From NCBI GenBank assembly GCA_047602425.1, contig JASGHG010000001.1:4896001-4960000 (forward strand): 64,000 nucleotides of DNA, read 5' to 3'. Below are positions 1 to 64,000 of the stretch, in pieces. Source of the DNA: Nibricoccus sp. (GTDB lineage: Bacteria > Verrucomicrobiota > Verrucomicrobiia > Opitutales > Opitutaceae). The position numbers and the translations under genes are program-made. The notes beneath the pieces were generated by a model that saw nothing but the letters and a program-made list of their open reading frames with translations, was not told the DNA's origin and did not search any database. Every line of letters starts with the position of its first letter. The stretch's first letter is position 1.

Positions 1-76
1 AGATTTCACCCTTTGCGAAGCTCCGGCGGGTTGTTATGAACTGTCCTCCAACCTTTCGACTTAGTATTTTTTAACC

Positions 77-1732
77 ATGCGTCGCCGTCACAACATTGGT
101 TCGAGGAGGAGCACGTTGTCCCTAACGCGCTTTTGCCCGCTATCCGTCGTTTTATTCCAGTTTTTCTTCGGCACAATTCTCACTCTCAATCTTTCCAGCG
201 CGGAAGCGGCAGCCGATATCGTTCCGCGTAACGAACCGCTTGCCACCACTAGTTCCGGTCCAATCAGCGGCTATATCGACCAAGGGATCAACGCCTTCAA
301 AGGCATTCCTTACGGCGGTGATACTGCCCTTCGTCGTTTCAAAGCCCCGGTTCCACCCGATCCGTGGGCCGAGGTGCGACGCTGTGTCGAGTTCGGTCCG
401 ATGGCGGTCCAGCCGAATGGTTATCATGCGGATCGCGCCGATCGGCCCGCGTATCAGCAAAGCGAAGATTGCCTTCGACTCAACGTGTGGACGCCCGCTC
501 TGCGTGACGGAAAGAAGCGCCCGGTCCTCGTCTATTTTCACGGTGGCGCTTACAACGGTGGTTCGGTTAACTCCGATCTCTACGACGGCGTGCGCCTTTG
601 CAAAAAAGGCGACGTTGTTGTCGTGACCGTTAACCACCGTCTCAACGGCTTCGGTTATCTTTTCCTCGCCGACTTTGGCGGCCCAGCCTACGCGGAGTCC
701 GGGAACGCCGGCATGCTCGATCTCGTTCTCGCGCTTAAATGGGTGCGCGATAATATCACGGAGTTCGGCGGCGATCCTGGCTGCGTGACCATTTTCGGTC
801 AATCGGGTGGCGGTGCCAAATGCGCGACACTCATGGCCATGCCTGCGGCTCATGGACTTTTTCACCGAGTCTGGACCATGAGCGGTCAGCAAATCACCGG
901 CCGCATGCGTAAAAACGCCAATGACACCGCGCGCAATTTTCTCCAAAAGCTCAATCTCACGCCCAGCGAGATTGGACGCCTAAATACACTTTCGACCGAA
1001 CAACTTGTCACCGCCATGGCCGGTGGATCCTGGACGCCGGTTGTCGACGGAAAAGTGCTGCCACGCGATCCCTTTGCCCCCGATGCCTCGCCGCTTTCCG
1101 CTGACATTCCCATGGTCATGGGTAACACCCACGATGAAACCACCAACCTCATCGGCGGCAGCAATTCCGCGCTTTTCACTCTCACTTGGGAAACACTGCC
1201 CGAGGCGCTCACTAAAACCATCAAGCAATTCATGGGCGAACTCACTCCCGCTGCAATCGTGGCGGAGTACCGCAAGCTTTACCCAAACTACTCGCCATCG
1301 GACATTTTCTTCGCCGCCACGACTGCCGCCCGTTCGTGGAAAAGCATGGTGGTCGAATGCGAAAGCCGCACCCGCCAGGGCGGCGCGCCAACGTACGTCT
1401 ATTATGTGGATTGGCCCTCGCCGGTTGACGGCGGAAAATGGAAGGCGCCGCACATGATCGATATCCCTCTCGTGTTCGACAATGCCGCCCAAGACAAGCT
1501 CACCAAAGGTTTTCCTGAAGCCCAAAAGCTCGCCGATCAAATGAGCGATGCACTGATCGCTTTTGCCCGTACTGGAAATCCAAATACGACCAGTCTTCCC
1601 GCCTGGCCGCGATTCGATCTCGATGCACGCCCAACCATGCTGTTCGACACCAAGGTCCGCGTCGAAAACGATCCTCGCGGCGCGGAGCGCAAGCTCTTCG
1701 CCCCGGCTGTCTACGTTCAACCCGGCACCTGA
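77..1732 (+). CDS. Type-B carboxylesterase/lipase (para-nitrobenzyl esterase-like), probably secreted
   Basis: FKGIPY, SEDCLRLNVWTP, HGG oxyanion motif, nucleophile elbow FGQSGGG, GNTHDE and APH triad regions; N-terminal hydrophobic stretch; exact start uncertain. Confidence 0.9.
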   Translation: MRRRHNIGSRRSTLSLTRFCPLSVVLFQFFFGTILTLNLSSAEAAADIVPRNEPLATTSSGPISGYIDQGINAFKGIPYGGDTALRRFKAPVPPDPWAEVRRCVEFGPMAVQPNGYHADRADRPAYQQSEDCLRLNVWTPALRDGKKRPVLVYFHGGAYNGGSVNSDLYDGVRLCKKGDVVVVTVNHRLNGFGYLFLADFGGPAYAESGNAGMLDLVLALKWVRDNITEFGGDPGCVTIFGQSGGGAKCATLMAMPAAHGLFHRVWTMSGQQITGRMRKNANDTARNFLQKLNLTPSEIGRLNTLSTEQLVTAMAGGSWTPVVDGKVLPRDPFAPDASPLSADIPMVMGNTHDETTNLIGGSNSALFTLTWETLPEALTKTIKQFMGELTPAAIVAEYRKLYPNYSPSDIFFAATTAARSWKSMVVECESRTRQGGAPTYVYYVDWPSPVDGGKWKAPHMIDIPLVFDNAAQDKLTKGFPEAQKLADQMSDALIAFARTGNPNTTSLPAWPRFDLDARPTMLFDTKVRVENDPRGAERKLFAPAVYVQPGT

Positions 1733-1734
1733 CC

Positions 1735-3401
1735 ATGCGCCCACTCGTCCAGCGTCTGCTTGCCATTGCACTTTTTCTGCTTGGCTTTGCAGTTCGTGCC
1801 GACGAAACAAAACCATCGATCAGCACTAACCCCATCATTCGTGGCGATTGGTCCGATCCGGCGCTGATTCGAGTAGGCGACGATTACTACACCTGCCGTT
1901 CCTCCTTCGGCTGGCAACCTGGCATTCCCATCGCGCATAGCCGCGATCTCATTCACTGGGAATATATCGGCCACGCTTTCACCACGCATCCCAAATTGAC
2001 CCCCGGCGATACTCGCGGTGGCATCTGGGGCGTCGACATGGGCTATAATCCCAACACCCGGCAATTTCTCATCTACGCCCCTTGCCGCGATCATTCGGTT
2101 TATGTTTTCAGCTCACCGCGTCCCGAAGGGCCGTATAAAATGACTTTCCTCGGCGACGACCTCGGCATCGATCCGGGATTCTTCGCCGATGACGACGGTA
2201 AACTCTACCTCGTGCTTAGTCACGGAACGATTCACGAACTTACACCCGACGGGCTCTCCATCAAACGCACGGCCAGCCGCATCGATCGTTCGCGGTATAA
2301 ACTTTTCGAGGGTCCGGCGATTTTTAAACGCAGCGACTGGTATTACCTCCTCTTTTCCGACGGCGGCACTCTCCCTCATGAACCAAGCACCATCTCCACA
2401 CTTCGCGCTCGCAGCCTTTCCGGCCCTTGGACGGAAGATCCCGGCAATCCCGTGATGTTTTCCACTGGGAAGGGTGCGCGATTTGAAGCACCCGCTCATG
2501 GCACGCTGCTTCAAACGCCGGATGGCCAGTGGTTCCTTGCTTATCACGCGCACGAAACCGCTTTCTACACACTGGCCGCCAGATGCTGATGCAGCCAGTC
2601 GAGTGGACCGACGATGGCTGGTGGCGACCAACCACCGGCAAGGTGCCAACCGATACGTTCGGCAGTCCGGCACTCCCTATCGGCAATTTTAAATTCGCCC
2701 AGTCCGACGAATTCGAGTCCGAAAAACTCGGCCTGCAATGGTTCTTCACCTGCCCGCCTGACTTTGGCGGCAAATCGTGGTCACTATCCGAAAAATCGGG
2801 CGTTCTCTGTCTTCGCACGCAGCCTGGCGATTTGACAATTCTCACTGCCTTGCCGGTTGTTTTCCAACAACGCGTCATCGATAAAACTTTCTCGTTCGAA
2901 ACGAAACTTACCTTTGCGGCGCATGAAGGACACGAAGCGGCCGGCTTGCATATGTTTCACGATCCACGGATGAACTTCTGGCTCGTCTCCACCGTTCGCG
3001 ATGGAAAAGCCGTCATCTCTGTTGGCAAAACCAATCTCGGCCAGCGTGCCGATCTCTGGTCAATGCCCAACCCGCACGGCGATACCGTCCACCTGAAGAT
3101 CGTGGTCAACGGCGAGGAGCGTGCCACGTTTTTCTTTGGACCCGACGGCGAACAATGGACGAAACTTGGCGATAGCATTTATTTCGGAGCCAGCGCCCAC
3201 CACCTGCGCGGCAACCTCAAAGGCGACCCCGACCTCGGCTGGGTCGGCACTTACAAGACACGCGCGCCCGATGGCGAACAAATCCGCGAGGGCAACGTCT
3301 GGACCGCCGCGACCTTCGGCGTCTTCGCCATACGCGATGGAGCCAAAGCCACGCGCAATGCCGATTTCGAGTATTTCCGCGTCACGCCCGCCGTGCCCTA
3401 A
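1735..3401 (+). pseudogene. GH43 glycoside hydrolase (beta-xylosidase/arabinofuranosidase-like) with C-terminal beta-sandwich, split by a 1-nt frameshift near 2574 (real or consensus error)
   Basis: ORF 1735-2589 has a signal peptide, NPIIRGDWSDPALIRVGDDYY, IDP, FEGP and HG motifs. ORF 2529-3401 continues GRQMLMQPVEW...DEFESEKLGLQW. Adding one G to ctggccgccag (2572-2582) restores FYTLGRQMLMQ. Confidence 0.85.
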
Positions 3402-3412
3402 CCTTTTCCTCC

Positions 3413-4666
3413 ATGGAACGTCTCACCGCCAAATACTATATCGAAACGCCACTCCCCGTCGCCAAGGCCGCCGCTTCGCTCGCCGGCGAACAATCTTCCG
3501 GTACATTTGTTGAGGTACCCGGAGAGACCGCCGAGTTGAAACAGCGTTTCGCCGCACGGGTCGAAAAAATCGTCGAGCTCGATTCCTCTCCAGTCCCTGC
3601 GATTCCCACCGGCCGCCCCGCTCCAGCCAACGCCGTTTATCGTCGTGCCGAGATCACGGTTTCCTGGTCCATCGAAAATTTCGGCTACAATCTACCGACG
3701 ATCGTTTCCACCATTCAGGGCAACCTTTACGAGCTCGCGCAGTTTTCCGGCCTCAAATTGATGGAGATCGAGGTGCCGCACTCCTTTGCCGAACGTTTTA
3801 GCGGACCTAAATTCGGCGTCGCTGGCTGCCGTCGACTCACGGGCGTCCAGGCCCGTCCGCTCATCGGCACCATCATCAAGCCCAGCATCGGCCTCACGGT
3901 CGCGCAGACGGCCGAACTCGTGAAAACGCTCGTGGAAGCCGGCATCGATTTTCTCAAAGACGATGAACTCATGGCCAACCCGCCGCATTCGCCGTTCGAC
4001 GAACGCGTTGATGCCATCATGCGGGTGATCAATGACCACGCCGAACGAACCGGAAGAAAGGCGATGTATGCGTTCAACATCAGCGACGAGGTCGATGCCA
4101 TGCAGCGCCATTACGACAAGATCGTTTCCACCGGCGGCACCTGTGCGATGGTTAGCCTCAACAGCGTTGGTCTTTCCGCCACCAAGAAAATCTGCGATCA
4201 CGGCCAACTCGCCATCCACGGCCACCGCAATGGTTGGGGCATGTTTAATCGTCACCCGCTACTCGGCATAGAGTTTCCTGCTTACCAAGTCCTCTGGCGT
4301 CTCGCCGGCATCGATCAACTCCACGTCAACGGTATCGCCAATAAATTCTGGGAATCCGACGACTCGGTCGTCCGCTCGATTGAAGCCTGTCGTCGTCCGC
4401 TCCTCGGCGGTATGTCAGTCTTGCCGGTTGTTTCCTCCGGACAATGGGGAGGCCAGGCACCCGAAACCTATCGCCGTACCCAAACGACTGATCTCCTGTA
4501 TATGGCCGGGGGCGGCATCATGGCCCACCCCGACGGCCCAGCGGCGGGTGTCCACGCGCTTCGCAAATGGTGGGACGCCGCCGTCGAAGGCCTCACGTTG
4601 GAACAAGCAGCCACAAAATACCCCGAGCTCGCAAAGTCGGTGGCAAAATTTGGAAAATCGAAATAG
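3413..4666 (+). CDS. RuBisCO-like protein (form IV RLP), OiaT/OiaX-type (3-oxo-isoapionate 4-phosphate transcarboxylase or decarboxylase)
   Basis: GEQSSGT, QGNL, GTIIKPSIGL, GIDFLKDDE, IHGHRNG, DQLHVNG, NKF, SSGQ, AGGGI; lies next to a DUF1537 kinase; no small subunit or PRK nearby. Confidence 0.9.
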   Translation: MERLTAKYYIETPLPVAKAAASLAGEQSSGTFVEVPGETAELKQRFAARVEKIVELDSSPVPAIPTGRPAPANAVYRRAEITVSWSIENFGYNLPTIVSTIQGNLYELAQFSGLKLMEIEVPHSFAERFSGPKFGVAGCRRLTGVQARPLIGTIIKPSIGLTVAQTAELVKTLVEAGIDFLKDDELMANPPHSPFDERVDAIMRVINDHAERTGRKAMYAFNISDEVDAMQRHYDKIVSTGGTCAMVSLNSVGLSATKKICDHGQLAIHGHRNGWGMFNRHPLLGIEFPAYQVLWRLAGIDQLHVNGIANKFWESDDSVVRSIEACRRPLLGGMSVLPVVSSGQWGGQAPETYRRTQTTDLLYMAGGGIMAHPDGPAAGVHALRKWWDAAVEGLTLEQAATKYPELAKSVAKFGKSK

Positions 4667-4743
4667 TCCACAAATAATACTGCGGGAATTTTGGGTATTA
4701 CACTTCGTTTCATTTCAACCAACTCTCTGCATTCGTTGACACC

Positions 4744-6070
4744 ATGACCGCAAAAAACGACCTCCTTCTTGCTTATTATGGCGACGACTTCACCGGTTCC
4801 ACGGATGCCTTGGAGTTTTTGACGAGAGCCGGCATCAGCACCACGCTGTTTCTCGATCCACCTGGTCCCGACAAGCTCAAACTCTACCCTGGCATCCAAG
4901 CGGTGGGAGTCGCCGGTTTTACGCGTTCACTCGCACCAGAAGCGATGGAAAAGGAACTGCGTCCCGCTTTCGAAGCGCTGCGAACACTGGGCGCACGGCA
5001 TGTGCACTACAAGGTCTGCTCGACTTTCGATTCGTCGCCCGAAGTCGGTAGCATTGGACGCGCGATCGATGTTGGTTCTTCGGTGTTCAGTGCGGCGTTT
5101 GTCCCCTTGCTCGTTGCTGCACCCGCGCTGGGGCGTCATTGCGTGTTTGGAAATCTTTTTGCGCGAATGGGCATAGGCAGTCAGGGCGAAATTTTCCGGC
5201 TCGACCGGCACCCCTCAATGAGTCGCCATCCAGTGACTCCGGCTCGACGAAAGCGACCTGCGTCTGCATCTGGCCAAACAAACAGCCAAGACCATTGCCC
5301 TTTTCGACATTCTCAAGCTCGGACTGCCCGTGCCGGAAGCGCGTAACGAACTTGAGAAATTGCTCAGCGGGAAACCCGGGATCGTTTTATTCGATGGATT
5401 GTATGCCGAGCAACTGACGATCGTCGGCGAGTTGATCGACGCTTACGCGAAACCTCAGCAGCCGCTCTTTTCGGTGGGTTCATCCGGCATCGAAATGGCC
5501 CTGGGCGCGCATTGGACCAAAACCATGAAGCTCACCTCGCCGTCGACCTGGCTACAACCGTTGTCCACCACCCCGCTTCTTGTCATCTCAGGCAGTTGCT
5601 CTCCAGTGACAGCGGCACAAATCGCTTTTGCCGGTAACACCGGGTTTGGGCACGTGCCACTTGACGTCGCGGCGCTTACGCGCGGTGAGAGCGTGGAAAC
5701 GACGATTCGCATCATTGTTTCCCATTTGCGAGCTGGACGGCATGTCGTAGCCTACACCAGTCGCGGCCCCGTCGATACGCCACTTTCTCGCGACGGCGCC
5801 CGTACCCTTGGGACGACGCTCGGCGTGATTGCCCAAGCTGCCATCGCTCAGGGCAAAGTCCGAAGGGTGATGTTTGCCGGAGGAGACACATCGAGTTACG
5901 CCGCGCGTTCGCTCGGAATTGACGCGATCGAAATGATCGCACCGCTTGCACCCGGTGCCCCCCTTTGTCGCGCGCATTCCTCCGATCCACTCATCGAGGG
6001 CCTGGCCGTCAATTTCAAAGGTGGGCAAGTTGGCGCCGAAGATTATTTCGCTTCAGTCGCATTCGCCTGA
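4744..6070 (+). pseudogene. Four-carbon acid-sugar kinase family (DUF1537, OiaK-like), split by a 1-nt insertion near 5244-5245 (real or consensus error)
   Basis: YYGDDFTGSTD, HYKVCSTFDSS and RHPVTP in ORF 4744-5346; SGSCS, AGGDTS and FKGGQVG in ORF 5330-6070. Removing one base from ggctcgac gives HPVTPADESDLRLHLAKQ in frame with the second ORF. Confidence 0.88.
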
Positions 6071-6080
6071 ACATATCCGC

Positions 6081-6241
6081 CGTAGAGAACACAGAGCTTT
6101 GACACAGAGTTCACAGAGTAAAACCAAACCTAACCTTTATCCTCTCTTCCTTCTACATCAATGACCATGAGTGAAAATGCGTGGTTAAGACTCCTTCTCC
6201 ATCCTCCGTGTTCTCTGTGTCCGAGCTCCGTGCCCTCTGTG
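6081..6241. repeat. Imperfect inverted-repeat element built of CAC(A/G)GAG units
   Basis: Left arm 6081-6118 and right arm 6204-6241 are reverse-complementary at 28 of 38 positions by my alignment. Confidence 0.8.
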
Positions 6242-6300
6242 ATCCACTCCGAATAATCCCGTCATCCTATATTCTTCGTTCTCCATCCTAAATTTTCCAC

Positions 6301-6957
6301 ATGCCCACCCTCGCTCTCATCCATACCTCCGCCACGCTCGTCCCGGTCTTTGCCGCGCTCACCAAGGAAAAGCTGCCTGGCGTCGCCACGTTCAACATTG
6401 TCGATGACAGTCTGGTCGGCGGCATTCGCAAAAAAGGTTCTCTCACCGCCGATATCGCTCGCCGCGTTGCCAGTTACATCCAATCTGCCGAAGCTAGCGG
6501 TGCCAATCATATCCTCGTGACCTGCTCCTCGATCGGCCCCGCGGTCGAAGCCGCCGCACCCTTCAGTGCAGTCCCTGTTCTTCGGGTCGATCAACCCATG
6601 ATCGACAAAGCCATTCAGGCCGGCACACGCATCGGCGTCATCGCGACGCTCGCTACCACACTTAATCCCACCACCGACCTCCTTCTGCGGCGTGCTGCTC
6701 TTGCCGGCAAAAAAATCGATCACACCGCCCGCCTCGTCGACGGCGCCTTCGAGGCACTTATGAGTGGCGACGCAGCCAAGCATGATAACCTCGTCGCATC
6801 CGCGCTCCGCGAACTCTCAACGCAGGTCGACGTCATCCTCCTCGCCCAAGCTTCAATGGCCCGCGTCGTCGATACGCTCGCCCCAGCCGACCGCCGGATC
6901 CCCATTTTTGCCAGTCCACCTATTGCGATCGAACACCTCGCCACCGTAATCAAATAA
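6301..6957 (+). CDS. Asp/Glu/hydantoin racemase family protein
   Basis: LALIHTS, LVTCSSIG, RVDQPM, IGVIAT, ILLAQASM; only one Cys in the protein. Confidence 0.8.
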   Translation: MPTLALIHTSATLVPVFAALTKEKLPGVATFNIVDDSLVGGIRKKGSLTADIARRVASYIQSAEASGANHILVTCSSIGPAVEAAAPFSAVPVLRVDQPMIDKAIQAGTRIGVIATLATTLNPTTDLLLRRAALAGKKIDHTARLVDGAFEALMSGDAAKHDNLVASALRELSTQVDVILLAQASMARVVDTLAPADRRIPIFASPPIAIEHLATVIK

Positions 6958-6969
6958 CCGTTCTGCCCC

Positions 6970-7066
6970 GTGAGCGTTAAAAGTTAAGCGTTGAACATCG
7001 AGCGTTCTGCATCGTTTCCCATCCTCGACTCGATGTTAAATGTTCGATGTTCAGCGTTGGATGTTT
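6970..7066. repeat. Two runs of degenerate heptamer repeats (TTnAnCG/TTnnATG), same family as the element inside glcF
   Basis: gtgagcg-ttaaaag-ttaagcg-ttgaaca-tcgagcg-ttc (6970-7007) and tcgatg-ttaaatg-ttcgatg-ttcagcg-ttggatg (7030-7063). Confidence 0.75.
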
Positions 7067-7085
7067 CCCCCTGTTCCCCCTTCCT

Positions 7086-8423
7086 ATGCCCCAACTCCGC
7101 AAACTCTGTCTTGGCCTCGCCGCCGTCACATTTCTCGTTCTCCTGGTCGGCCTCTTCTTCAACCAATCGAACTTTTGGCAACCAGCGGCTGTAATAGCAG
7201 CGGTTGGGCTTGCAATTGGTCTGGGTGCAGTGCCTTCGCTCAAAGGCTATCAATTCACCGCGTGGATCGCCGCCGCGGTTGTTGCCGCGATGATTTATCC
7301 CTCGGGATTCCAGCGCTGGGGCAGCTTCGATCTACGCAATAAATGGCTCATTCTTCTGGTTGTGCAGATGGTGATGTTCGGCATGGGCACGCAAATGAGC
7401 CTGCGTGATTTTGCCGGGATCGTTAAAACGCCGCGCGGCGTGCTGGTTGGTATCATCTGCCATTTCACTGTCATGCCTTTCGTCGGCCTTGCCCTCACTA
7501 AAATCTTCCACTTCGAACCCGAAATCGCCGCCGGCATCATTCTCATCGGTTCCTGTTCCAGCGGACTTGCCTCGAACGTCATGGCCTATATCGCCAAGTC
7601 GAACCTTGTGCTATCGGTTACCGTGACGGCCATCACCACCATGGTCGCTCCGCTCATGACTCCGCTGCTCATGAAGCTTCTCGCTGGCACCATGGTCGAA
7701 GTGAAGTTCTTCAACATGATGATGGAGATCATCAAAATCGTTCTCGTGCCAATCGGCGCTGCGCTGTTGCATGATTATCTCAAAACGGCCACGCTTCGCG
7801 GCCGCCGGGTAACGATGGTCATTGGTTTCTTGAGCGCCCTTTGGTTATTGGCTCTGCCACTTGGCAGTTGGTCTTGGTTCGCCGCCCACGTTGATCTTGA
7901 ACCGCTTCACTGGATTGGAGCTTTTGGATTTTTCCTCGCCGCCGTCGTATTCGGCCTCGTTTATCACACCGCCACACGATTGATCCCGAAACTCGATCAG
8001 TGGACGCCACTGGCTTCGATGTTCGGTATTGTCTATTTCACTACAGTAACAACCGCCGCAGGACGCGATAACCTCCTCAAAATCGGCGGACTGCTTTTCC
8101 TGGCCGCCGCCATTCACAATGCCGCCGGTTACTTTTTCGGCTACTGGCTGAGCCGCGGTGCCGGGCTCGACAAAAACTCCGCCCGCTCCGTCGCTTTCGA
8201 AGTCGGCCTGCAAAACGGCGGCATGGCCTCCGGCCTCGCCGGCGGCATGGGCAAACTCGCCACCGTCGGCCTCGCCGCCGCCATCTTCAGCCCGTGGATG
8301 AACATCTCCGGCTCCATCCTCGCGAACTATTGGCGCCGCAAGCCCGCCGACGACTCCACCACGCCACCATCGGACTCCTTGCCAAAACCCGTCGCCGAAC
8401 CGCATAGTTCTCCGGTTCGTTAA
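7086..8423 (+). CDS. Bile acid:sodium symporter (BASS/SLC10) family transporter
   Basis: MFGMG, GSCSSGLASNVMAY, FEVGLQNGGMA and many TM helices; ATG 7086 chosen over 7047, which lies in the repeat. Confidence 0.9.
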   Translation: MPQLRKLCLGLAAVTFLVLLVGLFFNQSNFWQPAAVIAAVGLAIGLGAVPSLKGYQFTAWIAAAVVAAMIYPSGFQRWGSFDLRNKWLILLVVQMVMFGMGTQMSLRDFAGIVKTPRGVLVGIICHFTVMPFVGLALTKIFHFEPEIAAGIILIGSCSSGLASNVMAYIAKSNLVLSVTVTAITTMVAPLMTPLLMKLLAGTMVEVKFFNMMMEIIKIVLVPIGAALLHDYLKTATLRGRRVTMVIGFLSALWLLALPLGSWSWFAAHVDLEPLHWIGAFGFFLAAVVFGLVYHTATRLIPKLDQWTPLASMFGIVYFTTVTTAAGRDNLLKIGGLLFLAAAIHNAAGYFFGYWLSRGAGLDKNSARSVAFEVGLQNGGMASGLAGGMGKLATVGLAAAIFSPWMNISGSILANYWRRKPADDSTTPPSDSLPKPVAEPHSSPVR

Positions 8424-8437
8424 TTCCAGCCGAACTC

Positions 8438-9622
8438 ATGCCTCGCGGGTTAAAAATCATTCTGGCGGTGTCCCTGCTAGCCAATCTCGGGCTTGCCGCT
8501 GTCTACTTTCATGCCCGCCACGCCCCATCTCTGGTTTCATCCCGCACGACAACCATCAATCACGCCCAAACAACCCCGCTCGCCTCCAACTGGCAGGCCC
8601 TCGCCGCCGCCACCGCCAGCGATGATCAAGCTTACGTTGCACGCCTCCGCGCCGAGGGTTTTCCGGCCAACGTTCTCCGTGCCTTTATGAAGGCAGAGCT
8701 TGCCGAGCGTTTTGCCGAACAGCGCCGCATCGCCAGAAAGGCCACTGGCAAGGACGACTACTGGCGCGACTACAATGCTCGATACCGCGCCAATCCCGAG
8801 GCCCAAGCCGCGCTCCGAGCTCTCGACCGTCAACAGGACGAACTCCTCCACCGGCTCCTCGGTCCCGATGCACTCAGCCCGCTTGAGACCGCCCGCCGCA
8901 TCCGTCGATTTGGCAATTTATCCGCCGATAAGCTCCACCAGCTTCAGCTCTTGAGTCAGGATTATAACGATATGTCCCAGCAAATCCGCCAAACAGCCGG
9001 CACCCTGCAACTGAAGGAGGATAAAGATGAAATCGAGTACCTTTACAAAGAACGCGATGCCGACATCGCCGCCCTCCTCGCCCCCGACGAACTCATTGCA
9101 TATCAGCTGCGCGAAAGCCCGACGGCTTTCAACCTCCAGTGGAAAATCCGCGCGTTCGATGCCACCGAGCAGGAGTATGAAACCCTCTACTCCCTCCAAA
9201 AATCCTACGAGGACCAAAACAAGACAGCCAATCCCGAGGAAAGGAAAAAGGCCGAGCAATTGCTGATACAAAGCATCGAGGCAGCCCTCGGCTCCGAACG
9301 CTACACCGAGTACAAGATCACCACCGACGGTTCCTTCGTTGGCGTTGTCGAGGTCACCAACAATCAGGGACTACCTCCTGCCATCGCCAAAGAAGCCGTC
9401 GCCTACAAACTCGACGTCATCCAGCGCTGGACAGCGATCAAACAGGACCCCGTGCTCACGCAGGCCGACCGCGATGCCAAAATCGCCGCGCTCGTCGCCG
9501 AAGCCAAAGCCGCGCTCAGTCAAAAACTCGGCCCCGCTGGCTTCACTGAATACTGCAAAAACAACAACATCAGCTCGTGGATCGACAACGTTGCGAAATC
9601 CACCGGCCCGTCCAAGCCATGA
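8438..9622 (+). CDS. Hypothetical exported/membrane-anchored alpha-helical protein, paralog 1
   Basis: 394 aa ORF with N-terminal hydrophobic anchor (SLLANLGL); shares co-linear motifs with the next gene. Confidence 0.75.
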   Translation: MPRGLKIILAVSLLANLGLAAVYFHARHAPSLVSSRTTTINHAQTTPLASNWQALAAATASDDQAYVARLRAEGFPANVLRAFMKAELAERFAEQRRIARKATGKDDYWRDYNARYRANPEAQAALRALDRQQDELLHRLLGPDALSPLETARRIRRFGNLSADKLHQLQLLSQDYNDMSQQIRQTAGTLQLKEDKDEIEYLYKERDADIAALLAPDELIAYQLRESPTAFNLQWKIRAFDATEQEYETLYSLQKSYEDQNKTANPEERKKAEQLLIQSIEAALGSERYTEYKITTDGSFVGVVEVTNNQGLPPAIAKEAVAYKLDVIQRWTAIKQDPVLTQADRDAKIAALVAEAKAALSQKLGPAGFTEYCKNNNISSWIDNVAKSTGPSKP

Positions 9623-10857
9623 AAGCGATCGCCTACAGCCTCCTTTGTGCCTCGCTTGGACTTAATATCCTATTCGGCTCCGTCATCCTTCGCAGAAATT
9701 CGTCCTCGACTACAACTACCACACAGCACCAATCTTCACCTCAGCCTTTCCGCTTGGAGCCCCCTCCTTCGGCATCCCCAATCTCATCCACACGTCCCCT
9801 CTGGCAGCTCCTCGGCTCCGACGACCTCCCTCAACTCGTTGCAAATCTGCGAGTAGCGGGCCTCCCACCCCGCAAGATCGCATACATCGTTCTACATTTG
9901 CTTCGGGAAAAATACGCAGCACTCCAGGACGAGAATGACGTTGGCAAAGAACCTCCGCCCTACTGGCGCAATTCCGACATCATCTCTGACAATAGTTATA
10001 ACAATCGCCAAAAGCGTGCCCGCCGCGAAGACCTGTGGCAGCAAAATCGCACCGAGGAAGCCCAGCTTCTCGGCGATGATCGTTGGCTCGCGGAGGGAAT
10101 TCCTCTCATCGATCACATCCGCCAGGCCAATGGGAATATTCTTTCCAATAAAAAACTCTCCGCGCTCGCTGAGCTTGAATCCGAATACTCAATATTGACC
10201 CGCCCGCTGGATCTCAACTCCAGCGACCCAGCCACCCGCGAGAAATTAAAACTGCTCGAAAAGGAGTTCAAGAAGGACGTCGCTCTCATCCTGACTCCTG
10301 AGGAAATGCTGGAGCGCGATCTCCGCTACAGCAACGCCGCCGGCCTGCTTCAGAACCGTTGCAACTATTTTGTCGCCACCGAGGCAGAATACCGCGCACT
10401 TTTCCCAATCTACCAGCAAATCGACCAAGCCGCGCCATACTCCGACTGGGACCAGGTCGACGAAAAAACAAAGTCCGCCCGCAAGGAAGCCGAAACCCGC
10501 GCCCAGGCCCAAATCGAGGCGATCCTCGGCCCGGCTCGCTACGCTGAATTCAAGCAAGCCAATGACGAAACGGCACGAAAGGAAAACCAGCTCGTTACCC
10601 GCCTTGGCCTTCCATTGGCATCCGCTGCTCAGCTCGTCTCGATCAAAGCCGATATTTTGTCCCGTGCCGAACAAGTGCGCAAGGACAACGCAAACAATCC
10701 AGCTGAACGCTCCTCCCGCCTTGCCGCACTTCGCACCGAGGCCGAATCCCGGATCTCCGCCACTCTCGGAGCCGCTGGCCTCACCGCCTACCGGGAACAT
10801 GCCGGCGGATGGTTAAAAATTGCGCAAGAATCCGGTCCGAAAAATACTTCTCCATGA
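9619..10857 (+). CDS. Hypothetical exported/membrane-anchored alpha-helical protein, paralog 2
   Basis: ATGA overlap with the upstream gene; SLGLNIL anchor; motifs LRVAGLP, YWR, FVATEAEY, LGPARYAEF. Confidence 0.75.
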   Translation: MKAIAYSLLCASLGLNILFGSVILRRNSSSTTTTTQHQSSPQPFRLEPPPSASPISSTRPLWQLLGSDDLPQLVANLRVAGLPPRKIAYIVLHLLREKYAALQDENDVGKEPPPYWRNSDIISDNSYNNRQKRARREDLWQQNRTEEAQLLGDDRWLAEGIPLIDHIRQANGNILSNKKLSALAELESEYSILTRPLDLNSSDPATREKLKLLEKEFKKDVALILTPEEMLERDLRYSNAAGLLQNRCNYFVATEAEYRALFPIYQQIDQAAPYSDWDQVDEKTKSARKEAETRAQAQIEAILGPARYAEFKQANDETARKENQLVTRLGLPLASAAQLVSIKADILSRAEQVRKDNANNPAERSSRLAALRTEAESRISATLGAAGLTAYREHAGGWLKIAQESGPKNTSP

Positions 10858-12233
10858 TCGACGAACTCAAACGCCTGCTGGGCGAAAAAAACGTCCTCAC
10901 TTCCGCCGAGGATATCATCCCCTACGGCTTCGATGGCACCGCGACGTTGAAACAGCGTCCCCTCGCCGTCGTTTTTCCCGCCAACACCGCCGAAGTTGTC
11001 GCCGTCGTCAAACTCGCCCGTTCACACAAAACGCCCATCGTTACGCGCGGCAACGGCACTGGCCTCAGCGGCGGCAGCGTGCCTGTCGCCGGCGGCATCG
11101 TTCTTTGCCTCATACGACTGGATAAGGTTATCGAACTCGACCTCGCCAATCTCACGCTCACCGCCGAAGCCGGTGTCGTGACCCAAAAAATCTACGAAAC
11201 CGCCGAGGCCGCGGGACTTTTTTATCCGCCCGATCCCGGCTCGATGAAAATCAGTACGATCGGTGGCAACGTCGCTGAAAACTCCGGCGGCCTGCGCGGC
11301 CTGAAATACGGCGTCACCCGCGACTACGTAATGGGTCTTGAAGTGGTTCTGGCCGACGGTACGGTTTGCTGGCTCGGCAGCAAATGCGTGAAAGACGTCG
11401 CCGGCTACAACCTCCGCGACCTCTTCATCGGCAGCGAAGGCACGCTTGGCATCATCACAAAAGTTCTACTCAAGCTCCTACCCAAACCCGCCGCGCGCCA
11501 GACCCTGCTCGCCACCTTCGCCGCGATGGACACCGCCGCTGCCACCGTCTCCGCTATCATCGCGGCGAAAATCATTCCATGCACGCTGGAGTTTCTCGAC
11601 CGCCGCACGCTCCAATGCGTCGAAGATTTCGCCAAAGTTGGACTTCCACGTGATGCTGAAGCTGTGCTCCTCATTGAGACAGACGGACACCCCGCCGCAG
11701 TCACCGAGGAAGCCGCCAAGATCGAGGAAATCCTCCACACCCACGGTGCCAAGACCGTCGCCCGTGCCGCCAACGCTGAGGAAGCCACGCGCCTCGCCAC
11801 CGCCCGCCGCAGCGCTTTTTCGGCTCTCGCGCGGCTACGCCCTACGACGATCCTCGAAGACATCACCGTGCCGCGCAGCAAACTCGCCGAGATGATCCGT
11901 CTCGTCAGCGAAGTCGCAACCAAGCACAACCTCCAGATCGCCACCTTCGGCCACTTCGGCGACGGAAACCTACACCCCACGATCCTCACCGACGAACGCG
12001 ACACCGCCGAAATGCACCGCGTCGAAGAGGCCTTGAAGGATATCTTCAACCATGCCCTCGCCCTCGGCGGCACCATCACCGGCGAACACGGCGTCGGCCT
12101 CGCGAAAAAAGCGTTCCTCAAGCAACAACTCGGTGACAGCAGCTACGCGTTGCTTCAACAAATCAAACGCACGCTCGATCCGGCGAACCTGCTAAATCCT
12201 GGGAAGATTTTAACCACAGATCACACGGATTAA
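10854..12233 (+). CDS. glcD: FAD-linked oxidase, glycolate oxidase subunit GlcD-like
   Basis: RGNGTGLSGG, YPPDPGS, TIGGNVAENSGG, KYGVTRDYV, GSEGTLG, GHFGDGNLHP, TGEHGVG, LNPGK; ATGA overlap at 10854. Confidence 0.9.
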   Translation: MIDELKRLLGEKNVLTSAEDIIPYGFDGTATLKQRPLAVVFPANTAEVVAVVKLARSHKTPIVTRGNGTGLSGGSVPVAGGIVLCLIRLDKVIELDLANLTLTAEAGVVTQKIYETAEAAGLFYPPDPGSMKISTIGGNVAENSGGLRGLKYGVTRDYVMGLEVVLADGTVCWLGSKCVKDVAGYNLRDLFIGSEGTLGIITKVLLKLLPKPAARQTLLATFAAMDTAAATVSAIIAAKIIPCTLEFLDRRTLQCVEDFAKVGLPRDAEAVLLIETDGHPAAVTEEAAKIEEILHTHGAKTVARAANAEEATRLATARRSAFSALARLRPTTILEDITVPRSKLAEMIRLVSEVATKHNLQIATFGHFGDGNLHPTILTDERDTAEMHRVEEALKDIFNHALALGGTITGEHGVGLAKKAFLKQQLGDSSYALLQQIKRTLDPANLLNPGKILTTDHTD

Positions 12234-12399
12234 CACGGATAAATCCTCATACTTCCTTGGCTGAAACTCTCTTCATAAAACAACTCTGCCGAATACAAGA
12301 ACCTCCTTCCAACAGCCGGATCTTCGTTTCCTTCGTTACCTTCTGTAAAATGGTTTCAGGTTCCGAATCCGTGCCCATCCGTAAAATCCGTGGTTAAAA
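12208..12399. repeat. Inverted-repeat element (AACCACAGAT/CACGGAT units) spanning the glcD-glcF junction, with a nested 9-mer-period run at 12321-12350
   Basis: Left arm ttttaaccacagatcacacggattaacacggat (12208-12240) and right arm atccgtgcccatccgtaaaatccgtggttaaaa (12367-12399) match at 26 of 33 positions. Confidence 0.85.
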
Positions 12400-13796
12400 A
12401 TTCTCTTCAGACACTCGATTATTCAGTGCTTCAGCAATGCATGCACTGCGGCATGTGTCTGCCCAGTTGCCCGACCTTTGCCGAGACCGGACGCGACCGA
12501 AATTCCCCGCGCGGTCGCATCGCCCTTATGCGCGCCGTGGCGGACGGCGAACTGCCTTTCAGCCGCAATTTCGCAGAAGAGATGAGCTACTGCCTTGGTT
12601 GCCTCGCGTGCACCACAGCCTGCCCTGCCGGTGTCGACTACGCTCATCTGCTGGAGACCGCCCGTTCCGAAGCCGAACAACGCGGCCTGCTCCAAACTCC
12701 GACACGCCGCTTCATCCGCTGGTTCACGATGCGTTTCCTGTTTGTGCACCCGCGCGCCATGCGCACCGTCGGCCGTCTGCTTTGGTTGTACCAAACTCTC
12801 GGGCTGCAAACGCTGGCACGCAGGCTGAAACTCACCGCATTGCTCCCACGCCGAATCCGCGAACTCGAACCTGCCACGCCAGAAATTCGCCCTCCGTTTT
12901 CTGACGCGCTCATCGCCAAAGTCGAACCTTCCCGTAGAGCTAAACGTTATCGCGTCGCCCTGCTCACTGGCTGTGTATCCGACTTGATCCTGGCCGAAGT
13001 CAACCGTGCCACCGTCGACGTGCTGATCGAAAACGGCTGCGAGGTCTTCACACCACGCAACCAACACTGCTGCGGCTCGCTCCACGAGCATAACGGTGAC
13101 CTCGGCACCGCCCGCCGCCTCGCCCGCATTCAGCTCGACACAATTGATCCATTTTCCGTTGACGCGATCATCAGCAACGCCGGCGGCTGCGGCTCGCATC
13201 TCAAGCATTACGACCGGCTCCTCGCCGACGATCCGGCTTACGCCGCTCGCGCCCTTGAGTGGACACGCAAGACCCGCGATATCTCGGAATGGCTCGTCGA
13301 AATTGGCTTCCGGAAACCGTCAGAAGAACGCTCCACACTCAACATTCAACGCTCAACGCTCAATGAGACGAGCGGCTCCCCCTTGAGCGTTCAGCGTTCA
13401 ACGTTAAACATTGAACGTTCCGCGCCGAAGGCGCGGCCGCTTCTCACTTATCACGAGTCCTGCCATCTCGCTCACGGACAGAAAATCTCCTCCGCTCCCC
13501 GCGCCATCTTGCGTTCGCTTCCCGACTACGAGTTTCGCGAACTCGCCGAAGCCACGTGGTGCTGCGGCAGCGCCGGGATCTATAACATCACGCAACCGGC
13601 AACCGCCACGTGGCTCCAGCAACGCAAAGTCGGCCACCTCCGCGCGACGAATGCAACGGTCGTTGCCATCGCCAACCCAGGCTGCCACCTGCAAATCTTG
13701 AACGGCCTCCGCGCCGCCGGCCTAGACGCTGTCCGCGTGGTACATCCCATCGTGCTCCTCGCAGAAGCCTACAAAGATAAAGCGCCTCTCGACTAA
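12390..13796 (+). CDS. glcF: Glycolate oxidase iron-sulfur subunit GlcF-like (two 4Fe-4S motifs plus two CCG domains)
   Basis: CMHCGMCLPSCP, SPRGRI, CLGCLACTTACP, HCCGS, YHESCHL, WCCGSAG, NPGC. Confidence 0.9.
   Translation: MVKNSLQTLDYSVLQQCMHCGMCLPSCPTFAETGRDRNSPRGRIALMRAVADGELPFSRNFAEEMSYCLGCLACTTACPAGVDYAHLLETARSEAEQRGLLQTPTRRFIRWFTMRFLFVHPRAMRTVGRLLWLYQTLGLQTLARRLKLTALLPRRIRELEPATPEIRPPFSDALIAKVEPSRRAKRYRVALLTGCVSDLILAEVNRATVDVLIENGCEVFTPRNQHCCGSLHEHNGDLGTARRLARIQLDTIDPFSVDAIISNAGGCGSHLKHYDRLLADDPAYAARALEWTRKTRDISEWLVEIGFRKPSEERSTLNIQRSTLNETSGSPLSVQRSTLNIERSAPKARPLLTYHESCHLAHGQKISSAPRAILRSLPDYEFRELAEATWCCGSAGIYNITQPATATWLQQRKVGHLRATNATVVAIANPGCHLQILNGLRAAGLDAVRVVHPIVLLAEAYKDKAPLD
13326..13420. 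repeat. Heptamer-based palindromic element inside the glcF reading frame
   Basis: Left arm gaacgct-ccacact-caacatt-caacgct-caacgct-caa, 19-nt loop, right arm ttgagcg-ttcagcg-ttcaacg-ttaaaca-ttgaacg-ttc; translates as ERSTLNIQRSTLNETSGSPLSVQRSTLNIERS. Confidence 0.85.
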
Positions 13797-13854
13797 TCTC
13801 ACGTCTACGTATCTTCAGCACATTCCAATAAATACGTCTGAAACGTATTTAAGG

Positions 13855-13883
13855 TGTAAACAGATTGAGGCGTCTCCGCGTTT
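13855..13883 (+). promoter_or_regulatory. Candidate ECF-sigma promoter
   Basis: TGTAAAC-17 nt-CGTTT about 30 nt upstream of the ECF sigma gene; fits the general AAC...CGT ECF pattern. Confidence 0.45.
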
Positions 13884-13915
13884 CCCTGCTAGCAATCCGC
13901 TTTACCTAATGCCCT

Positions 13916-14467
13916 ATGCCGCCGGATGACTTTTCACGATGGATCGCACCCGTCCAATCACGCATGATCAATTGCACCTGGAGGATCGTACGCTGTGCGG
14001 CCGATACAGACGACGTCATTCAGGAAGTATTACTACATGTTTTCCGGCGATTCGACGAAGTGCGCGCCCATCCGAATCCCACGGCGCTACTACTTCGCAT
14101 TTGCACTCAAAAATCGCTCGATCATTTGCGTCGCGGAAAAGCGCGTGGCGGACCGCCTGGTACACTCTCGCCCAATATTTCGGAAAAAACACCTTCGCCT
14201 CATCAGCAACTGGCCAATGCAGAGCTTCGCGATCAACTTATCGCGTTTATCGGTCAATTGCCGCCGCGCGAAGCCGAAGCCATCACCTTATTTGCCCTCG
14301 AGGATCTCGGGTATCCAGACGTGGCGGAAGCAATGAATTGCAGCGAGCCGACAGTGCGGGTTCTCGTCAGCCGTGCGCGCGAAAGATTCCGCACGGAGTT
14401 TAAAAACAAGCGTTCAATCACGAGCGAGCGCGATCTGACCTCTCCGTTAAAATTTCAAAAGGATTGA
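13916..14467 (+). CDS. ECF RNA polymerase sigma-70 factor
   Basis: Region 2 (DTDDVIQEVLL...QKSLDHLRR) and region 4 (LPPREAEAITL...YPDVAEAMNCSEPTVRVLVSRARERF). Confidence 0.92.
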   Translation: MPPDDFSRWIAPVQSRMINCTWRIVRCAADTDDVIQEVLLHVFRRFDEVRAHPNPTALLLRICTQKSLDHLRRGKARGGPPGTLSPNISEKTPSPHQQLANAELRDQLIAFIGQLPPREAEAITLFALEDLGYPDVAEAMNCSEPTVRVLVSRARERFRTEFKNKRSITSERDLTSPLKFQKD

Positions 14468-14470
14468 GCT

Positions 14471-16324
14471 ATGGACAACGATGATCTCGACAACCATTTA
14501 AAGGCCCATCTCCGCGACGATGCCCCATCTGAAGTGCATGTCCAGGCCTCATTGCACTTTGGTGACTTTGCCGCGTCATTGTCAAAACAACGCGCCACCG
14601 CCAAAAATCCGCGCGGCCCCCTCCTTTGGTTTTGGGCCGGGGCGGGATTGTCCGGCGGCATCGCTCTCGTCGCTTTAGCCGTCGCTTTACTTTTCTCGCC
14701 AGCACCATCCTGGGCGCAGGTCGCCGAACGTTTCCGCAGTCTGAAGTTTTTTAACGCAACCGTCTTCTACACGGAAAATAGCGGCCAAGCACCGGAAAAA
14801 ATCGATCTTTGGGTTGCGCAGGATCGACGTATGCGGGCTCATTATAGGGGCCTTATTTTCTTCGGCGCCGAAGGCCGTTTGACCAAGGTTATCTCCGCCG
14901 AGAAAGGCCTGGAAATCCCGCTCGACGAATTGCAGTACCAACTGCGTGGCCGCGATGGCATGCCTGCCCTTCCCTTGGTGCGTGGCATCGCTCGTTTTAG
15001 CGAAGAGCCTAACTTTTCAATCGATAAGCTGCTTGGCTTGCTCAGTGGCAAACGCGAACAACTTCAGCCCACACCCAATACCGACGCAGTCACAAGCAAC
15101 GACCTGCAGGTTTTCGATTTCACCGACAAAAACAATCCCGAATGGGTGCGCTTGTGGGCGCTCAAAAAAAGCGAACTTCCCGTTCGCCTGCGCATCTGGG
15201 ATCCATGCGACGGAGGTCAAACTGATCTCGTCTTCGACTATGCCACCCAAATGCCCGAGGTCGCCTTCGCACCCGAGCGCGTGCAGATGGCTTTGCAGGA
15301 AAAACAAGGCGCGACCAATCGTCTTTATGCCATGTTGCCCGATTCCGGCGGCCAGCCGATTACCCCTGAACACTTGTTCGCTATTCGCGGTTACCACCTG
15401 CCAGAAATTGACACAGTTGGACGCACGCCGGAAGGGGTGGTCTGGGTGCTAAGTCGCAATGTCGAGAATCGCCGTCCGGATGGTGAACGTATCTACGGCT
15501 GGAACCAACTGAATGATAATCTTGGGCAAACCTACACCCACCGTGTCATCGGCTGGCTGACCGAAAATAACACACTGCTGGAATATTTTGTACCAGAAAA
15601 TCTGGATTCGAGTTTTCATTTGCCCGCCAGCTACACCCTCATCTGCCAAGACTCCCCATCCAGTTCCTCCTCGATCGATCAAATATCCGCCAAAATAATC
15701 GGTTCGGTCGCCGTCGGCGCCTGGCAGGAAACCGCTTTCATTCCCGATTTGGTTCGTGCGAAACAAAATGAAATCGACGGCCGCACCAACTGGCAATTGA
15801 TGGCCATGGATGACGCCGCCGGAAAACAGGATTGGAAAAAGTTCGAGGAGATTGCTACGTCGATTCCCGGCAATCCTGAAACCGATCTCGTCGCATTGAC
15901 ACGCGACGTTAAGCGGGCGCACAAACTTTTCTATACCCGCGAGCAAAAGGCCATGGCTGCACTTTGTGCCCGTCTGTACCCACTGGTTTCTGCCGGCGTA
16001 AAACAAGGCCAACCCTATTATAGCAATATCGTGCGGTGGCACGTCGCCAGTCTTCTACGCGAGGGACAACGCGTCGAGGCCCGCGTATTGGCTAATCGTC
16101 ACGCCACCGAAGCGCTCGCACGCAGTAGGATCGAAGGCCCCCAATTCGTCGTCAATTTGATGTTCGATCTTCGACTTGCTGGCCTTTCCGAGGCTGAAAC
16201 GGAGTCCTTTTTCGACCGCACCATTATCAGTCAACAATCGGTCCGCCGTCAGTTGGACAAAACGAGAATTTTTCTCGACCCCACTGCAGAGTTACCCACA
16301 GGCAGACCCTCCGTCGCACTTTAA
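14471..16324 (+). CDS. Putative membrane-spanning anti-sigma factor with large extracytoplasmic domain
   Basis: Starts 3 nt after the ECF gene; short cytoplasmic N-terminus, one TM helix (LLWFWAGAGLSGGIALVALAVALLF), then a long domain; function inferred from position. Confidence 0.6.
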   Translation: MDNDDLDNHLKAHLRDDAPSEVHVQASLHFGDFAASLSKQRATAKNPRGPLLWFWAGAGLSGGIALVALAVALLFSPAPSWAQVAERFRSLKFFNATVFYTENSGQAPEKIDLWVAQDRRMRAHYRGLIFFGAEGRLTKVISAEKGLEIPLDELQYQLRGRDGMPALPLVRGIARFSEEPNFSIDKLLGLLSGKREQLQPTPNTDAVTSNDLQVFDFTDKNNPEWVRLWALKKSELPVRLRIWDPCDGGQTDLVFDYATQMPEVAFAPERVQMALQEKQGATNRLYAMLPDSGGQPITPEHLFAIRGYHLPEIDTVGRTPEGVVWVLSRNVENRRPDGERIYGWNQLNDNLGQTYTHRVIGWLTENNTLLEYFVPENLDSSFHLPASYTLICQDSPSSSSSIDQISAKIIGSVAVGAWQETAFIPDLVRAKQNEIDGRTNWQLMAMDDAAGKQDWKKFEEIATSIPGNPETDLVALTRDVKRAHKLFYTREQKAMAALCARLYPLVSAGVKQGQPYYSNIVRWHVASLLREGQRVEARVLANRHATEALARSRIEGPQFVVNLMFDLRLAGLSEAETESFFDRTIISQQSVRRQLDKTRIFLDPTAELPTGRPSVAL

Positions 16325-16336
16325 ATTCTCAACGCC

Positions 16337-18745
16337 ATGAAAAGAATATGTACCTTATTTCTGGTTATAGTCGCTGGCTTACGAAATCCATGTGCTAGGG
16401 CGGTTGATAATACATCGCCGCCAGCCTCGGGAAACACAAAAATCACCGAGCGGTTCCTCGATATCTTCCAGCCCTTCCGGACTACAACTGCCGCACTTTC
16501 CCCCGACGGTAAATGTCTGGCTTACTCCGTGCGTGAAGGAGAAAAAACCTGGGTTGTCACGGTCGATCTGGCAAATCCGAGCGTGCTAAAAGGGGCGGTG
16601 GTTGTCGGTACGGACGATGCCGCCAATGCCATGTTTTCCGAAAACGATGAAAAGATACCGCTTTTAGTTCTGTGGTTGGGTTGGGTCACATCCAACCGCC
16701 TCGTGATCATGACGAACCAGGCCGCTATTTACACGCAGGCTGCACTTTGGCGTACACTCGAGGCCCCTGAACCATCCTCACTTTCCGATACAGACTGGCT
16801 GAACACTCAGTTTGCGCAGGATAGGCTCGCCAGACTGGACTCTGCCGCGGGATGGACGAGCACATCAGGCACGATCTTTTCCATGGACGCCGATGGAAAA
16901 AATGGCCGCATGTTGCTCAACGGCTACTCCTTGAGCCTCGAGATTCCCAATGCCGATCCTTTTTTCGGCCGATCCACCCCCACGGAACAACCATATGCCA
17001 TGCCACAAGCTCCGATGGGGCTGGCGCACGTTGTCGCACCCAACATTTTCGACTATAGCTCCGACAATCCGGAATGCCTGATCATCCGGGCTCAAGTGAA
17101 TGGTCGAGGAAATTATTTCTGCGAACTCAATGCTATATCCGGCAAAGTCGAGCTGCTAAATAACGACTATGCCAGCAGGGGGTACCTCCCGCTATACGAT
17201 CGACAGAGACATTTACGGATCGGGCTGGAGGCCGAACCCTCGTCCTATCCGATATCGTATTTGTTGCATAAGGAAGGGTTCACCTTGGGTCATTGGAAAA
17301 AGCTCGATGACGCGGTGCAAGTTCCGGGTAAGACTCGCTTTTCACTTTCACCAGAAAACTTCTTCACAGAACGGTCATTCCCCCTTGGTTTCGACGAGAA
17401 TGCATCGATTCTTTTTTATGCCTCCAATGTCGGCCGCGATACCTATGGAATATTCGGCTATGATTTAAAAACCAACCAGCCAACTGACTTCGCCATTGAA
17501 AGCCCAGGAATCGATCTCGTGGCGGCGCCTTCTTCCAACTATGCAAACGCCAATCTTGTTTTCGACCGCTTCTCACGCAGCCTTGTAGGTGTTCGGTACC
17601 TGGATACCTCTCGGCAAACCGCCATTTGGATAAAGCCTGAGCTGACAAGGGCACAAAAAGCCCTGGAGGCTCGCTTCCCCTTGCACAATGTCGAAATCGT
17701 CGAATGGGACAAAACTTTCAGCGAGATTCTTGCGCTTATACACAATGCAGCGGATGCCGGCTCATTCATTATTTATAACCCTGAAAAAAATTCCGCCGTC
17801 GATCTCGTCCGGCGCAGCCCGCTCATGGAAACACGCCCGACGCACCGGGTGATGCCCTTTTCACTCAACGCTCCCGAGGGCAATAAAATCAATGGCTTGT
17901 TGACCTTTCCTGTCAGCGGACGTTTCGACAAGGTTCCGATCGTCGTGCGTTGCCCCATTCAGCCATGGCTGCGGACTTCGCTGACGTTTCAGCCCGAAAC
18001 AATCGCGCTTGCCGACATGGGATTTGCCGTCCTTCAAATTGACAGTCGCGGCGCCTGGGGTTTTGGCGTTAAGCGACGTGAGTCGATTAAAGATGGTTAT
18101 GAAAAAACAATTGTTGCTGACGCAGTCTACGCCATCGAGAACCTCTCCAAAACCTATCGCATCAATCCTCAGCGTGTTGCCTTGCTTGGCGAAGGTTATG
18201 GCGGTTATGTTGCTCTGCGCGCACTGCAGCTGGAACCAGACCGTTTCCGTTGCGCAGTCACCATCAATGCCCCGCTCGACCTATATTCATGGATTGAAAA
18301 TGACCGATGGACACGCCGCTCAAAGGCGGTCTATCTCACCCGCGCCTATTACGGCCCCAGGGACTTGTTGAAGGAATCTGCACTCGACCGTCATCCCGAA
18401 AAAATCACCAAACCTGTCTGCCTGCTCGCTTGGCCTGGGCCGGAGGGCGCGCCTCGCACGCCGACTTACCTTGAGACACGTCAGTTTGCCTATGCACTTC
18501 GCAGGCAAGGCACGCCCGTCGAACTCAACGAACTCGACAAACGTTTCACGGGCAGCGTCGACAATATAGAAGGCGCCCCAAGTGCCAAATCAACGATGCT
18601 TGAGCTAGACCGCGAATTCACTCAACGCCTGCCGCATGCCCAAGCTGCTGCGTATCGACATATCGAATACTTCCTCAACGCGTACATCTATGACTATCAG
18701 GTGAAGCTTGGACCGCTCAAAGAACTCCCTGATCCATCAAATTGA
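16337..18745 (+). CDS. S9/prolyl-oligopeptidase-family homolog with degenerate catalytic motifs
   Basis: Signal peptide, ALSPDGK propeller start, LADMGFAVLQIDSRGAWGFG, INPQRVALLGEGYGGY (Ser replaced by Gly), FRCAV. Confidence 0.8.
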   Translation: MKRICTLFLVIVAGLRNPCARAVDNTSPPASGNTKITERFLDIFQPFRTTTAALSPDGKCLAYSVREGEKTWVVTVDLANPSVLKGAVVVGTDDAANAMFSENDEKIPLLVLWLGWVTSNRLVIMTNQAAIYTQAALWRTLEAPEPSSLSDTDWLNTQFAQDRLARLDSAAGWTSTSGTIFSMDADGKNGRMLLNGYSLSLEIPNADPFFGRSTPTEQPYAMPQAPMGLAHVVAPNIFDYSSDNPECLIIRAQVNGRGNYFCELNAISGKVELLNNDYASRGYLPLYDRQRHLRIGLEAEPSSYPISYLLHKEGFTLGHWKKLDDAVQVPGKTRFSLSPENFFTERSFPLGFDENASILFYASNVGRDTYGIFGYDLKTNQPTDFAIESPGIDLVAAPSSNYANANLVFDRFSRSLVGVRYLDTSRQTAIWIKPELTRAQKALEARFPLHNVEIVEWDKTFSEILALIHNAADAGSFIIYNPEKNSAVDLVRRSPLMETRPTHRVMPFSLNAPEGNKINGLLTFPVSGRFDKVPIVVRCPIQPWLRTSLTFQPETIALADMGFAVLQIDSRGAWGFGVKRRESIKDGYEKTIVADAVYAIENLSKTYRINPQRVALLGEGYGGYVALRALQLEPDRFRCAVTINAPLDLYSWIENDRWTRRSKAVYLTRAYYGPRDLLKESALDRHPEKITKPVCLLAWPGPEGAPRTPTYLETRQFAYALRRQGTPVELNELDKRFTGSVDNIEGAPSAKSTMLELDREFTQRLPHAQAAAYRHIEYFLNAYIYDYQVKLGPLKELPDPSN

Positions 18746-18771
18746 CGCGGACGTCTGCTAGATAAAACCAG

Positions 18772-18805
18772 AAGGCCTGCGCTGTAGGGGCGCAGGCCTT
18801 TTTTT
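18772..18805 (+). terminator. Rho-independent terminator between convergent genes
   Basis: aaggcctgcgc-7 nt loop-gcgcaggcctt followed by a T run. Confidence 0.85.
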
Positions 18806-18825
18806 GTTGTTCGAAAAAAGTCTCT

Positions 18826-19242
18826 TCAACCAACCAATTCCTCCGCCTTAAAGAACCGCGCGATCTCGGCCTTCGCGCTTTCGACGCCGTCCGATGCGTG
18901 TAGAATGTTCACCCGGTTGTCCGTGCCGAAGTCACCGCGGATTGTGCCTTTTGCCGCTTTGCGCGAATCGGTCGGCCCGAGCATTTCGCGGACTTTGGCG
19001 ATGACGCCTTCACCTTGCAACGCCATGACGATAACCGGTCCGGAAAGCATGAAGGCCTCCAGCGGCGGATAATAGGGCTGAGTTGCGATGTGCGCATAAT
19101 GCTCCTTAAGCAACGGCGCATTTAACCGCGTCATTTTGCAGCCAAGAATTTTGAAGCCGGCGTTTTCGAAACGCTCGAGCACATTGCCGACGCGCTTTTT
19201 CTCGATGCAATCCGGTTTGAAAATAATTAGGGTGTTTTCCAT
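18826..19242 (-). CDS. ndk: Nucleoside diphosphate kinase
   Basis: TLIIFKPD, SGPV, GTIRGDFG, NILHASD. Confidence 0.97.
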   Translation of the reverse strand: MENTLIIFKPDCIEKKRVGNVLERFENAGFKILGCKMTRLNAPLLKEHYAHIATQPYYPPLEAFMLSGPVIVMALQGEGVIAKVREMLGPTDSRKAAKGTIRGDFGTDNRVNILHASDGVESAKAEIARFFKAEELVG

Positions 19243-19308
19243 CCGCCAACCAAGGCATCCGGCGCTGCTTTTTGGAAGCCTGTTTTTCGAAACGTTTCCT
19301 TCGCCAAA

Positions 19309-19794
19309 TCAGCGGGCAGGAGCCGCCAAGGCCGAGGGAACGGTTGTCGCAACGGAAGCCATTTCAGTGGCGCCGCTCGAATGGAAAGTCGCGTAAACCA
19401 CACCGATAAGGTTGTCGGCGTTGACCGGCGTGCTGTCGGCCGCGTCGTTGTTGTATCCCTGCGCCACCCAGCCAGCAGCGGTGGCGGAGACGAGACGGTG
19501 AGCCACCGTCTCGCCGAACCGATTTGTATATACAACCACCATGCCAGCGCGGAGTTTTGCCGGATCGATTTTTTTAATGACCACGACAGAACCCTCGCCG
19601 AAAAACGGGAGCATCGACTTGCCTTCGATGCGCATCACCTGCGATCCGGGACGCAACTCGGCCAGGTTCATCGCGTCGGCCAGCACCCTATCGAACGAAA
19701 TCGCGGTGGTGGGCCGCGTAGTGAACTCCGCCCGCACGCTCCCCGCGCCAAAAACCGCGGTGAAAATCAGGAGAGCTCGGAGCATCGCTTTCAT
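19309..19794 (-). CDS. S24/S26 (signal peptidase I, SipW-like) peptidase
   Basis: GKSMLP catalytic Ser box, VAHRL, QGYNNDAAD; N-terminal signal peptide. Confidence 0.75.
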   Translation of the reverse strand: MKAMLRALLIFTAVFGAGSVRAEFTTRPTTAISFDRVLADAMNLAELRPGSQVMRIEGKSMLPFFGEGSVVVIKKIDPAKLRAGMVVVYTNRFGETVAHRLVSATAAGWVAQGYNNDAADSTPVNADNLIGVVYATFHSSGATEMASVATTVPSALAAPAR

Positions 19795-20010
19795 GGCCTA
19801 GAGCGTAGCAGTTCATTCGATTCCCTTGTATTGAGTGGGTCCCCCAATCGCACGAGCACTTTAACTCACCGCCTCTTTCTTCTCAACCGGGAGTCCCTGA
19901 GTATTTCCCCTCATCAGAGGAGGAAATACCCTAGTCGCAACCGGGATGATCCGCGGCGGACCACCGCGCTTCTGCGCTTCATAGGTCGGTCCGATTCTGC
20001 AAATCTTAAC

Positions 20011-20961
20011 TTAAACGACGACTTCCTCGCGTGCTTTTTCCGCCAACGGCGTACTCAAGTAACGTTCGCCGAAACTGCACGCCATGGTGACAATCACTTT
20101 GCCGGCAAACTCCGGCCGCGCGGCCACCCGTAGTGCCGCAGAGACGTTCGCACCGGTGGAAATGCCGGCTAAAATCCCTTCCTGGACGGCGAGTTGACGC
20201 GCCGTTTCAAAGGCCTCGTCATCCGTTACGGTCACCACTTCGTCGATGATCGCCGTGTTCAAGTTCTTAGGGATAAAACCCGCGCCAATTCCTTGGATTT
20301 TGTGCCGACCGGGTTTGCCTCCGGACAGAATCGAACTCGCCGCCGGCTCGACAGCGATCGTTCGCATCGCGCGTCGGGCTTTGATCACTTCCGATACTCC
20401 CGTAATCGTACCGCCCGTGCCAACGCCCGCAACGAAGGCGTCGATCTTTCCTTCGGTGGCGGTCCAGATTTCTTCCGCCGTGGTGCGACGGTGAATTTCC
20501 GGGTTCGCTGGATTCTCAAACTGCTGCGGCATAAAACCGCCGTCACCATGTTTCGCCAAAATCTCGGTCGCCCGCCGAATCGCGCCGGGCATGCCCTCCG
20601 TGCCTGGGGTCAAAACGATTTCCGCCCCGAGCATGCGCAACAACACACGGCGCTCCACCGACATCGTCTCCGGCATGGTCAGAATTAATTTGTATCCACG
20701 TTGTGCACACACGAAGGCCAGCGCGATGCCTGTGTTTCCCGACGTTGGTTCGATAATCACCGTGTCTGCTTTGATGCGGCCTTCTCGCTCAGCAGCCTCG
20801 ATCATCGCGCGGCCGATGCGGTCTTTGACGCTCGCAAGCGGGTTAAAAAATTCTGTCTTTACATACACTGCGCCCGGAAGTCCCGCCGCAATACGATTAA
20901 GTTTCACCAACGGCGTGTTGCCGATCGTTTCGACGATGTTGGAAAATGCGAGCGCGCCCAT
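20011..20961 (-). CDS. cysK: Cysteine synthase A
   Basis: IGNTPLV, SVKDRI (PLP Lys), [28 protein letters not shown]. Confidence 0.95.
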
Positions 20962-20991
20962 GACGTCACGCTTGCCGCCCTTCGCCACGAG

Positions 20992-22377
20992 TCAAGCCGC
21001 GGTCCCGATGGATAGACCGAGCACGTGACGCAATGCATGCTCCAGTCGTTCGTATCGAAAAACATAACGGGCCTCGTCGAGTTTGCCCGGCAGTACACGC
21101 TGACTCGCCAGCAACGTTTCGTCAGCCATCGCACCGAAGGCTGCGCGGAGCGCAACCACAGGCACCGGCAACATGGCCGGGCGTCCCAATACGTGAGCCA
21201 GCGTGGAGGTGAACTCAGCATTCGTCACGGGTTCTGGCGACACGGCGTTGACCGGGCCACTGCATCGCTGATCCAAGACCGCGTGGTAAATCGCGCCGAT
21301 TAAATCGTCGATGCTGATCCAGCTCATCCATTGCTCGCCGGAACCAATGCGGCCACCCAAACCTTTTGAAAATATCGGAAGCAGTTTCGCCAAGGCACCG
21401 CCCGCCGGTGTCAGCACAACGCCGGTGCGTAGTTTAGCCACGCGAATGCCAAAGCCACGCGCCACCGCCGCTTCGCGTTCCCAAGCCTCGCAAACTTCCG
21501 CGAGAAAACCGGCTCCGCGTTTGGCATCCTCGAAAAGCTTGTCGCTCCCCGCACCGCCGTAAAAACCGGTGGCCGATGCCGTCACCAGCACGTACGGACG
21601 ATGCCGCAGTCTGTCCAACGCAGTCACGAGTGTGCGCGTGCCCAGCACGCGGCTTGCGCGAATGGCCTCGCGCCGCGATGCCGTCCATCGGCCGTCCGCG
21701 ATATTCTCGCCTGCCAGATGCACGACGGCATCGAACGGTCGCGCATGCGCCAGATCGAGCACGCCTTTGAGAGGGTCCCAGAAAATCTCATCCGCCGCAC
21801 GTGTCTTGTTCCGTACCAGACGAATCACTTCATGCCCCTGACTTCGCAAGAATGGCGTGAGCGCTCGCCCGACTGTTCCTGACGCGCCGGAAACTAGGAA
21901 ACGCAGGTTGCGCACCGAACCATAACTCGTATACATCGCTAAATCCTGGGCCAAGATCTCGTGTCGGTAAGCGAACAATCGTTCCAGTTTGCGTTGAGCC
22001 ACGCCCGAACCAATTCGACCCAGCCAGCCAAAAGGAAGTTCGTAGTCGATCGTGTCCGTCAGGGTGCAATCGGCCGGTCCATCGGCGCGAAAACGATGTT
22101 CGTGCTCCCAAGAGGAAAATGGCCCGCTGCGCAGCACATCGTAAAAAACTCGGCCTTCATCGTAGCCTCGATGTTCCACGTTCCACTGAGTCCAGAATGG
22201 CCCGATCTTGGAGCGCAACTCCACGCGTCCTCCGTCACGTATCCCGCCGTTTTGCCTCAAAATCTCGATGCGCTCCCACGGTGGCGTTAGGCGCTCCAGT
22301 GCGCCCGGCCGTTCGTGCCATGCAAAAACTTCGCGCACCGGGCGCGGCAGTGAGACGGTTCGACGAAACACAGGCAT
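20992..22377 (-). CDS. TIGR01777-family NAD-dependent epimerase-like protein fused to an N-terminal SRPBCC domain
   Basis: N-terminal VFAWHERPGALERLTPPW...GPFSSWEHEH; GASGTVG, HLAGENI, ASATGFYG, LRTGVVL, GSGEQWMSWI. Confidence 0.9.
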   Translation of the reverse strand: MPVFRRTVSLPRPVREVFAWHERPGALERLTPPWERIEILRQNGGIRDGGRVELRSKIGPFWTQWNVEHRGYDEGRVFYDVLRSGPFSSWEHEHRFRADGPADCTLTDTIDYELPFGWLGRIGSGVAQRKLERLFAYRHEILAQDLAMYTSYGSVRNLRFLVSGASGTVGRALTPFLRSQGHEVIRLVRNKTRAADEIFWDPLKGVLDLAHARPFDAVVHLAGENIADGRWTASRREAIRASRVLGTRTLVTALDRLRHRPYVLVTASATGFYGGAGSDKLFEDAKRGAGFLAEVCEAWEREAAVARGFGIRVAKLRTGVVLTPAGGALAKLLPIFSKGLGGRIGSGEQWMSWISIDDLIGAIYHAVLDQRCSGPVNAVSPEPVTNAEFTSTLAHVLGRPAMLPVPVVALRAAFGAMADETLLASQRVLPGKLDEARYVFRYERLEHALRHVLGLSIGTAA

Positions 22378-22396
22378 GAGGCTATTTTCCCTACGT

Positions 22397-23854
22397 CTAT
22401 CCACCTCGCAACGCTTTAAACGCCGCCAATGCTTCAGCCCGAGCCTGCCCATGATCCACGATCGGCTTTGGATAGTTTTTGCCCAAAATTACTCCGGCAT
22501 TCGCCAACAACTCCGCCGGCGCTTCCCATGGCGAATGCAAAAACTTCGCCGGAACCTTGGCCAACTCGGGCACCCATCGACGCACATAGTTGCCCTCAAG
22601 ATCGAATTTCGTTCCCTGCGCAACCGGTGCAAAGATCCTAAAATACGGAGCAGCATCCGCTCCACACCCCGCGCTCCATTGCCAGCCAAGCGTGTTGTTT
22701 GCGAGATCCGCGTCGACCAGCGTGTCCCAAAACCATGCGGCGCCGTGCGGCCACGAAAGTCGCAGATGCTTAACCAGGAACGATGCAACAATCATGCGAA
22801 CACGATTGTGCATCCAGCCCGTTTTCCAAAGCTGCCGCATGCCCGCGTCGACAATCGGATATCCCGTTTGCCCTTGCTGCCAGGCCCGAAGCTTCGCGCC
22901 GTCCCGGTCGTCCGCCCAAGCGAATTTTTCGAATTGTTTTCGCAGGGGCCGCTCCGGTGTATCTGGAAAATGATATAACAAATGATGAGCAAATTCCCGC
23001 CAGCCCACTTCAGTGAGGAAGCGCTGCACACCGTGATTAAGCGGAAAAATCCCCGAGTCATCCGATAATGTCCGGGCCGCCGCCCAAATCTGCCGCGGCC
23101 CGATTTCGCCAAAATGCAAATGAGGCGAAAGTGCCGACGTCGCATCCATGCCTGGAACATCTCGCGCCTTGTCATAGGCGGCGGCTTTATTTTTCAGGAA
23201 ATCCACCAATCGCTTTCGCGCAGCCATTTCTCCCGGCGTCCATACTTCGGCAAAACCATCAGCCCAGCCTAAACGGGGCAATAACTTTAAATCCTCCAGT
23301 TGTAATGAATCCGGCCATTTCGCCGGTGCCGGAAGCCGGGCTCGCGCGGACAAGACGATTTCAGTTTCGACTGGTTGCGCAAGACAGTGCCGCCAGTAGG
23401 GTGTGAATACTTGAAAAGGGTTTCCTTGTTTATTGGCGATGTTTTGTGGTTCGAAAAGCAGTGCGCTATTGAAACTTTTTACTTCAATGCTTTTCGCCGC
23501 CAAGCCGGCCTTTATTCGTTTGTCGCGGACGATTGAGTTCGGTTCGTAACAGCGGTTCCAATACACTGAAGTTGCTTTTGTTTTTGCCAGTAATGCTTCG
23601 ATCACGTTTAGCGATTCCCCTCGCGCCAAAATCAGACGGGAACTTCGTTCGCGCAGGCTCGCTTCCAATGCGGCCAGCGAATGATGCAGCCACCAACGTG
23701 AAGCCGCACCCGGCGCCCATCGTCCGTCGTTCCGCTCGTCTAAAATATAAACAGGGATAATCGACGCGCGTGCGGCAAGCGCGGCCTGCAACGCTGCGTT
23801 GTCAGACAACCGCAAATCCTTTCTAAACCAAAGAATCACTGTTGAATTGGACAC
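22397..23854 (-). CDS. phrB: Deoxyribodipyrimidine photolyase/cryptochrome family
   Basis: WFRKDLRLSDN, TSALSPHLHFGE, WREF, GQTGYPIVDAGMRQL, GWMHNRVRM, DADLANN, GWQW; GTG start inferred. Confidence 0.93.
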   Translation of the reverse strand: MSNSTVILWFRKDLRLSDNAALQAALAARASIIPVYILDERNDGRWAPGAASRWWLHHSLAALEASLRERSSRLILARGESLNVIEALLAKTKATSVYWNRCYEPNSIVRDKRIKAGLAAKSIEVKSFNSALLFEPQNIANKQGNPFQVFTPYWRHCLAQPVETEIVLSARARLPAPAKWPDSLQLEDLKLLPRLGWADGFAEVWTPGEMAARKRLVDFLKNKAAAYDKARDVPGMDATSALSPHLHFGEIGPRQIWAAARTLSDDSGIFPLNHGVQRFLTEVGWREFAHHLLYHFPDTPERPLRKQFEKFAWADDRDGAKLRAWQQGQTGYPIVDAGMRQLWKTGWMHNRVRMIVASFLVKHLRLSWPHGAAWFWDTLVDADLANNTLGWQWSAGCGADAAPYFRIFAPVAQGTKFDLEGNYVRRWVPELAKVPAKFLHSPWEAPAELLANAGVILGKNYPKPIVDHGQARAEALAAFKALRGG

Positions 23855-24039
23855 GCCGCCAGCATGTCCAGCACCTCGACCAACGCAAGCGGCACAGGCC
23901 GCCTGAAGATTCCTTCCCCCTCTCAAAAACCATTTCGTTTCTTCGTATAAACCGCCAAATGTCACATAATACGCGACCCATTTTTATAGCTCAAAGAGTC
24001 TGTTTTTAACGTCTGGCATCGCGGAAAAATATTCAAAAC

Positions 24040-26004
24040 TTGCCGCGCCGGGCGTTTCCGACACGTTTCCACCAGCTTCCTACCCCTTTGGATTCCGTTC
24101 AGCCCACTTCAGTTCGGTCGGCGCGCATCGCGCCTGTGTACAATCTGCCGCTCGCGGTGCTTTTGATTGTTCTCACTTTCGTCGTGTACTGGCCGGCATT
24201 ACGTGGCGATTTTGTCATCGATGATGCCGCCAACGTCACGAAGGCTGAGTTGCGTTCGCTCCAAGGTCTGGGACGCATCTGGTGCGAACTAGGCGTCACT
24301 CAGCAATACTACCCCGTGCTTTACACCGGCTTCTGGCTGGAGCATTGCTTATGGGGCGACTCAACCATCGGCTATCACCTAGCCAACGTTGTGCAACACC
24401 TCGTCGCGGCCGGGCTTCTGATCTTAATTGTGCGGAGATTGTCGCTCCCGGGCGCTTGGTTGGCCGGATTTCTCTTCGCGCTGCATCCCGTGTCCGTAGA
24501 ATCTGTGGCATGGATCGCCGAACAAAAGAATACCCTTTCCACGGTTTTCTTTCTTGCCTCAGCGCTGGTGTATTTCGATTTCGCGGAGACGCGAAAGAGG
24601 TCGGCATATTGCCTCGCGCTCGCCTTTTTCGTTCTCGCGCTCCTTTCCAAAACAGTAACGGCAACGCTGCCTGCCGCTTTGCTGGTCGTGATTTGGTGGC
24701 AACGCGGACGTCTCGATGTCCGGCGGGATTTTTTACCACTCCTTCCCTGGTTCGTCATTGGAGCCACCGTCGGACTTTTTTCCGCCTGGGTTGAACACCG
24801 TTTTGTGGGTGCCCAAGGCGAGGATTTTTCACTCAATTTCCTCGAACGTACGTTGGTTGCCGGGCGCGCAGTCTGGTTTTATCTCGGCAAACTGGTTTGG
24901 CCTGCCGACCTAATGTTCATGTATCCGCGCTGGACGATCGACGCCGGCGTCTGGTGGCAATTTCTATTTCCCTTGGGCGTGATCGGCTTAATAGTCGCGG
25001 CACTCGTCGTTGCGCGCCGCCATCCAGGGCCACTTGCCAGTCTCCTTCTATTTTGCGGACTGCTGTTTCCAACCGCCGGATTTCTCAATATTTATTGGTT
25101 TAAAATCTCCTATGTCGCGGACCACTTCGCCTATTTGGCATCGATTGCCGTTATAGTACCGACGGCGGGGCTGCTGACCTCCACGTTTCACCGCATGAGA
25201 TCAGGCGCTTGGTTCGGTCCTACGTTTAACGCAACGCTGGTGATTTCTTTGGGGATACTGAGTTGGCAGCGCAGCCACATCTATCGTGATCACAAAACGC
25301 TTTGCGAACACACCCTCACACAAAACCCCGAGGCTTGGATGATGCACAACAATCTCGGCTTCATTCTTGGGGAGCAGTTCAACCAGATCCCGGAAGCCAT
25401 CGAACATTTCAAAACAGCTGTACGCCTAAAGCCGAATTTTGCCGATGCGCATTTTAATCTTGGACGTGGCTGGGAGCGCATGCCAAACCATCTACAAGAA
25501 GCCCTGTCTGAATATCGGGAATCGGTGCGGCTTCAACCCAACGATGTCGAGAGTCAATTTCGCCTCGGCTGTGTGCTCGGCAACCTAAACCAGGTAGCAG
25601 AGGCAATGAAATGCTTTCAGGCTGCGGTTGTTTTACGCCCGGATCATGCCGAGGCTCATTTCAATCTCGCCTTGGCCCTTGGTGAAATCTCACGCGACGT
25701 TGGGGAAATCATCGCTCATCTCGCTGCCGCCATTCGGGCGAAACCTGACTATGTTGACGCGTATTATCTCTTGGGAAATACGCTCGCGGGAAATGGACGC
25801 TTGCCGGAAGCGGTTGAGGCCTATCGTGCGGCGTTGCGCTTCGCGCCTGATTTTGTCGAGGGACATTTTAACTTGGGTTGTGTGCTAACCGATTTGCAGC
25901 ATCCGGCGGAAGCCTTGGCCGAGTTCGAAACAGTTTTGCGACTACAGCCCGGTTTCGAAGCCGCGCGAGACATGCGGACCAAGCTAATCTCTGCCAAACA
26001 ATAG
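24040..26004 (+). CDS. TMTC-like GT-C glycosyltransferase with C-terminal TPR repeats
   Basis: FVIDD loop, HPVSVESVAWIAEQK, LLSK, ADHFAY, multiple TM helices, several TPR repeats; start uncertain. Confidence 0.8.
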   Translation: MPRRAFPTRFHQLPTPLDSVQPTSVRSARIAPVYNLPLAVLLIVLTFVVYWPALRGDFVIDDAANVTKAELRSLQGLGRIWCELGVTQQYYPVLYTGFWLEHCLWGDSTIGYHLANVVQHLVAAGLLILIVRRLSLPGAWLAGFLFALHPVSVESVAWIAEQKNTLSTVFFLASALVYFDFAETRKRSAYCLALAFFVLALLSKTVTATLPAALLVVIWWQRGRLDVRRDFLPLLPWFVIGATVGLFSAWVEHRFVGAQGEDFSLNFLERTLVAGRAVWFYLGKLVWPADLMFMYPRWTIDAGVWWQFLFPLGVIGLIVAALVVARRHPGPLASLLLFCGLLFPTAGFLNIYWFKISYVADHFAYLASIAVIVPTAGLLTSTFHRMRSGAWFGPTFNATLVISLGILSWQRSHIYRDHKTLCEHTLTQNPEAWMMHNNLGFILGEQFNQIPEAIEHFKTAVRLKPNFADAHFNLGRGWERMPNHLQEALSEYRESVRLQPNDVESQFRLGCVLGNLNQVAEAMKCFQAAVVLRPDHAEAHFNLALALGEISRDVGEIIAHLAAAIRAKPDYVDAYYLLGNTLAGNGRLPEAVEAYRAALRFAPDFVEGHFNLGCVLTDLQHPAEALAEFETVLRLQPGFEAARDMRTKLISAKQ

Positions 26005-26078
26005 CCTGCCTGCAGGCGCCTGGAATCATCCGCGCTTTTGACGGGTTTCGGATGGTTTAGGTGTTTTGGTTATTAATC

Positions 26079-27248
26079 ATGAACCACAACCCGCTCCGTT
26101 TTGCGCGCGCAGCCGTCGCCGCTGCGTTCCTCTGTCTGCATGCTTTCAGCCACGCAGCCGCACCAACGCCATCCATTTCCAATCCAGCCGTCCTTTGGAA
26201 ATTTTCCACCGGCAAAGACGTCACGGCGGCGCCAATGGTGGATCGCGGCGTGGTTTACTGCGGCAGCACCAACGGTCAATTTTTTGCGCTCAACGCTGAC
26301 ACGGGGCAACAGCTTTGGAAATTTCAAGCCAACTTCCCGATATCCAGTCGCGCAGCATGCGAGGGCGACACAGTCTGTTTCGAAAGTGGCAATACCCTCT
26401 ACGCGCTCGATCGGGCCACTGGCCTCGAAAAGTGGCTCTACGTTGCCAAACCCTATCGTCCAATCGCCTCAATGGACCTCACCGATTACCATCGCTCCTC
26501 TCCTGTGATCGCCGACGGTATTGTTTATTTTGGCGACGATTGGGGGAATCTCAACGGCGTTTCTCTTACAGATGGTTCCCCTGTATTTGGATACACTACG
26601 CCTGCTGCACGGCCGATCCGGTGCGCGCCCGCGATTCATGACGGCGTTGTTTATTTTGGCGACTGGGAAGGCGATGTCTTCGCTGTTTCGCTGTCGGACA
26701 AAAAGCTCCGTTGGCAATATCGCGCGCCCAATGTCCGTCCCTATTATGGCGCGGTTGTTTCAGATTTCCTAGTTAGCGACGGCGTTTTGTATTTCGGAAG
26801 TCAGCATGACACTTTTGCTCCACTCGACATTGTCACCGGTAAACCCGTGTGGAGTTACACCGATCCAAATAAAACCTACCTGCCGTCGACTCCGCTCGTG
26901 CACAAGGGTCGCGTGATCATCGGCACCACGATTTTCACGAACTCCGTGCTCTGCCTTGAACGCGGTCAACTTGCGTGGACTTTCAAAGCTGAAGGCATCT
27001 TTTTCACACGACCGGCAATCGCCGGACGCACATTGATCGTCAATAGTTCGAATTTTGGCAAAACCGGCTGGCTTTACCTCCTCGACGTGGAAACAGGCGC
27101 ACTGCTTAACAAGCTCCCGATCGACAAAGCCATGCCTTCCGCGCCTGTAGTGGCCGACGGGAAAATCTACCTCGGCGCGGGCGATGGATGCATTTACGCA
27201 CTTTCGTTGTCCACATTGACCACAACCACAACAGAGGCACAAAAATAG
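26079..27248 (+). CDS. PQQ-like beta-propeller repeat protein (BamB-like)
   Basis: Signal peptide; repeated SSP...GVVYFG...ALD..TG..W units. Confidence 0.88.
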   Translation: MNHNPLRFARAAVAAAFLCLHAFSHAAAPTPSISNPAVLWKFSTGKDVTAAPMVDRGVVYCGSTNGQFFALNADTGQQLWKFQANFPISSRAACEGDTVCFESGNTLYALDRATGLEKWLYVAKPYRPIASMDLTDYHRSSPVIADGIVYFGDDWGNLNGVSLTDGSPVFGYTTPAARPIRCAPAIHDGVVYFGDWEGDVFAVSLSDKKLRWQYRAPNVRPYYGAVVSDFLVSDGVLYFGSQHDTFAPLDIVTGKPVWSYTDPNKTYLPSTPLVHKGRVIIGTTIFTNSVLCLERGQLAWTFKAEGIFFTRPAIAGRTLIVNSSNFGKTGWLYLLDVETGALLNKLPIDKAMPSAPVVADGKIYLGAGDGCIYALSLSTLTTTTTEAQK

Positions 27249-27275
27249 AACGCGCGCCTTTTACGGCGCGCGTTC
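27248..27275. terminator. Hairpin between convergent genes, likely terminator
   Basis: gaacgcgcgcc-ttttac-ggcgcgcgttc, 11-bp perfect stem. Confidence 0.65.
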
Positions 27276-27322
27276 CCCACACAGTCTACACTTACTGCTA
27301 AACCAAAATCCGCGAAGGAGGC

Positions 27323-29821
27323 TCAGGGTTTCAACCTGAGAATCGTGAAAGACCAGGGCGGCAGCGTTCGGTCAAATTGCGGACCTTTCACGGCCACCGC
27401 TTCCACGCTGGGCTGCACACGATTCGGTTCTTCGAAAGTATTGTCGTGTTCGGGCTCGGCGCCCGTCAGCAGCGTGGCCGTGCCGGTGAGATTCTTTGCG
27501 GCGATCCCGGCAAGATTGATTCGCACCGTTTGGGCCTTTTCGGTGGTATTGGTGATGCCAACGACGATCTCGCCCGTTGCGGCAATCCGTCCGGCCGACG
27601 CGAAGACGCTACTGTAAGGTTGGCAGTCGGCTTCCTGGATGAACTGGCCGTCCTGATAGCATTTCACCGACGATCCCTTAACCTCAATACGGTACTCGTG
27701 CCATTGCCCAACCACCACGTTTCCTGGCACGTAGGGATCGGTCGCGCCGGGGATTTCCAAGCGATCCTGCACGCCGCCGATGACACCGACACGCCAGGTG
27801 GATTCCCGACCACCCTGACCGGCAAAATTGATCATGAACCCATCGTTACCACCAATCTTGCGGGCTTTGAGCGTAAGGGTGTAATTAGACCAGCTCGGAT
27901 CGCCTGCATATGCGCAATGTTCGCCCATCGGATTCGATTGCCTGAAGGCGCCATCTTCAATCGACCAATCGCCGCTGCGCGGTGTCCAGCCGTCGGCGTT
28001 TTTGGAAAAATCGCTTTCGAGCAGCGTCTTGCCGTCCTTGACTACTTTGACGTCCTTGAATTCGGCCTGGCTGAAGGTCGTGCCAAATCCAATACGTCCG
28101 GTCAAAGCGGGTGGCACGACCGTGGGCGCTTGCACTTGCACCGGCACGACTGTATCCGGACGGTTTTGCCCAAGCAAGGCCTGCACGTGGTAGCTCGGCG
28201 TGCGAATGACGTGGCTATTGTCGAACCAGATCAAATCGGGTCCCCACTGCACGTGATTCACGTTGGCGAGCAATGGCGCGTACGAGGACATCGCCACCAC
28301 GTCGGCATTGCGCCAAAGGCCCATGGCAAAGGAAGCTTCGGCAATGGCGGAGCGAAGATTGTTGCGCCGGTTGTGATCGTGCGCGGCATATTCGCCGACG
28401 AAGATTTTTGGACCTTTCCGATCATAGCTGTCGTAGCGGTTGTTGAATTGGAAAAACCACTGCGGTGGGCGATAGTAGTGTTCATCGACGATATCGGCGG
28501 GCGTGCCCGATTTGAATTTTCCCCAGGCGAACTTGAAAAACCCGTCGTTTTCCTGCGGACCGGCCGTCGTGATCAGCGCGATCTCGGGATGCTTCGCTTT
28601 CAGCGCCTTGTAGAAGATGTCGTAGCGATCGAAATACTCCTGCATCCATTGCTCGTTGCCCACGCCGAGATATTTTAAGTTGAACGGCGCGGGATGCCCC
28701 ATCTTCGCGCGGAGGGCGCCCCACTTCGTGCTCACGGGACCGTTGGCGAATTCGATCAGGTCGAGCGCATCTTGAACGTAAGGCTGAAGCTGATCGAGCG
28801 GGACGTGAGTGCCACCGCGAGCCTGGCAGCACATGCCGCAATTTAATACGGGGAGTGGTTCGGCACCGATATCCTCGCAGAATTGAAAGTATTCGTAGAA
28901 GCCGAGTCCGTAGGTTTGGTGATATTGCGGCGAAGCGTCGTTGGACCAAAGATTCCAGTTTTGTTTGCGCTCAGCGACGTCGCCCACGGTATCTTTCCAG
29001 CGGTACATGTCCGCGTGAGCCGAACCTTCAACCACGCAACCACCGGGAAAGCGCAGGAAGCCGGGCTTGATGTCGGCCAGCGTCTGCGCGAGGTCGGCGC
29101 GCAAGCCGTTGGCGCGGTTTTTAAAAGTCTTCGCTGGGAAAAGCGACGCCATGTCCACATCGACCTCGCCGGGGGTAGTAGCCACGACGACAAGGCAGGC
29201 TTTGGCTTCATCGACGGCCGTCTTTAAGTCGCATTCGTACTTTTTCCACTCCGTCCCGATCTCTTCGATATGCTGCACTGCGAGCATGCGACCTCGAGCG
29301 TCTTCAAGTATTATGCGAAGCGCAGTTTGTTTTCCCGTATAGCGACGTGCATAAACGGAGAAGTGGTAAGTTTCGCCGGCCTGAAGCCTGATGCCGTCGA
29401 AGCCCGAGTTCACTGCGGCCACGCCGCCCATGCCGGCCTTCGTAACTTCCAGGCGAAGGAAGTGCGGGTTGTTGGCGTTGAGCGCACGGTCGCTCATGAC
29501 CGCAATTTTACCCTCCGCGCCGCCCTGAAGGCTCTGGGTCCACGCGTACATCGCATCGCGGTGTTCAAATGACCGGTTTTGCACCAGTTCGGCATAAAGA
29601 CCGCCATCGGCACCATAATTAATGTCTTCGAAGAACAGGCCATGCAGCGTCGGCGCCACCGAAATACCCGGCTTGTCGGTTTGGATATTTAACGTCACTG
29701 GTTCCGCGACCGCGAGGCTGGCGGACAAGCCCACGATGGCCAAAAACGAGGCCGGGCAAAATGAACGACGAAGTTGAAGTGACGGAGTCATAATGGATCT
29801 TTTTGGTGTTTTGGGGGACAT
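27323..29821 (-). CDS. GH51 alpha-L-arabinofuranosidase with an extra beta-sandwich insert
   Basis: GLFFEDINYG, AELVQNRSFE, RFPGGC, GVGNE, DEHYY, VGEYA, SYAPL; start may be 29791. Confidence 0.92.
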   Translation of the reverse strand: MSPKTPKRSIMTPSLQLRRSFCPASFLAIVGLSASLAVAEPVTLNIQTDKPGISVAPTLHGLFFEDINYGADGGLYAELVQNRSFEHRDAMYAWTQSLQGGAEGKIAVMSDRALNANNPHFLRLEVTKAGMGGVAAVNSGFDGIRLQAGETYHFSVYARRYTGKQTALRIILEDARGRMLAVQHIEEIGTEWKKYECDLKTAVDEAKACLVVVATTPGEVDVDMASLFPAKTFKNRANGLRADLAQTLADIKPGFLRFPGGCVVEGSAHADMYRWKDTVGDVAERKQNWNLWSNDASPQYHQTYGLGFYEYFQFCEDIGAEPLPVLNCGMCCQARGGTHVPLDQLQPYVQDALDLIEFANGPVSTKWGALRAKMGHPAPFNLKYLGVGNEQWMQEYFDRYDIFYKALKAKHPEIALITTAGPQENDGFFKFAWGKFKSGTPADIVDEHYYRPPQWFFQFNNRYDSYDRKGPKIFVGEYAAHDHNRRNNLRSAIAEASFAMGLWRNADVVAMSSYAPLLANVNHVQWGPDLIWFDNSHVIRTPSYHVQALLGQNRPDTVVPVQVQAPTVVPPALTGRIGFGTTFSQAEFKDVKVVKDGKTLLESDFSKNADGWTPRSGDWSIEDGAFRQSNPMGEHCAYAGDPSWSNYTLTLKARKIGGNDGFMINFAGQGGRESTWRVGVIGGVQDRLEIPGATDPYVPGNVVVGQWHEYRIEVKGSSVKCYQDGQFIQEADCQPYSSVFASAGRIAATGEIVVGITNTTEKAQTVRINLAGIAAKNLTGTATLLTGAEPEHDNTFEEPNRVQPSVEAVAVKGPQFDRTLPPWSFTILRLKP

Positions 29822-29990
29822 ACATCCGCCCTGAATTGCCGATACTTATATAAGCGAAATCCACGGTCCAAACCCGACACCGTTTCTGCAAAATCCCGCA
29901 AATTGATCTCACCAAAATTCATTACCCGACGCGAACTATCGCATTTCTCGCTTTGCGGGCGCGCCTTTTCTGTTTTCCCTACCTGTTTAC

Positions 29991-32813
29991 ATGAGTAGCC
30001 GCCTTCTCAAACATGCGCTGGAACGCCTGAATTTCACGGGGGAAGTCCCCAAGGCCCAACGTCTTGCTGCGTGCAAAAATTTCCTTCAGCTCGAAGGCGC
30101 TCATATCGTCGCTCAGCACCAGGCTGGCGAGTCCGGCCTCGCCGTCGTCCGCGCCCGCTCCGCGATGATCGACGTGATGCTGCTACACCTTTTCGATTAC
30201 GCCGTGGCGGCTTGGAACCGCTCCAATGGTTCCCTCGCCTCCAACGTCTGCCTGGTCGCCTTGGGCGGTTATGGCCGCGGCGAACTCAGCCCGCTGAGCG
30301 ACATCGACATCATGTTCCTTTTTCCGTCGAAGGTTAAACCGACGGTCGTCAAGCCGCTGCAAGAGCATCTGATCAACGAAATCCTCTACATTCTCTGGGA
30401 CTGCGGCCTTAAGGTCGGTCATTCCACGCGCACCGTGGACGATGTCTTCACCGAGGCGCGCGCGGAAATTCAGTCCAAAACAGCCTTGCTGGAATCCCGC
30501 CTGATCGCTGGTTCTCAGGAGTTGTTCGGTACGTTCGCCCAGGCCTACGAAAATTTCTACCGCAACGAGAATCCCCGCGGCTACATCGCCGCGCGCCTCG
30601 AGGATCAGTCGACCCGCCGCGCCAAATACGGCAACACGGTCTTCCTTCAGGAGCCGGACATCAAAAACGGCGTCGGCGCGCTGCGTGACTATCAAAATAC
30701 TTTCTGGATGGCCCGGGTGAAGCTCGGCATCACGTCCATCGACGATCTGGCGACGCAAAATTACCTCACGCGAAACGACGCGCGCGATTTCCAACGCGCC
30801 TACGATTTTCTCCTGCGCGTCCGCAACGAACTACATTTCAGCACCAAACATCCGACCGATACGCTCAGCCTCGACGCCCAGCCCCGCGTAGGCCTTGGGC
30901 TTGGTTATACCGCGAACAATACCCTGCAACGCGTCGAGCTGTTCATGCACGATTATTATCGTGCAGCGCAAAAGATCTATCGCGTTTCTAAAACCCTGGA
31001 AAGCCGGCTCGCGCTCTCGCTCGAAAAACCCGAAGGCTTGCGCGGCTCCTTCCGCGAGGTCCTGCGCTCGTACCGTTTTCAACGCAGCAAACGCCTCGAC
31101 GGTTTCGTCCTGCGCGGTCGCGAACTCACCGCCGAAACACCCGAGGTTTTTAAAGAAGATCCCGCGCGGCTCATCCGTGTTTTCCGCCACTGCCAGCAGC
31201 TCGACGCCCTGCCCGATTTTGCGTTGCAAACGCTCATCCGTGAGTCGCTTCCGCTCATCACCGAACAGATCACCGAATCGGCCGATGCCAACACGAGTTT
31301 TAAAGCCATTCTCAGTGAAGCAGGCTCGGTGTATCCCATTCTGGAGCTCATGCACGAGTTGGGCGTGCTCGGTCGTTATATTCCCGAATTCGACGCCCTC
31401 ACCTGCCTTGTCCAACACGAGTTTTATCATCGTTACACGGCCGACATTCACACGCTTCACGCCATCCGTGAACTCGACCGGATTTTCGCCGTCGCCGAAC
31501 CGATGTGCGCGAAGTACCGCGAAGTGCTCCACGAAACGCCGGACCCGACGCTACTCTATTTGATTTTGCTTCTTCACGACATCGGCAAGGCCAAGGGCAT
31601 CAAAGGCCACGCCGAGTTTGGAGTGGAAATCGCGCTCCCACTGCTCAAACGCCTTCAAATCGACCCGGCGAGTAGCGAAATCGTTACGTTTATCATCAAA
31701 AATCATCTCATTATGGCACGCTTTTGGCAGAGGCGGGATGTTGATGATCCGCAAACTGCCATCGCTTTCGCCGAACAGGTGGACTCCGCCGATAAATTGC
31801 GCTATCTCTATGTCCATACTTTTTGCGACGCACGCGGGACGTCCGCCGGCCTCTGGAACAGCTACAAAGACACTCTCCATTCCTCCCTCTTTCGCACGAC
31901 TCTCGAACGTCTGATTCACGGTCAGGCCACCGAAACCCGGAATTCTGAACGCACCCAAATGAAGCACCAGGAACTGATCTCCAAGACCATCCCCGGCATC
32001 AGCCAAGACGAAATCACGGCGCATTTTAATCTACTGCCCGAGCGCTATTTCATCCACGCCGACACCTCCGAGGTCGCACTTCACATCCAGATGGTGAACA
32101 AACTTCTCCATTCGATCAGCACCGCGGATTCCGTCGGTTCGCTCAAACCCGTGATCGATTGGAAAGACGATCTCAACCGCAGCCTGACTGTCGTCAATGT
32201 CGTCACGTGGGATCGGGCCGGCCTTTTCTATAAACTCGCGGGCGCTTTCAGCGTCGCGGGCCTCAATATTCTCGGAGCCAAGGTCATTTCCCGTACCGAC
32301 CATATCGCCATCGACACTTTCCACGTGGTCGAGCCCAACCGCGGCGTCGTGCAGAATCAGATCGCGATGGAAACTTTCGCCAAAACGATCGAGCAGGCCC
32401 TCGTCGCCAACAAAGACCTCTATCCCGAGATCATGGCGCAGGCCAACAAGTATACCAGCCGCTACACCACGACCCAGACGCCCGGCGAAACCCTCCACGG
32501 CTCCTTCCCACCCATCGTCGAGGTCTACCACGAACTCTCGATGAAACGAACCATCGTCGAGATCCAGGCGCACGACCAGATTGGCCTGCTCTACCTGCTC
32601 GCCAAGGCCATTTACGACCATGGCTTTGACATCACGTTCGCACGCATCGGCACGGAACGCGGCATCGCCATCGACACTTTCTACATCGAAAACGTGAATC
32701 GCGATGCCACGGAAGACACTTCCCGCCTTCACGCGTTGCGCGACGCTCTCACGACCATCGTCACTCCGGCGGTCGTCACCGCCGAAGCGGCACCGACCGC
32801 CGCCGGTAAGTAA
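29991..32813 (+). CDS. glnD: [Protein-PII] uridylyltransferase / uridylyl-removing enzyme
   Basis: ALGGYGRGELSPLSDID, EPDIKNGVGALRD, YHRYTADIH, LLHDIGK HD motif, two C-terminal ACT domains. Confidence 0.96.
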   Translation: MSSRLLKHALERLNFTGEVPKAQRLAACKNFLQLEGAHIVAQHQAGESGLAVVRARSAMIDVMLLHLFDYAVAAWNRSNGSLASNVCLVALGGYGRGELSPLSDIDIMFLFPSKVKPTVVKPLQEHLINEILYILWDCGLKVGHSTRTVDDVFTEARAEIQSKTALLESRLIAGSQELFGTFAQAYENFYRNENPRGYIAARLEDQSTRRAKYGNTVFLQEPDIKNGVGALRDYQNTFWMARVKLGITSIDDLATQNYLTRNDARDFQRAYDFLLRVRNELHFSTKHPTDTLSLDAQPRVGLGLGYTANNTLQRVELFMHDYYRAAQKIYRVSKTLESRLALSLEKPEGLRGSFREVLRSYRFQRSKRLDGFVLRGRELTAETPEVFKEDPARLIRVFRHCQQLDALPDFALQTLIRESLPLITEQITESADANTSFKAILSEAGSVYPILELMHELGVLGRYIPEFDALTCLVQHEFYHRYTADIHTLHAIRELDRIFAVAEPMCAKYREVLHETPDPTLLYLILLLHDIGKAKGIKGHAEFGVEIALPLLKRLQIDPASSEIVTFIIKNHLIMARFWQRRDVDDPQTAIAFAEQVDSADKLRYLYVHTFCDARGTSAGLWNSYKDTLHSSLFRTTLERLIHGQATETRNSERTQMKHQELISKTIPGISQDEITAHFNLLPERYFIHADTSEVALHIQMVNKLLHSISTADSVGSLKPVIDWKDDLNRSLTVVNVVTWDRAGLFYKLAGAFSVAGLNILGAKVISRTDHIAIDTFHVVEPNRGVVQNQIAMETFAKTIEQALVANKDLYPEIMAQANKYTSRYTTTQTPGETLHGSFPPIVEVYHELSMKRTIVEIQAHDQIGLLYLLAKAIYDHGFDITFARIGTERGIAIDTFYIENVNRDATEDTSRLHALRDALTTIVTPAVVTAEAAPTAAGK

Positions 32814-32831
32814 TTGCGCGACAGCCGAGGA

Positions 32832-35693
32832 TCAATGCCGCGGTCCTGAAACCGCTTTGACCGTCGCCGTGGCGGACTTCAGACCTTCCGCTTCGACCAC
32901 CAGACGGACGTCGCCGGGATTGCGTGGCGCTTGCACGATCACTTGTGCAAGACCGTTGAAGAGGTCGCGCTGAACCTGCGGCGCGGCTGTCGTCACGCGA
33001 AGAGTTCCCAACCGTTCCGATTGGGGCAAACGGCGGCGACCATCTTCGAAAGGCGTCACCAGCAATCGCACATGGTTTTCGCCAGCCACCAGCATCGTCG
33101 CATCGAGCTTGAGTGACGGTCCCACGAGGGTGGTATCGAGATCGCGCGCCATTTCGCGTCCATTCAGCCAAACGGTGGTCTTCGAACCCAGCGAGGGCAG
33201 AAACAGATCGAGCGTGGCGCCGGCTGTTAGTGACGATGTGGAGAAGTCGGCCGCCAATTCGTAGAGCTCGCCCGGTTTAGGCAGCGGCGCTTTCCAATCA
33301 CCCAGAACCATTAGTGGCTTCAACTCCGTCGCCGCAGCCTCTTTTGTATTCGCAGCCACCATACAGCCGCGCCAGTGCGCGACCGGGGTAAAAGCATAGG
33401 TGGGATGATATTGATCGGGTTCGAGGCACGAAGGATCGCCGTTGCCTACACCAAGAATTTTACCACCAGTGATCGTGAATTTCGCTGGTAAACAGGCCGT
33501 GGGAACAACGCGCCCCTGCGCATCGCGCGCCTCAACGGCAAAGACCGTCGCATCGGTTCCGTCCGCGGTGATTGTCGTACGGTCGGGTGTCAGGACAAGT
33601 TGCGTCGCCGGACCAGTCGTTTCCACGCGGGCCGTTTCGACGAGTTTGCCCGCGCGATAACCACGAGCCTCGATGGTACCCGGCGCGTAGGCGACCGTCC
33701 ATTCCACGCGGTCATTGCGCGGCATGGCTTTTTTGCCCAGCGAGGCGCCGTTGAGGAAAAGTTCGACCTCATCGTGATTCGTGTAGCAGCCGACCTTGAT
33801 CGACTGACCTTCGCGCCCGGTCCAATTCCAATGCGGATAAATGTGCAGCACCGGACGGTCCGTCCACCAGGCCTGCAAATAATAAAAGCTGTCCTTCGCA
33901 AAGCCGCATGAATCGAGCAAACCGAACTGCGTGCTGTGCGTCGGATAAGCAAACGGCGTCGGTTCGCCGCGGTAGTCCAAACCAGTCCAATAGAACAAAC
34001 CCGCCAGGTACGGACGCTCCGCGTAGTGCTTCCAGCCCTTGATGCAGTTGCCACCCGAGTCGCCGATCCCATCGGGATCGTGCGCAAGATGCCCACGCTT
34101 CCGGTCGGTAAAATAAACTCCGCGAGTGCACTGTGTCGTCGTTTCCTCCGTGCCGATGCCGGGCTGCTCGGGAAATTTCCTGTGCTGCTCATCCGTGCTG
34201 CCGTGGGTGTAATAATTGTAACCCATCACGTCGGCGGTGGTCGAACTCCCAGCGCCCCAACCACCGCTAATCGCCACAGTCGTCCGGCGTGTGGGATCGA
34301 GCCGCTGCGCGACGGCTTGCATACTGGCGGTGATGCGCGCCCCTTTTTCGTTGCCTTCAATCGCCCACTCCTCGTTGCCGACCGACCAGATGATTACGCT
34401 CGGATGATTGCGGTCGCGACGAATCATGGCCTCCAGCTGGCGCAATTGCTCCGGGCTTGGCCCCATCAACCGATTCTCGTCGATGACCAATACACCAAGC
34501 CGGTCGCAGGCGTCGAGAAACGCCGGCGAGGGTGGTTCGTGCGAGGTGCGAACGGCGTTGCAGCCCATCTCCTTCAAGCGACGCAGCCGAAACTCATGAA
34601 GCGCATCGGGCAGCGCCACCCCGACTCCCGCGTGGTCCTGGTGCAGGTTCACACCTTTGAGCAGAACGTGGTTTCCGTTTAGGAAGAAGCCTTGATTCGG
34701 GTCAAAACGCACGCTGCGAATCCCGAAAGGCGTTTCGTATCGGTCGACGATCTTTCCCTCCGAGCGCACGAGTGTGACCAGCCGGTAACGCGCCGGAATA
34801 TCCACCGACCAAAGCCGGGGATTCGACACTTTCATGACCTGCGTCACCTCAGATTTTCCGCCGGCCGCCAAAGCACCCTCTTCGCTAACGCTTCGAGCGA
34901 CTTCGCCGCCGTCTGGATCCTCAACAATTTGCTCAACGACAAATCTCGCTCCGCCGACACCGTCGTTCACGACCGTTACAGTCGCAGCAATCTCCGCCGA
35001 ATCGCTCTGAAGTGTAGTCGCCACAAACGTTCCCCACATGGGCACGTGTAGCGGCGAGGTCTTCGTCAACCAAACGTGGCGGTAAATTCCCGCGCCTTCG
35101 TAGTACCAGCCTTCCTCCAGGGTGGCATCGGCACGAACTGTGATGACGTTTTCGCCGCCATAGTTCAAATAGTCGGTTAGATCGTAGCAAAATCCCGTCG
35201 AGGCGCTCGGCTGGCGACCGAGATAAAAGCCGTTCACCCAAACCACACTGTCGCGAAAGACGCCTTCAAACTCGATCGACACGCGCCGCCCCAAATCCGA
35301 AGCCGACACGTGAAAAGTCTTGCGATACCAACCGACGCTGCGCTCGGGGTACCTGCGGCCGATGGCTTTGTAGCCATGACTGTGACTTCCATCACCGGCA
35401 AAAGGCGCTTCCACCGCCCAATCGTGTGGTAGATCGAGCTGGCGCCAGGCGCGGTCGTCGAATTTCGGCGCCGCCGGACCATCACCGTAACCAGCCTTTG
35501 CGACATAAGAAAAATAACTGGTGGCATGATCGAAGTCCTTTGAGGTATCAAACGCGTGACCAAACGAAAAGCGCCAGTCAGCGTCGAAACTAAGCCGTTC
35601 GCGCGGCGAAGAGATTTCGGCTGCGGCAAACGAAGTCACACAAGCCACCGCAAAACACACGGCGGCGATCCAGGGGCGGAGTAACACGTTCAT
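32832..35693 (-). CDS. GH2 beta-galactosidase
   Basis: LPHDW, GWYRK, FEGV, GAGIYR, HQDHAGVG, RTSH, RDRNHPSVIIWSVGNEE, WTGLDYRGEP, GVGNGDP. Confidence 0.92.
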   Translation of the reverse strand: MNVLLRPWIAAVCFAVACVTSFAAAEISSPRERLSFDADWRFSFGHAFDTSKDFDHATSYFSYVAKAGYGDGPAAPKFDDRAWRQLDLPHDWAVEAPFAGDGSHSHGYKAIGRRYPERSVGWYRKTFHVSASDLGRRVSIEFEGVFRDSVVWVNGFYLGRQPSASTGFCYDLTDYLNYGGENVITVRADATLEEGWYYEGAGIYRHVWLTKTSPLHVPMWGTFVATTLQSDSAEIAATVTVVNDGVGGARFVVEQIVEDPDGGEVARSVSEEGALAAGGKSEVTQVMKVSNPRLWSVDIPARYRLVTLVRSEGKIVDRYETPFGIRSVRFDPNQGFFLNGNHVLLKGVNLHQDHAGVGVALPDALHEFRLRRLKEMGCNAVRTSHEPPSPAFLDACDRLGVLVIDENRLMGPSPEQLRQLEAMIRRDRNHPSVIIWSVGNEEWAIEGNEKGARITASMQAVAQRLDPTRRTTVAISGGWGAGSSTTADVMGYNYYTHGSTDEQHRKFPEQPGIGTEETTTQCTRGVYFTDRKRGHLAHDPDGIGDSGGNCIKGWKHYAERPYLAGLFYWTGLDYRGEPTPFAYPTHSTQFGLLDSCGFAKDSFYYLQAWWTDRPVLHIYPHWNWTGREGQSIKVGCYTNHDEVELFLNGASLGKKAMPRNDRVEWTVAYAPGTIEARGYRAGKLVETARVETTGPATQLVLTPDRTTITADGTDATVFAVEARDAQGRVVPTACLPAKFTITGGKILGVGNGDPSCLEPDQYHPTYAFTPVAHWRGCMVAANTKEAAATELKPLMVLGDWKAPLPKPGELYELAADFSTSSLTAGATLDLFLPSLGSKTTVWLNGREMARDLDTTLVGPSLKLDATMLVAGENHVRLLVTPFEDGRRRLPQSERLGTLRVTTAAPQVQRDLFNGLAQVIVQAPRNPGDVRLVVEAEGLKSATATVKAVSGPRH

Positions 35694-35789
35694 GCCTTCG
35701 CAGAAAATACTGAAATACTGCCGAGGCGAGATGATTTAACGTTAATTCACGCTTATTTTCGCCTTCTTCCGGCTTTTTGTGGCCCGCGT

Positions 35790-38165
35790 TCATTTCCGGA
35801 TTGTCCACTTCACCTGCCCGGCAAGTGGATCGTTGCGCAAAGCAAATCCATTGGGCCCGCGTTCGATTTCGATGTTTTTCGTGGCACTCGTTGTCGGCAA
35901 ATACACCAGCCCGCTAGCTGACTTTTTCGTTTCCGTCGCGTAGACGACAAGCTCCAGCTTCGACCAATCCATCTGGGCCGTCGATTGAGCCAGCGCGATG
36001 TGCGGAAGCACGGTGCCGTCACGCACCAAGATCACTGCGGCAACTTTCCCGGCTTCGATTCGGTGCCATCCGCGCTCGTACACGCGTCCGGTTTGGTAAT
36101 CGATCCAGCGCCCCGAAGGCAGATACACTTCGCGCGCCTTTGCGCCTGGCTCGAACAGCGGCGCTACGTACAGACTCGACCCCAGCAGATAGGCATCATC
36201 GACCAACCACGCGCCAGGGTCATCGGGAAACTCGATAAATAATGCCCGCGTCATCGGCAGTCCACGCTCGGCGCTGTCCTTGGCCTGCGCGTAAACGTAG
36301 GGCATCAACCGATATTTCAGCTCCGTCGTGGCGCGGAAATCGTTCTCCAATTCCGTACCATATTCCCACGGCTCACGCGGCGGCGATCCATGACAACGGC
36401 TGTGCGAGGTCAACAGGCCGAAAGCCAACCAGCGACGATATAAATCTGGCGATGGCCGTCCGAAAAATCCCCCGATGTCGTGACTCCAAAACGAAAATCC
36501 GCACACACCGAGCGAAAGCCCGGCGCGCAACGTTCCCGCCATGGACGAATCGGTATTGTGCGCATCGCCACTCCAATGCAGCGGATAGCGCTGACTTCCC
36601 GCCCATCCAGCCCGCGCCCAGATGATATCTCCGCCCGTCGTGGAATGCGTGATCTCCGCCACCGTTTTTTGGTAACGGAGAGGATAAAGATTATGTTCAT
36701 AGAAACCGGTTCGGCCCGACGCATAAAGTCCGCTCTCCGGCGCCGCTTCGCCAAAATCCACCTTGATCGCGCCAACGCCCATTTTCAGCAATCCCGCGAT
36801 ATTTTCCTGATACCATGCGACGGCCTCAGGATTCGAGAAATCGAGAATGGCGTCCTCCGTAGGCAGGCCGCCCTTCGCATCTTTTACGGCAAACCCGCGT
36901 GAGACGATTTCCGGGAAAAGCTGGTTTTGCGGAATAAAGTACGGCAGTTGCCAAAGCGACACGCGGAAGCCTTCCTGCTTCAAATCGGCAATCATCTTCA
37001 GCGGATCTTTGAAGCGCGTCGTGGAGAATTTGTAGTCGCATTGCCAATCCGTCTCGAACCAACCGGTATCGAGATGAATCACGTCGCACGGGATTTTGTG
37101 TTCCCGCAACTTCGCCGCCACCGCGCGCACTTCATCTTCGGCTTTGTAGGTGATCCGGCTCATCCATAGGCCAAACGACCACAACGGCGGCATCGCCGCG
37201 TGGCCTGTGAGTTCCGTGTAGGCACCGATGACCTCCTTCGGATTGCCCAGGAAAATAAATAAATCGAGTTCGTCATCGCCTATGGTCAGAGCGTTGCGCC
37301 CAGCATCCGTCGCTCCAAAATCGCAGGTGATCGGCGACGACGTGTGCATGAACATGCCATAACCACGGCTGCTCAGGAAAAATGGAACCGGTTTGTACAT
37401 CTCGCGACTCTCCGCACCCAGTACGTCGTGCGACCAGAGCACCAGTTTCTGTCCACGCTTGTCAAAATTCGTGTACGATTCGCCGCCACCAAAAATCTTT
37501 TCGCCCGGTGCCAGCGAAAACACCGCCGCCACATTTCGTGAATAATCCTCAGCCCGACGTACGAACGAAAATGGCAGTTCGGCTTTCTCCGTTACGGTTT
37601 GCGTGAGCAAGCGTCCGGCCGCATCGCGAATCTCAATCCGCCAGGGTTTTTCGTTCAGCACGACCGAGCCCTTTGTACTCTTGAATTCCCAGCCGCCTTC
37701 GATCTTCGTGCGCGTCCACGAACCATCTGCCACCGGCTCACGCACAAGCATGAGTGAAGCCTCCTTGGTGGGACGGGGAGTGGCGCTTGTGGCCATGCGC
37801 AGGCGAATTGTACGCGGTGAAACAAACTCCAGCGAAAATGGCAGCGCTGGATCAACCGCGTAGGCGGTGCGCGGCCATTCGTTACCCTTGGGAAGTGGTT
37901 CGTAGGTGGAACTTGTATTGTTGAACGACATGCCCCACGTGTACGCCGAGCGTTTCCAGCCAAGCTTCCCCGCGCCGGTGGCCAGATCGAATTCCGCGAC
38001 CCGCTCCGCCACAAAATACGTGTTGGCAAAATCGCGAAACGCCGCGCTCACATCGATCGGCGCGCTCAGTGTGCGTTGCGACGTGACATCGGCGACGCTT
38101 GATCCAGCCAGCCCTAGAAAAGCAAAGAATGCAGCCGCACAACCTCGGGGAGTTACTAAGTTCAT
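35790..38165 (-). CDS. GH31 alpha-xylosidase (YicI-like)
   Basis: YKPVPF, PLWSFGLW, IHLDTGW, IKVDFGE, HWSGD, WSHDIGGF, SHSRCHG. Confidence 0.9.
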   Translation of the reverse strand: MNLVTPRGCAAAFFAFLGLAGSSVADVTSQRTLSAPIDVSAAFRDFANTYFVAERVAEFDLATGAGKLGWKRSAYTWGMSFNNTSSTYEPLPKGNEWPRTAYAVDPALPFSLEFVSPRTIRLRMATSATPRPTKEASLMLVREPVADGSWTRTKIEGGWEFKSTKGSVVLNEKPWRIEIRDAAGRLLTQTVTEKAELPFSFVRRAEDYSRNVAAVFSLAPGEKIFGGGESYTNFDKRGQKLVLWSHDVLGAESREMYKPVPFFLSSRGYGMFMHTSSPITCDFGATDAGRNALTIGDDELDLFIFLGNPKEVIGAYTELTGHAAMPPLWSFGLWMSRITYKAEDEVRAVAAKLREHKIPCDVIHLDTGWFETDWQCDYKFSTTRFKDPLKMIADLKQEGFRVSLWQLPYFIPQNQLFPEIVSRGFAVKDAKGGLPTEDAILDFSNPEAVAWYQENIAGLLKMGVGAIKVDFGEAAPESGLYASGRTGFYEHNLYPLRYQKTVAEITHSTTGGDIIWARAGWAGSQRYPLHWSGDAHNTDSSMAGTLRAGLSLGVCGFSFWSHDIGGFFGRPSPDLYRRWLAFGLLTSHSRCHGSPPREPWEYGTELENDFRATTELKYRLMPYVYAQAKDSAERGLPMTRALFIEFPDDPGAWLVDDAYLLGSSLYVAPLFEPGAKAREVYLPSGRWIDYQTGRVYERGWHRIEAGKVAAVILVRDGTVLPHIALAQSTAQMDWSKLELVVYATETKKSASGLVYLPTTSATKNIEIERGPNGFALRNDPLAGQVKWTIRK

Positions 38166-38283
38166 CCGTTCAGCAAAAACCGTTGCTACCGAAGTCCAAT
38201 CTTAAACTTCATTCGCCGATCGATCCAATCCATCGCTCGACAACGCACGCCGACTCCGACTACATCGACCGAATATTTGCCCC

Positions 38284-40116
38284 ATGATCGATTTCCAAAA
38301 AATAAAAAACAAAGCCGTAACTTCCCCAAAGCTAATCGTCGCAACACTCATGCTCTGCAGCACCACTTTCTCTTTTGGCGCGGAATCAAAAGGCTCGTCG
38401 AATTTTCTCGATTGGGCACCGACTCCGCCGATGGGTTGGAATAGTTGGGACTGTTTTGCCACCACGGTCACCGAAGAACAAACCAAGGCCCAAGCCGACT
38501 TCATGGCCGCCAAGCTCAAGGCCCATGGTTGGCAGTACATCGTTGTCGATATCCAGTGGTATGAACCCAATGCGAAAAGCCACGACTACCGTAAAGACGC
38601 CGTCCTAACGATGGATGCGTACGGACGCCTGCAACCTGCGACGAACCGCTTTCCATCGGCCAAAAATGAAAACGGTTTCAAAAGCCTCGCCGCGTACGTG
38701 CACAGTCTCGGCCTGAAGTTCGGCATCCACCTCATGCGAGGCATCCCCAGACAGGCCGTTGAAAAAAATCTACCGATTCTCGGAACCAAATTCCACGCCC
38801 AAGACATCGCCGACCGCGTGCATATTTGTCCATGGAATCCGGACATGTACGGCGTCGATATGAGCAAGCCCGGCGCACAGGAATACTACGACTCTGTTTT
38901 CGCGCTTATAGCCGAATGGGGCGTCGACTACGTGAAAGTCGATGACCTAAGCCGTCCTTATTTTCAGAACAAACCCGAAGTCGAAGCGATCCGTCGCGCC
39001 ATCGACAAAACCGGTCGTCCCATGGTGCTTAGCCTTTCGCCCGGGGCGACCGATATTAAAGCCGCCGATCACGTCACGAAACACGCCAACCTCTGGCGCA
39101 TCAGCGACGACTTTTGGGACCGCTGGCTCGCGCTGCGCGAACAATTCTGGCGCCTAGCCCAGTGGAATCCCCATCGCCGCCCCGGCGCCTGGCCCGATGC
39201 CGACATGCTCCCGCTAGGCACACTCGTGCTCGGAGAACGAACCACCCGCTTTACCCCAGACGAGCAGATCACACTGATGACCCTTTGGTCGATCGCCCGC
39301 TCCCCGCTCATGCATGGCGGCGACATGACGAAGACCGATCCGGCGACGCTGGCGCTGCTCACCAACGACGAGGTTCTCGCCGTCAACCAGCGCAGCGCGC
39401 AGAACCGCCCGCTCTTCGACCGCGACGGCTTGATCGCGTGGACCGCCATCGATCCCGCCAATGGCGACACCTATCTCGCCGTCTTCAACGCTCGTGACCG
39501 CGTGCGACTCACCAAAGAAAATGCCCGTCAATTCAACGCCGACGTTTCAGCCGTCCCTGCCACTCACGCTCAAATCGACATCGACGTTCTTGATAGTCGC
39601 AAACTTTTCCTCGTCGCCGAACCGGTTGCCGAATCCGACGGCTTCACGCCCGTGTTCTGGCAGTTCCCACGCGTACTGCTGGCCGACGGAACCGAACAAC
39701 TTATAACCGCCACGCCTTGGACACGCGCCGATGCCCAGTGGGACAGCGCCAAAGTACACAAAGACTCTGTGGGAAAACCAACCCGTCTGACCGCCCTCGC
39801 CTCCGCGGTCATTGAGTACGCACTGCCCCCTGGCGCACTGCGCTTCAAGGCCACCGCAGGCGTCGATGCCAATGGCAAAGCCGAAACCCTCGGCCACGTG
39901 CGCATTTTCACGGTCGTTTGCACTGAAACCAATGAAGACAAAAGTCCCGGCCTGCCGATCGAAGTTAAACTCGCCGAACTCGTCGGTACCGAATCCGCAC
40001 AGGTTCGCGACCTCTGGTCCGGCACCGATCTTGGCGAATTCAAAGGTTCGTTCGCACCCGTCGTACCGTATCACGGGGCGAAACTCTTCCGGCTAAAACG
40101 CGCTGCAAAAAAATAG
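38284..40116 (+). CDS. GH27 alpha-galactosidase/beta-L-arabinopyranosidase family with NPCBM-like insert
   Basis: TPPMGWNSW, VVDIQW, GVDYVKVDD, LWRISDDFWD, WPDADMLPLG. Confidence 0.9.
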   Translation: MIDFQKIKNKAVTSPKLIVATLMLCSTTFSFGAESKGSSNFLDWAPTPPMGWNSWDCFATTVTEEQTKAQADFMAAKLKAHGWQYIVVDIQWYEPNAKSHDYRKDAVLTMDAYGRLQPATNRFPSAKNENGFKSLAAYVHSLGLKFGIHLMRGIPRQAVEKNLPILGTKFHAQDIADRVHICPWNPDMYGVDMSKPGAQEYYDSVFALIAEWGVDYVKVDDLSRPYFQNKPEVEAIRRAIDKTGRPMVLSLSPGATDIKAADHVTKHANLWRISDDFWDRWLALREQFWRLAQWNPHRRPGAWPDADMLPLGTLVLGERTTRFTPDEQITLMTLWSIARSPLMHGGDMTKTDPATLALLTNDEVLAVNQRSAQNRPLFDRDGLIAWTAIDPANGDTYLAVFNARDRVRLTKENARQFNADVSAVPATHAQIDIDVLDSRKLFLVAEPVAESDGFTPVFWQFPRVLLADGTEQLITATPWTRADAQWDSAKVHKDSVGKPTRLTALASAVIEYALPPGALRFKATAGVDANGKAETLGHVRIFTVVCTETNEDKSPGLPIEVKLAELVGTESAQVRDLWSGTDLGEFKGSFAPVVPYHGAKLFRLKRAAKK

Positions 40117-40125
40117 CCGTACGAC

Positions 40126-40698
40126 GTGCTGCTCGCGCTCAACAAACCCTACGGCGTCCTCTCGCAGTTCACGCCCGAACCCGGTTCGAAATGGCGCACG
40201 CTCACGGAGTTCGGAATGCCGCCGCGCGTTTACCCAATCGGTCGCCTCGATGCCGATAGCGAGGGGTTGTTGCTGTTGACCGATGAAGCGCCACTCAACC
40301 AGCGCCTCCTCCATCCGCGCCACGGCCACCGGCGCGAATACTGGGTGCAAGTCGAACGTATTCCCACCGACAAGGCTCTTGCCAATCTCACCGCCGGACT
40401 TCGCGTCGGCGACCACGAGGCCTTGCCCTGCCGCGCCGCCCGCCTCGAACCAGCGCCAGAGGTTCCGCCGCGCGATCCTCCGATCCGCGTCCGCAAGACA
40501 GTCCCAGATTGCTGGATTTCCCTCGAAATCACCGAAGGTAAAAACCGCCAAGTCCGCCGCATGACCGCTGCCGTCGGCCACCCCACGCTGCGGCTCATTC
40601 GCGCGCGCATCGGTGAGCTCACGCTTTCCGATCTCGGCCTTTCTCCTGGACAGTGGCGCGAGTTGACGGCTTCCGAACGGCAACGCGTGTTCGAATAA
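40126..40698 (+). CDS. rluE: rRNA pseudouridine synthase (RluE-like)
   Basis: NKPYGVLSQF, GRLDADSEGLLLLTD, PPIRVRK, EGKNRQVRRMTAAVG. Confidence 0.88.
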   Translation: MLLALNKPYGVLSQFTPEPGSKWRTLTEFGMPPRVYPIGRLDADSEGLLLLTDEAPLNQRLLHPRHGHRREYWVQVERIPTDKALANLTAGLRVGDHEALPCRAARLEPAPEVPPRDPPIRVRKTVPDCWISLEITEGKNRQVRRMTAAVGHPTLRLIRARIGELTLSDLGLSPGQWRELTASERQRVFE

Positions 40699-40736
40699 GC
40701 TGAAGGGAACATGCGCTCTTTGGGTTTATTCTCTTC

Positions 40737-41618
40737 GTGAAACAATTCGTTCTGCCTGCCCTTTTCGTTTTCGGCACCGCCGTCTTGTCCGCTTCGCCAA
40801 CACGTCAACTGGCACTCGACGAAATGATTGCCGCTGAGCGCGCCTTTGCCGCACTTGCCGCCAAAACCAATACCCGTGACGCCTTCCTCACCTATCTGGC
40901 CGACGATGCAATCATGTTCGCCAACGGCCCGCGCAAAGGAAAGGAACTCTACGCCGGGCGGCCCATCGACGAAAGTTTGCTCGCGTGGGGACCTGCTTTT
41001 GCCGACGTAGCCTCTTCCGGCGATTTCGGTTACGATACCGGACCCTATACTCACCGCCAAAAGCGCACCGACGAAAAACCTTCGCGACAAGGTCAATTCG
41101 TCACCGTATGGAAAAAACAGGCGTCAGGCGAATGGCGCGTTATTTTCGACACCGGCTATGGCCATCCGCTGTCAGAAAACGAAGCTGCACCGGAAGTCCA
41201 ATATTCAACCATCATCTCGAAGCAAAATTCCCCGGTTCAGCCCAACGATTCCCGCATCGCGCTTCTCAATGCAGAAAACGCCTTTATCGATCGCTTGCGC
41301 AAGGACGGAGCGAGCGCGTATGACTCGGTTCTTTCCGCCGAAGCGCGTCGGCTGCATCACGGATCGCCGCCAGCGATTTCTCCAATCGCCATCCGGGCTC
41401 AGCTCGAAAAATTCTCCTCCAGCGAGATACTGAGCTATGAGCCGATCGCAGCGACCACCGCGAGCAGCGGCGACCTTGGCTACGCCTATGGCTGGGTAAC
41501 GACGGAAAAATCCATAGCCGAGAAAACGGCATCGCAACGTTCCAACTACCTGCGCATTTGGAAACGCGAAAACGGCAAGGATTGGCGTCTTGTCCTCGAA
41601 CTCACCGGACCGGGTTGA
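40737..41618 (+). CDS. Secreted tandem DUF4440/NTF2-like domain protein
   Basis: Two repeats of AE.AF...ASSGD(F/L)GY..G...Y/F..(V/I)WK(K/R)...W; signal peptide. Confidence 0.8.
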   Translation: MKQFVLPALFVFGTAVLSASPTRQLALDEMIAAERAFAALAAKTNTRDAFLTYLADDAIMFANGPRKGKELYAGRPIDESLLAWGPAFADVASSGDFGYDTGPYTHRQKRTDEKPSRQGQFVTVWKKQASGEWRVIFDTGYGHPLSENEAAPEVQYSTIISKQNSPVQPNDSRIALLNAENAFIDRLRKDGASAYDSVLSAEARRLHHGSPPAISPIAIRAQLEKFSSSEILSYEPIAATTASSGDLGYAYGWVTTEKSIAEKTASQRSNYLRIWKRENGKDWRLVLELTGPG

Positions 41619-41648
41619 CCAGATCGTTCCGCGCGCCACTTTGGCGTC

Positions 41649-42017
41649 ATGCCAAATCCGCCCGCTGTCGTTTACGTCTACTCCGGTTGCAGCACTTGCC
41701 GCGACGCGCTGAAGTGGCTGAACGCTCACAAAATTGCTTTTACCGAAAAACCTATCCGCGAGACACCGCCAAGCGCGTCCGAGTTGAAACAGATGCTCGC
41801 GTTTCAAAACGGGAACCTCCGTCGTCTCTTCAATACTTCCGGCCTCGAATACCGCGCCCTCAAATTGAGCGACAAACTGCCGGCAATGAGCGAGGACGAA
41901 GCTCTTACTCTGCTCGAAAGTAACGGCAAACTCGTCAAGCGCCCTTTTGTCCTTGGCGAAAAGTTCGGCCTCGTCGGTTTTGATGAAGAAGCCTGGTCCA
42001 AGGTGTTCAAAACATGA
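41649..42017 (+). CDS. ArsC/Spx/YffB family thioredoxin-fold protein
   Basis: CSTC, LFNTSG..YR, LVKRPF, VGF. Confidence 0.9.
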   Translation: MPNPPAVVYVYSGCSTCRDALKWLNAHKIAFTEKPIRETPPSASELKQMLAFQNGNLRRLFNTSGLEYRALKLSDKLPAMSEDEALTLLESNGKLVKRPFVLGEKFGLVGFDEEAWSKVFKT

Positions 42018-42556
42018 CCGAGGCGGACCTCGATGTTCTCTATCACGCGTTGCCTCCGCGTCCGACGCGCACTGGCCGCGTGGAGTCTCTTAACGTCCGG
42101 CCCGGTCCAGCCGGCGAACGTGAAGCGCGGGAAAAAATCCAGCTCGATCCAGCGCGCGGAGCCATTGGCGATCGCTGGGAGCGCAAAACCTGGCTCCATC
42201 TCCCCGATGGTCGTCCCGATCCCCGCGTGCAGCTTGCGCTCTGTAATACCAGTCTCCTCGCGCTCATGCAACAAGCCGCCGGAACACAGCATCACCCGGG
42301 CGACACCCTTTTCACAAACCTCGACCTATCGGTAAATCATCTGCCGGTCGGTTCACGGCTGCGAGCCGGTACGGCAATCATCGAAATCTCCGATGTTGAA
42401 AACGACGCCTGCGCCAAATTCGCCGCTCACTACGGCGACGTAATTTTCCAATGGATCCGCCGACCCGACAACCGCCCGCTCCGTTTGCGCGGATGTTTCG
42501 CCCGCGTGGTAGAATGCGGCGTGGTCAGCGTCGGCGATTTGGTACAACGTCTTTAA
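42014..42556 (+). CDS. MOSC domain protein
   Basis: GDRW, PGDTL, LPVGSRL..GTA..E, CAKF, RG..ARVV..G.V.VGD; ATGA overlap with the upstream gene. Confidence 0.8.
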   Translation: MTEADLDVLYHALPPRPTRTGRVESLNVRPGPAGEREAREKIQLDPARGAIGDRWERKTWLHLPDGRPDPRVQLALCNTSLLALMQQAAGTQHHPGDTLFTNLDLSVNHLPVGSRLRAGTAIIEISDVENDACAKFAAHYGDVIFQWIRRPDNRPLRLRGCFARVVECGVVSVGDLVQRL

Positions 42557-42566
42557 ACAACCAAAG

Positions 42567-42599
42567 AAAAACCGCAGGGTGCAAAACACCGCTGCGGTT
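42567..42599 (-). terminator. Likely terminator for the aminotransferase
   Basis: aaccgcag-ggtg...cacc-g-ctgcggtt stem preceded by an A run. Confidence 0.6.
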
Positions 42600-42623
42600 G
42601 AAAATCGTAGGAATCGCCCGGGA

Positions 42624-43814
42624 TTATTTCTTCAGCGAAGCGCAGAAACGCGCGAGGCGCTCGACGCCACGCTTGAGCGTGTCGTCGCTCGTCGCATAGC
42701 TGAGGCGCAAGTAGCCCGGCGAACCGAAGGCGCTGCCAAAAACAGCTGCGACTTTTTCCTTTTCGAGGAGCTGATTGCAGAAGTCCTGATCCGAAAGACC
42801 GAAGCTCGAAATGTTCGGGAAGAGGTAAAATGCGCCCTGCGAGAGCACGCAGCTGATGCCGGGAATCTTATTGAGTTCGGCATGCAGGAATTTGCGGCGG
42901 CGATCGAAGGCCGTGAGCATTTCCTTGAGGGCGCCGGCGGTCTTTTCCTTTTCCGTGAGGGCCGCGAGAGCGCCGTACTGGGCAAAAGTCGTGGCGTTGC
43001 TCGACTGCTGGCTCTGGATTTCGGCGCAGGCTTTGGCGATAGGAGCTGGTGCGATCAAGGTGCCGAGACGCCAGCCAGTCATCGAGTAGGTCTTCGAGAA
43101 ACCGGCGACCACGATCGTGCGGGCTTCAGCTTCCTTCGAGAGCGCGGCGACGCAAGTCGGCTTGAAGCCGTCGTACATGAGGTGCTCGTACATCTCGTCG
43201 GAGAGGATGTAGAGATTGTGCTTCACCGCCACGGCAACGATTTTCTCAAGCTGCTCGCGCGTATAAACCGCACCGGACGGATTCGAGGGCGAATTGAGGA
43301 CCAGCATGCGGGTCTTCGGCGTGATCGCAGCCTCGAGAATTTCGGGCGTGAGAAGGAAGCCGGTCTTGTCGTCCGCGGCGACGAATTTCGGCGTGGCGCC
43401 CGCAAGCTTAACCATTTCAGGGTAACTAACCCAGTAAGGCGCGGGAATGATCACTTCGTCGCCAGGCGAACAAACAGCCATGATACCGAGATAGCAGGAA
43501 AACTTGCCGCCAGGCGAAACGACGACCTGCGAAGGAGCGACCTTCAGGCCGTACTCGGCGAGATAACGGTCGGCAATGGCCTGACGCAACGGATCGATGC
43601 CGGGCGTAGGCGCATATTTAGTCTTGCCGGATTTGAGAGCGGCGATGCATGCCTCCTTGATGTGTTCGGGCGTGTCGAAATCGGGTTCACCGGCGGCGAA
43701 ATTGAGAACGTCTTCACCGGCGGCCTTGAGTGCCTTCGCTTTGGCGTCGACCGCGAGGGTTGGCGACGGCGCTATGTTCTTGGCCCAAACAGAGAGAGGA
43801 GGAGGTGTGCTCAT
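42624..43814 (-). CDS. aspC: Class I/II PLP aminotransferase (aspartate aminotransferase-like)
   Basis: [51 protein letters not shown]. Confidence 0.9.
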
Positions 43815-43853
43815 GTAGGTTAGAAGGCGGACGACTAAACGGTTGACGCAAAC

Positions 43854-43885
43854 AAAAGCAAGCGCGCCTTTGCGGGCGCGCTTGC
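43854..43885 (-). terminator. Rho-independent terminator after the RHH gene
   Basis: A run, then gcaagcgcgcc-tttgcg-ggcgcgcttgc. Confidence 0.75.
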
Positions 43886-43931
43886 AGGAAGGAAGAGGGG
43901 GTTGGCTCCGGCCGTGCCGGGCTCCGAAAGG

Positions 43932-44255
43932 TTATTTTTTGCCCGCCTTTTTGGCTGCTTTGGCTTCGAGGCAGTCGATCGCGACGCGCAGGAGTTCGCC
44001 GACACTGACCTTCTTCTTGCGCGAGACCTTGGTTAGCTTGGTTTTCTGATCGAGCGGCAGCCGAACCGAGATCTGACGGTGTTCCTCGGCAGAGGATTCA
44101 AAGACGTCGTAGTCAAATTCGCCAATAGCGAGGCGCACCACTTCGCTCGCGGATTTTAGGCCGAGGCGTTTCTGATGGGCACCTAGTTTCCCGATGAGGG
44201 AAACGGGAAGGTCAAACGTGAGCGGTGACGGGGCATTAGGACTTTTCTTAGCCAT
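43932..44255 (-). CDS. Tandem ribbon-helix-helix (CopG-like) DNA-binding protein
   Basis: Two RHH-like repeats: TFDLP...SASEVVRLAI and SVRLP...SVGELLRVAI; basic tail. Confidence 0.75.
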   Translation of the reverse strand: MAKKSPNAPSPLTFDLPVSLIGKLGAHQKRLGLKSASEVVRLAIGEFDYDVFESSAEEHRQISVRLPLDQKTKLTKVSRKKKVSVGELLRVAIDCLEAKAAKKAGKK

Positions 44256-44475
44256 AGCTTTGCTGGTTACACGACCAATGGGTTTTTCTCGCAGTTCCAA
44301 AAGTGGCTCCCGTAGGAGGAATGATGAAAACTATTCAGAACCTGCGGCGGTCTGCAACCAGAATCTCACTACAAATTCAGGGCATCACACGTATTCAAGA
44401 AAGCCCTTCAATCGGGCGAAACCAGCCAAAAGACACCAGCATTACCTCTGAAACAAAACCATTACCAATGGAAAC

Positions 44476-45345
44476 CTATTGGGTAACCAAACGCAGTCGT
44501 TCTGGCGCAGGCGGCTGGATCGTCTCGCTCAAGCTTTCCGGCGCGAACAATACGGGAAGCAGGTCAAGATTGAGCGCGGCGCGAGCGATAACCAAACGGG
44601 TTTTATTGCGCGTCTCGTCGTTGCGCACGTCAACGCTTTTGGGGATCCATTGGTCGTCGACCTTCTTCAGATCGAGAATAGTGATGGACTTCAGCAGGGC
44701 ATCCTTGTCGCCGATTTGTTCGGCCTGCACCAATGCCTTGAACTGAGTGTCGAGGTAGACGCGCACACCGCAAAGTTGCGGACGCTGCGCAGTGACCTCA
44801 GCCGGTGGATACAAAAGAAACACATGCGCCGGGCGCCCGCGCACACGGGCGAGTCCTTCAAAAACAAAATCGTTCCAAAACAAAAAAGACATTTGCAGGT
44901 CGAAGGCCGTCAGGTCCGTGGCGGCAAGCGGTTCAAACAGCCCGTGGATGCCGAGCGGTTCGGCCGACTTGCCGATCTGACCAGCTTGCCAGCGCCAGAG
45001 GGCGCTTTGTGGACCATTTTGCACCAGCAGGCGCACTTTTTGAGCAGCATCGTTTGGCCAGAGTTCGACCCGCCAAATCGGGCCTTTTTCGTTGCGACCG
45101 ATCCAGAGTCGAGCCGGTACCATTTTACCCTCGCCGCGGCGCGGCATGACTTGCAGTGCAACTTCCCAATACATGTCACTGGGCAAACCGGTCTGGCGAA
45201 AATCCTCGAGAATGCGCCGGCCTTCGGCCTGATCGGGTTTGCCAAATTGCAGGTAATTGTTCGCGGGCGGACGATAAATTTTCTCCTGAGCGAACGCGGC
45301 GAGCGTAGCCATAACAAAAAAGAAAAGGCAGGCGGCTTTCGCCAC
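44476..45345 (-). CDS. LolA-like outer-membrane lipoprotein-sorting protein
   Basis: TDLTAFDL, LKKVDDQWIP, TRL motifs; start is either GTG 45345 or ATG 45312. Confidence 0.7.
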   Translation of the reverse strand: MAKAACLFFFVMATLAAFAQEKIYRPPANNYLQFGKPDQAEGRRILEDFRQTGLPSDMYWEVALQVMPRRGEGKMVPARLWIGRNEKGPIWRVELWPNDAAQKVRLLVQNGPQSALWRWQAGQIGKSAEPLGIHGLFEPLAATDLTAFDLQMSFLFWNDFVFEGLARVRGRPAHVFLLYPPAEVTAQRPQLCGVRVYLDTQFKALVQAEQIGDKDALLKSITILDLKKVDDQWIPKSVDVRNDETRNKTRLVIARAALNLDLLPVLFAPESLSETIQPPAPERLRLVTQ

Positions 45346-45352
45346 CTGCCTT
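45316..45352 (-). terminator. Rho-independent terminator after secG
   Basis: Minus strand reads aaggcaggtggc-GAAA-gccgcctgcctt-ttctttttt. Confidence 0.75.
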
Positions 45353-45397
45353 ATGAAAAACGTCGAACGTGCAGCCCGCGTGTGCACGGCGTTGAAA

Positions 45398-45760
45398 TTA
45401 TTTACCCGCGGGAGCCGGTGCCTCAGGGGCAGGTGTCGCGGCCGGGGCGGCGGCGGGAGCAGCAGGCGCCACGATGGTCGGAAGAGCCTCGCCTGTGCCG
45501 CCGACGTGCTTGTGCTTGTAAACTTGTGCAAGATAGAGGCCGAAGCTGATGACGAAGAAAGCGATTGCGGCATTGATCGTCGATTTCGAGAGGACGTTGC
45601 CCGTGTCGGCGCCAAAGGCTGCCTCGGCCACGCCGCCGCCCATCGCAGCGCCCATGCCGCCGTCCTTCGACTTTTGCATGAGGACAACGAGGACTAAAAA
45701 CAAGGAAACGAGGATAAGGGCGAAGGTGAAGACGCCGATCAAAATGCTCAGAAAGGTCAT
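45398..45760 (-). CDS. secG: Preprotein translocase subunit SecG
   Basis: TM1-VLMQKSKDGGMG...FG..TGNVLSK.T-TM2; Pro/Ala-rich tail. Confidence 0.92.
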   Translation of the reverse strand: MTFLSILIGVFTFALILVSLFLVLVVLMQKSKDGGMGAAMGGGVAEAAFGADTGNVLSKSTINAAIAFFVISFGLYLAQVYKHKHVGGTGEALPTIVAPAAPAAAPAATPAPEAPAPAGK

Positions 45761-45867
45761 GTGAAAGGGTTCAACAGAGCCGTCCCGCGTGGGATTTGTC
45801 AACGTTGAGTTATAGGGACTTTACAGGATACGAAAAGCCCTCGGCCGGCGGGCCCGCCGCTCGTCGT

Positions 45868-47748
45868 TCAAATCTGATAATCCTTGGGACTGTCGTGATC
45901 CCCGGCCGGTGCGTTAAACGGGGCGTTGGTGGCACTTTCCTTCTTGGCGCGATCGTAAAAGATACGGACCTCCGCCTTCTTGGTTTGCAAGAGATGAGAA
46001 GCGCGCAACAAAGCCTTCTTGGTGCTGGCGGTCAGGTTCGCCTCGGCGGGGAAAATGTTGTCCGCGCCAATTTTTTCGTACGTGCCGCTAGCACGCAAAA
46101 CGGCTTCCACGTCGGGGTTGATTCCGCTCACGATAAGAAAACGCCCGCTCTTGGTCAGGTAGTCGTGAAGTTCGAGCAACGACATGACCGAGGTGGCGTC
46201 GAGATGGCGCGCGTTTTTCATGCGCAGGATGATGACGCGGATTTTATCGTCATTCGAAAGCAATCGTACCTGTTCCTGGAACAAATCGGCTGCGCCAAAA
46301 AACAATTCGCCTTCCACGTGCACAATCGAGATCGCGCTGTTTCGGCGCTGTGCCTTGTCCTCGAGTTCGGACAAATTTCCCGCTGCGTCGAAACCGTATT
46401 CGACGAGCGACGGCGCGCTAGCCTTGCGCAAAAAGAGCGCAAGCGACGCGCCGATGCCGACGTAAATAGCTGAGTCGAGCTTGAGGAAAAACGCGGCGGC
46501 AAGCGTGACCATGAGCACAATCGCGTCGGAACGCGTCGCGCGCCAGGCAATGCGGAGTTGCTCGGGGTTGAGCAGTTTCACCCCGATGCGAATCAGATGG
46601 GCCGCAAGGCACGGAACCGGGATGTCGTTGATCAAACCGGTGACGAAAAAAAGGCCGATGAGCACAATGCCGCTGCTAAGCAACGAGGAAACCTGCGTGC
46701 GGCCTCCGCTTTGCAAGTTTGCGCCGCTGCGGGCAAAGGAGGCCGAACCGGGCATCGCGCCGAATGCGCTATTGGAAAGGTTCGCCAGACCCATGGCGAT
46801 AAGTTCCTGGTTCGGGTCCACGCGCTGGCCCGATTTAGCGGCGAGACTTTTACCGAGGGAAACCGCCTCCAGCATGCCAAGGATCGACACCGCGAGCGCC
46901 GTGCTGAGCAAGGCGGGGATCGAGTCGAGTTGCGCGCTGCCAAACCTAATGCCCAGAAAAGACGGCAGCGCCGCCGAAAGTGCGCCTTCGTCGCGAATCG
47001 TGTGGATGCCGAGGTGCGCAAGACCCGCCCATTTTGAAATCAGGGCGAGCGAGACGAGCACCACCAACTCCACCGGAATTTTCGGCAGGAAACGCTCGAC
47101 GACATAGAAAAGCACCAGCGTCAGCACTCCCATCAGCGCCGCATACATGTTCAAATCGAGCGTCACCACATGGCCCAGCGCATGCCACAGATTTTGCAGA
47201 AAGTTGCCGTGACCCGAGGCCTCAATCCCCAACAGGTTCGAGAATTGACCCGCCGCCAGCAGCAGGCCGATCGCGGTGCTGTAGGCGATGATGACCGAAC
47301 GGGAGATGAACTGGGTCAATTTTCCCAACTGCGTGAGCCCGGCCGCCAATTGAAACGAACCAATTAACAATGCTAACAACAACGCGATCTCGGCCGGTTC
47401 CAGCGAACCGCCCTTGAACGAAAAAATCGTCGCCGCCAGGATGATGCTCATCGAGTTCGTCGGCCCAAACACAAGATGGTGCGACGAGGTGAAGAGCGCG
47501 TAGACGAAACCGCCCACCACCACCGACATGATCACCATGAGCGGCGGCAATCCTGCGATCAGCGCAAAACCGATCGCCTGCGGGATCGAGACGAGCGAAA
47601 CCGTGGCGCCCGCCAGGAGATCGGCGCGAAATTTTCCGCGGTTGTACGCCCGCAACTCGTCGGCCAGGGGAAAACGCCCGCGCAGCCAGCGCCGCGAAAA
47701 ACGCCGGAGGTCCTGCGCGGTGTCAGCGGCGTTTTCGTTCCCTGCCAT
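45868..47748 (-). CDS. SulP family anion permease with STAS domain
   Basis: DLLAG...IPQAIGFALIAGLPP, GPT, NQELIAMG, GSASFARS, GELFFGA, HLDAT. Confidence 0.93.
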   Translation of the reverse strand: MAGNENAADTAQDLRRFSRRWLRGRFPLADELRAYNRGKFRADLLAGATVSLVSIPQAIGFALIAGLPPLMVIMSVVVGGFVYALFTSSHHLVFGPTNSMSIILAATIFSFKGGSLEPAEIALLLALLIGSFQLAAGLTQLGKLTQFISRSVIIAYSTAIGLLLAAGQFSNLLGIEASGHGNFLQNLWHALGHVVTLDLNMYAALMGVLTLVLFYVVERFLPKIPVELVVLVSLALISKWAGLAHLGIHTIRDEGALSAALPSFLGIRFGSAQLDSIPALLSTALAVSILGMLEAVSLGKSLAAKSGQRVDPNQELIAMGLANLSNSAFGAMPGSASFARSGANLQSGGRTQVSSLLSSGIVLIGLFFVTGLINDIPVPCLAAHLIRIGVKLLNPEQLRIAWRATRSDAIVLMVTLAAAFFLKLDSAIYVGIGASLALFLRKASAPSLVEYGFDAAGNLSELEDKAQRRNSAISIVHVEGELFFGAADLFQEQVRLLSNDDKIRVIILRMKNARHLDATSVMSLLELHDYLTKSGRFLIVSGINPDVEAVLRASGTYEKIGADNIFPAEANLTASTKKALLRASHLLQTKKAEVRIFYDRAKKESATNAPFNAPAGDHDSPKDYQI

Positions 47749-47765
47749 CGAGTGGTTTCAATTGG

Positions 47766-48716
47766 TTAGGCTTCGACCCCGAGTTTTTCCAGGATGCGCT
47801 GAAGGTCTTCGTTGCCGGCGTACTCGATGACGATCTTGCCGCGCTTGGGCGTATGTTTGACGGCCACGCGCGCTCCCAGGTGTGAAGTGAGTTTTTTCTC
47901 GATGCTGGCAACGGCTGCCTGCTCCATGGGGGGAGCGGAACGGCTCGAACCGGCCGCTGGCGTGGCAGTCGGGGCGATCTTGTGGGAGGCGACGAGTTTT
48001 TCCGTCGCGCGCACACTCAGACCTTCCTCGATGATGCGGCGGCCAAGCACAGCCCGGCGCGGCGTGTCGTCAACACCAAGCAAAACTTTCGCGTGTCCCA
48101 CGGAGAGCAGGCCTTTCGAAAGATAGCCTTGGAGCTCGGCGTCGAGCGAAAGCAAGCGCAGCGAGTTGGCCACGGAAGCGCGGCCCTTCCCCACCCGCTC
48201 GGCGGCGGATTCCTGCGTGAGGTCGAAATCGCGGATCAACGAAGCGTAACCATAAGCTTCTTCCACGGGGTTGAGTCCTTCGCGCTGCAAATTCTCGATC
48301 AACCCGAGCGCCGCGGACGAGGCATTGCTCGCCTCAACCAAGCGCGCCGGGATGTTCTTGATCTTGAGCATCTGGAAGGCGCGCCAACGGCGTTCGCCCG
48401 CGATGAGTTGGTATTTGTCAGCGTGTTTGCGCACGACGATCGGTTGCAACAAGCCCTCGGAACGAATGCTCTCGGCGAGTTCGCTGAGTTGCTCCGGCGA
48501 GATTTCGCGCCGCGCCTGGTAAGGGCTCGGCTCGACGAGATGGACGGGGATTTCCTGGAATCCCGGGGCGCCGGCGGGTGCCGGAGCGGAAGCGGCGGGA
48601 AGCACCGGAGCCGCCGCCGGAGTTTTGGCGGTGGCTTCAGGTTTTGCTGAGGCGGGTGTGGCGGCGGCGATGAGTCCGCCGAGTCCGCGACCGAGTCGTG
48701 ATTTTGGAGCAGCCAT
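47766..48716 (-). CDS. parB: ParB/Spo0J partition protein
   Basis: LGRGLGGLI, GLLQPIVVR, IAGERRWRA, IENLQREGL, HTH region, GHAKVLL, LSVRATE. Confidence 0.95.
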   Translation of the reverse strand: MAAPKSRLGRGLGGLIAAATPASAKPEATAKTPAAAPVLPAASAPAPAGAPGFQEIPVHLVEPSPYQARREISPEQLSELAESIRSEGLLQPIVVRKHADKYQLIAGERRWRAFQMLKIKNIPARLVEASNASSAALGLIENLQREGLNPVEEAYGYASLIRDFDLTQESAAERVGKGRASVANSLRLLSLDAELQGYLSKGLLSVGHAKVLLGVDDTPRRAVLGRRIIEEGLSVRATEKLVASHKIAPTATPAAGSSRSAPPMEQAAVASIEKKLTSHLGARVAVKHTPKRGKIVIEYAGNEDLQRILEKLGVEA

Positions 48717-48725
48717 GTTGGTGTA

Positions 48726-49325
48726 TTATTTTCCGCCAGGGATGAAAAGGGACTGTCCCGCCTGGATTTTGGAGGGATCGGTGAGTTTGTTGGCGTTGAC
48801 GATATCCTGTGGTTTGGCGCCGGTCTTGCGCGCGATGATCGCGAGGGTGTCGCCTTTCTGCACAGTATAATTGATTCCCTCCTTCGGAAAGTCGTCCGAG
48901 AAAGACGCCGCCGGTGCGGTGTGCGTGGTGGCTGGAGGACGCGACCCGCGGGCATTGGCCAGCGATTCGAGGGCCGCGTTCATCTGGTTCGCGAGCTTTT
49001 CCATCTGCACACTGACTTGTTGGAGCGTTTCTTGTTTCGTACTCGCAGCGGTGGATTTGATCGAGCGGTTAAGGTCGGCCACGGCCTCGTTGAGCTGCGC
49101 AAGTGTCACGTAGTTGCTGGCGGCTTTGCCGTGGAGTTCGCCGTTTTGGGTTTCCAGCTGCTCGATGCGCAGCTGAAGTTCGTTGATCCGCTGTTTGAGA
49201 CCGCGGACGTCTTCGCTGAGATTGGCGAGTTCGGTGGAAAGGGATTGGGAAGATTGGGCTGGCAGCCTATTCGCACCGAAGACGGCGAACACAAAAGCGG
49301 TGGCACACAACATGACTTTGATCAT
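48726..49325 (-). CDS. Coiled-coil + LysM peptidoglycan-binding protein
   Basis: Signal peptide, heptad region, C-terminal YTVQKGDTL..IA....IQAGQSLFIP. Confidence 0.9.
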   Translation of the reverse strand: MIKVMLCATAFVFAVFGANRLPAQSSQSLSTELANLSEDVRGLKQRINELQLRIEQLETQNGELHGKAASNYVTLAQLNEAVADLNRSIKSTAASTKQETLQQVSVQMEKLANQMNAALESLANARGSRPPATTHTAPAASFSDDFPKEGINYTVQKGDTLAIIARKTGAKPQDIVNANKLTDPSKIQAGQSLFIPGGK

Positions 49326-49567
49326 ACGGGGAACAAGTTGTGGAAATTCCGACGGGAAAACAAGCGGCATGAATAAGGCGTTTGCGGCACGTGCGGAGGC
49401 CCGTCGCGTTTTCGGAAATGCCTGCCGCGAGGCCGCACCAACCGCCAGCGACTAATTTTCACAATTTCTTAAACGTATCGGAGCTGCGCGCAGCTCGTTT
49501 TCATGTAACATGATGACGCTTTTCGATTAGACATTGTTGATAACAAAGCCATAACACCGTCATTCAC

Positions 49568-51109
49568 ATGCCTACGAATCCCCTGCGCAGGAAAGCAGCC
49601 CTGATTTTTTCGATGGCGTTTGTGCTCGTGGTCGCTTTCGGGGTGATCATTTCCCAGCAATCGATTCAGGACCAACTCGGTGAAACCTATTACGTCCTTT
49701 GTCTCGCGTTGATCGGCTGTATCTTGCTCGTTCTCGCGACCTACGTCTGGGATCGAAACTTGGTGAAGCAGTTGCGCGAACTCGGTACGACCGCCCGGAC
49801 CAAAACCGCCATACCGAGCGACGTCGACACCGTTCCCCCACTCGATCTTCCTTCCTTGGAGGAAGGTCACGACGAAGTGATCGGCCTCGCCCGCCAGATC
49901 GAACGCATGGCTCAGTCCCTTCAGCGCGTCGAAGCCAGTTACCGTGCCATCGTCGAGGACCAAATGGATCTCATTTGCCGCTATCGGGCCGATGGAAAAC
50001 TCACTTTCGCCAACGGGGCTTACACTCGTTTCTTCGGCAAAAAACGCCAGGAACTGCTCGGCAAGCCCTTCATCCTGCATGAACTCGGTTTTCCGCCGCG
50101 CGACTTTCAAGGCAAGCTTCCCGAGACCACCACGTTCGAGCACGAACTTCTTTCGGCCGAAGGGAAACATATCACGCACAACTGGACCCACCGCGCGATC
50201 AAGGACACCGATGGCAACATCATGGAGTACCAAGCGGTCGGGCATGACATCACGGTCCGGAAAGAGGCGGAAGCCGCTCTCACCAAAGCCAAGGAAGCCG
50301 CCGAAGCCGCCGATAAAGCTAAAAGCGAATTTCTCGCCGTCGTTTCCCACGAAATTCGCACGCCGATCAATGGCGTAATCGGCTTCACCAAATTGCTTCG
50401 CGAAACGCCTCTTTCTTCCGAGCAACGCGGCTTCGTCGATATGATTGGCAGCAGCGGCCTCACGCTTGAAGCCCTCATCAGCGACATTCTCGACATGTCC
50501 AAAATCGAGGCGGGCAAAATCGACATCGACCACGCGCCTTTCGCCCTTCGCCGCTGCGTCGAGGAAGTTGTCACGTTCTTCACCCCGAAAGCCCGCGCCG
50601 CCGGTCTCACCCTCGAGGCCAAAATCGACGACGATGTTCCTGCTCTCGTCAACGGCGACGTCAACCGCCTCCGCCAGATTCTCGTCAATCTCATCGGCAA
50701 CGGCATCAAATTCACCGAACGCGGCGGTGTCACGGTCAACCTCTCCTGCGGACGCGGCGACATGGTTGAAGGCCAGAACCGTCGCGAACTACGCCTATTT
50801 TTCGCGGTGACCGACACCGGTATTGGCATCCCGCCTGAAAAGATGAACCAGCTCTTCCGCCCCTTCAGCCAAGTCGACACCTCCGCCACGAGGCGCCGCG
50901 GCGGCACCGGACTCGGCCTTATTATTTCAAAGCGCCTCTGCGAATTGATGGGCGGTGCGATCTCCGTCGAAAGCGAAGCCTCCAAGGGTTCCACCTTCCG
51001 TTTTACGCTCCGCACCGACTACGAGCGCACGGGTGAAACCAACGCCGCCGTCGCCGCCAACCCCGGCAACACCCTCGCCCCTAGTTTCCAGAGACCGGCC
51101 ACGGCGTAA
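49568..51109 (+). CDS. PAS-domain sensor histidine kinase (no receiver domain)
   Basis: Two TM helices, PAS/PAC ending [36 protein letters not shown]. Confidence 0.93.
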
Positions 51110-51123
51110 GGTGATTCCCCGCG

Positions 51124-51558
51124 ATGCAGGAGCGTAAAGACACTCCGGTCGCCGCATTGTGGTGCGCCGCTTATGCAGGCGATTTAGAAATCGTACGCCA
51201 CTTGATTATGGAAGGTGTTGACGTGAACGTTTGGGACAAGTTTGGCCGTAATGCCCTGATCTTCGCGTGCCAGGCCGGACATATGCCGGTCGTCAAAATA
51301 CTGATTAGAGCTGGCGCCTGGATAGACCCTTTTGAGGATTACGACGGATATATGACGCCACTTATGTCAGCCGCGCAAAACGGCCATCTTGATATCGTCG
51401 AATATCTCTTAGATCAGGGTGCCGATCCCACGCGACATGGCGGCACTGCCCAAATGACCGCTGAAAACTACGCGCGAGTCGATAGTCCGCAGGAGCAATT
51501 TCTCGCCGCGCTTTTGAAAAGAGCTGAAGACGATTGGCGAAGGAAACACTCTCTGTGA
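51124..51558 (+). CDS. Ankyrin repeat protein
   Basis: AAYAGDLEIVRHLI, GRNALIFACQAGH, TPLMSAAQNGHLDIVEYLLDQGAD. Confidence 0.9.
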   Translation: MQERKDTPVAALWCAAYAGDLEIVRHLIMEGVDVNVWDKFGRNALIFACQAGHMPVVKILIRAGAWIDPFEDYDGYMTPLMSAAQNGHLDIVEYLLDQGADPTRHGGTAQMTAENYARVDSPQEQFLAALLKRAEDDWRRKHSL

Positions 51559-51567
51559 ATTTATGCC

Positions 51568-53007
51568 TCACGGCGTGGGCTTGTCCACCATCTGCATGAT
51601 CGGCAGGCGCATTTCGAAAATTGCGCCGCCCTCCGAACCGTTGCGCACACTCACCTTGCCGCCGTGGGCTTCGACGATGGCACGGACCAAACTCAGTCCC
51701 AGGCCTAAACCGCTTTGCGAACGGCTCTGGTCGCCGCGGTAAAGGCGTTCCCAAATGCGCGGCTGCTCGGCTTCCGGCACGCCGGGCCCCGTATCGCGCA
51801 CAGCGAGCACTGCTTCATCCGTATGCTGCGACAAACTTAACGAAACACTGCCGCCTTCCGGCGTGTACTTTATCGCATTGTCGATCAAGTTGGCCACCGC
51901 TTGCCGAACTCTTACCAAATCGACAACAACCGGTACGCCGGCGCCTTCTTCAAAGTTCAATTTAAGCTGTTTTGCCTCGGCCACATCCGAATAAAGTTCC
52001 ACGGCCTGCCCGACGAGTAACCGCAGATCGGTCTGCTCTTTATTCAGGCGCAACATGCCGGCCTCCGCCTCGGAAATTTCCATCAAGGCGCGCAACAGCC
52101 GCAGCACTTCGTCGGACCGCTCCACGCAATCGGCCAGTGCATCGCGCGCGTTTTTCTCTATTCCCGGCAGGCTCAATGCCAGCTCCGCAGTGCCGCGCAT
52201 GCTCGTCAACGGCGTGCGCAAATCATGGGCGACATTGTCGAGGGCTTCGCGCATCGCGCGGAGGAGCGCCGCGTTTTTGTCCAGCACGTTGTTAAAATAA
52301 CGCACCAACTCCGCGATATCGTCGTCGCGCTTCGGCTCGGGCACGCGGACATCCAGCGCGCCTGTATTGATGATGCGTCGGGCTGTTTCGACCACCTGCC
52401 GCAGTGGTCTGGTCGCCCGTCGCGCCGCCAGAACCGAGACAGCAAAACCCACCAAAATCGCCGCGCTCGCAACCCACATAAAGATGCGGCGCAAGGGTTC
52501 CAAGAGCGTCGCACGATTGTCCGTGGTACGACCGACCTGGAGCAGAAGCCCGTTCGATAGCTGGGCCGAGACCACGACAAGGTCGCGCTGTTCGTCGCGC
52601 GGCACGCGCACGCCATAGATTTTCCGGATCGTCCAGCCACCCCAACCATCCGGTATCGCCACCCGTCTTTCGTCCTGATCGATCCAGTCGGGCGGCACGC
52701 GTCCCCAAACTATGTCTCCGTTCGGGGCAAGCATGCGTGCATAAGTGGAGCGCACATGCGGCGCGTCACTATCGTCGTCAATGCGCTGATCCAGTCCGCG
52801 CACGCCTCTCGCCTCGAAAATGTCGGCGTACTGCTGAAGGCGCAGCCGCAAGGCCTCGATTTCGCGCGTTTCCAATTGTTGCCCGAGCAGAAAATACAGC
52901 AGCGCAAAAATCGCCGTGAAGCCCGCGGCGAACAACACGGTGAACCAAAGGCTCAGCCGCAGCGCGACAGATCGGCGCAAGTGATTAATTTTGCCCGTGA
53001 ATGACAT
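51568..53007 (-). CDS. HAMP sensor histidine kinase (CusS/BaeS-like)
   Basis: Two TM helices, HAMP, AHDLRTP, NLIDNAIKY, DTGPG, GLGLGL. Confidence 0.93.
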   Translation of the reverse strand: MSFTGKINHLRRSVALRLSLWFTVLFAAGFTAIFALLYFLLGQQLETREIEALRLRLQQYADIFEARGVRGLDQRIDDDSDAPHVRSTYARMLAPNGDIVWGRVPPDWIDQDERRVAIPDGWGGWTIRKIYGVRVPRDEQRDLVVVSAQLSNGLLLQVGRTTDNRATLLEPLRRIFMWVASAAILVGFAVSVLAARRATRPLRQVVETARRIINTGALDVRVPEPKRDDDIAELVRYFNNVLDKNAALLRAMREALDNVAHDLRTPLTSMRGTAELALSLPGIEKNARDALADCVERSDEVLRLLRALMEISEAEAGMLRLNKEQTDLRLLVGQAVELYSDVAEAKQLKLNFEEGAGVPVVVDLVRVRQAVANLIDNAIKYTPEGGSVSLSLSQHTDEAVLAVRDTGPGVPEAEQPRIWERLYRGDQSRSQSGLGLGLSLVRAIVEAHGGKVSVRNGSEGGAIFEMRLPIMQMVDKPTP

Positions 53008-53656
53008 AGCCGACGCCGCGGACCGTTTCGATACGCGTCTTTTCCGGATCAATTTTATTGCGCAGCCGGTGCATGAGCACGTCGACCACGTTGGTCTGCG
53101 GATCGAAACTGTAATCCCAGACGTGCTCCAAGATCATGGTTTTGGTCACGGCCCGCTCCGGATGACGCATGAGGTATTCAAGCAAGGAAAACTCTCGTGG
53201 TTGCAACTCCACCGTACGGCCACCCACGCTCACCGAGCGTGCCACGAGATCCATTTCCACGTCGCCGACCTTGAGTCGCGTCGCTTCCGGCACCCGCGTC
53301 GAGCGTCGGATCAGGGCCTGGAGTCTGGCAGATAGTTCGGCAAACGCGAAGGGCTTGGTCAGGTAATCGTCGCCGCCGGCCTGGAGTCCCGCGATCCGGT
53401 CCTGCACATTCGAACGCGCGCTGAGGAAAAGCACCGGCAGGGCGGCGCGGTTCGCCCGAATGCGTTTCACCAAACTCAGCCCGTCCAGCCCCGGCAACAT
53501 CACGTCGACGACGGCCGCGTCATAGGGCGTGGTGGTGGTGAGTGCGAGACCGGTGTCGCCATCGGGAGCGTGATCGACGGCGTAACCTTCCTGCTTGAGT
53601 CCTTTGACTACAAACGAGGCGATTTTGGCATCATCTTCGACAACGAGAATTCTCAC
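52985..53656 (-). CDS. OmpR-family response regulator (CusR-like)
   Basis: ILVVEDD, DVMLP, DDYLTKPF, PQTNVVDV, TVRGVGY. Confidence 0.95.
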   Translation of the reverse strand: MRILVVEDDAKIASFVVKGLKQEGYAVDHAPDGDTGLALTTTTPYDAAVVDVMLPGLDGLSLVKRIRANRAALPVLFLSARSNVQDRIAGLQAGGDDYLTKPFAFAELSARLQALIRRSTRVPEATRLKVGDVEMDLVARSVSVGGRTVELQPREFSLLEYLMRHPERAVTKTMILEHVWDYSFDPQTNVVDVLMHRLRNKIDPEKTRIETVRGVGYVIHGQN

Positions 53657-53830
53657 AGGATGAAAATTTGCGGAGGAAACCGGGTTAATAAACCTAAAAA
53701 TGGGAACTCATCGCAAGCAAACCGCGCTTGGTCAGGTTCGGCTTTGGTCGAGCCTGCCTGACCGATCGACGTTCCAGACCAAGCAATGCCGAACCGGCCG
53801 GAGCAAGCTCCGACCGTGCCCTTCAGGAAG

Positions 53831-53861
53831 AAAAAGCGCCCCGGAATTTCGTCCGGGGCGC
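53831..53861 (-). terminator. Rho-independent terminator after degQ
   Basis: aaaaa, then gcgccccgga-atttcg-tccggggcgc. Confidence 0.8.
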
Positions 53862-53929
53862 CGTCCTATGCGTTAGTTTAGGTTTTTTGTTTTAGTTTAT
53901 GACGGGCAAGGCGTGTTCACAGTGCCGCC

Positions 53930-55462
53930 TTACTCGCCAGATTCGTCGACCACGATGTAACGCGTGCCACGCGGGTTCCAGACCCTGAGGAGCGTTTTGG
54001 GTGTTTCTGTTTTCTCGGTCAGTTTGATGGCATCTTCAGCCGAGCGAACAGGCTTGTGATTGATTTCCTGGATTACGTCACCGGGCTGCAGACCGGCGGC
54101 CGCGGCAGCAGAAGAAGGATCGACCTCGGTAACGATTGCACCACGTACCTTGGCCGGGATGTCAAATTCCCCACGCATCCCCTGATCTAGATCGGCAACA
54201 CCAACCCCATTCAGTGTGCCTTCATCTTCTTCGCTGCCGGGCGCCGTCTTACCCTTGGAAATTTTTTCTCCCGGCATATCGCCCACTTTCACTTTGATTT
54301 CCATCGTCTTGCCTTCACGCAGCACCTGCAAATTCGCATCTGCGCCAGGTGCAATGGTTGCCACTGCAAATTTCAAGCTGCGGCCGTCGGCAACTTTCTT
54401 GCCATTAATTTGAGTGACAACGTCACCGCTCTTGACGCCCGCCTTTTCCGCCGGGCTTCCAGCCACCACTTCGCTGACCAATGCACCGCTTTTGGCTTTC
54501 AACTTGAAGCTATCGACAAGCTCCGGTGTGAGGTCCTGCAAGCCCACGCCCAAATAACCGCGAACGATTTTGCCGCCACTCACCAGCTGCTCCATTACGC
54601 TGCGAGCCCAATTGGCTGGAATCGCAAAGCCAATGCCTTGAAATCCGCCCGATCGGCTGAGGATGGCTGTGTTAATGCCAACCAATCGTCCCTGTACGTC
54701 GACAAGCGCACCACCGGAATTGCCGGGGTTGATCGCTGCGTCCGTCTGGATGAAATTCTGATAGGTCAGCCCAAGTTCTTCCTGCGCACGGCCAAGACCA
54801 CTGACCATGCCGCTGGTCACCGTCTGGCCGATGCCGAAAGGGTTGCCGATTGCGAGCACGCGATCACCCACCTCGATCTTTTCGCTATCGCTAAACGTGA
54901 TCGCGGGCAGGTCTTTGGCTTCGATTTTGATCACAGCGAGGTCGGACTTGTCATCCGTACCAATCACTTTGGCCGTTTGCTCACGCCCGTCTGCAAGCGT
55001 GACCTTGATCACGTCCGCGCCGTTTACCACATGGTAGTTGGTTAGAATGTAACCATCGGTGCTCACAATCACGCCGGACCCAAGACCCTGCTGTTGGGGA
55101 ATGCGATTCATCCGGTTCCGGCCGCGACCGCCACCGTTGCCATTTCCGCCGAAGGGATCGCCAAAGAAGTGGCGGAACATGGGATCATCGAAAAAGGGAT
55201 TCATTTCCTGCATCGGCACGTTTTTCGCACGTTCCGTGACGAGAACTTTCACGACGCTGGGCGCCACGCGTTTCACCACGGGGGAGAAGCTGGCGACCTC
55301 GATCTTGTCGGAGCGCACGATGGCTTGCTCGTCGACTTTGACCGAAACTTTGGACTGCTCGCCAAACGCGGCGCCGGACAAAGCCAAGCCTCCCGCGGCG
55401 AGAATTGCGCCGCTGAGCAACCAGGAAAAGCGATGTTGGAAGAAAAAGCTTAGTGATTTCAT
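53930..55462 (-). CDS. degQ: DegP/DegQ (HtrA, Do family) serine protease with two PDZ domains
   Basis: GSGVIV, TNYHV, DLAV, QTDAAINPGNSGG, GIGFAIP, two PDZ domains. Confidence 0.93.
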   Translation of the reverse strand: MKSLSFFFQHRFSWLLSGAILAAGGLALSGAAFGEQSKVSVKVDEQAIVRSDKIEVASFSPVVKRVAPSVVKVLVTERAKNVPMQEMNPFFDDPMFRHFFGDPFGGNGNGGGRGRNRMNRIPQQQGLGSGVIVSTDGYILTNYHVVNGADVIKVTLADGREQTAKVIGTDDKSDLAVIKIEAKDLPAITFSDSEKIEVGDRVLAIGNPFGIGQTVTSGMVSGLGRAQEELGLTYQNFIQTDAAINPGNSGGALVDVQGRLVGINTAILSRSGGFQGIGFAIPANWARSVMEQLVSGGKIVRGYLGVGLQDLTPELVDSFKLKAKSGALVSEVVAGSPAEKAGVKSGDVVTQINGKKVADGRSLKFAVATIAPGADANLQVLREGKTMEIKVKVGDMPGEKISKGKTAPGSEEDEGTLNGVGVADLDQGMRGEFDIPAKVRGAIVTEVDPSSAAAAAGLQPGDVIQEINHKPVRSAEDAIKLTEKTETPKTLLRVWNPRGTRYIVVDESGE

Positions 55463-55528
55463 GATGGATAAAATGTCTTGTTGTGCCGGTAAGATCGCAC
55501 ACTCCCTTTTCCACAGCCTTTCTCGATC

Positions 55529-55544
55529 CTTACATTTTTGAAAG
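55529..55544. promoter_or_regulatory. Candidate CusR/CopR-type response regulator box upstream of degQ
   Basis: cttacatttttgaaag near-palindrome about 70 nt upstream of degQ. Confidence 0.4.
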
Positions 55545-55620
55545 ATTGGCCCTTTTCATCGCACCCCAGTGCCGAATAGCCACGCTCCCACCCCTCTCTG
55601 CCGCCAAACGTCCCCGAACA

Positions 55621-55723
55621 TTTGTCATCTATTAAATGACAACGGCCCGGGGGAACCTCCACCCTCTCGTCGGTGAGTAAAGATTAAACCATCACCCAGA
55701 GTTTGTCATTTATTAGACTACAA
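55621..55723. promoter_or_regulatory. Two copies of a palindromic operator-like 22-mer
   Basis: TTTGTCATCTATTAAATGACAA (55621-55642) and TTTGTCATTTATTAGACTACAA (55702-55723), 18 of 22 identical. Confidence 0.6.
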
Positions 55724-55886
55724 ACTGTTTGCTTGGTACAATTTTCCCCAGGCCTTTGAACGGGTTTTGCGGGCAGGCTAATAGAGGGTTCACGCCGACT
55801 GCGGAGGTTAAGCATGGGCAAACGCGGCGCTTTCCTTTTCGGGAAACATGGGCATCTTCCCTCTGGCGGCATCATGCCGCGCTAGT

Positions 55887-57479
55887 ATGAGCAAGATTAT
55901 CCGATTCGATTCCAGCGCAGCCGCGCAACCCGAGCCCGCTCCTGATTTTTCCGCGCTTATCAGCGAATTTCAGCACGCCAGCGGCAGCGTTCTTGCCCCA
56001 ATTTCGCGCGACGAGCGCCCGCTCTATGGCCAGACGGTTTACATCGCCAATTGCTCGCTCGACACGCGGTTTGGCCCTTTCCACGCGTATATTTTTCAGT
56101 GCATTATCGACAAGCACTACATCATCGCTCTCGCGTACGGCGATATCGTCAACTCCAAGCTTCTCTACACCCGGCTGCATTCTTCCTGCGTCACGAGCGA
56201 AACGCTCCGGGGCTGCGACTGCGACTGTGTGCAGCAACTTGAAGGCGCTTTCAAAGTCATCTCGGAAAAAGGCCACGGCATCCTTTTCTACCTGATGCAG
56301 GAAGGACGCGGCGTCGGGTATGCAGCCAAGGCACGCGATCGTATGCTAGTGCAGGCTTCGCTCGACCAGTTGTCGACCTTCCAGGCTTACGCCGCGATGG
56401 GACTGAAAAAGGACCACCGCAATTACGACAACATTTCGCAAATCTGCTATCTCCTCGGGATCAAGGCGTCCTTCGTGGTGCTCACGAATAATCCTGAAAA
56501 AGTCGACGCGCTCAGGGCCCAGGGACTGCATGTCGCCCGCACCGAACCGCTCGAATTCGAACCTTCGCCCTTCAACCTGGCCTACCTCACGTCCAAGGCC
56601 GCCGGCGGCCACATTCTCACGCGTCCCGCCGAATCGACGCTCAAGCGCGCCCTGCCACCCGAACCAGTCATTCCCTTCAAACCCTTTGCACTGCCCGCGG
56701 CCCGCCGGTTTATTTATTCGGCAAACTATTTTCTACCGGTAAAACCGGTGGACAACGACATCCTCCTCACCGAGGAACAGTTCAAGGAACTTTTCAAAAA
56801 GAAATCGATCGACCGTTACATGGCCGGTCCCAAGCCGCTGGTGCTCGGCTACCAGTTGATCCGCGACAATCGGTTTTTCGTCAAAATCGCCCCGGACAAC
56901 TTGAACGCTTTCAAGCACGGGAATCCGCACGACCCGATCCTCGACCTGCTCACGACGCCGTATTGGTTTCGTGTCCACGTTTACTACGACATTGTAACGT
57001 CGCAGGAGTTCGTCGTTCTCACTCACGGCAAGCCCCGCGCCTTCGACATACCGGTCGTGCGTCTGCACAGCGAATCGCTTTTCAACCGTTTCCCCCTGCG
57101 CAGCGTCGACAACCGCGACAAGTTCAAGAAATCCGTCAAACACATCGTCACCTACGGCGTGGGAGCCATCATGCTTTTGTATTACGATGGGCGCGGAGCC
57201 GGCTTCGGCGCGTACGCCACCGACTTGATGATGATGGAAACCGCCCAGGCCGGAACCAGCGACGAGGCCTACCAAAAAATCGGCGTCGGTTACGACAGCC
57301 GCGACTACGAGGCTTCGATGCTTCTCCTGCGTCATCACATACCCAATGAAAAGATACAAATGGTGATGAATTCCCCCGCGAGTCTGGTGAAAAAGAAGGA
57401 ATACTCCTCCGCGCTCAACAACCACCACATCGACGTCGAAAAATGGATCTTCCTCGACGATTCGTCGCTGAGTGAATGA
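55887..57479 (+). CDS. GTP cyclohydrolase II-like protein with two tandem GCH II domains (second degenerate)
   Basis: Domain 1: RLHSSC...CDC, QEGRG, DHRNY, LTNNPEK, YLTSK...GH. Domain 2: RLHSES, YDGRG, DSRDY, MNSP, with no Cys. Confidence 0.85.
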   Translation: MSKIIRFDSSAAAQPEPAPDFSALISEFQHASGSVLAPISRDERPLYGQTVYIANCSLDTRFGPFHAYIFQCIIDKHYIIALAYGDIVNSKLLYTRLHSSCVTSETLRGCDCDCVQQLEGAFKVISEKGHGILFYLMQEGRGVGYAAKARDRMLVQASLDQLSTFQAYAAMGLKKDHRNYDNISQICYLLGIKASFVVLTNNPEKVDALRAQGLHVARTEPLEFEPSPFNLAYLTSKAAGGHILTRPAESTLKRALPPEPVIPFKPFALPAARRFIYSANYFLPVKPVDNDILLTEEQFKELFKKKSIDRYMAGPKPLVLGYQLIRDNRFFVKIAPDNLNAFKHGNPHDPILDLLTTPYWFRVHVYYDIVTSQEFVVLTHGKPRAFDIPVVRLHSESLFNRFPLRSVDNRDKFKKSVKHIVTYGVGAIMLLYYDGRGAGFGAYATDLMMMETAQAGTSDEAYQKIGVGYDSRDYEASMLLLRHHIPNEKIQMVMNSPASLVKKKEYSSALNNHHIDVEKWIFLDDSSLSE

Positions 57480-57537
57480 GATCAGCCGCTGCTGGCTAAC
57501 TAGTTTACCACCGCCAAAAGTTCAATACCCCACCCCG

Positions 57538-58455
57538 ATGAGAATGCAGTCCCGTTTGTTCACCGTTCTAGGCCTTTTCATTGCTCTTTTCGTGGAATCC
57601 CACGCAGGAACCGTTGACGATTCTGCCGCTCTTTTTGGAAATCGTCTCGAAGAAGTCCGTTTGGCTTTGGCCGATCTGCCGGTCTCCATTGAGACACGCC
57701 AAACAGCTCCTTCCGAGGGCCTGCGCGTGTACGCCGACCGACGCGTGAACGAGGAATTTAACCGCGGCTTTGTCGTGGTGATCGCCACCCAACCGCGCGG
57801 CTGGAGAATCAGCATGAACCCGCAGTCCCTTGCGTCTCCAGAATATGTGCGCGTTCTCGGCGATCGCATGGCAGCCGATTTCAAGCGTGGTCGCTACGTC
57901 GAGGGAGCAACGCAGCTCGCCACGTCGCTCAACCAACTTACGCTTTCAAGGGCCGTTCCATCGTCGGAGGTCGCAAAAGCTCCCGTCTACGTCCCACAGC
58001 CACCCAAACCAGTCGTCACCTACCCGCCAGTACGACCGCCGGTTCAACCTTCCCCGTGGGGAGCGTTTTTTTTCGTAGTGTTTTTCGGCATTCTCGCGAT
58101 AGGGATGATGGTGTTCTTTCGATATAAGATGCGGAAGTTCGATCTAGTCAGCCCGCCCAGCAGTCCGGAAGACGCTCGCCGTATCTTCGATGCATACACG
58201 CCGGCGCAGCGCGCACGCCTTGCGTCCCGTAACGCCCCGCATGCGGCTGGCGACCCCGTCAACGACCCAATGGCTTTCGCGCTGATGATGTACGTCGTAC
58301 AACAAGACAGCATGTCGCATATCACTTCAAACTCATCGCCGCTTGATGTAACAACTCCAACGGTCCCACCCTCGTTTGATAGCGGCAGCTCCTCCATTTC
58401 CTCGTCGATATCGACAAGCAGCAGCGACTCCTCCGGCGCGAGCGGCAGCTGGTGA
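57538..58455 (+). CDS. TPM (DUF477)-like membrane protein
   Basis: Signal peptide, GFVVVIA...FKRGRYVEG, one TM helix, tail ending GASGSW; start uncertain (57472 or 57538). Confidence 0.6.
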   Translation: MRMQSRLFTVLGLFIALFVESHAGTVDDSAALFGNRLEEVRLALADLPVSIETRQTAPSEGLRVYADRRVNEEFNRGFVVVIATQPRGWRISMNPQSLASPEYVRVLGDRMAADFKRGRYVEGATQLATSLNQLTLSRAVPSSEVAKAPVYVPQPPKPVVTYPPVRPPVQPSPWGAFFFVVFFGILAIGMMVFFRYKMRKFDLVSPPSSPEDARRIFDAYTPAQRARLASRNAPHAAGDPVNDPMAFALMMYVVQQDSMSHITSNSSPLDVTTPTVPPSFDSGSSSISSSISTSSSDSSGASGSW

Positions 58456-58465
58456 AAAACTTCCG

Positions 58466-59548
58466 GTGACTGCCGTTCCCCAATCCGCCGATCCGTTCGG
58501 CCACAGCCTTCTAGCACGCCGTCTGGAGCAAATTCCCGCGACGCTCGCCGCCATGTTGGAGCGCGGTCCGGCCCCGTTAAAAATGGCCACGCTGGCATCT
58601 GGACGCTTCATCATCACCGGCACCGGCAGCTCCGAGGCTCATGCCCGCTACCTCACGATGCTGCTCAATCTTCACACCGGCCGTTCCGCTGCCTATTTAC
58701 CGCTGTCCGGTTTTACCGCCCAACATAAAAGCGCGTTTGCCGGCAAAACCCTCGTTGTCTTCAGCCAGGGTCTCTCCCCCAACGCCCAACTTTCCTTTCG
58801 CCGGCGTAGTGACTTTTCTCATACGGTACTTTTCACCGCCACCACGCCGTCGACCGCCCGGGCCGCCGGCAAACACGACCGAGCCGCGCTTCTTCAGCAA
58901 TTTCTCGACGAAGGCGGCGACCTGATCGAGTTTCCGCTCGCCGAGGAATACACGACGCTCATCCGCTTCGTGGGTCCAATGGCGGGTTATCTGGCCTGCC
59001 TGCAATTCACCGCGCAACTTTCCTGCTGCCGATTCAAAGTGCCACCCACGGCTGAGATTCTGCGCCTGCTCAATTCGCAGCCACCAAGCGAGCTTCTCGA
59101 AGCCATGCTGCAGACGCCCGCGCGTTTTGCGGCAGGATTTTCACTCGTCACCGCCGCGCCCATTTCGGAGTTCGCCCAAAATCTCGCCTGCAAATTCATG
59201 GAAGGTCTTTTTTGGCTCTGTCCACCTGTCTCGGATTTCCTGCAGTTTGCCCACGGCCCTTTCCAGCAAACCGCCGCCCGTCCGCACCCCGTCGTCATTC
59301 TGCAAGGCGATGCGCCGGTCGAGGTCGAATTGGTCAGCCGCAGCCTCGCCATGCTGCGCACCATCGGACTTGACGCCTACGTGATTAAAATCGACGCACC
59401 TCCGCTCATCTCGATTTTCGGCTTTGAAGCCGCGCTCAATCAAATCGTTATTACCCTTATAAAACAGTTCGGCATCGATCAGGTCAACTGGCCTGGCAAA
59501 GGCCGCGACGACCAGCTGTACGGCTTTTGCAGCGACACAGGTTCTTAG
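58466..59548 (+). CDS. Two-SIS-domain sugar-phosphate isomerase/deglycase-like protein (GlmS C-terminal/FrlB-like)
   Basis: ITGTGSS, VFSQG, KFMEG, QFAHGP; GTG start inferred. Confidence 0.7.
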   Translation: MTAVPQSADPFGHSLLARRLEQIPATLAAMLERGPAPLKMATLASGRFIITGTGSSEAHARYLTMLLNLHTGRSAAYLPLSGFTAQHKSAFAGKTLVVFSQGLSPNAQLSFRRRSDFSHTVLFTATTPSTARAAGKHDRAALLQQFLDEGGDLIEFPLAEEYTTLIRFVGPMAGYLACLQFTAQLSCCRFKVPPTAEILRLLNSQPPSELLEAMLQTPARFAAGFSLVTAAPISEFAQNLACKFMEGLFWLCPPVSDFLQFAHGPFQQTAARPHPVVILQGDAPVEVELVSRSLAMLRTIGLDAYVIKIDAPPLISIFGFEAALNQIVITLIKQFGIDQVNWPGKGRDDQLYGFCSDTGS

Positions 59549-60333
59549 AGCGTCCTCACGTCCGGGAGCTTGCATTCGACCATCACGGGCCGATGGTCCG
59601 AAAGCATGGAGCGCACGACGAGGCAGTAGACCTCCACGCATTCCGGCGGCAGAAAAATAAAATCGAGCATGCGGCGCGGCAGCGGCGAGGGAAACGTCCG
59701 CGCATTTTGCGGATGCAGCGAATAGTTTCCGTGCTGCGAAAAATATTTGAAGAGCGACGCGGTGGCATCGGCCTTGTGCGAGGGATTATTCATGTCGCCG
59801 CACACGATCGGCGGGACCTGCCAGTGCGCATGGCGTAGGATGCGTTTTTTGTTAAGATAATCCATCACCTGCGCGACCTGCCGGATGCGATGGGCGCGCG
59901 AACGATAGTGCAGGTGCATGTTCACCAGCGGCACACGGCGGCCCTGGACGTCGAATTCGGCAAAGAGAAAGCCTTTTTCCCCCATGCGTTTCTGGCCAAA
60001 CGCGATGTTCTCCCATTCTGCGATGGGATGTTTGGACAAAAAGGCGTTGCCATAATTCAATTTCAACAGGCCCGTGCGGCGGTTATTGATGCCGTAAACC
60101 GCATGAGGGAATTTGGTGAACTCTCGCAGAAACTCCAATTGATCGAAGCGCCCGGCCCAAATCGAGTACTCGTCGATCTCCTGAAGCGCCACGATATCGG
60201 GATTCAATTTCTCGATCAGTTTCGCGATGCGCAGCAAAATCGAGCGGATGCGACGCCGCGAGGTCAGCCCTTGGATCGGCTGAAGCCCCCGGCCATGGGC
60301 GATATTGTAGGTGACGATGCGCAGCCTTTGCAT
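59545..60333 (-). CDS. Endonuclease/exonuclease/phosphatase family protein
   Basis: TYNI, DIVALQE, YGNA, GDMN, TFPS, LDFI, SDHRP. Confidence 0.92.
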   Translation of the reverse strand: MQRLRIVTYNIAHGRGLQPIQGLTSRRRIRSILLRIAKLIEKLNPDIVALQEIDEYSIWAGRFDQLEFLREFTKFPHAVYGINNRRTGLLKLNYGNAFLSKHPIAEWENIAFGQKRMGEKGFLFAEFDVQGRRVPLVNMHLHYRSRAHRIRQVAQVMDYLNKKRILRHAHWQVPPIVCGDMNNPSHKADATASLFKYFSQHGNYSLHPQNARTFPSPLPRRMLDFIFLPPECVEVYCLVVRSMLSDHRPVMVECKLPDVRTL

Positions 60334-60421
60334 GGCGTGCATCAAACATTAACCTGAATCCCAGATAATCAACGGGAAATGCAGGCCACAAAGGGTGGAA
60401 AAAATCCTTGCGAAGAAGGGA

Positions 60422-60450
60422 TTGACAGCGCCGTTGGAGGCCGTGAAATT
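60422..60450 (+). promoter_or_regulatory. Candidate sigma70 promoter for tRNA-His
   Basis: TTGACA at 60422-60427 with a weak -10 (tgaaatt) just upstream of the tRNA. Confidence 0.45.
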
Positions 60451-60464
60451 CGCCGACCTTTTAC

Positions 60465-60542
60465 GGCGGTCATAGCTCAGTTGGTTAGAGCACAAGATTG
60501 TGGATCTTGGGGTCGCGGGTTCGAATCCCGTTGGCCGCCCCA
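60465..60542 (+). tRNA. tRNA-His (GTG)
   Basis: G-1, acceptor stem GCGGTCA/TGGCCGC, D arm, anticodon stem CAAGA/TCTTG with GTG, GTTCGAATC T loop, C73 and encoded CCA. Confidence 0.97.
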
Positions 60543-60815
60543 TTTTTGGGAGGACTGGGAGGGTTAAGGCGGAGGGCAAATCACGGATCACCTAACTCCC
60601 GGGATGAGAATTTGCGAAGCGGTTAGACGCAGCGAGCAACATTTCTCAAATGCGTCCGCCGCCTTCTGGACGCGGGAAAAAATCCATTCCGACGCGCGCC
60701 CAAGCCACGCCGCACTGAATGCGCCGCTTGTTCAGCAGAACTACGGAGGTCCTAGCCCGGTAGTGCGGGTTGCGCCGTTGGGAGAAACGGCGCGATGTTT
60801 CAAAATTCCAGCAAC

Positions 60816-62393
60816 CTAGAGCGTAAGTTCGAACGCCGAGAAATCGGCCGCGCCTTTTGGCGCACCGCCAGCCGCCGCGGAGGCGAAAAGGCCGACTTTG
60901 GCTCCCACCCACATACTGCTGGTGGCTTTGAAGATCCCACCGAAGCGCTTAAACGTCTCGCCATCGGAGCTGAAAGAAAATTCGTAGCCCGCGCCCGGAT
61001 TCACATGCACGCGCAAAAAAATCGACGCGATGTCCACAGGCTGTTCGGCAAGATCTTTTTCGAGTCCGCCTTTTTGGGCCTGCTCACAGCCGCGAATGAC
61101 CAACTTGATTCCATCGGCATGCTTGACCAAACCAAGCCAGGCATAGTCGTAACCGAAAACCATCAAACCGGCGGAATCGTTCTCACTGATTGGACGAAAT
61201 TGAATGCAAACGGTCGCCGTGAAAGCCGGCGCGGGAAACTTCTGCATGAGCAGATGCGCCGCATTCCAGTGCGAGTCAGGTGCAGGCTGTGGCACGCACC
61301 GCAAGGTGAGCACACCCGCCTCCGCGTTGATCGTGGCCCAATCCGCTTTGGGATTGGCCTGCCACTGCCATTGCGCGGCGAGTTTGTCCCCTGTGAAATC
61401 GTCCGACATCGCGGGCACGGCGAGTCCTTGCGCGGGCAAAGCCGGTTTTTTGTACATAACCACCGGTTCCCCCCGTTCATCGCCGTCGGGATCAATGCCG
61501 ATCACCGGCCAGTCGTTTTCAAGCCAGCGCATGGGTTGCAGATGCACAACGCGTCCGTAGGCGGGCAATTCCTGAAAATGGAAAAACCAGTGTTCGCCCT
61601 CCGCGGTCTCGACCCACGCGCCCTGATGCGGGCCGTTGATCGCGGTGCCGCCGCGATCCATGACGTTCCGCGCCTCGTACGGTCCGTCGATTTTTCGCGA
61701 ACGGAAAACCGCTTGGTAGCCCTCGGCTACACCACCGGCGGGAGCGAGAACATAGTACCAGCCGTTGCGCTTGTGAAATTTCGGGCCCTCGATCGTGTGC
61801 CAGCCCGGCATCTTGTTGCCGTCGATGATAACTTTTCCCTCGTCGACCACACGCGTGGCGTCGGCCGACAGTTTGTGTACGGTCAGCTGGTTGTTGATGC
61901 CGGAGCGGCTGCGCGCCCAGCCGTGCACAAGGTAAACCTGGCCGTCGTCGTCCCAGAGCGGGCACGGGTCGATCAGGCCTTTGCCGGCTTTGACCATGAT
62001 CGGATCGGACCAGCGGCCGCGGGGATCGTCGGTCGTGATGACGTAGATGCCGAAATCCGGATCCGGATAAAAGATCCAAAACTTGCCCGCGTGGTGACGG
62101 ATCGACGGAGCCCAGACGCCCTGGCCATGGCGTGGTTGCGAAAAATGCTCCTGTGGCACGAGCGCCGGCAAGGCATGGCCGACGAGCGTCCAGTTGACGA
62201 GGTCGCGCGAATGCAAGATTGGCAGGCCGGGCGCGTGGCTGAAACTCGACGCCGTCATCCAAAAGTCGCCCCCCACCCGCACGACGTCGGGATCGGAATA
62301 ATCGGCGAAGAGAACCGGATTGCGGTAGTGGCCATCGCCGCAATCGGCGGTCCAGGGGATGTTGTGCACAGATGGTAGCGTCTGCGTGGTCAT
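60816..62393 (-). CDS. GH43 glycoside hydrolase with C-terminal beta-sandwich
   Basis: YRNPVLFADYSDPD, WAPSI, IDP, IEGPK, PHQG, DDF...QWQW. Confidence 0.92.
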   Translation of the reverse strand: MTTQTLPSVHNIPWTADCGDGHYRNPVLFADYSDPDVVRVGGDFWMTASSFSHAPGLPILHSRDLVNWTLVGHALPALVPQEHFSQPRHGQGVWAPSIRHHAGKFWIFYPDPDFGIYVITTDDPRGRWSDPIMVKAGKGLIDPCPLWDDDGQVYLVHGWARSRSGINNQLTVHKLSADATRVVDEGKVIIDGNKMPGWHTIEGPKFHKRNGWYYVLAPAGGVAEGYQAVFRSRKIDGPYEARNVMDRGGTAINGPHQGAWVETAEGEHWFFHFQELPAYGRVVHLQPMRWLENDWPVIGIDPDGDERGEPVVMYKKPALPAQGLAVPAMSDDFTGDKLAAQWQWQANPKADWATINAEAGVLTLRCVPQPAPDSHWNAAHLLMQKFPAPAFTATVCIQFRPISENDSAGLMVFGYDYAWLGLVKHADGIKLVIRGCEQAQKGGLEKDLAEQPVDIASIFLRVHVNPGAGYEFSFSSDGETFKRFGGIFKATSSMWVGAKVGLFASAAAGGAPKGAADFSAFELTL

Positions 62394-62409
62394 GAAGAGG
62401 AAAAGGGAA

Positions 62410-63372
62410 TCAAGGATTTGTTGCGGCGGGATGCCAGTCATCATTTCCGGCGAGGACTTTTTCGGCGGTAAACGCGGCAGCTTCTTCGGCCGTGAGCTGT
62501 TTGGCCCAGGGCACGCGTTTTGCGGTATCGGCCCCGCTGCCGGTGTTGGCATGTTCGGCATAGCGGGCAGTCTGCTCGTTGGCCGGCTTGCCCCAGTTGT
62601 GCCAGCCCTCGGGGCGGACGACGTCGGACATTTCGCAGTTCAGGAAAACCGTCATCGCATGCGGGCGCCAGGGGCGGCCCAGGAGCGTGCGCACATCGGG
62701 CTTCGCGCCAACGATTTTGCAATGCGAAAAAATCAGCCCGTAAGGCTGGTCCTGCGGCGTGGAGGCCGCGGTGATGTAGTTGCCGCCATCGATGCGGATT
62801 GTGCAATGGTCGAAATACGATGTACCCGCGCCAAAAATAAAATCCGTCGCACCGGCAATCAGGCAATCCTTGAAGTAGTGGCGGCCGCGGTTGACGAGGA
62901 CCGTGTCCTGCCAGCCGAGAAAATGGCAATTGCGGAAGACAACGCGATCGCCATCCACCCGCACGGCGAGGGCCTGGCCCACGGGACCGGCGGCATTCTC
63001 AAGCGTGAGATTTTCCACCACGAAGTCGTCGGCATCGATATAGACGGTGGCCGTGCGAAACGTGCCGATCGGCTTGCCGTCGGGCCCGAGGGTCTTTGCG
63101 GAGAGCGACGCGGTGATTTTGGTCGTCTCGGCATTTTCGCCGACGAGCCGGATGCGGCCGCGTTCGCGCTGCACATAGACTACTTCGGAGTACGTGCCGG
63201 GTTTGATCAGGATCGTCCAATATTTGCCGGCAGGAATCGGTTGTGGAGCAGCGGCTATGGCGTCTTGCACTGATTTGAACTGACCGGAGCCGTCGAGCGC
63301 AACCACGGCATCGGCGGCGGAAAGTCGCGCCGCAAGGCCGAGCAATAGAAAGATGAATGCGTGGAGTTTCAT
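62410..63372 (-). CDS. Pectinesterase (CE8)
   Basis: GTY.E, QALA, QDT, DFIFG, LGRPW; signal peptide. Confidence 0.93.
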   Translation of the reverse strand: MKLHAFIFLLLGLAARLSAADAVVALDGSGQFKSVQDAIAAAPQPIPAGKYWTILIKPGTYSEVVYVQRERGRIRLVGENAETTKITASLSAKTLGPDGKPIGTFRTATVYIDADDFVVENLTLENAAGPVGQALAVRVDGDRVVFRNCHFLGWQDTVLVNRGRHYFKDCLIAGATDFIFGAGTSYFDHCTIRIDGGNYITAASTPQDQPYGLIFSHCKIVGAKPDVRTLLGRPWRPHAMTVFLNCEMSDVVRPEGWHNWGKPANEQTARYAEHANTGSGADTAKRVPWAKQLTAEEAAAFTAEKVLAGNDDWHPAATNP

Positions 63373-63380
63373 CGGTAAAA

Positions 63381-64000
63381 TCAGTTGGCGGACGGCAGCC
63401 AGCCGTTGAAACGCATCCACTCCTCGGCGCGAAGCGGCCATTTGGCGGTTGGGCCGTATTGCGGATCAAGGCTGTCGCCATGCGAGCCCTTGCCGTAGAC
63501 GTGCATCTCGGCGGGAACCTTCGCGTCGCGCAGGGCCTGATAGAAGTGCAGCGAATTTTCGACGGGCACCGAAGTGTCGGCCATCGTGGCGGCGAGAAAT
63601 ACGGGTGGCATGTCCTTCCGCGCGTGTCTTTCCAGCGAAAGGCGATCGATAAGTTCTGGCGATGGGTTCGGCCCGAGAAGATTTTCGCGCGAGCCTTTGT
63701 GTGTGCGGCTGGCGTCCATCGTGATGACCGGATAAACGAGGATCACGAAATCGGGCCGTGCATTTACGGCGTCAATTGGATCGCCGGACTGGCCGGCCGG
63801 ATCGTCCCAAAACGTCGCCGCGCTCGCCGCCACATGTCCGCCGGCGGAGGCACCAAACACACCGATGCGCTCAGGCTTTATGCCGAAGTCCGCCGCGCGC
63901 GAACGCACGATGCGGATGGCGCGCAACACATCGAGCAGCGGCGCGGGATGGAGAGTTTTCACGCGGTATTTCAAAACAAAGACGGTCACACCGAGGGCAT
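63381..64000 (-). CDS. Alpha/beta hydrolase (esterase), 5' end lies beyond the window
   Basis: LKYR, GASAGGH, RPDF..LVYPVI, D.SVPVENS, HG. Confidence 0.85.
   Translation of the reverse strand, partial: ALGVTVFVLKYRVKTLHPAPLLDVLRAIRIVRSRAADFGIKPERIGVFGASAGGHVAASAATFWDDPAGQSGDPIDAVNARPDFVILVYPVITMDASRTHKGSRENLLGPNPSPELIDRLSLERHARKDMPPVFLAATMADTSVPVENSLHFYQALRDAKVPAEMHVYGKGSHGDSLDPQYGPTAKWPLRAEEWMRFNGWLPSAN

Follow-up and report, generated by a model that had tools for sequence, protein, structure and literature searches.

RibA, the GTP cyclohydrolase II (GCH II) of Escherichia coli, works as a dimer, and its Tyr105 is required for formate release. SCO6655 of Streptomyces coelicolor, reportedly a single-domain protein with Met at the Tyr105 position, has lost the equivalent of this tyrosine and is said to stop at the formylated product, thereby combining a GCH II scaffold with GCH III activity. 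Purine breakdown is usually taken to run via xanthine and urate. According to excerpts of a review, ring opening by RibA proceeds via a GMP intermediate, and the third RibA paralogue of S. coelicolor has a new, non-flavin function (PMC13151069). Parts of two reports describe the URC pathway, in which uracil serves as a nitrogen source and is broken down by a phosphoribosyltransferase together with an enzyme of GCH II fold (PMC7530994, PMC12507026). No description of a two-domain GCH II family was found in the literature searched, and the available portions of PMC12623156, PMC7288161 and PMC7017516 hold nothing specific on it.

Such a protein is encoded in the 64,000-nucleotide stretch of Nibricoccus sp. 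DNA analysed here (the window). The gene (55887..57479, plus strand) specifies 530 aa (P0001), and both domains of the product belong to the GCH II fold family (PF00925), as found from the open reading frame, Pfam, alignment to RibA, AlphaFold2 and Foldseek. The start at 55887 was preferred to an alternative ATG at 55848 (543 aa) because close homologues are 507–595 aa long, mostly 520–535 aa. Pfam matched GTP_cyclohydro2 (PF00925) twice and no other family, and detected no RibB domain. In a genome-wide search with PF00925, the two stretches scored 129 and 47 bits, each above the cut-off, and the halves of the protein match one another (domain 1 versus domain 2, E=1.5e-10). The GCH II order of strands and helices occurs twice in the AlphaFold2 model (pLDDT 75.8, pTM 0.74, active-site loops below 50). 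The preliminary description, which had proposed two GCH II folds in about 530 aa with no RibB domain, was thus borne out. With one alignment per target for the whole tandem protein, Foldseek placed RibA first (E=3e-11), followed by RibBA, RibBX and UTP cyclohydrolase.

Domain 1 (aa 50–245; 56034..56621, plus strand) is the predicted catalytic domain, with zinc triad and phosphate site intact. Residue equivalences were taken from a single alignment to E. coli RibA (2bz0), with which the tandem protein shares its fold and 34% identity. Cysteines C101, C112 and C114 correspond to the zinc ligands C54, C65 and C67, and C110 is additional. EGR lies at 139–141, D176/R178 correspond to D126/R128, and T200/K205 correspond to T149/K154. 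In 2bz0 numbering, the equivalents of R49, H51, S52, C54, C65, C67, Q70, E92-G93-R94, K101, T114, D126, R128, T149 and K154, residues whose functions in RibA are known, are all retained, so that domain 1 keeps the whole RibA set of EGR, Asp126, Arg128, Thr149 and Lys154. The substitutions relative to RibA are E53 to S100, Y105 to R152, Q108 to V155 and N118 to Y168. The three zinc cysteines, extra cysteine, EGR and R128 equivalent noted earlier were therefore all found, and the proposed changes of Tyr105 to Arg and of HSEC to HSSC are confirmed as R152 and S100 respectively. Among 121 close sequences (the query counted), C101, C112, C114, R152 and S100 are invariant.

Domain 2 (aa 275–522; 56709..57452, plus strand) has the GCH II fold, interrupted in the model by an insertion of about 70 aa at 287–358. 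It contains no cysteine and carries the motifs RLHSES, YDGRG and DSRDY, all as first described. The C-terminal helix with its GH motif, present in domain 1 (228–243), is missing, leaving domain 2 without a C-terminal lid. It retains equivalents of R49, E53, D126 and R128. Across the 121 close sequences, R392, S395, D434, G435, D470, R472, D473 and N495 are invariant, E396 is kept in 117, and mean conservation is 0.865 for domain 2 versus 0.896 for domain 1. Zinc cysteines are likewise absent from RibBX (6mnz) and further dead GCH II domains; unlike these, domain 2 shares its chain with a live GCH II-type domain, retains DGRG and forms a branch separate from Opitutaceae RibBX.

Three known enzymes were considered and rejected as identities of the tandem protein. 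Besides having two domains per chain and the four substitutions, it differs from standard RibA in lacking Tyr105 and in scoring 144.5 bits against the RibA equivalog TIGR00505, below the cut-off of 205.85, although the threshold of the wider subfamily model PRK00393 was passed (178 versus 148). Its gene also does not sit among rib genes. UTP cyclohydrolase/URC1 (7ej3, 7eev) is likewise a catabolic GCH II-fold enzyme that opens a nucleobase ring at the nucleotide level, and it is associated with a phosphoribosyltransferase as well as with enzymes freeing sugar and nitrogen. However, it shares only 15–20% identity, has one GCH II domain and a pyrimidine substrate, and is accompanied by URC4 in place of a SIS protein; the tandem protein scored 15.9 bits against the PRK07198 cut-off of 403, and a profile match (E=0.0045) covered residues 92–222 only, with no counterpart of the URC1 N-terminal domain. 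Archaeal GCH III was rejected since PF05165 matched neither the protein nor any part of the genome. By its description, SCO6655 resembles the tandem protein in having lost the Tyr105 equivalent.

Of 1069 protein matches, the best 120 showed 72–95% identity, and all named ones were from Opitutaceae. The full tandem gene is present in 58 of 151 Opitutaceae genomes, a count that leaves out one genome (G015) with a plain RibBA match, and in 16 of 301 genomes from across the phylum (12 Opitutaceae, 3 others of the order and 1 outside it). Deep search added distant tandem forms. A readable motif together with domain 1 and a match to domain 2 was present in 69 of the 157 proteins inspected; domain 2 was full in 32 of these and partial in 37, some of the latter possibly being fragments. 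In a midpoint-rooted tree of 53 domains picked by hand, domain 1 (95/81) and domain 2 (100/100) each occupied its own side of a branch, separate from RibA and RibBX. Judged from these sequences, the tandem protein is a member of an old subfamily and no one-off. The Tyr105 position is occupied by Arg in 44 of the 69 relatives, by Cys in 21, by Leu in 3 and by Asn in 1, and by Tyr in none. Arg itself is thus variable, and the conserved family trait is the absence of Tyr rather than the presence of Arg. The phosphate site of domain 2 appears dispensable in some branches, while the RFP segment is often retained, which fits a structural role.

Several other arrangements of GCH II domains were encountered. 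P0217, a different protein of 600 aa, matches GCH II twice (313 bits) and, with Tyr kept in its first domain, represents an independent tandem of the canonical type. In P0130–P0132, of about 1000 aa, GCH II domains are joined to family-2 glycosyltransferase proteins. The ESM Atlas holds a cluster of 64 GCH II-domain proteins of about 461 aa with a score of 0.93 to the tandem protein; among members with a record, 60% are viral.

The partner genes of the tandem gene had not been noted in the preliminary description. The closest partner lies at about 58466..59548 (plus strand, start codon inferred). This copy has no Pfam match; the ESM Atlas labels the gene SIS-like, and its model (pLDDT 88.3) shows a double-SIS fold, which Foldseek matched to phosphosugar isomerases, NagB-II, GlmS and the FraB deglycase (E 7e-13 to 2e-9). 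As set out in excerpts of one paper, it is established that all of these form or break a sugar-phosphate-amine bond, and in GlmS/FrlB-type enzymes the catalytic Glu and His lie 16 residues apart (PMC10285752). The SIS partner shares with FrlB/FraB, NagB-II and the GlmS isomerase domain the GSS and SQG motifs and a Glu/His pair (E241, H258), all kept in 29 of 29 sequences. It differs from them in its low identity (11–18%) and in a Glu-His spacing of 17 rather than 16. The modelled fold predicts that it acts on a sugar-phosphate-amine bond. The SIS gene was found in 44 of the 58 tandem-positive Opitutaceae genomes, with no match in the other 14, and in none of the 93 tandem-negative ones. Among 80 genome loci and 80 metagenome loci, many of the latter being short contigs, the fetched flanks included it at 45 and 50, respectively. 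The two genes are moreover fused in 26 of the 69 relatives, six of which, mutually close kin, also include a creatininase domain.

A creatininase-family gene (514 aa) is located elsewhere in the Nibricoccus genome, at C1:4652432-4653973. Its subfamily matched in 54 of 58 tandem-positive versus 12 of 93 tandem-negative genomes, and all 41 full-length matches came from tandem-positive genomes. It is not a dedicated partner, because 11 of the 12 tandem-negative genomes having it use the urate route. Between the tandem and SIS genes lies an ORF (57538..58455, plus strand) with a predicted membrane segment, a Pro-rich stretch, a Ser-rich tail and a weak TPM match (E=0.016, below cut-off). It occurs at none of 80 related loci and is therefore a likely local insertion outside the module. 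Upstream of the tandem gene, a divergent block (51568-55462) with a DegP-type protease, a response regulator and a sensor kinase recurs in the closest relative (L004) alone. Further downstream, the translation of a minus-strand ORF (60349-60591) resembles a tRNA gene read as protein.

As regards riboflavin, the source genome contains ribD, ribE and ribH. A separate canonical ribBA, which the preliminary description led one to expect, is not there: apart from the tandem gene, PF00925 picks out a single gene, a RibB fusion that lacks EGR and all three zinc cysteines. The tandem protein is thus the sole GCH II homologue of the genome with a zinc triad and could stand in for RibA. It may have GCH III-like activity despite missing the PF05165 fold, and it could supply riboflavin in two steps, releasing a formylated pyrimidine that the creatininase, acting as BrbF or ArfB, would convert to the RibD substrate. 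BrbF is a creatininase-family formamidase that deformylates exactly the expected intermediate, and the enzyme upstream of it is described as still missing (PMC9478397); if the tandem protein makes the formylated precursor, it would be a candidate for that bacterial GCH III. This account is quite improbable. Riboflavin synthase occurs in 149 of 151 Opitutaceae genomes, as against the tandem gene in only 58 and a high-scoring RibA in just five, and about 87 genomes with riboflavin synthase have neither of the latter. In a survey of RibB fusions (41 loci from the top of the list, of which two were unread and three were canonical controls), the GCH II domain lacked the zinc triad in all 19 readable tandem-negative genomes and in all 17 tandem-positive ones. 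Opitutaceae consequently need another entry into riboflavin synthesis, for which the tandem gene is not required, and this gene is not their replacement for the missing RibA. Nor were ribB, ribE or ribH among its recurrent neighbours, the single RibD_C-domain gene being at locus L182, and the SIS partner would have no role in riboflavin synthesis. The fusions themselves (L001:1495-2652 and L104-L139) carry zinc-less GCH II domains, and the first riboflavin enzyme is missing family-wide.

The neighbours of the tandem gene point to purines. At 80 genome loci, an NCS2 permease was found in 41, mostly directly upstream on the same strand, followed by Amidohydro_2 (39), Rid (31), amidase (24), DUF3891 (13), HPRT (9), an NMT1-type binding protein (9), adenine deaminase (6), AMP nucleosidase (4), adenosine deaminase (3) and creatininase (3). 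The nearby deaminases yield hypoxanthine and inosine. Of the 80 loci, 47 carried a permease gene, one or more purine-enzyme genes or both, and locus L182 brings together HPRT, SIS, tandem, DUF3891, two creatininases, a formamidase, Rid, an amidase and an FAH-family hydrolase. Fifteen control loci from tandem-negative genomes contained amidase (13), permease (9) and adenine deaminase (6), but no SIS gene. Most of the neighbours are therefore not specific, since the scavenging locus occurs without the tandem gene, and the tandem-SIS pair sits inside an ancestral purine-scavenging locus. The source genome lacks an NCS2 permease, nothing in it matches the HPRT of the neighbours, and its amidase and Rid genes lie 3.9 Mb from the tandem gene. 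Because the tandem gene travels with SIS-fold and purine-scavenging genes and not with rib genes, it is read as probably acting outside the riboflavin route. The earlier proposal of an altered product or substrate outside that route is thus favoured by context and distribution, although the GCH II half of the genome's RibBA is dead and the tandem protein may contribute to riboflavin.

A stronger sign than the neighbouring genes is the near-exclusion of the tandem gene from genomes with the urate route. OHCU decarboxylase was found in 1 of 58 tandem-positive versus 38 of 93 tandem-negative Opitutaceae genomes, and XdhB in 4 of 58 versus 39 of 93. At the genus level, 21 genera stood against 20 with an overlap of two (p=4e-4), a value that overstates the case, as p-values do here, because the genomes are kin. 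OHCU decarboxylase is also missing from 55 of the 93 tandem-negative genomes, which have neither route.

Since carriers almost never have the textbook enzymes of purine breakdown, an undescribed breakdown of purine nucleotides is likely. By analogy with the UTP-cyclohydrolase uracil pathway, there is about an even chance that the tandem protein is the ring-opening step of such a route. More fully and more tentatively, the route may be a purine counterpart of URC that requires neither molybdenum cofactor nor oxygen and alternates with the xanthine dehydrogenase/urate route across Opitutaceae. In it, the base would be placed onto ribose phosphate, its imidazole ring opened by the single-chain double GCH II, and the product deformylated and cut from the sugar by the FrlB-like deglycase. 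The tandem protein would catalyse the committed step of this breakdown and recycling route, in place of the xanthine dehydrogenase/urate pathway. Domain 1 would strip pyrophosphate from GTP, or use GMP, IMP or XMP-type nucleotides, and open the imidazole ring at the zinc, the formyl group being retained without Tyr105. Guanine specificity is not fixed by EGR, because UTP cyclohydrolase also keeps this motif. The creatininase-family enzyme, fused in some relatives, would then take off formate. The SIS protein would rearrange the product and cleave the ribosyl-amine bond to give ribose 5-phosphate and a free aminopyrimidinone, the nitrogen of which amidases would set free; no enzyme degrading the freed aminopyrimidinone was identified. 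Domain 2 cannot open rings and would probably take the place of the partner subunit in a RibA-like dimer, and a single-chain pseudo-dimer with a defined domain arrangement is plausible from the model (pTM 0.74). More speculatively, domain 2 may bind nucleotide or split pyrophosphate, because it keeps the E53, R49, D126 and R128 equivalents and domain 1 has lost that of E53.

The same three enzymes could also lead to a pterin-type or other GTP-derived product, through ring opening, deformylation, an Amadori shift by the SIS protein and closure to dihydroneopterin monophosphate. The chemistry is sound, in that RibA plus TrpF of Chlamydia achieve the conversion from ring opening to dihydroneopterin monophosphate, as described in part of one report (PMC4161248). 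The source genome encodes FolE2, though FolE was not found in it, and the recurrent neighbours annotated from the 80 genome loci included nothing for pterin, folate or cytochrome. Such a product is unlikely and would also leave the near-exclusion from the urate route unexplained. Very unlikely is a house-cleaning role, in which the enzyme would destroy damaged or non-canonical purine nucleotides (8-oxo-GTP, ITP, XTP or ring-opened forms) and the SIS protein would recover the sugar with no gain of nitrogen. The changed equivalents of E53, Y105, Q108 and N118 could shift the substrate in that direction, Rid protein and deaminases are neighbours, and the module persists in the source genome without the permease. 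However, in many relatives the tandem gene immediately follows an uptake permease gene, which, together with the near-exclusion from the urate route, fits catabolism better.

If purine-nucleotide breakdown is indeed the role of the tandem protein, soil and freshwater bacteria would have a new way to recover nitrogen and ribose from purines via nucleotide ring opening. The annotation of the family in databases as a riboflavin enzyme is probably wrong. Either outcome, catabolic or riboflavin precursor, would be informative. The two-domain anatomy across the family, the control for the missing RibA and the exclusion from the urate route are new.

Two further observations were made. Of the 151 Opitutaceae genomes, 145 carry an Amidohydro_2 gene (L285:10727; G000:C1:4974726-4975505 in the source genome), which usually has an amidase, Rid and a nucleobase permease as neighbours and may serve a conserved step in purine or flavin metabolism. 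One genome without it (G096) is also without ribE and ribBX. At L089:1493-13163, a urea/guanidine-carboxylase-type enzyme, two DUF1989 genes, a NikR-like regulator and a glutamine-synthetase-like gene are clustered with a creatininase and an NMT1-type ABC transporter, which looks like a system that imports and degrades a guanidino compound or a related nitrogen compound.
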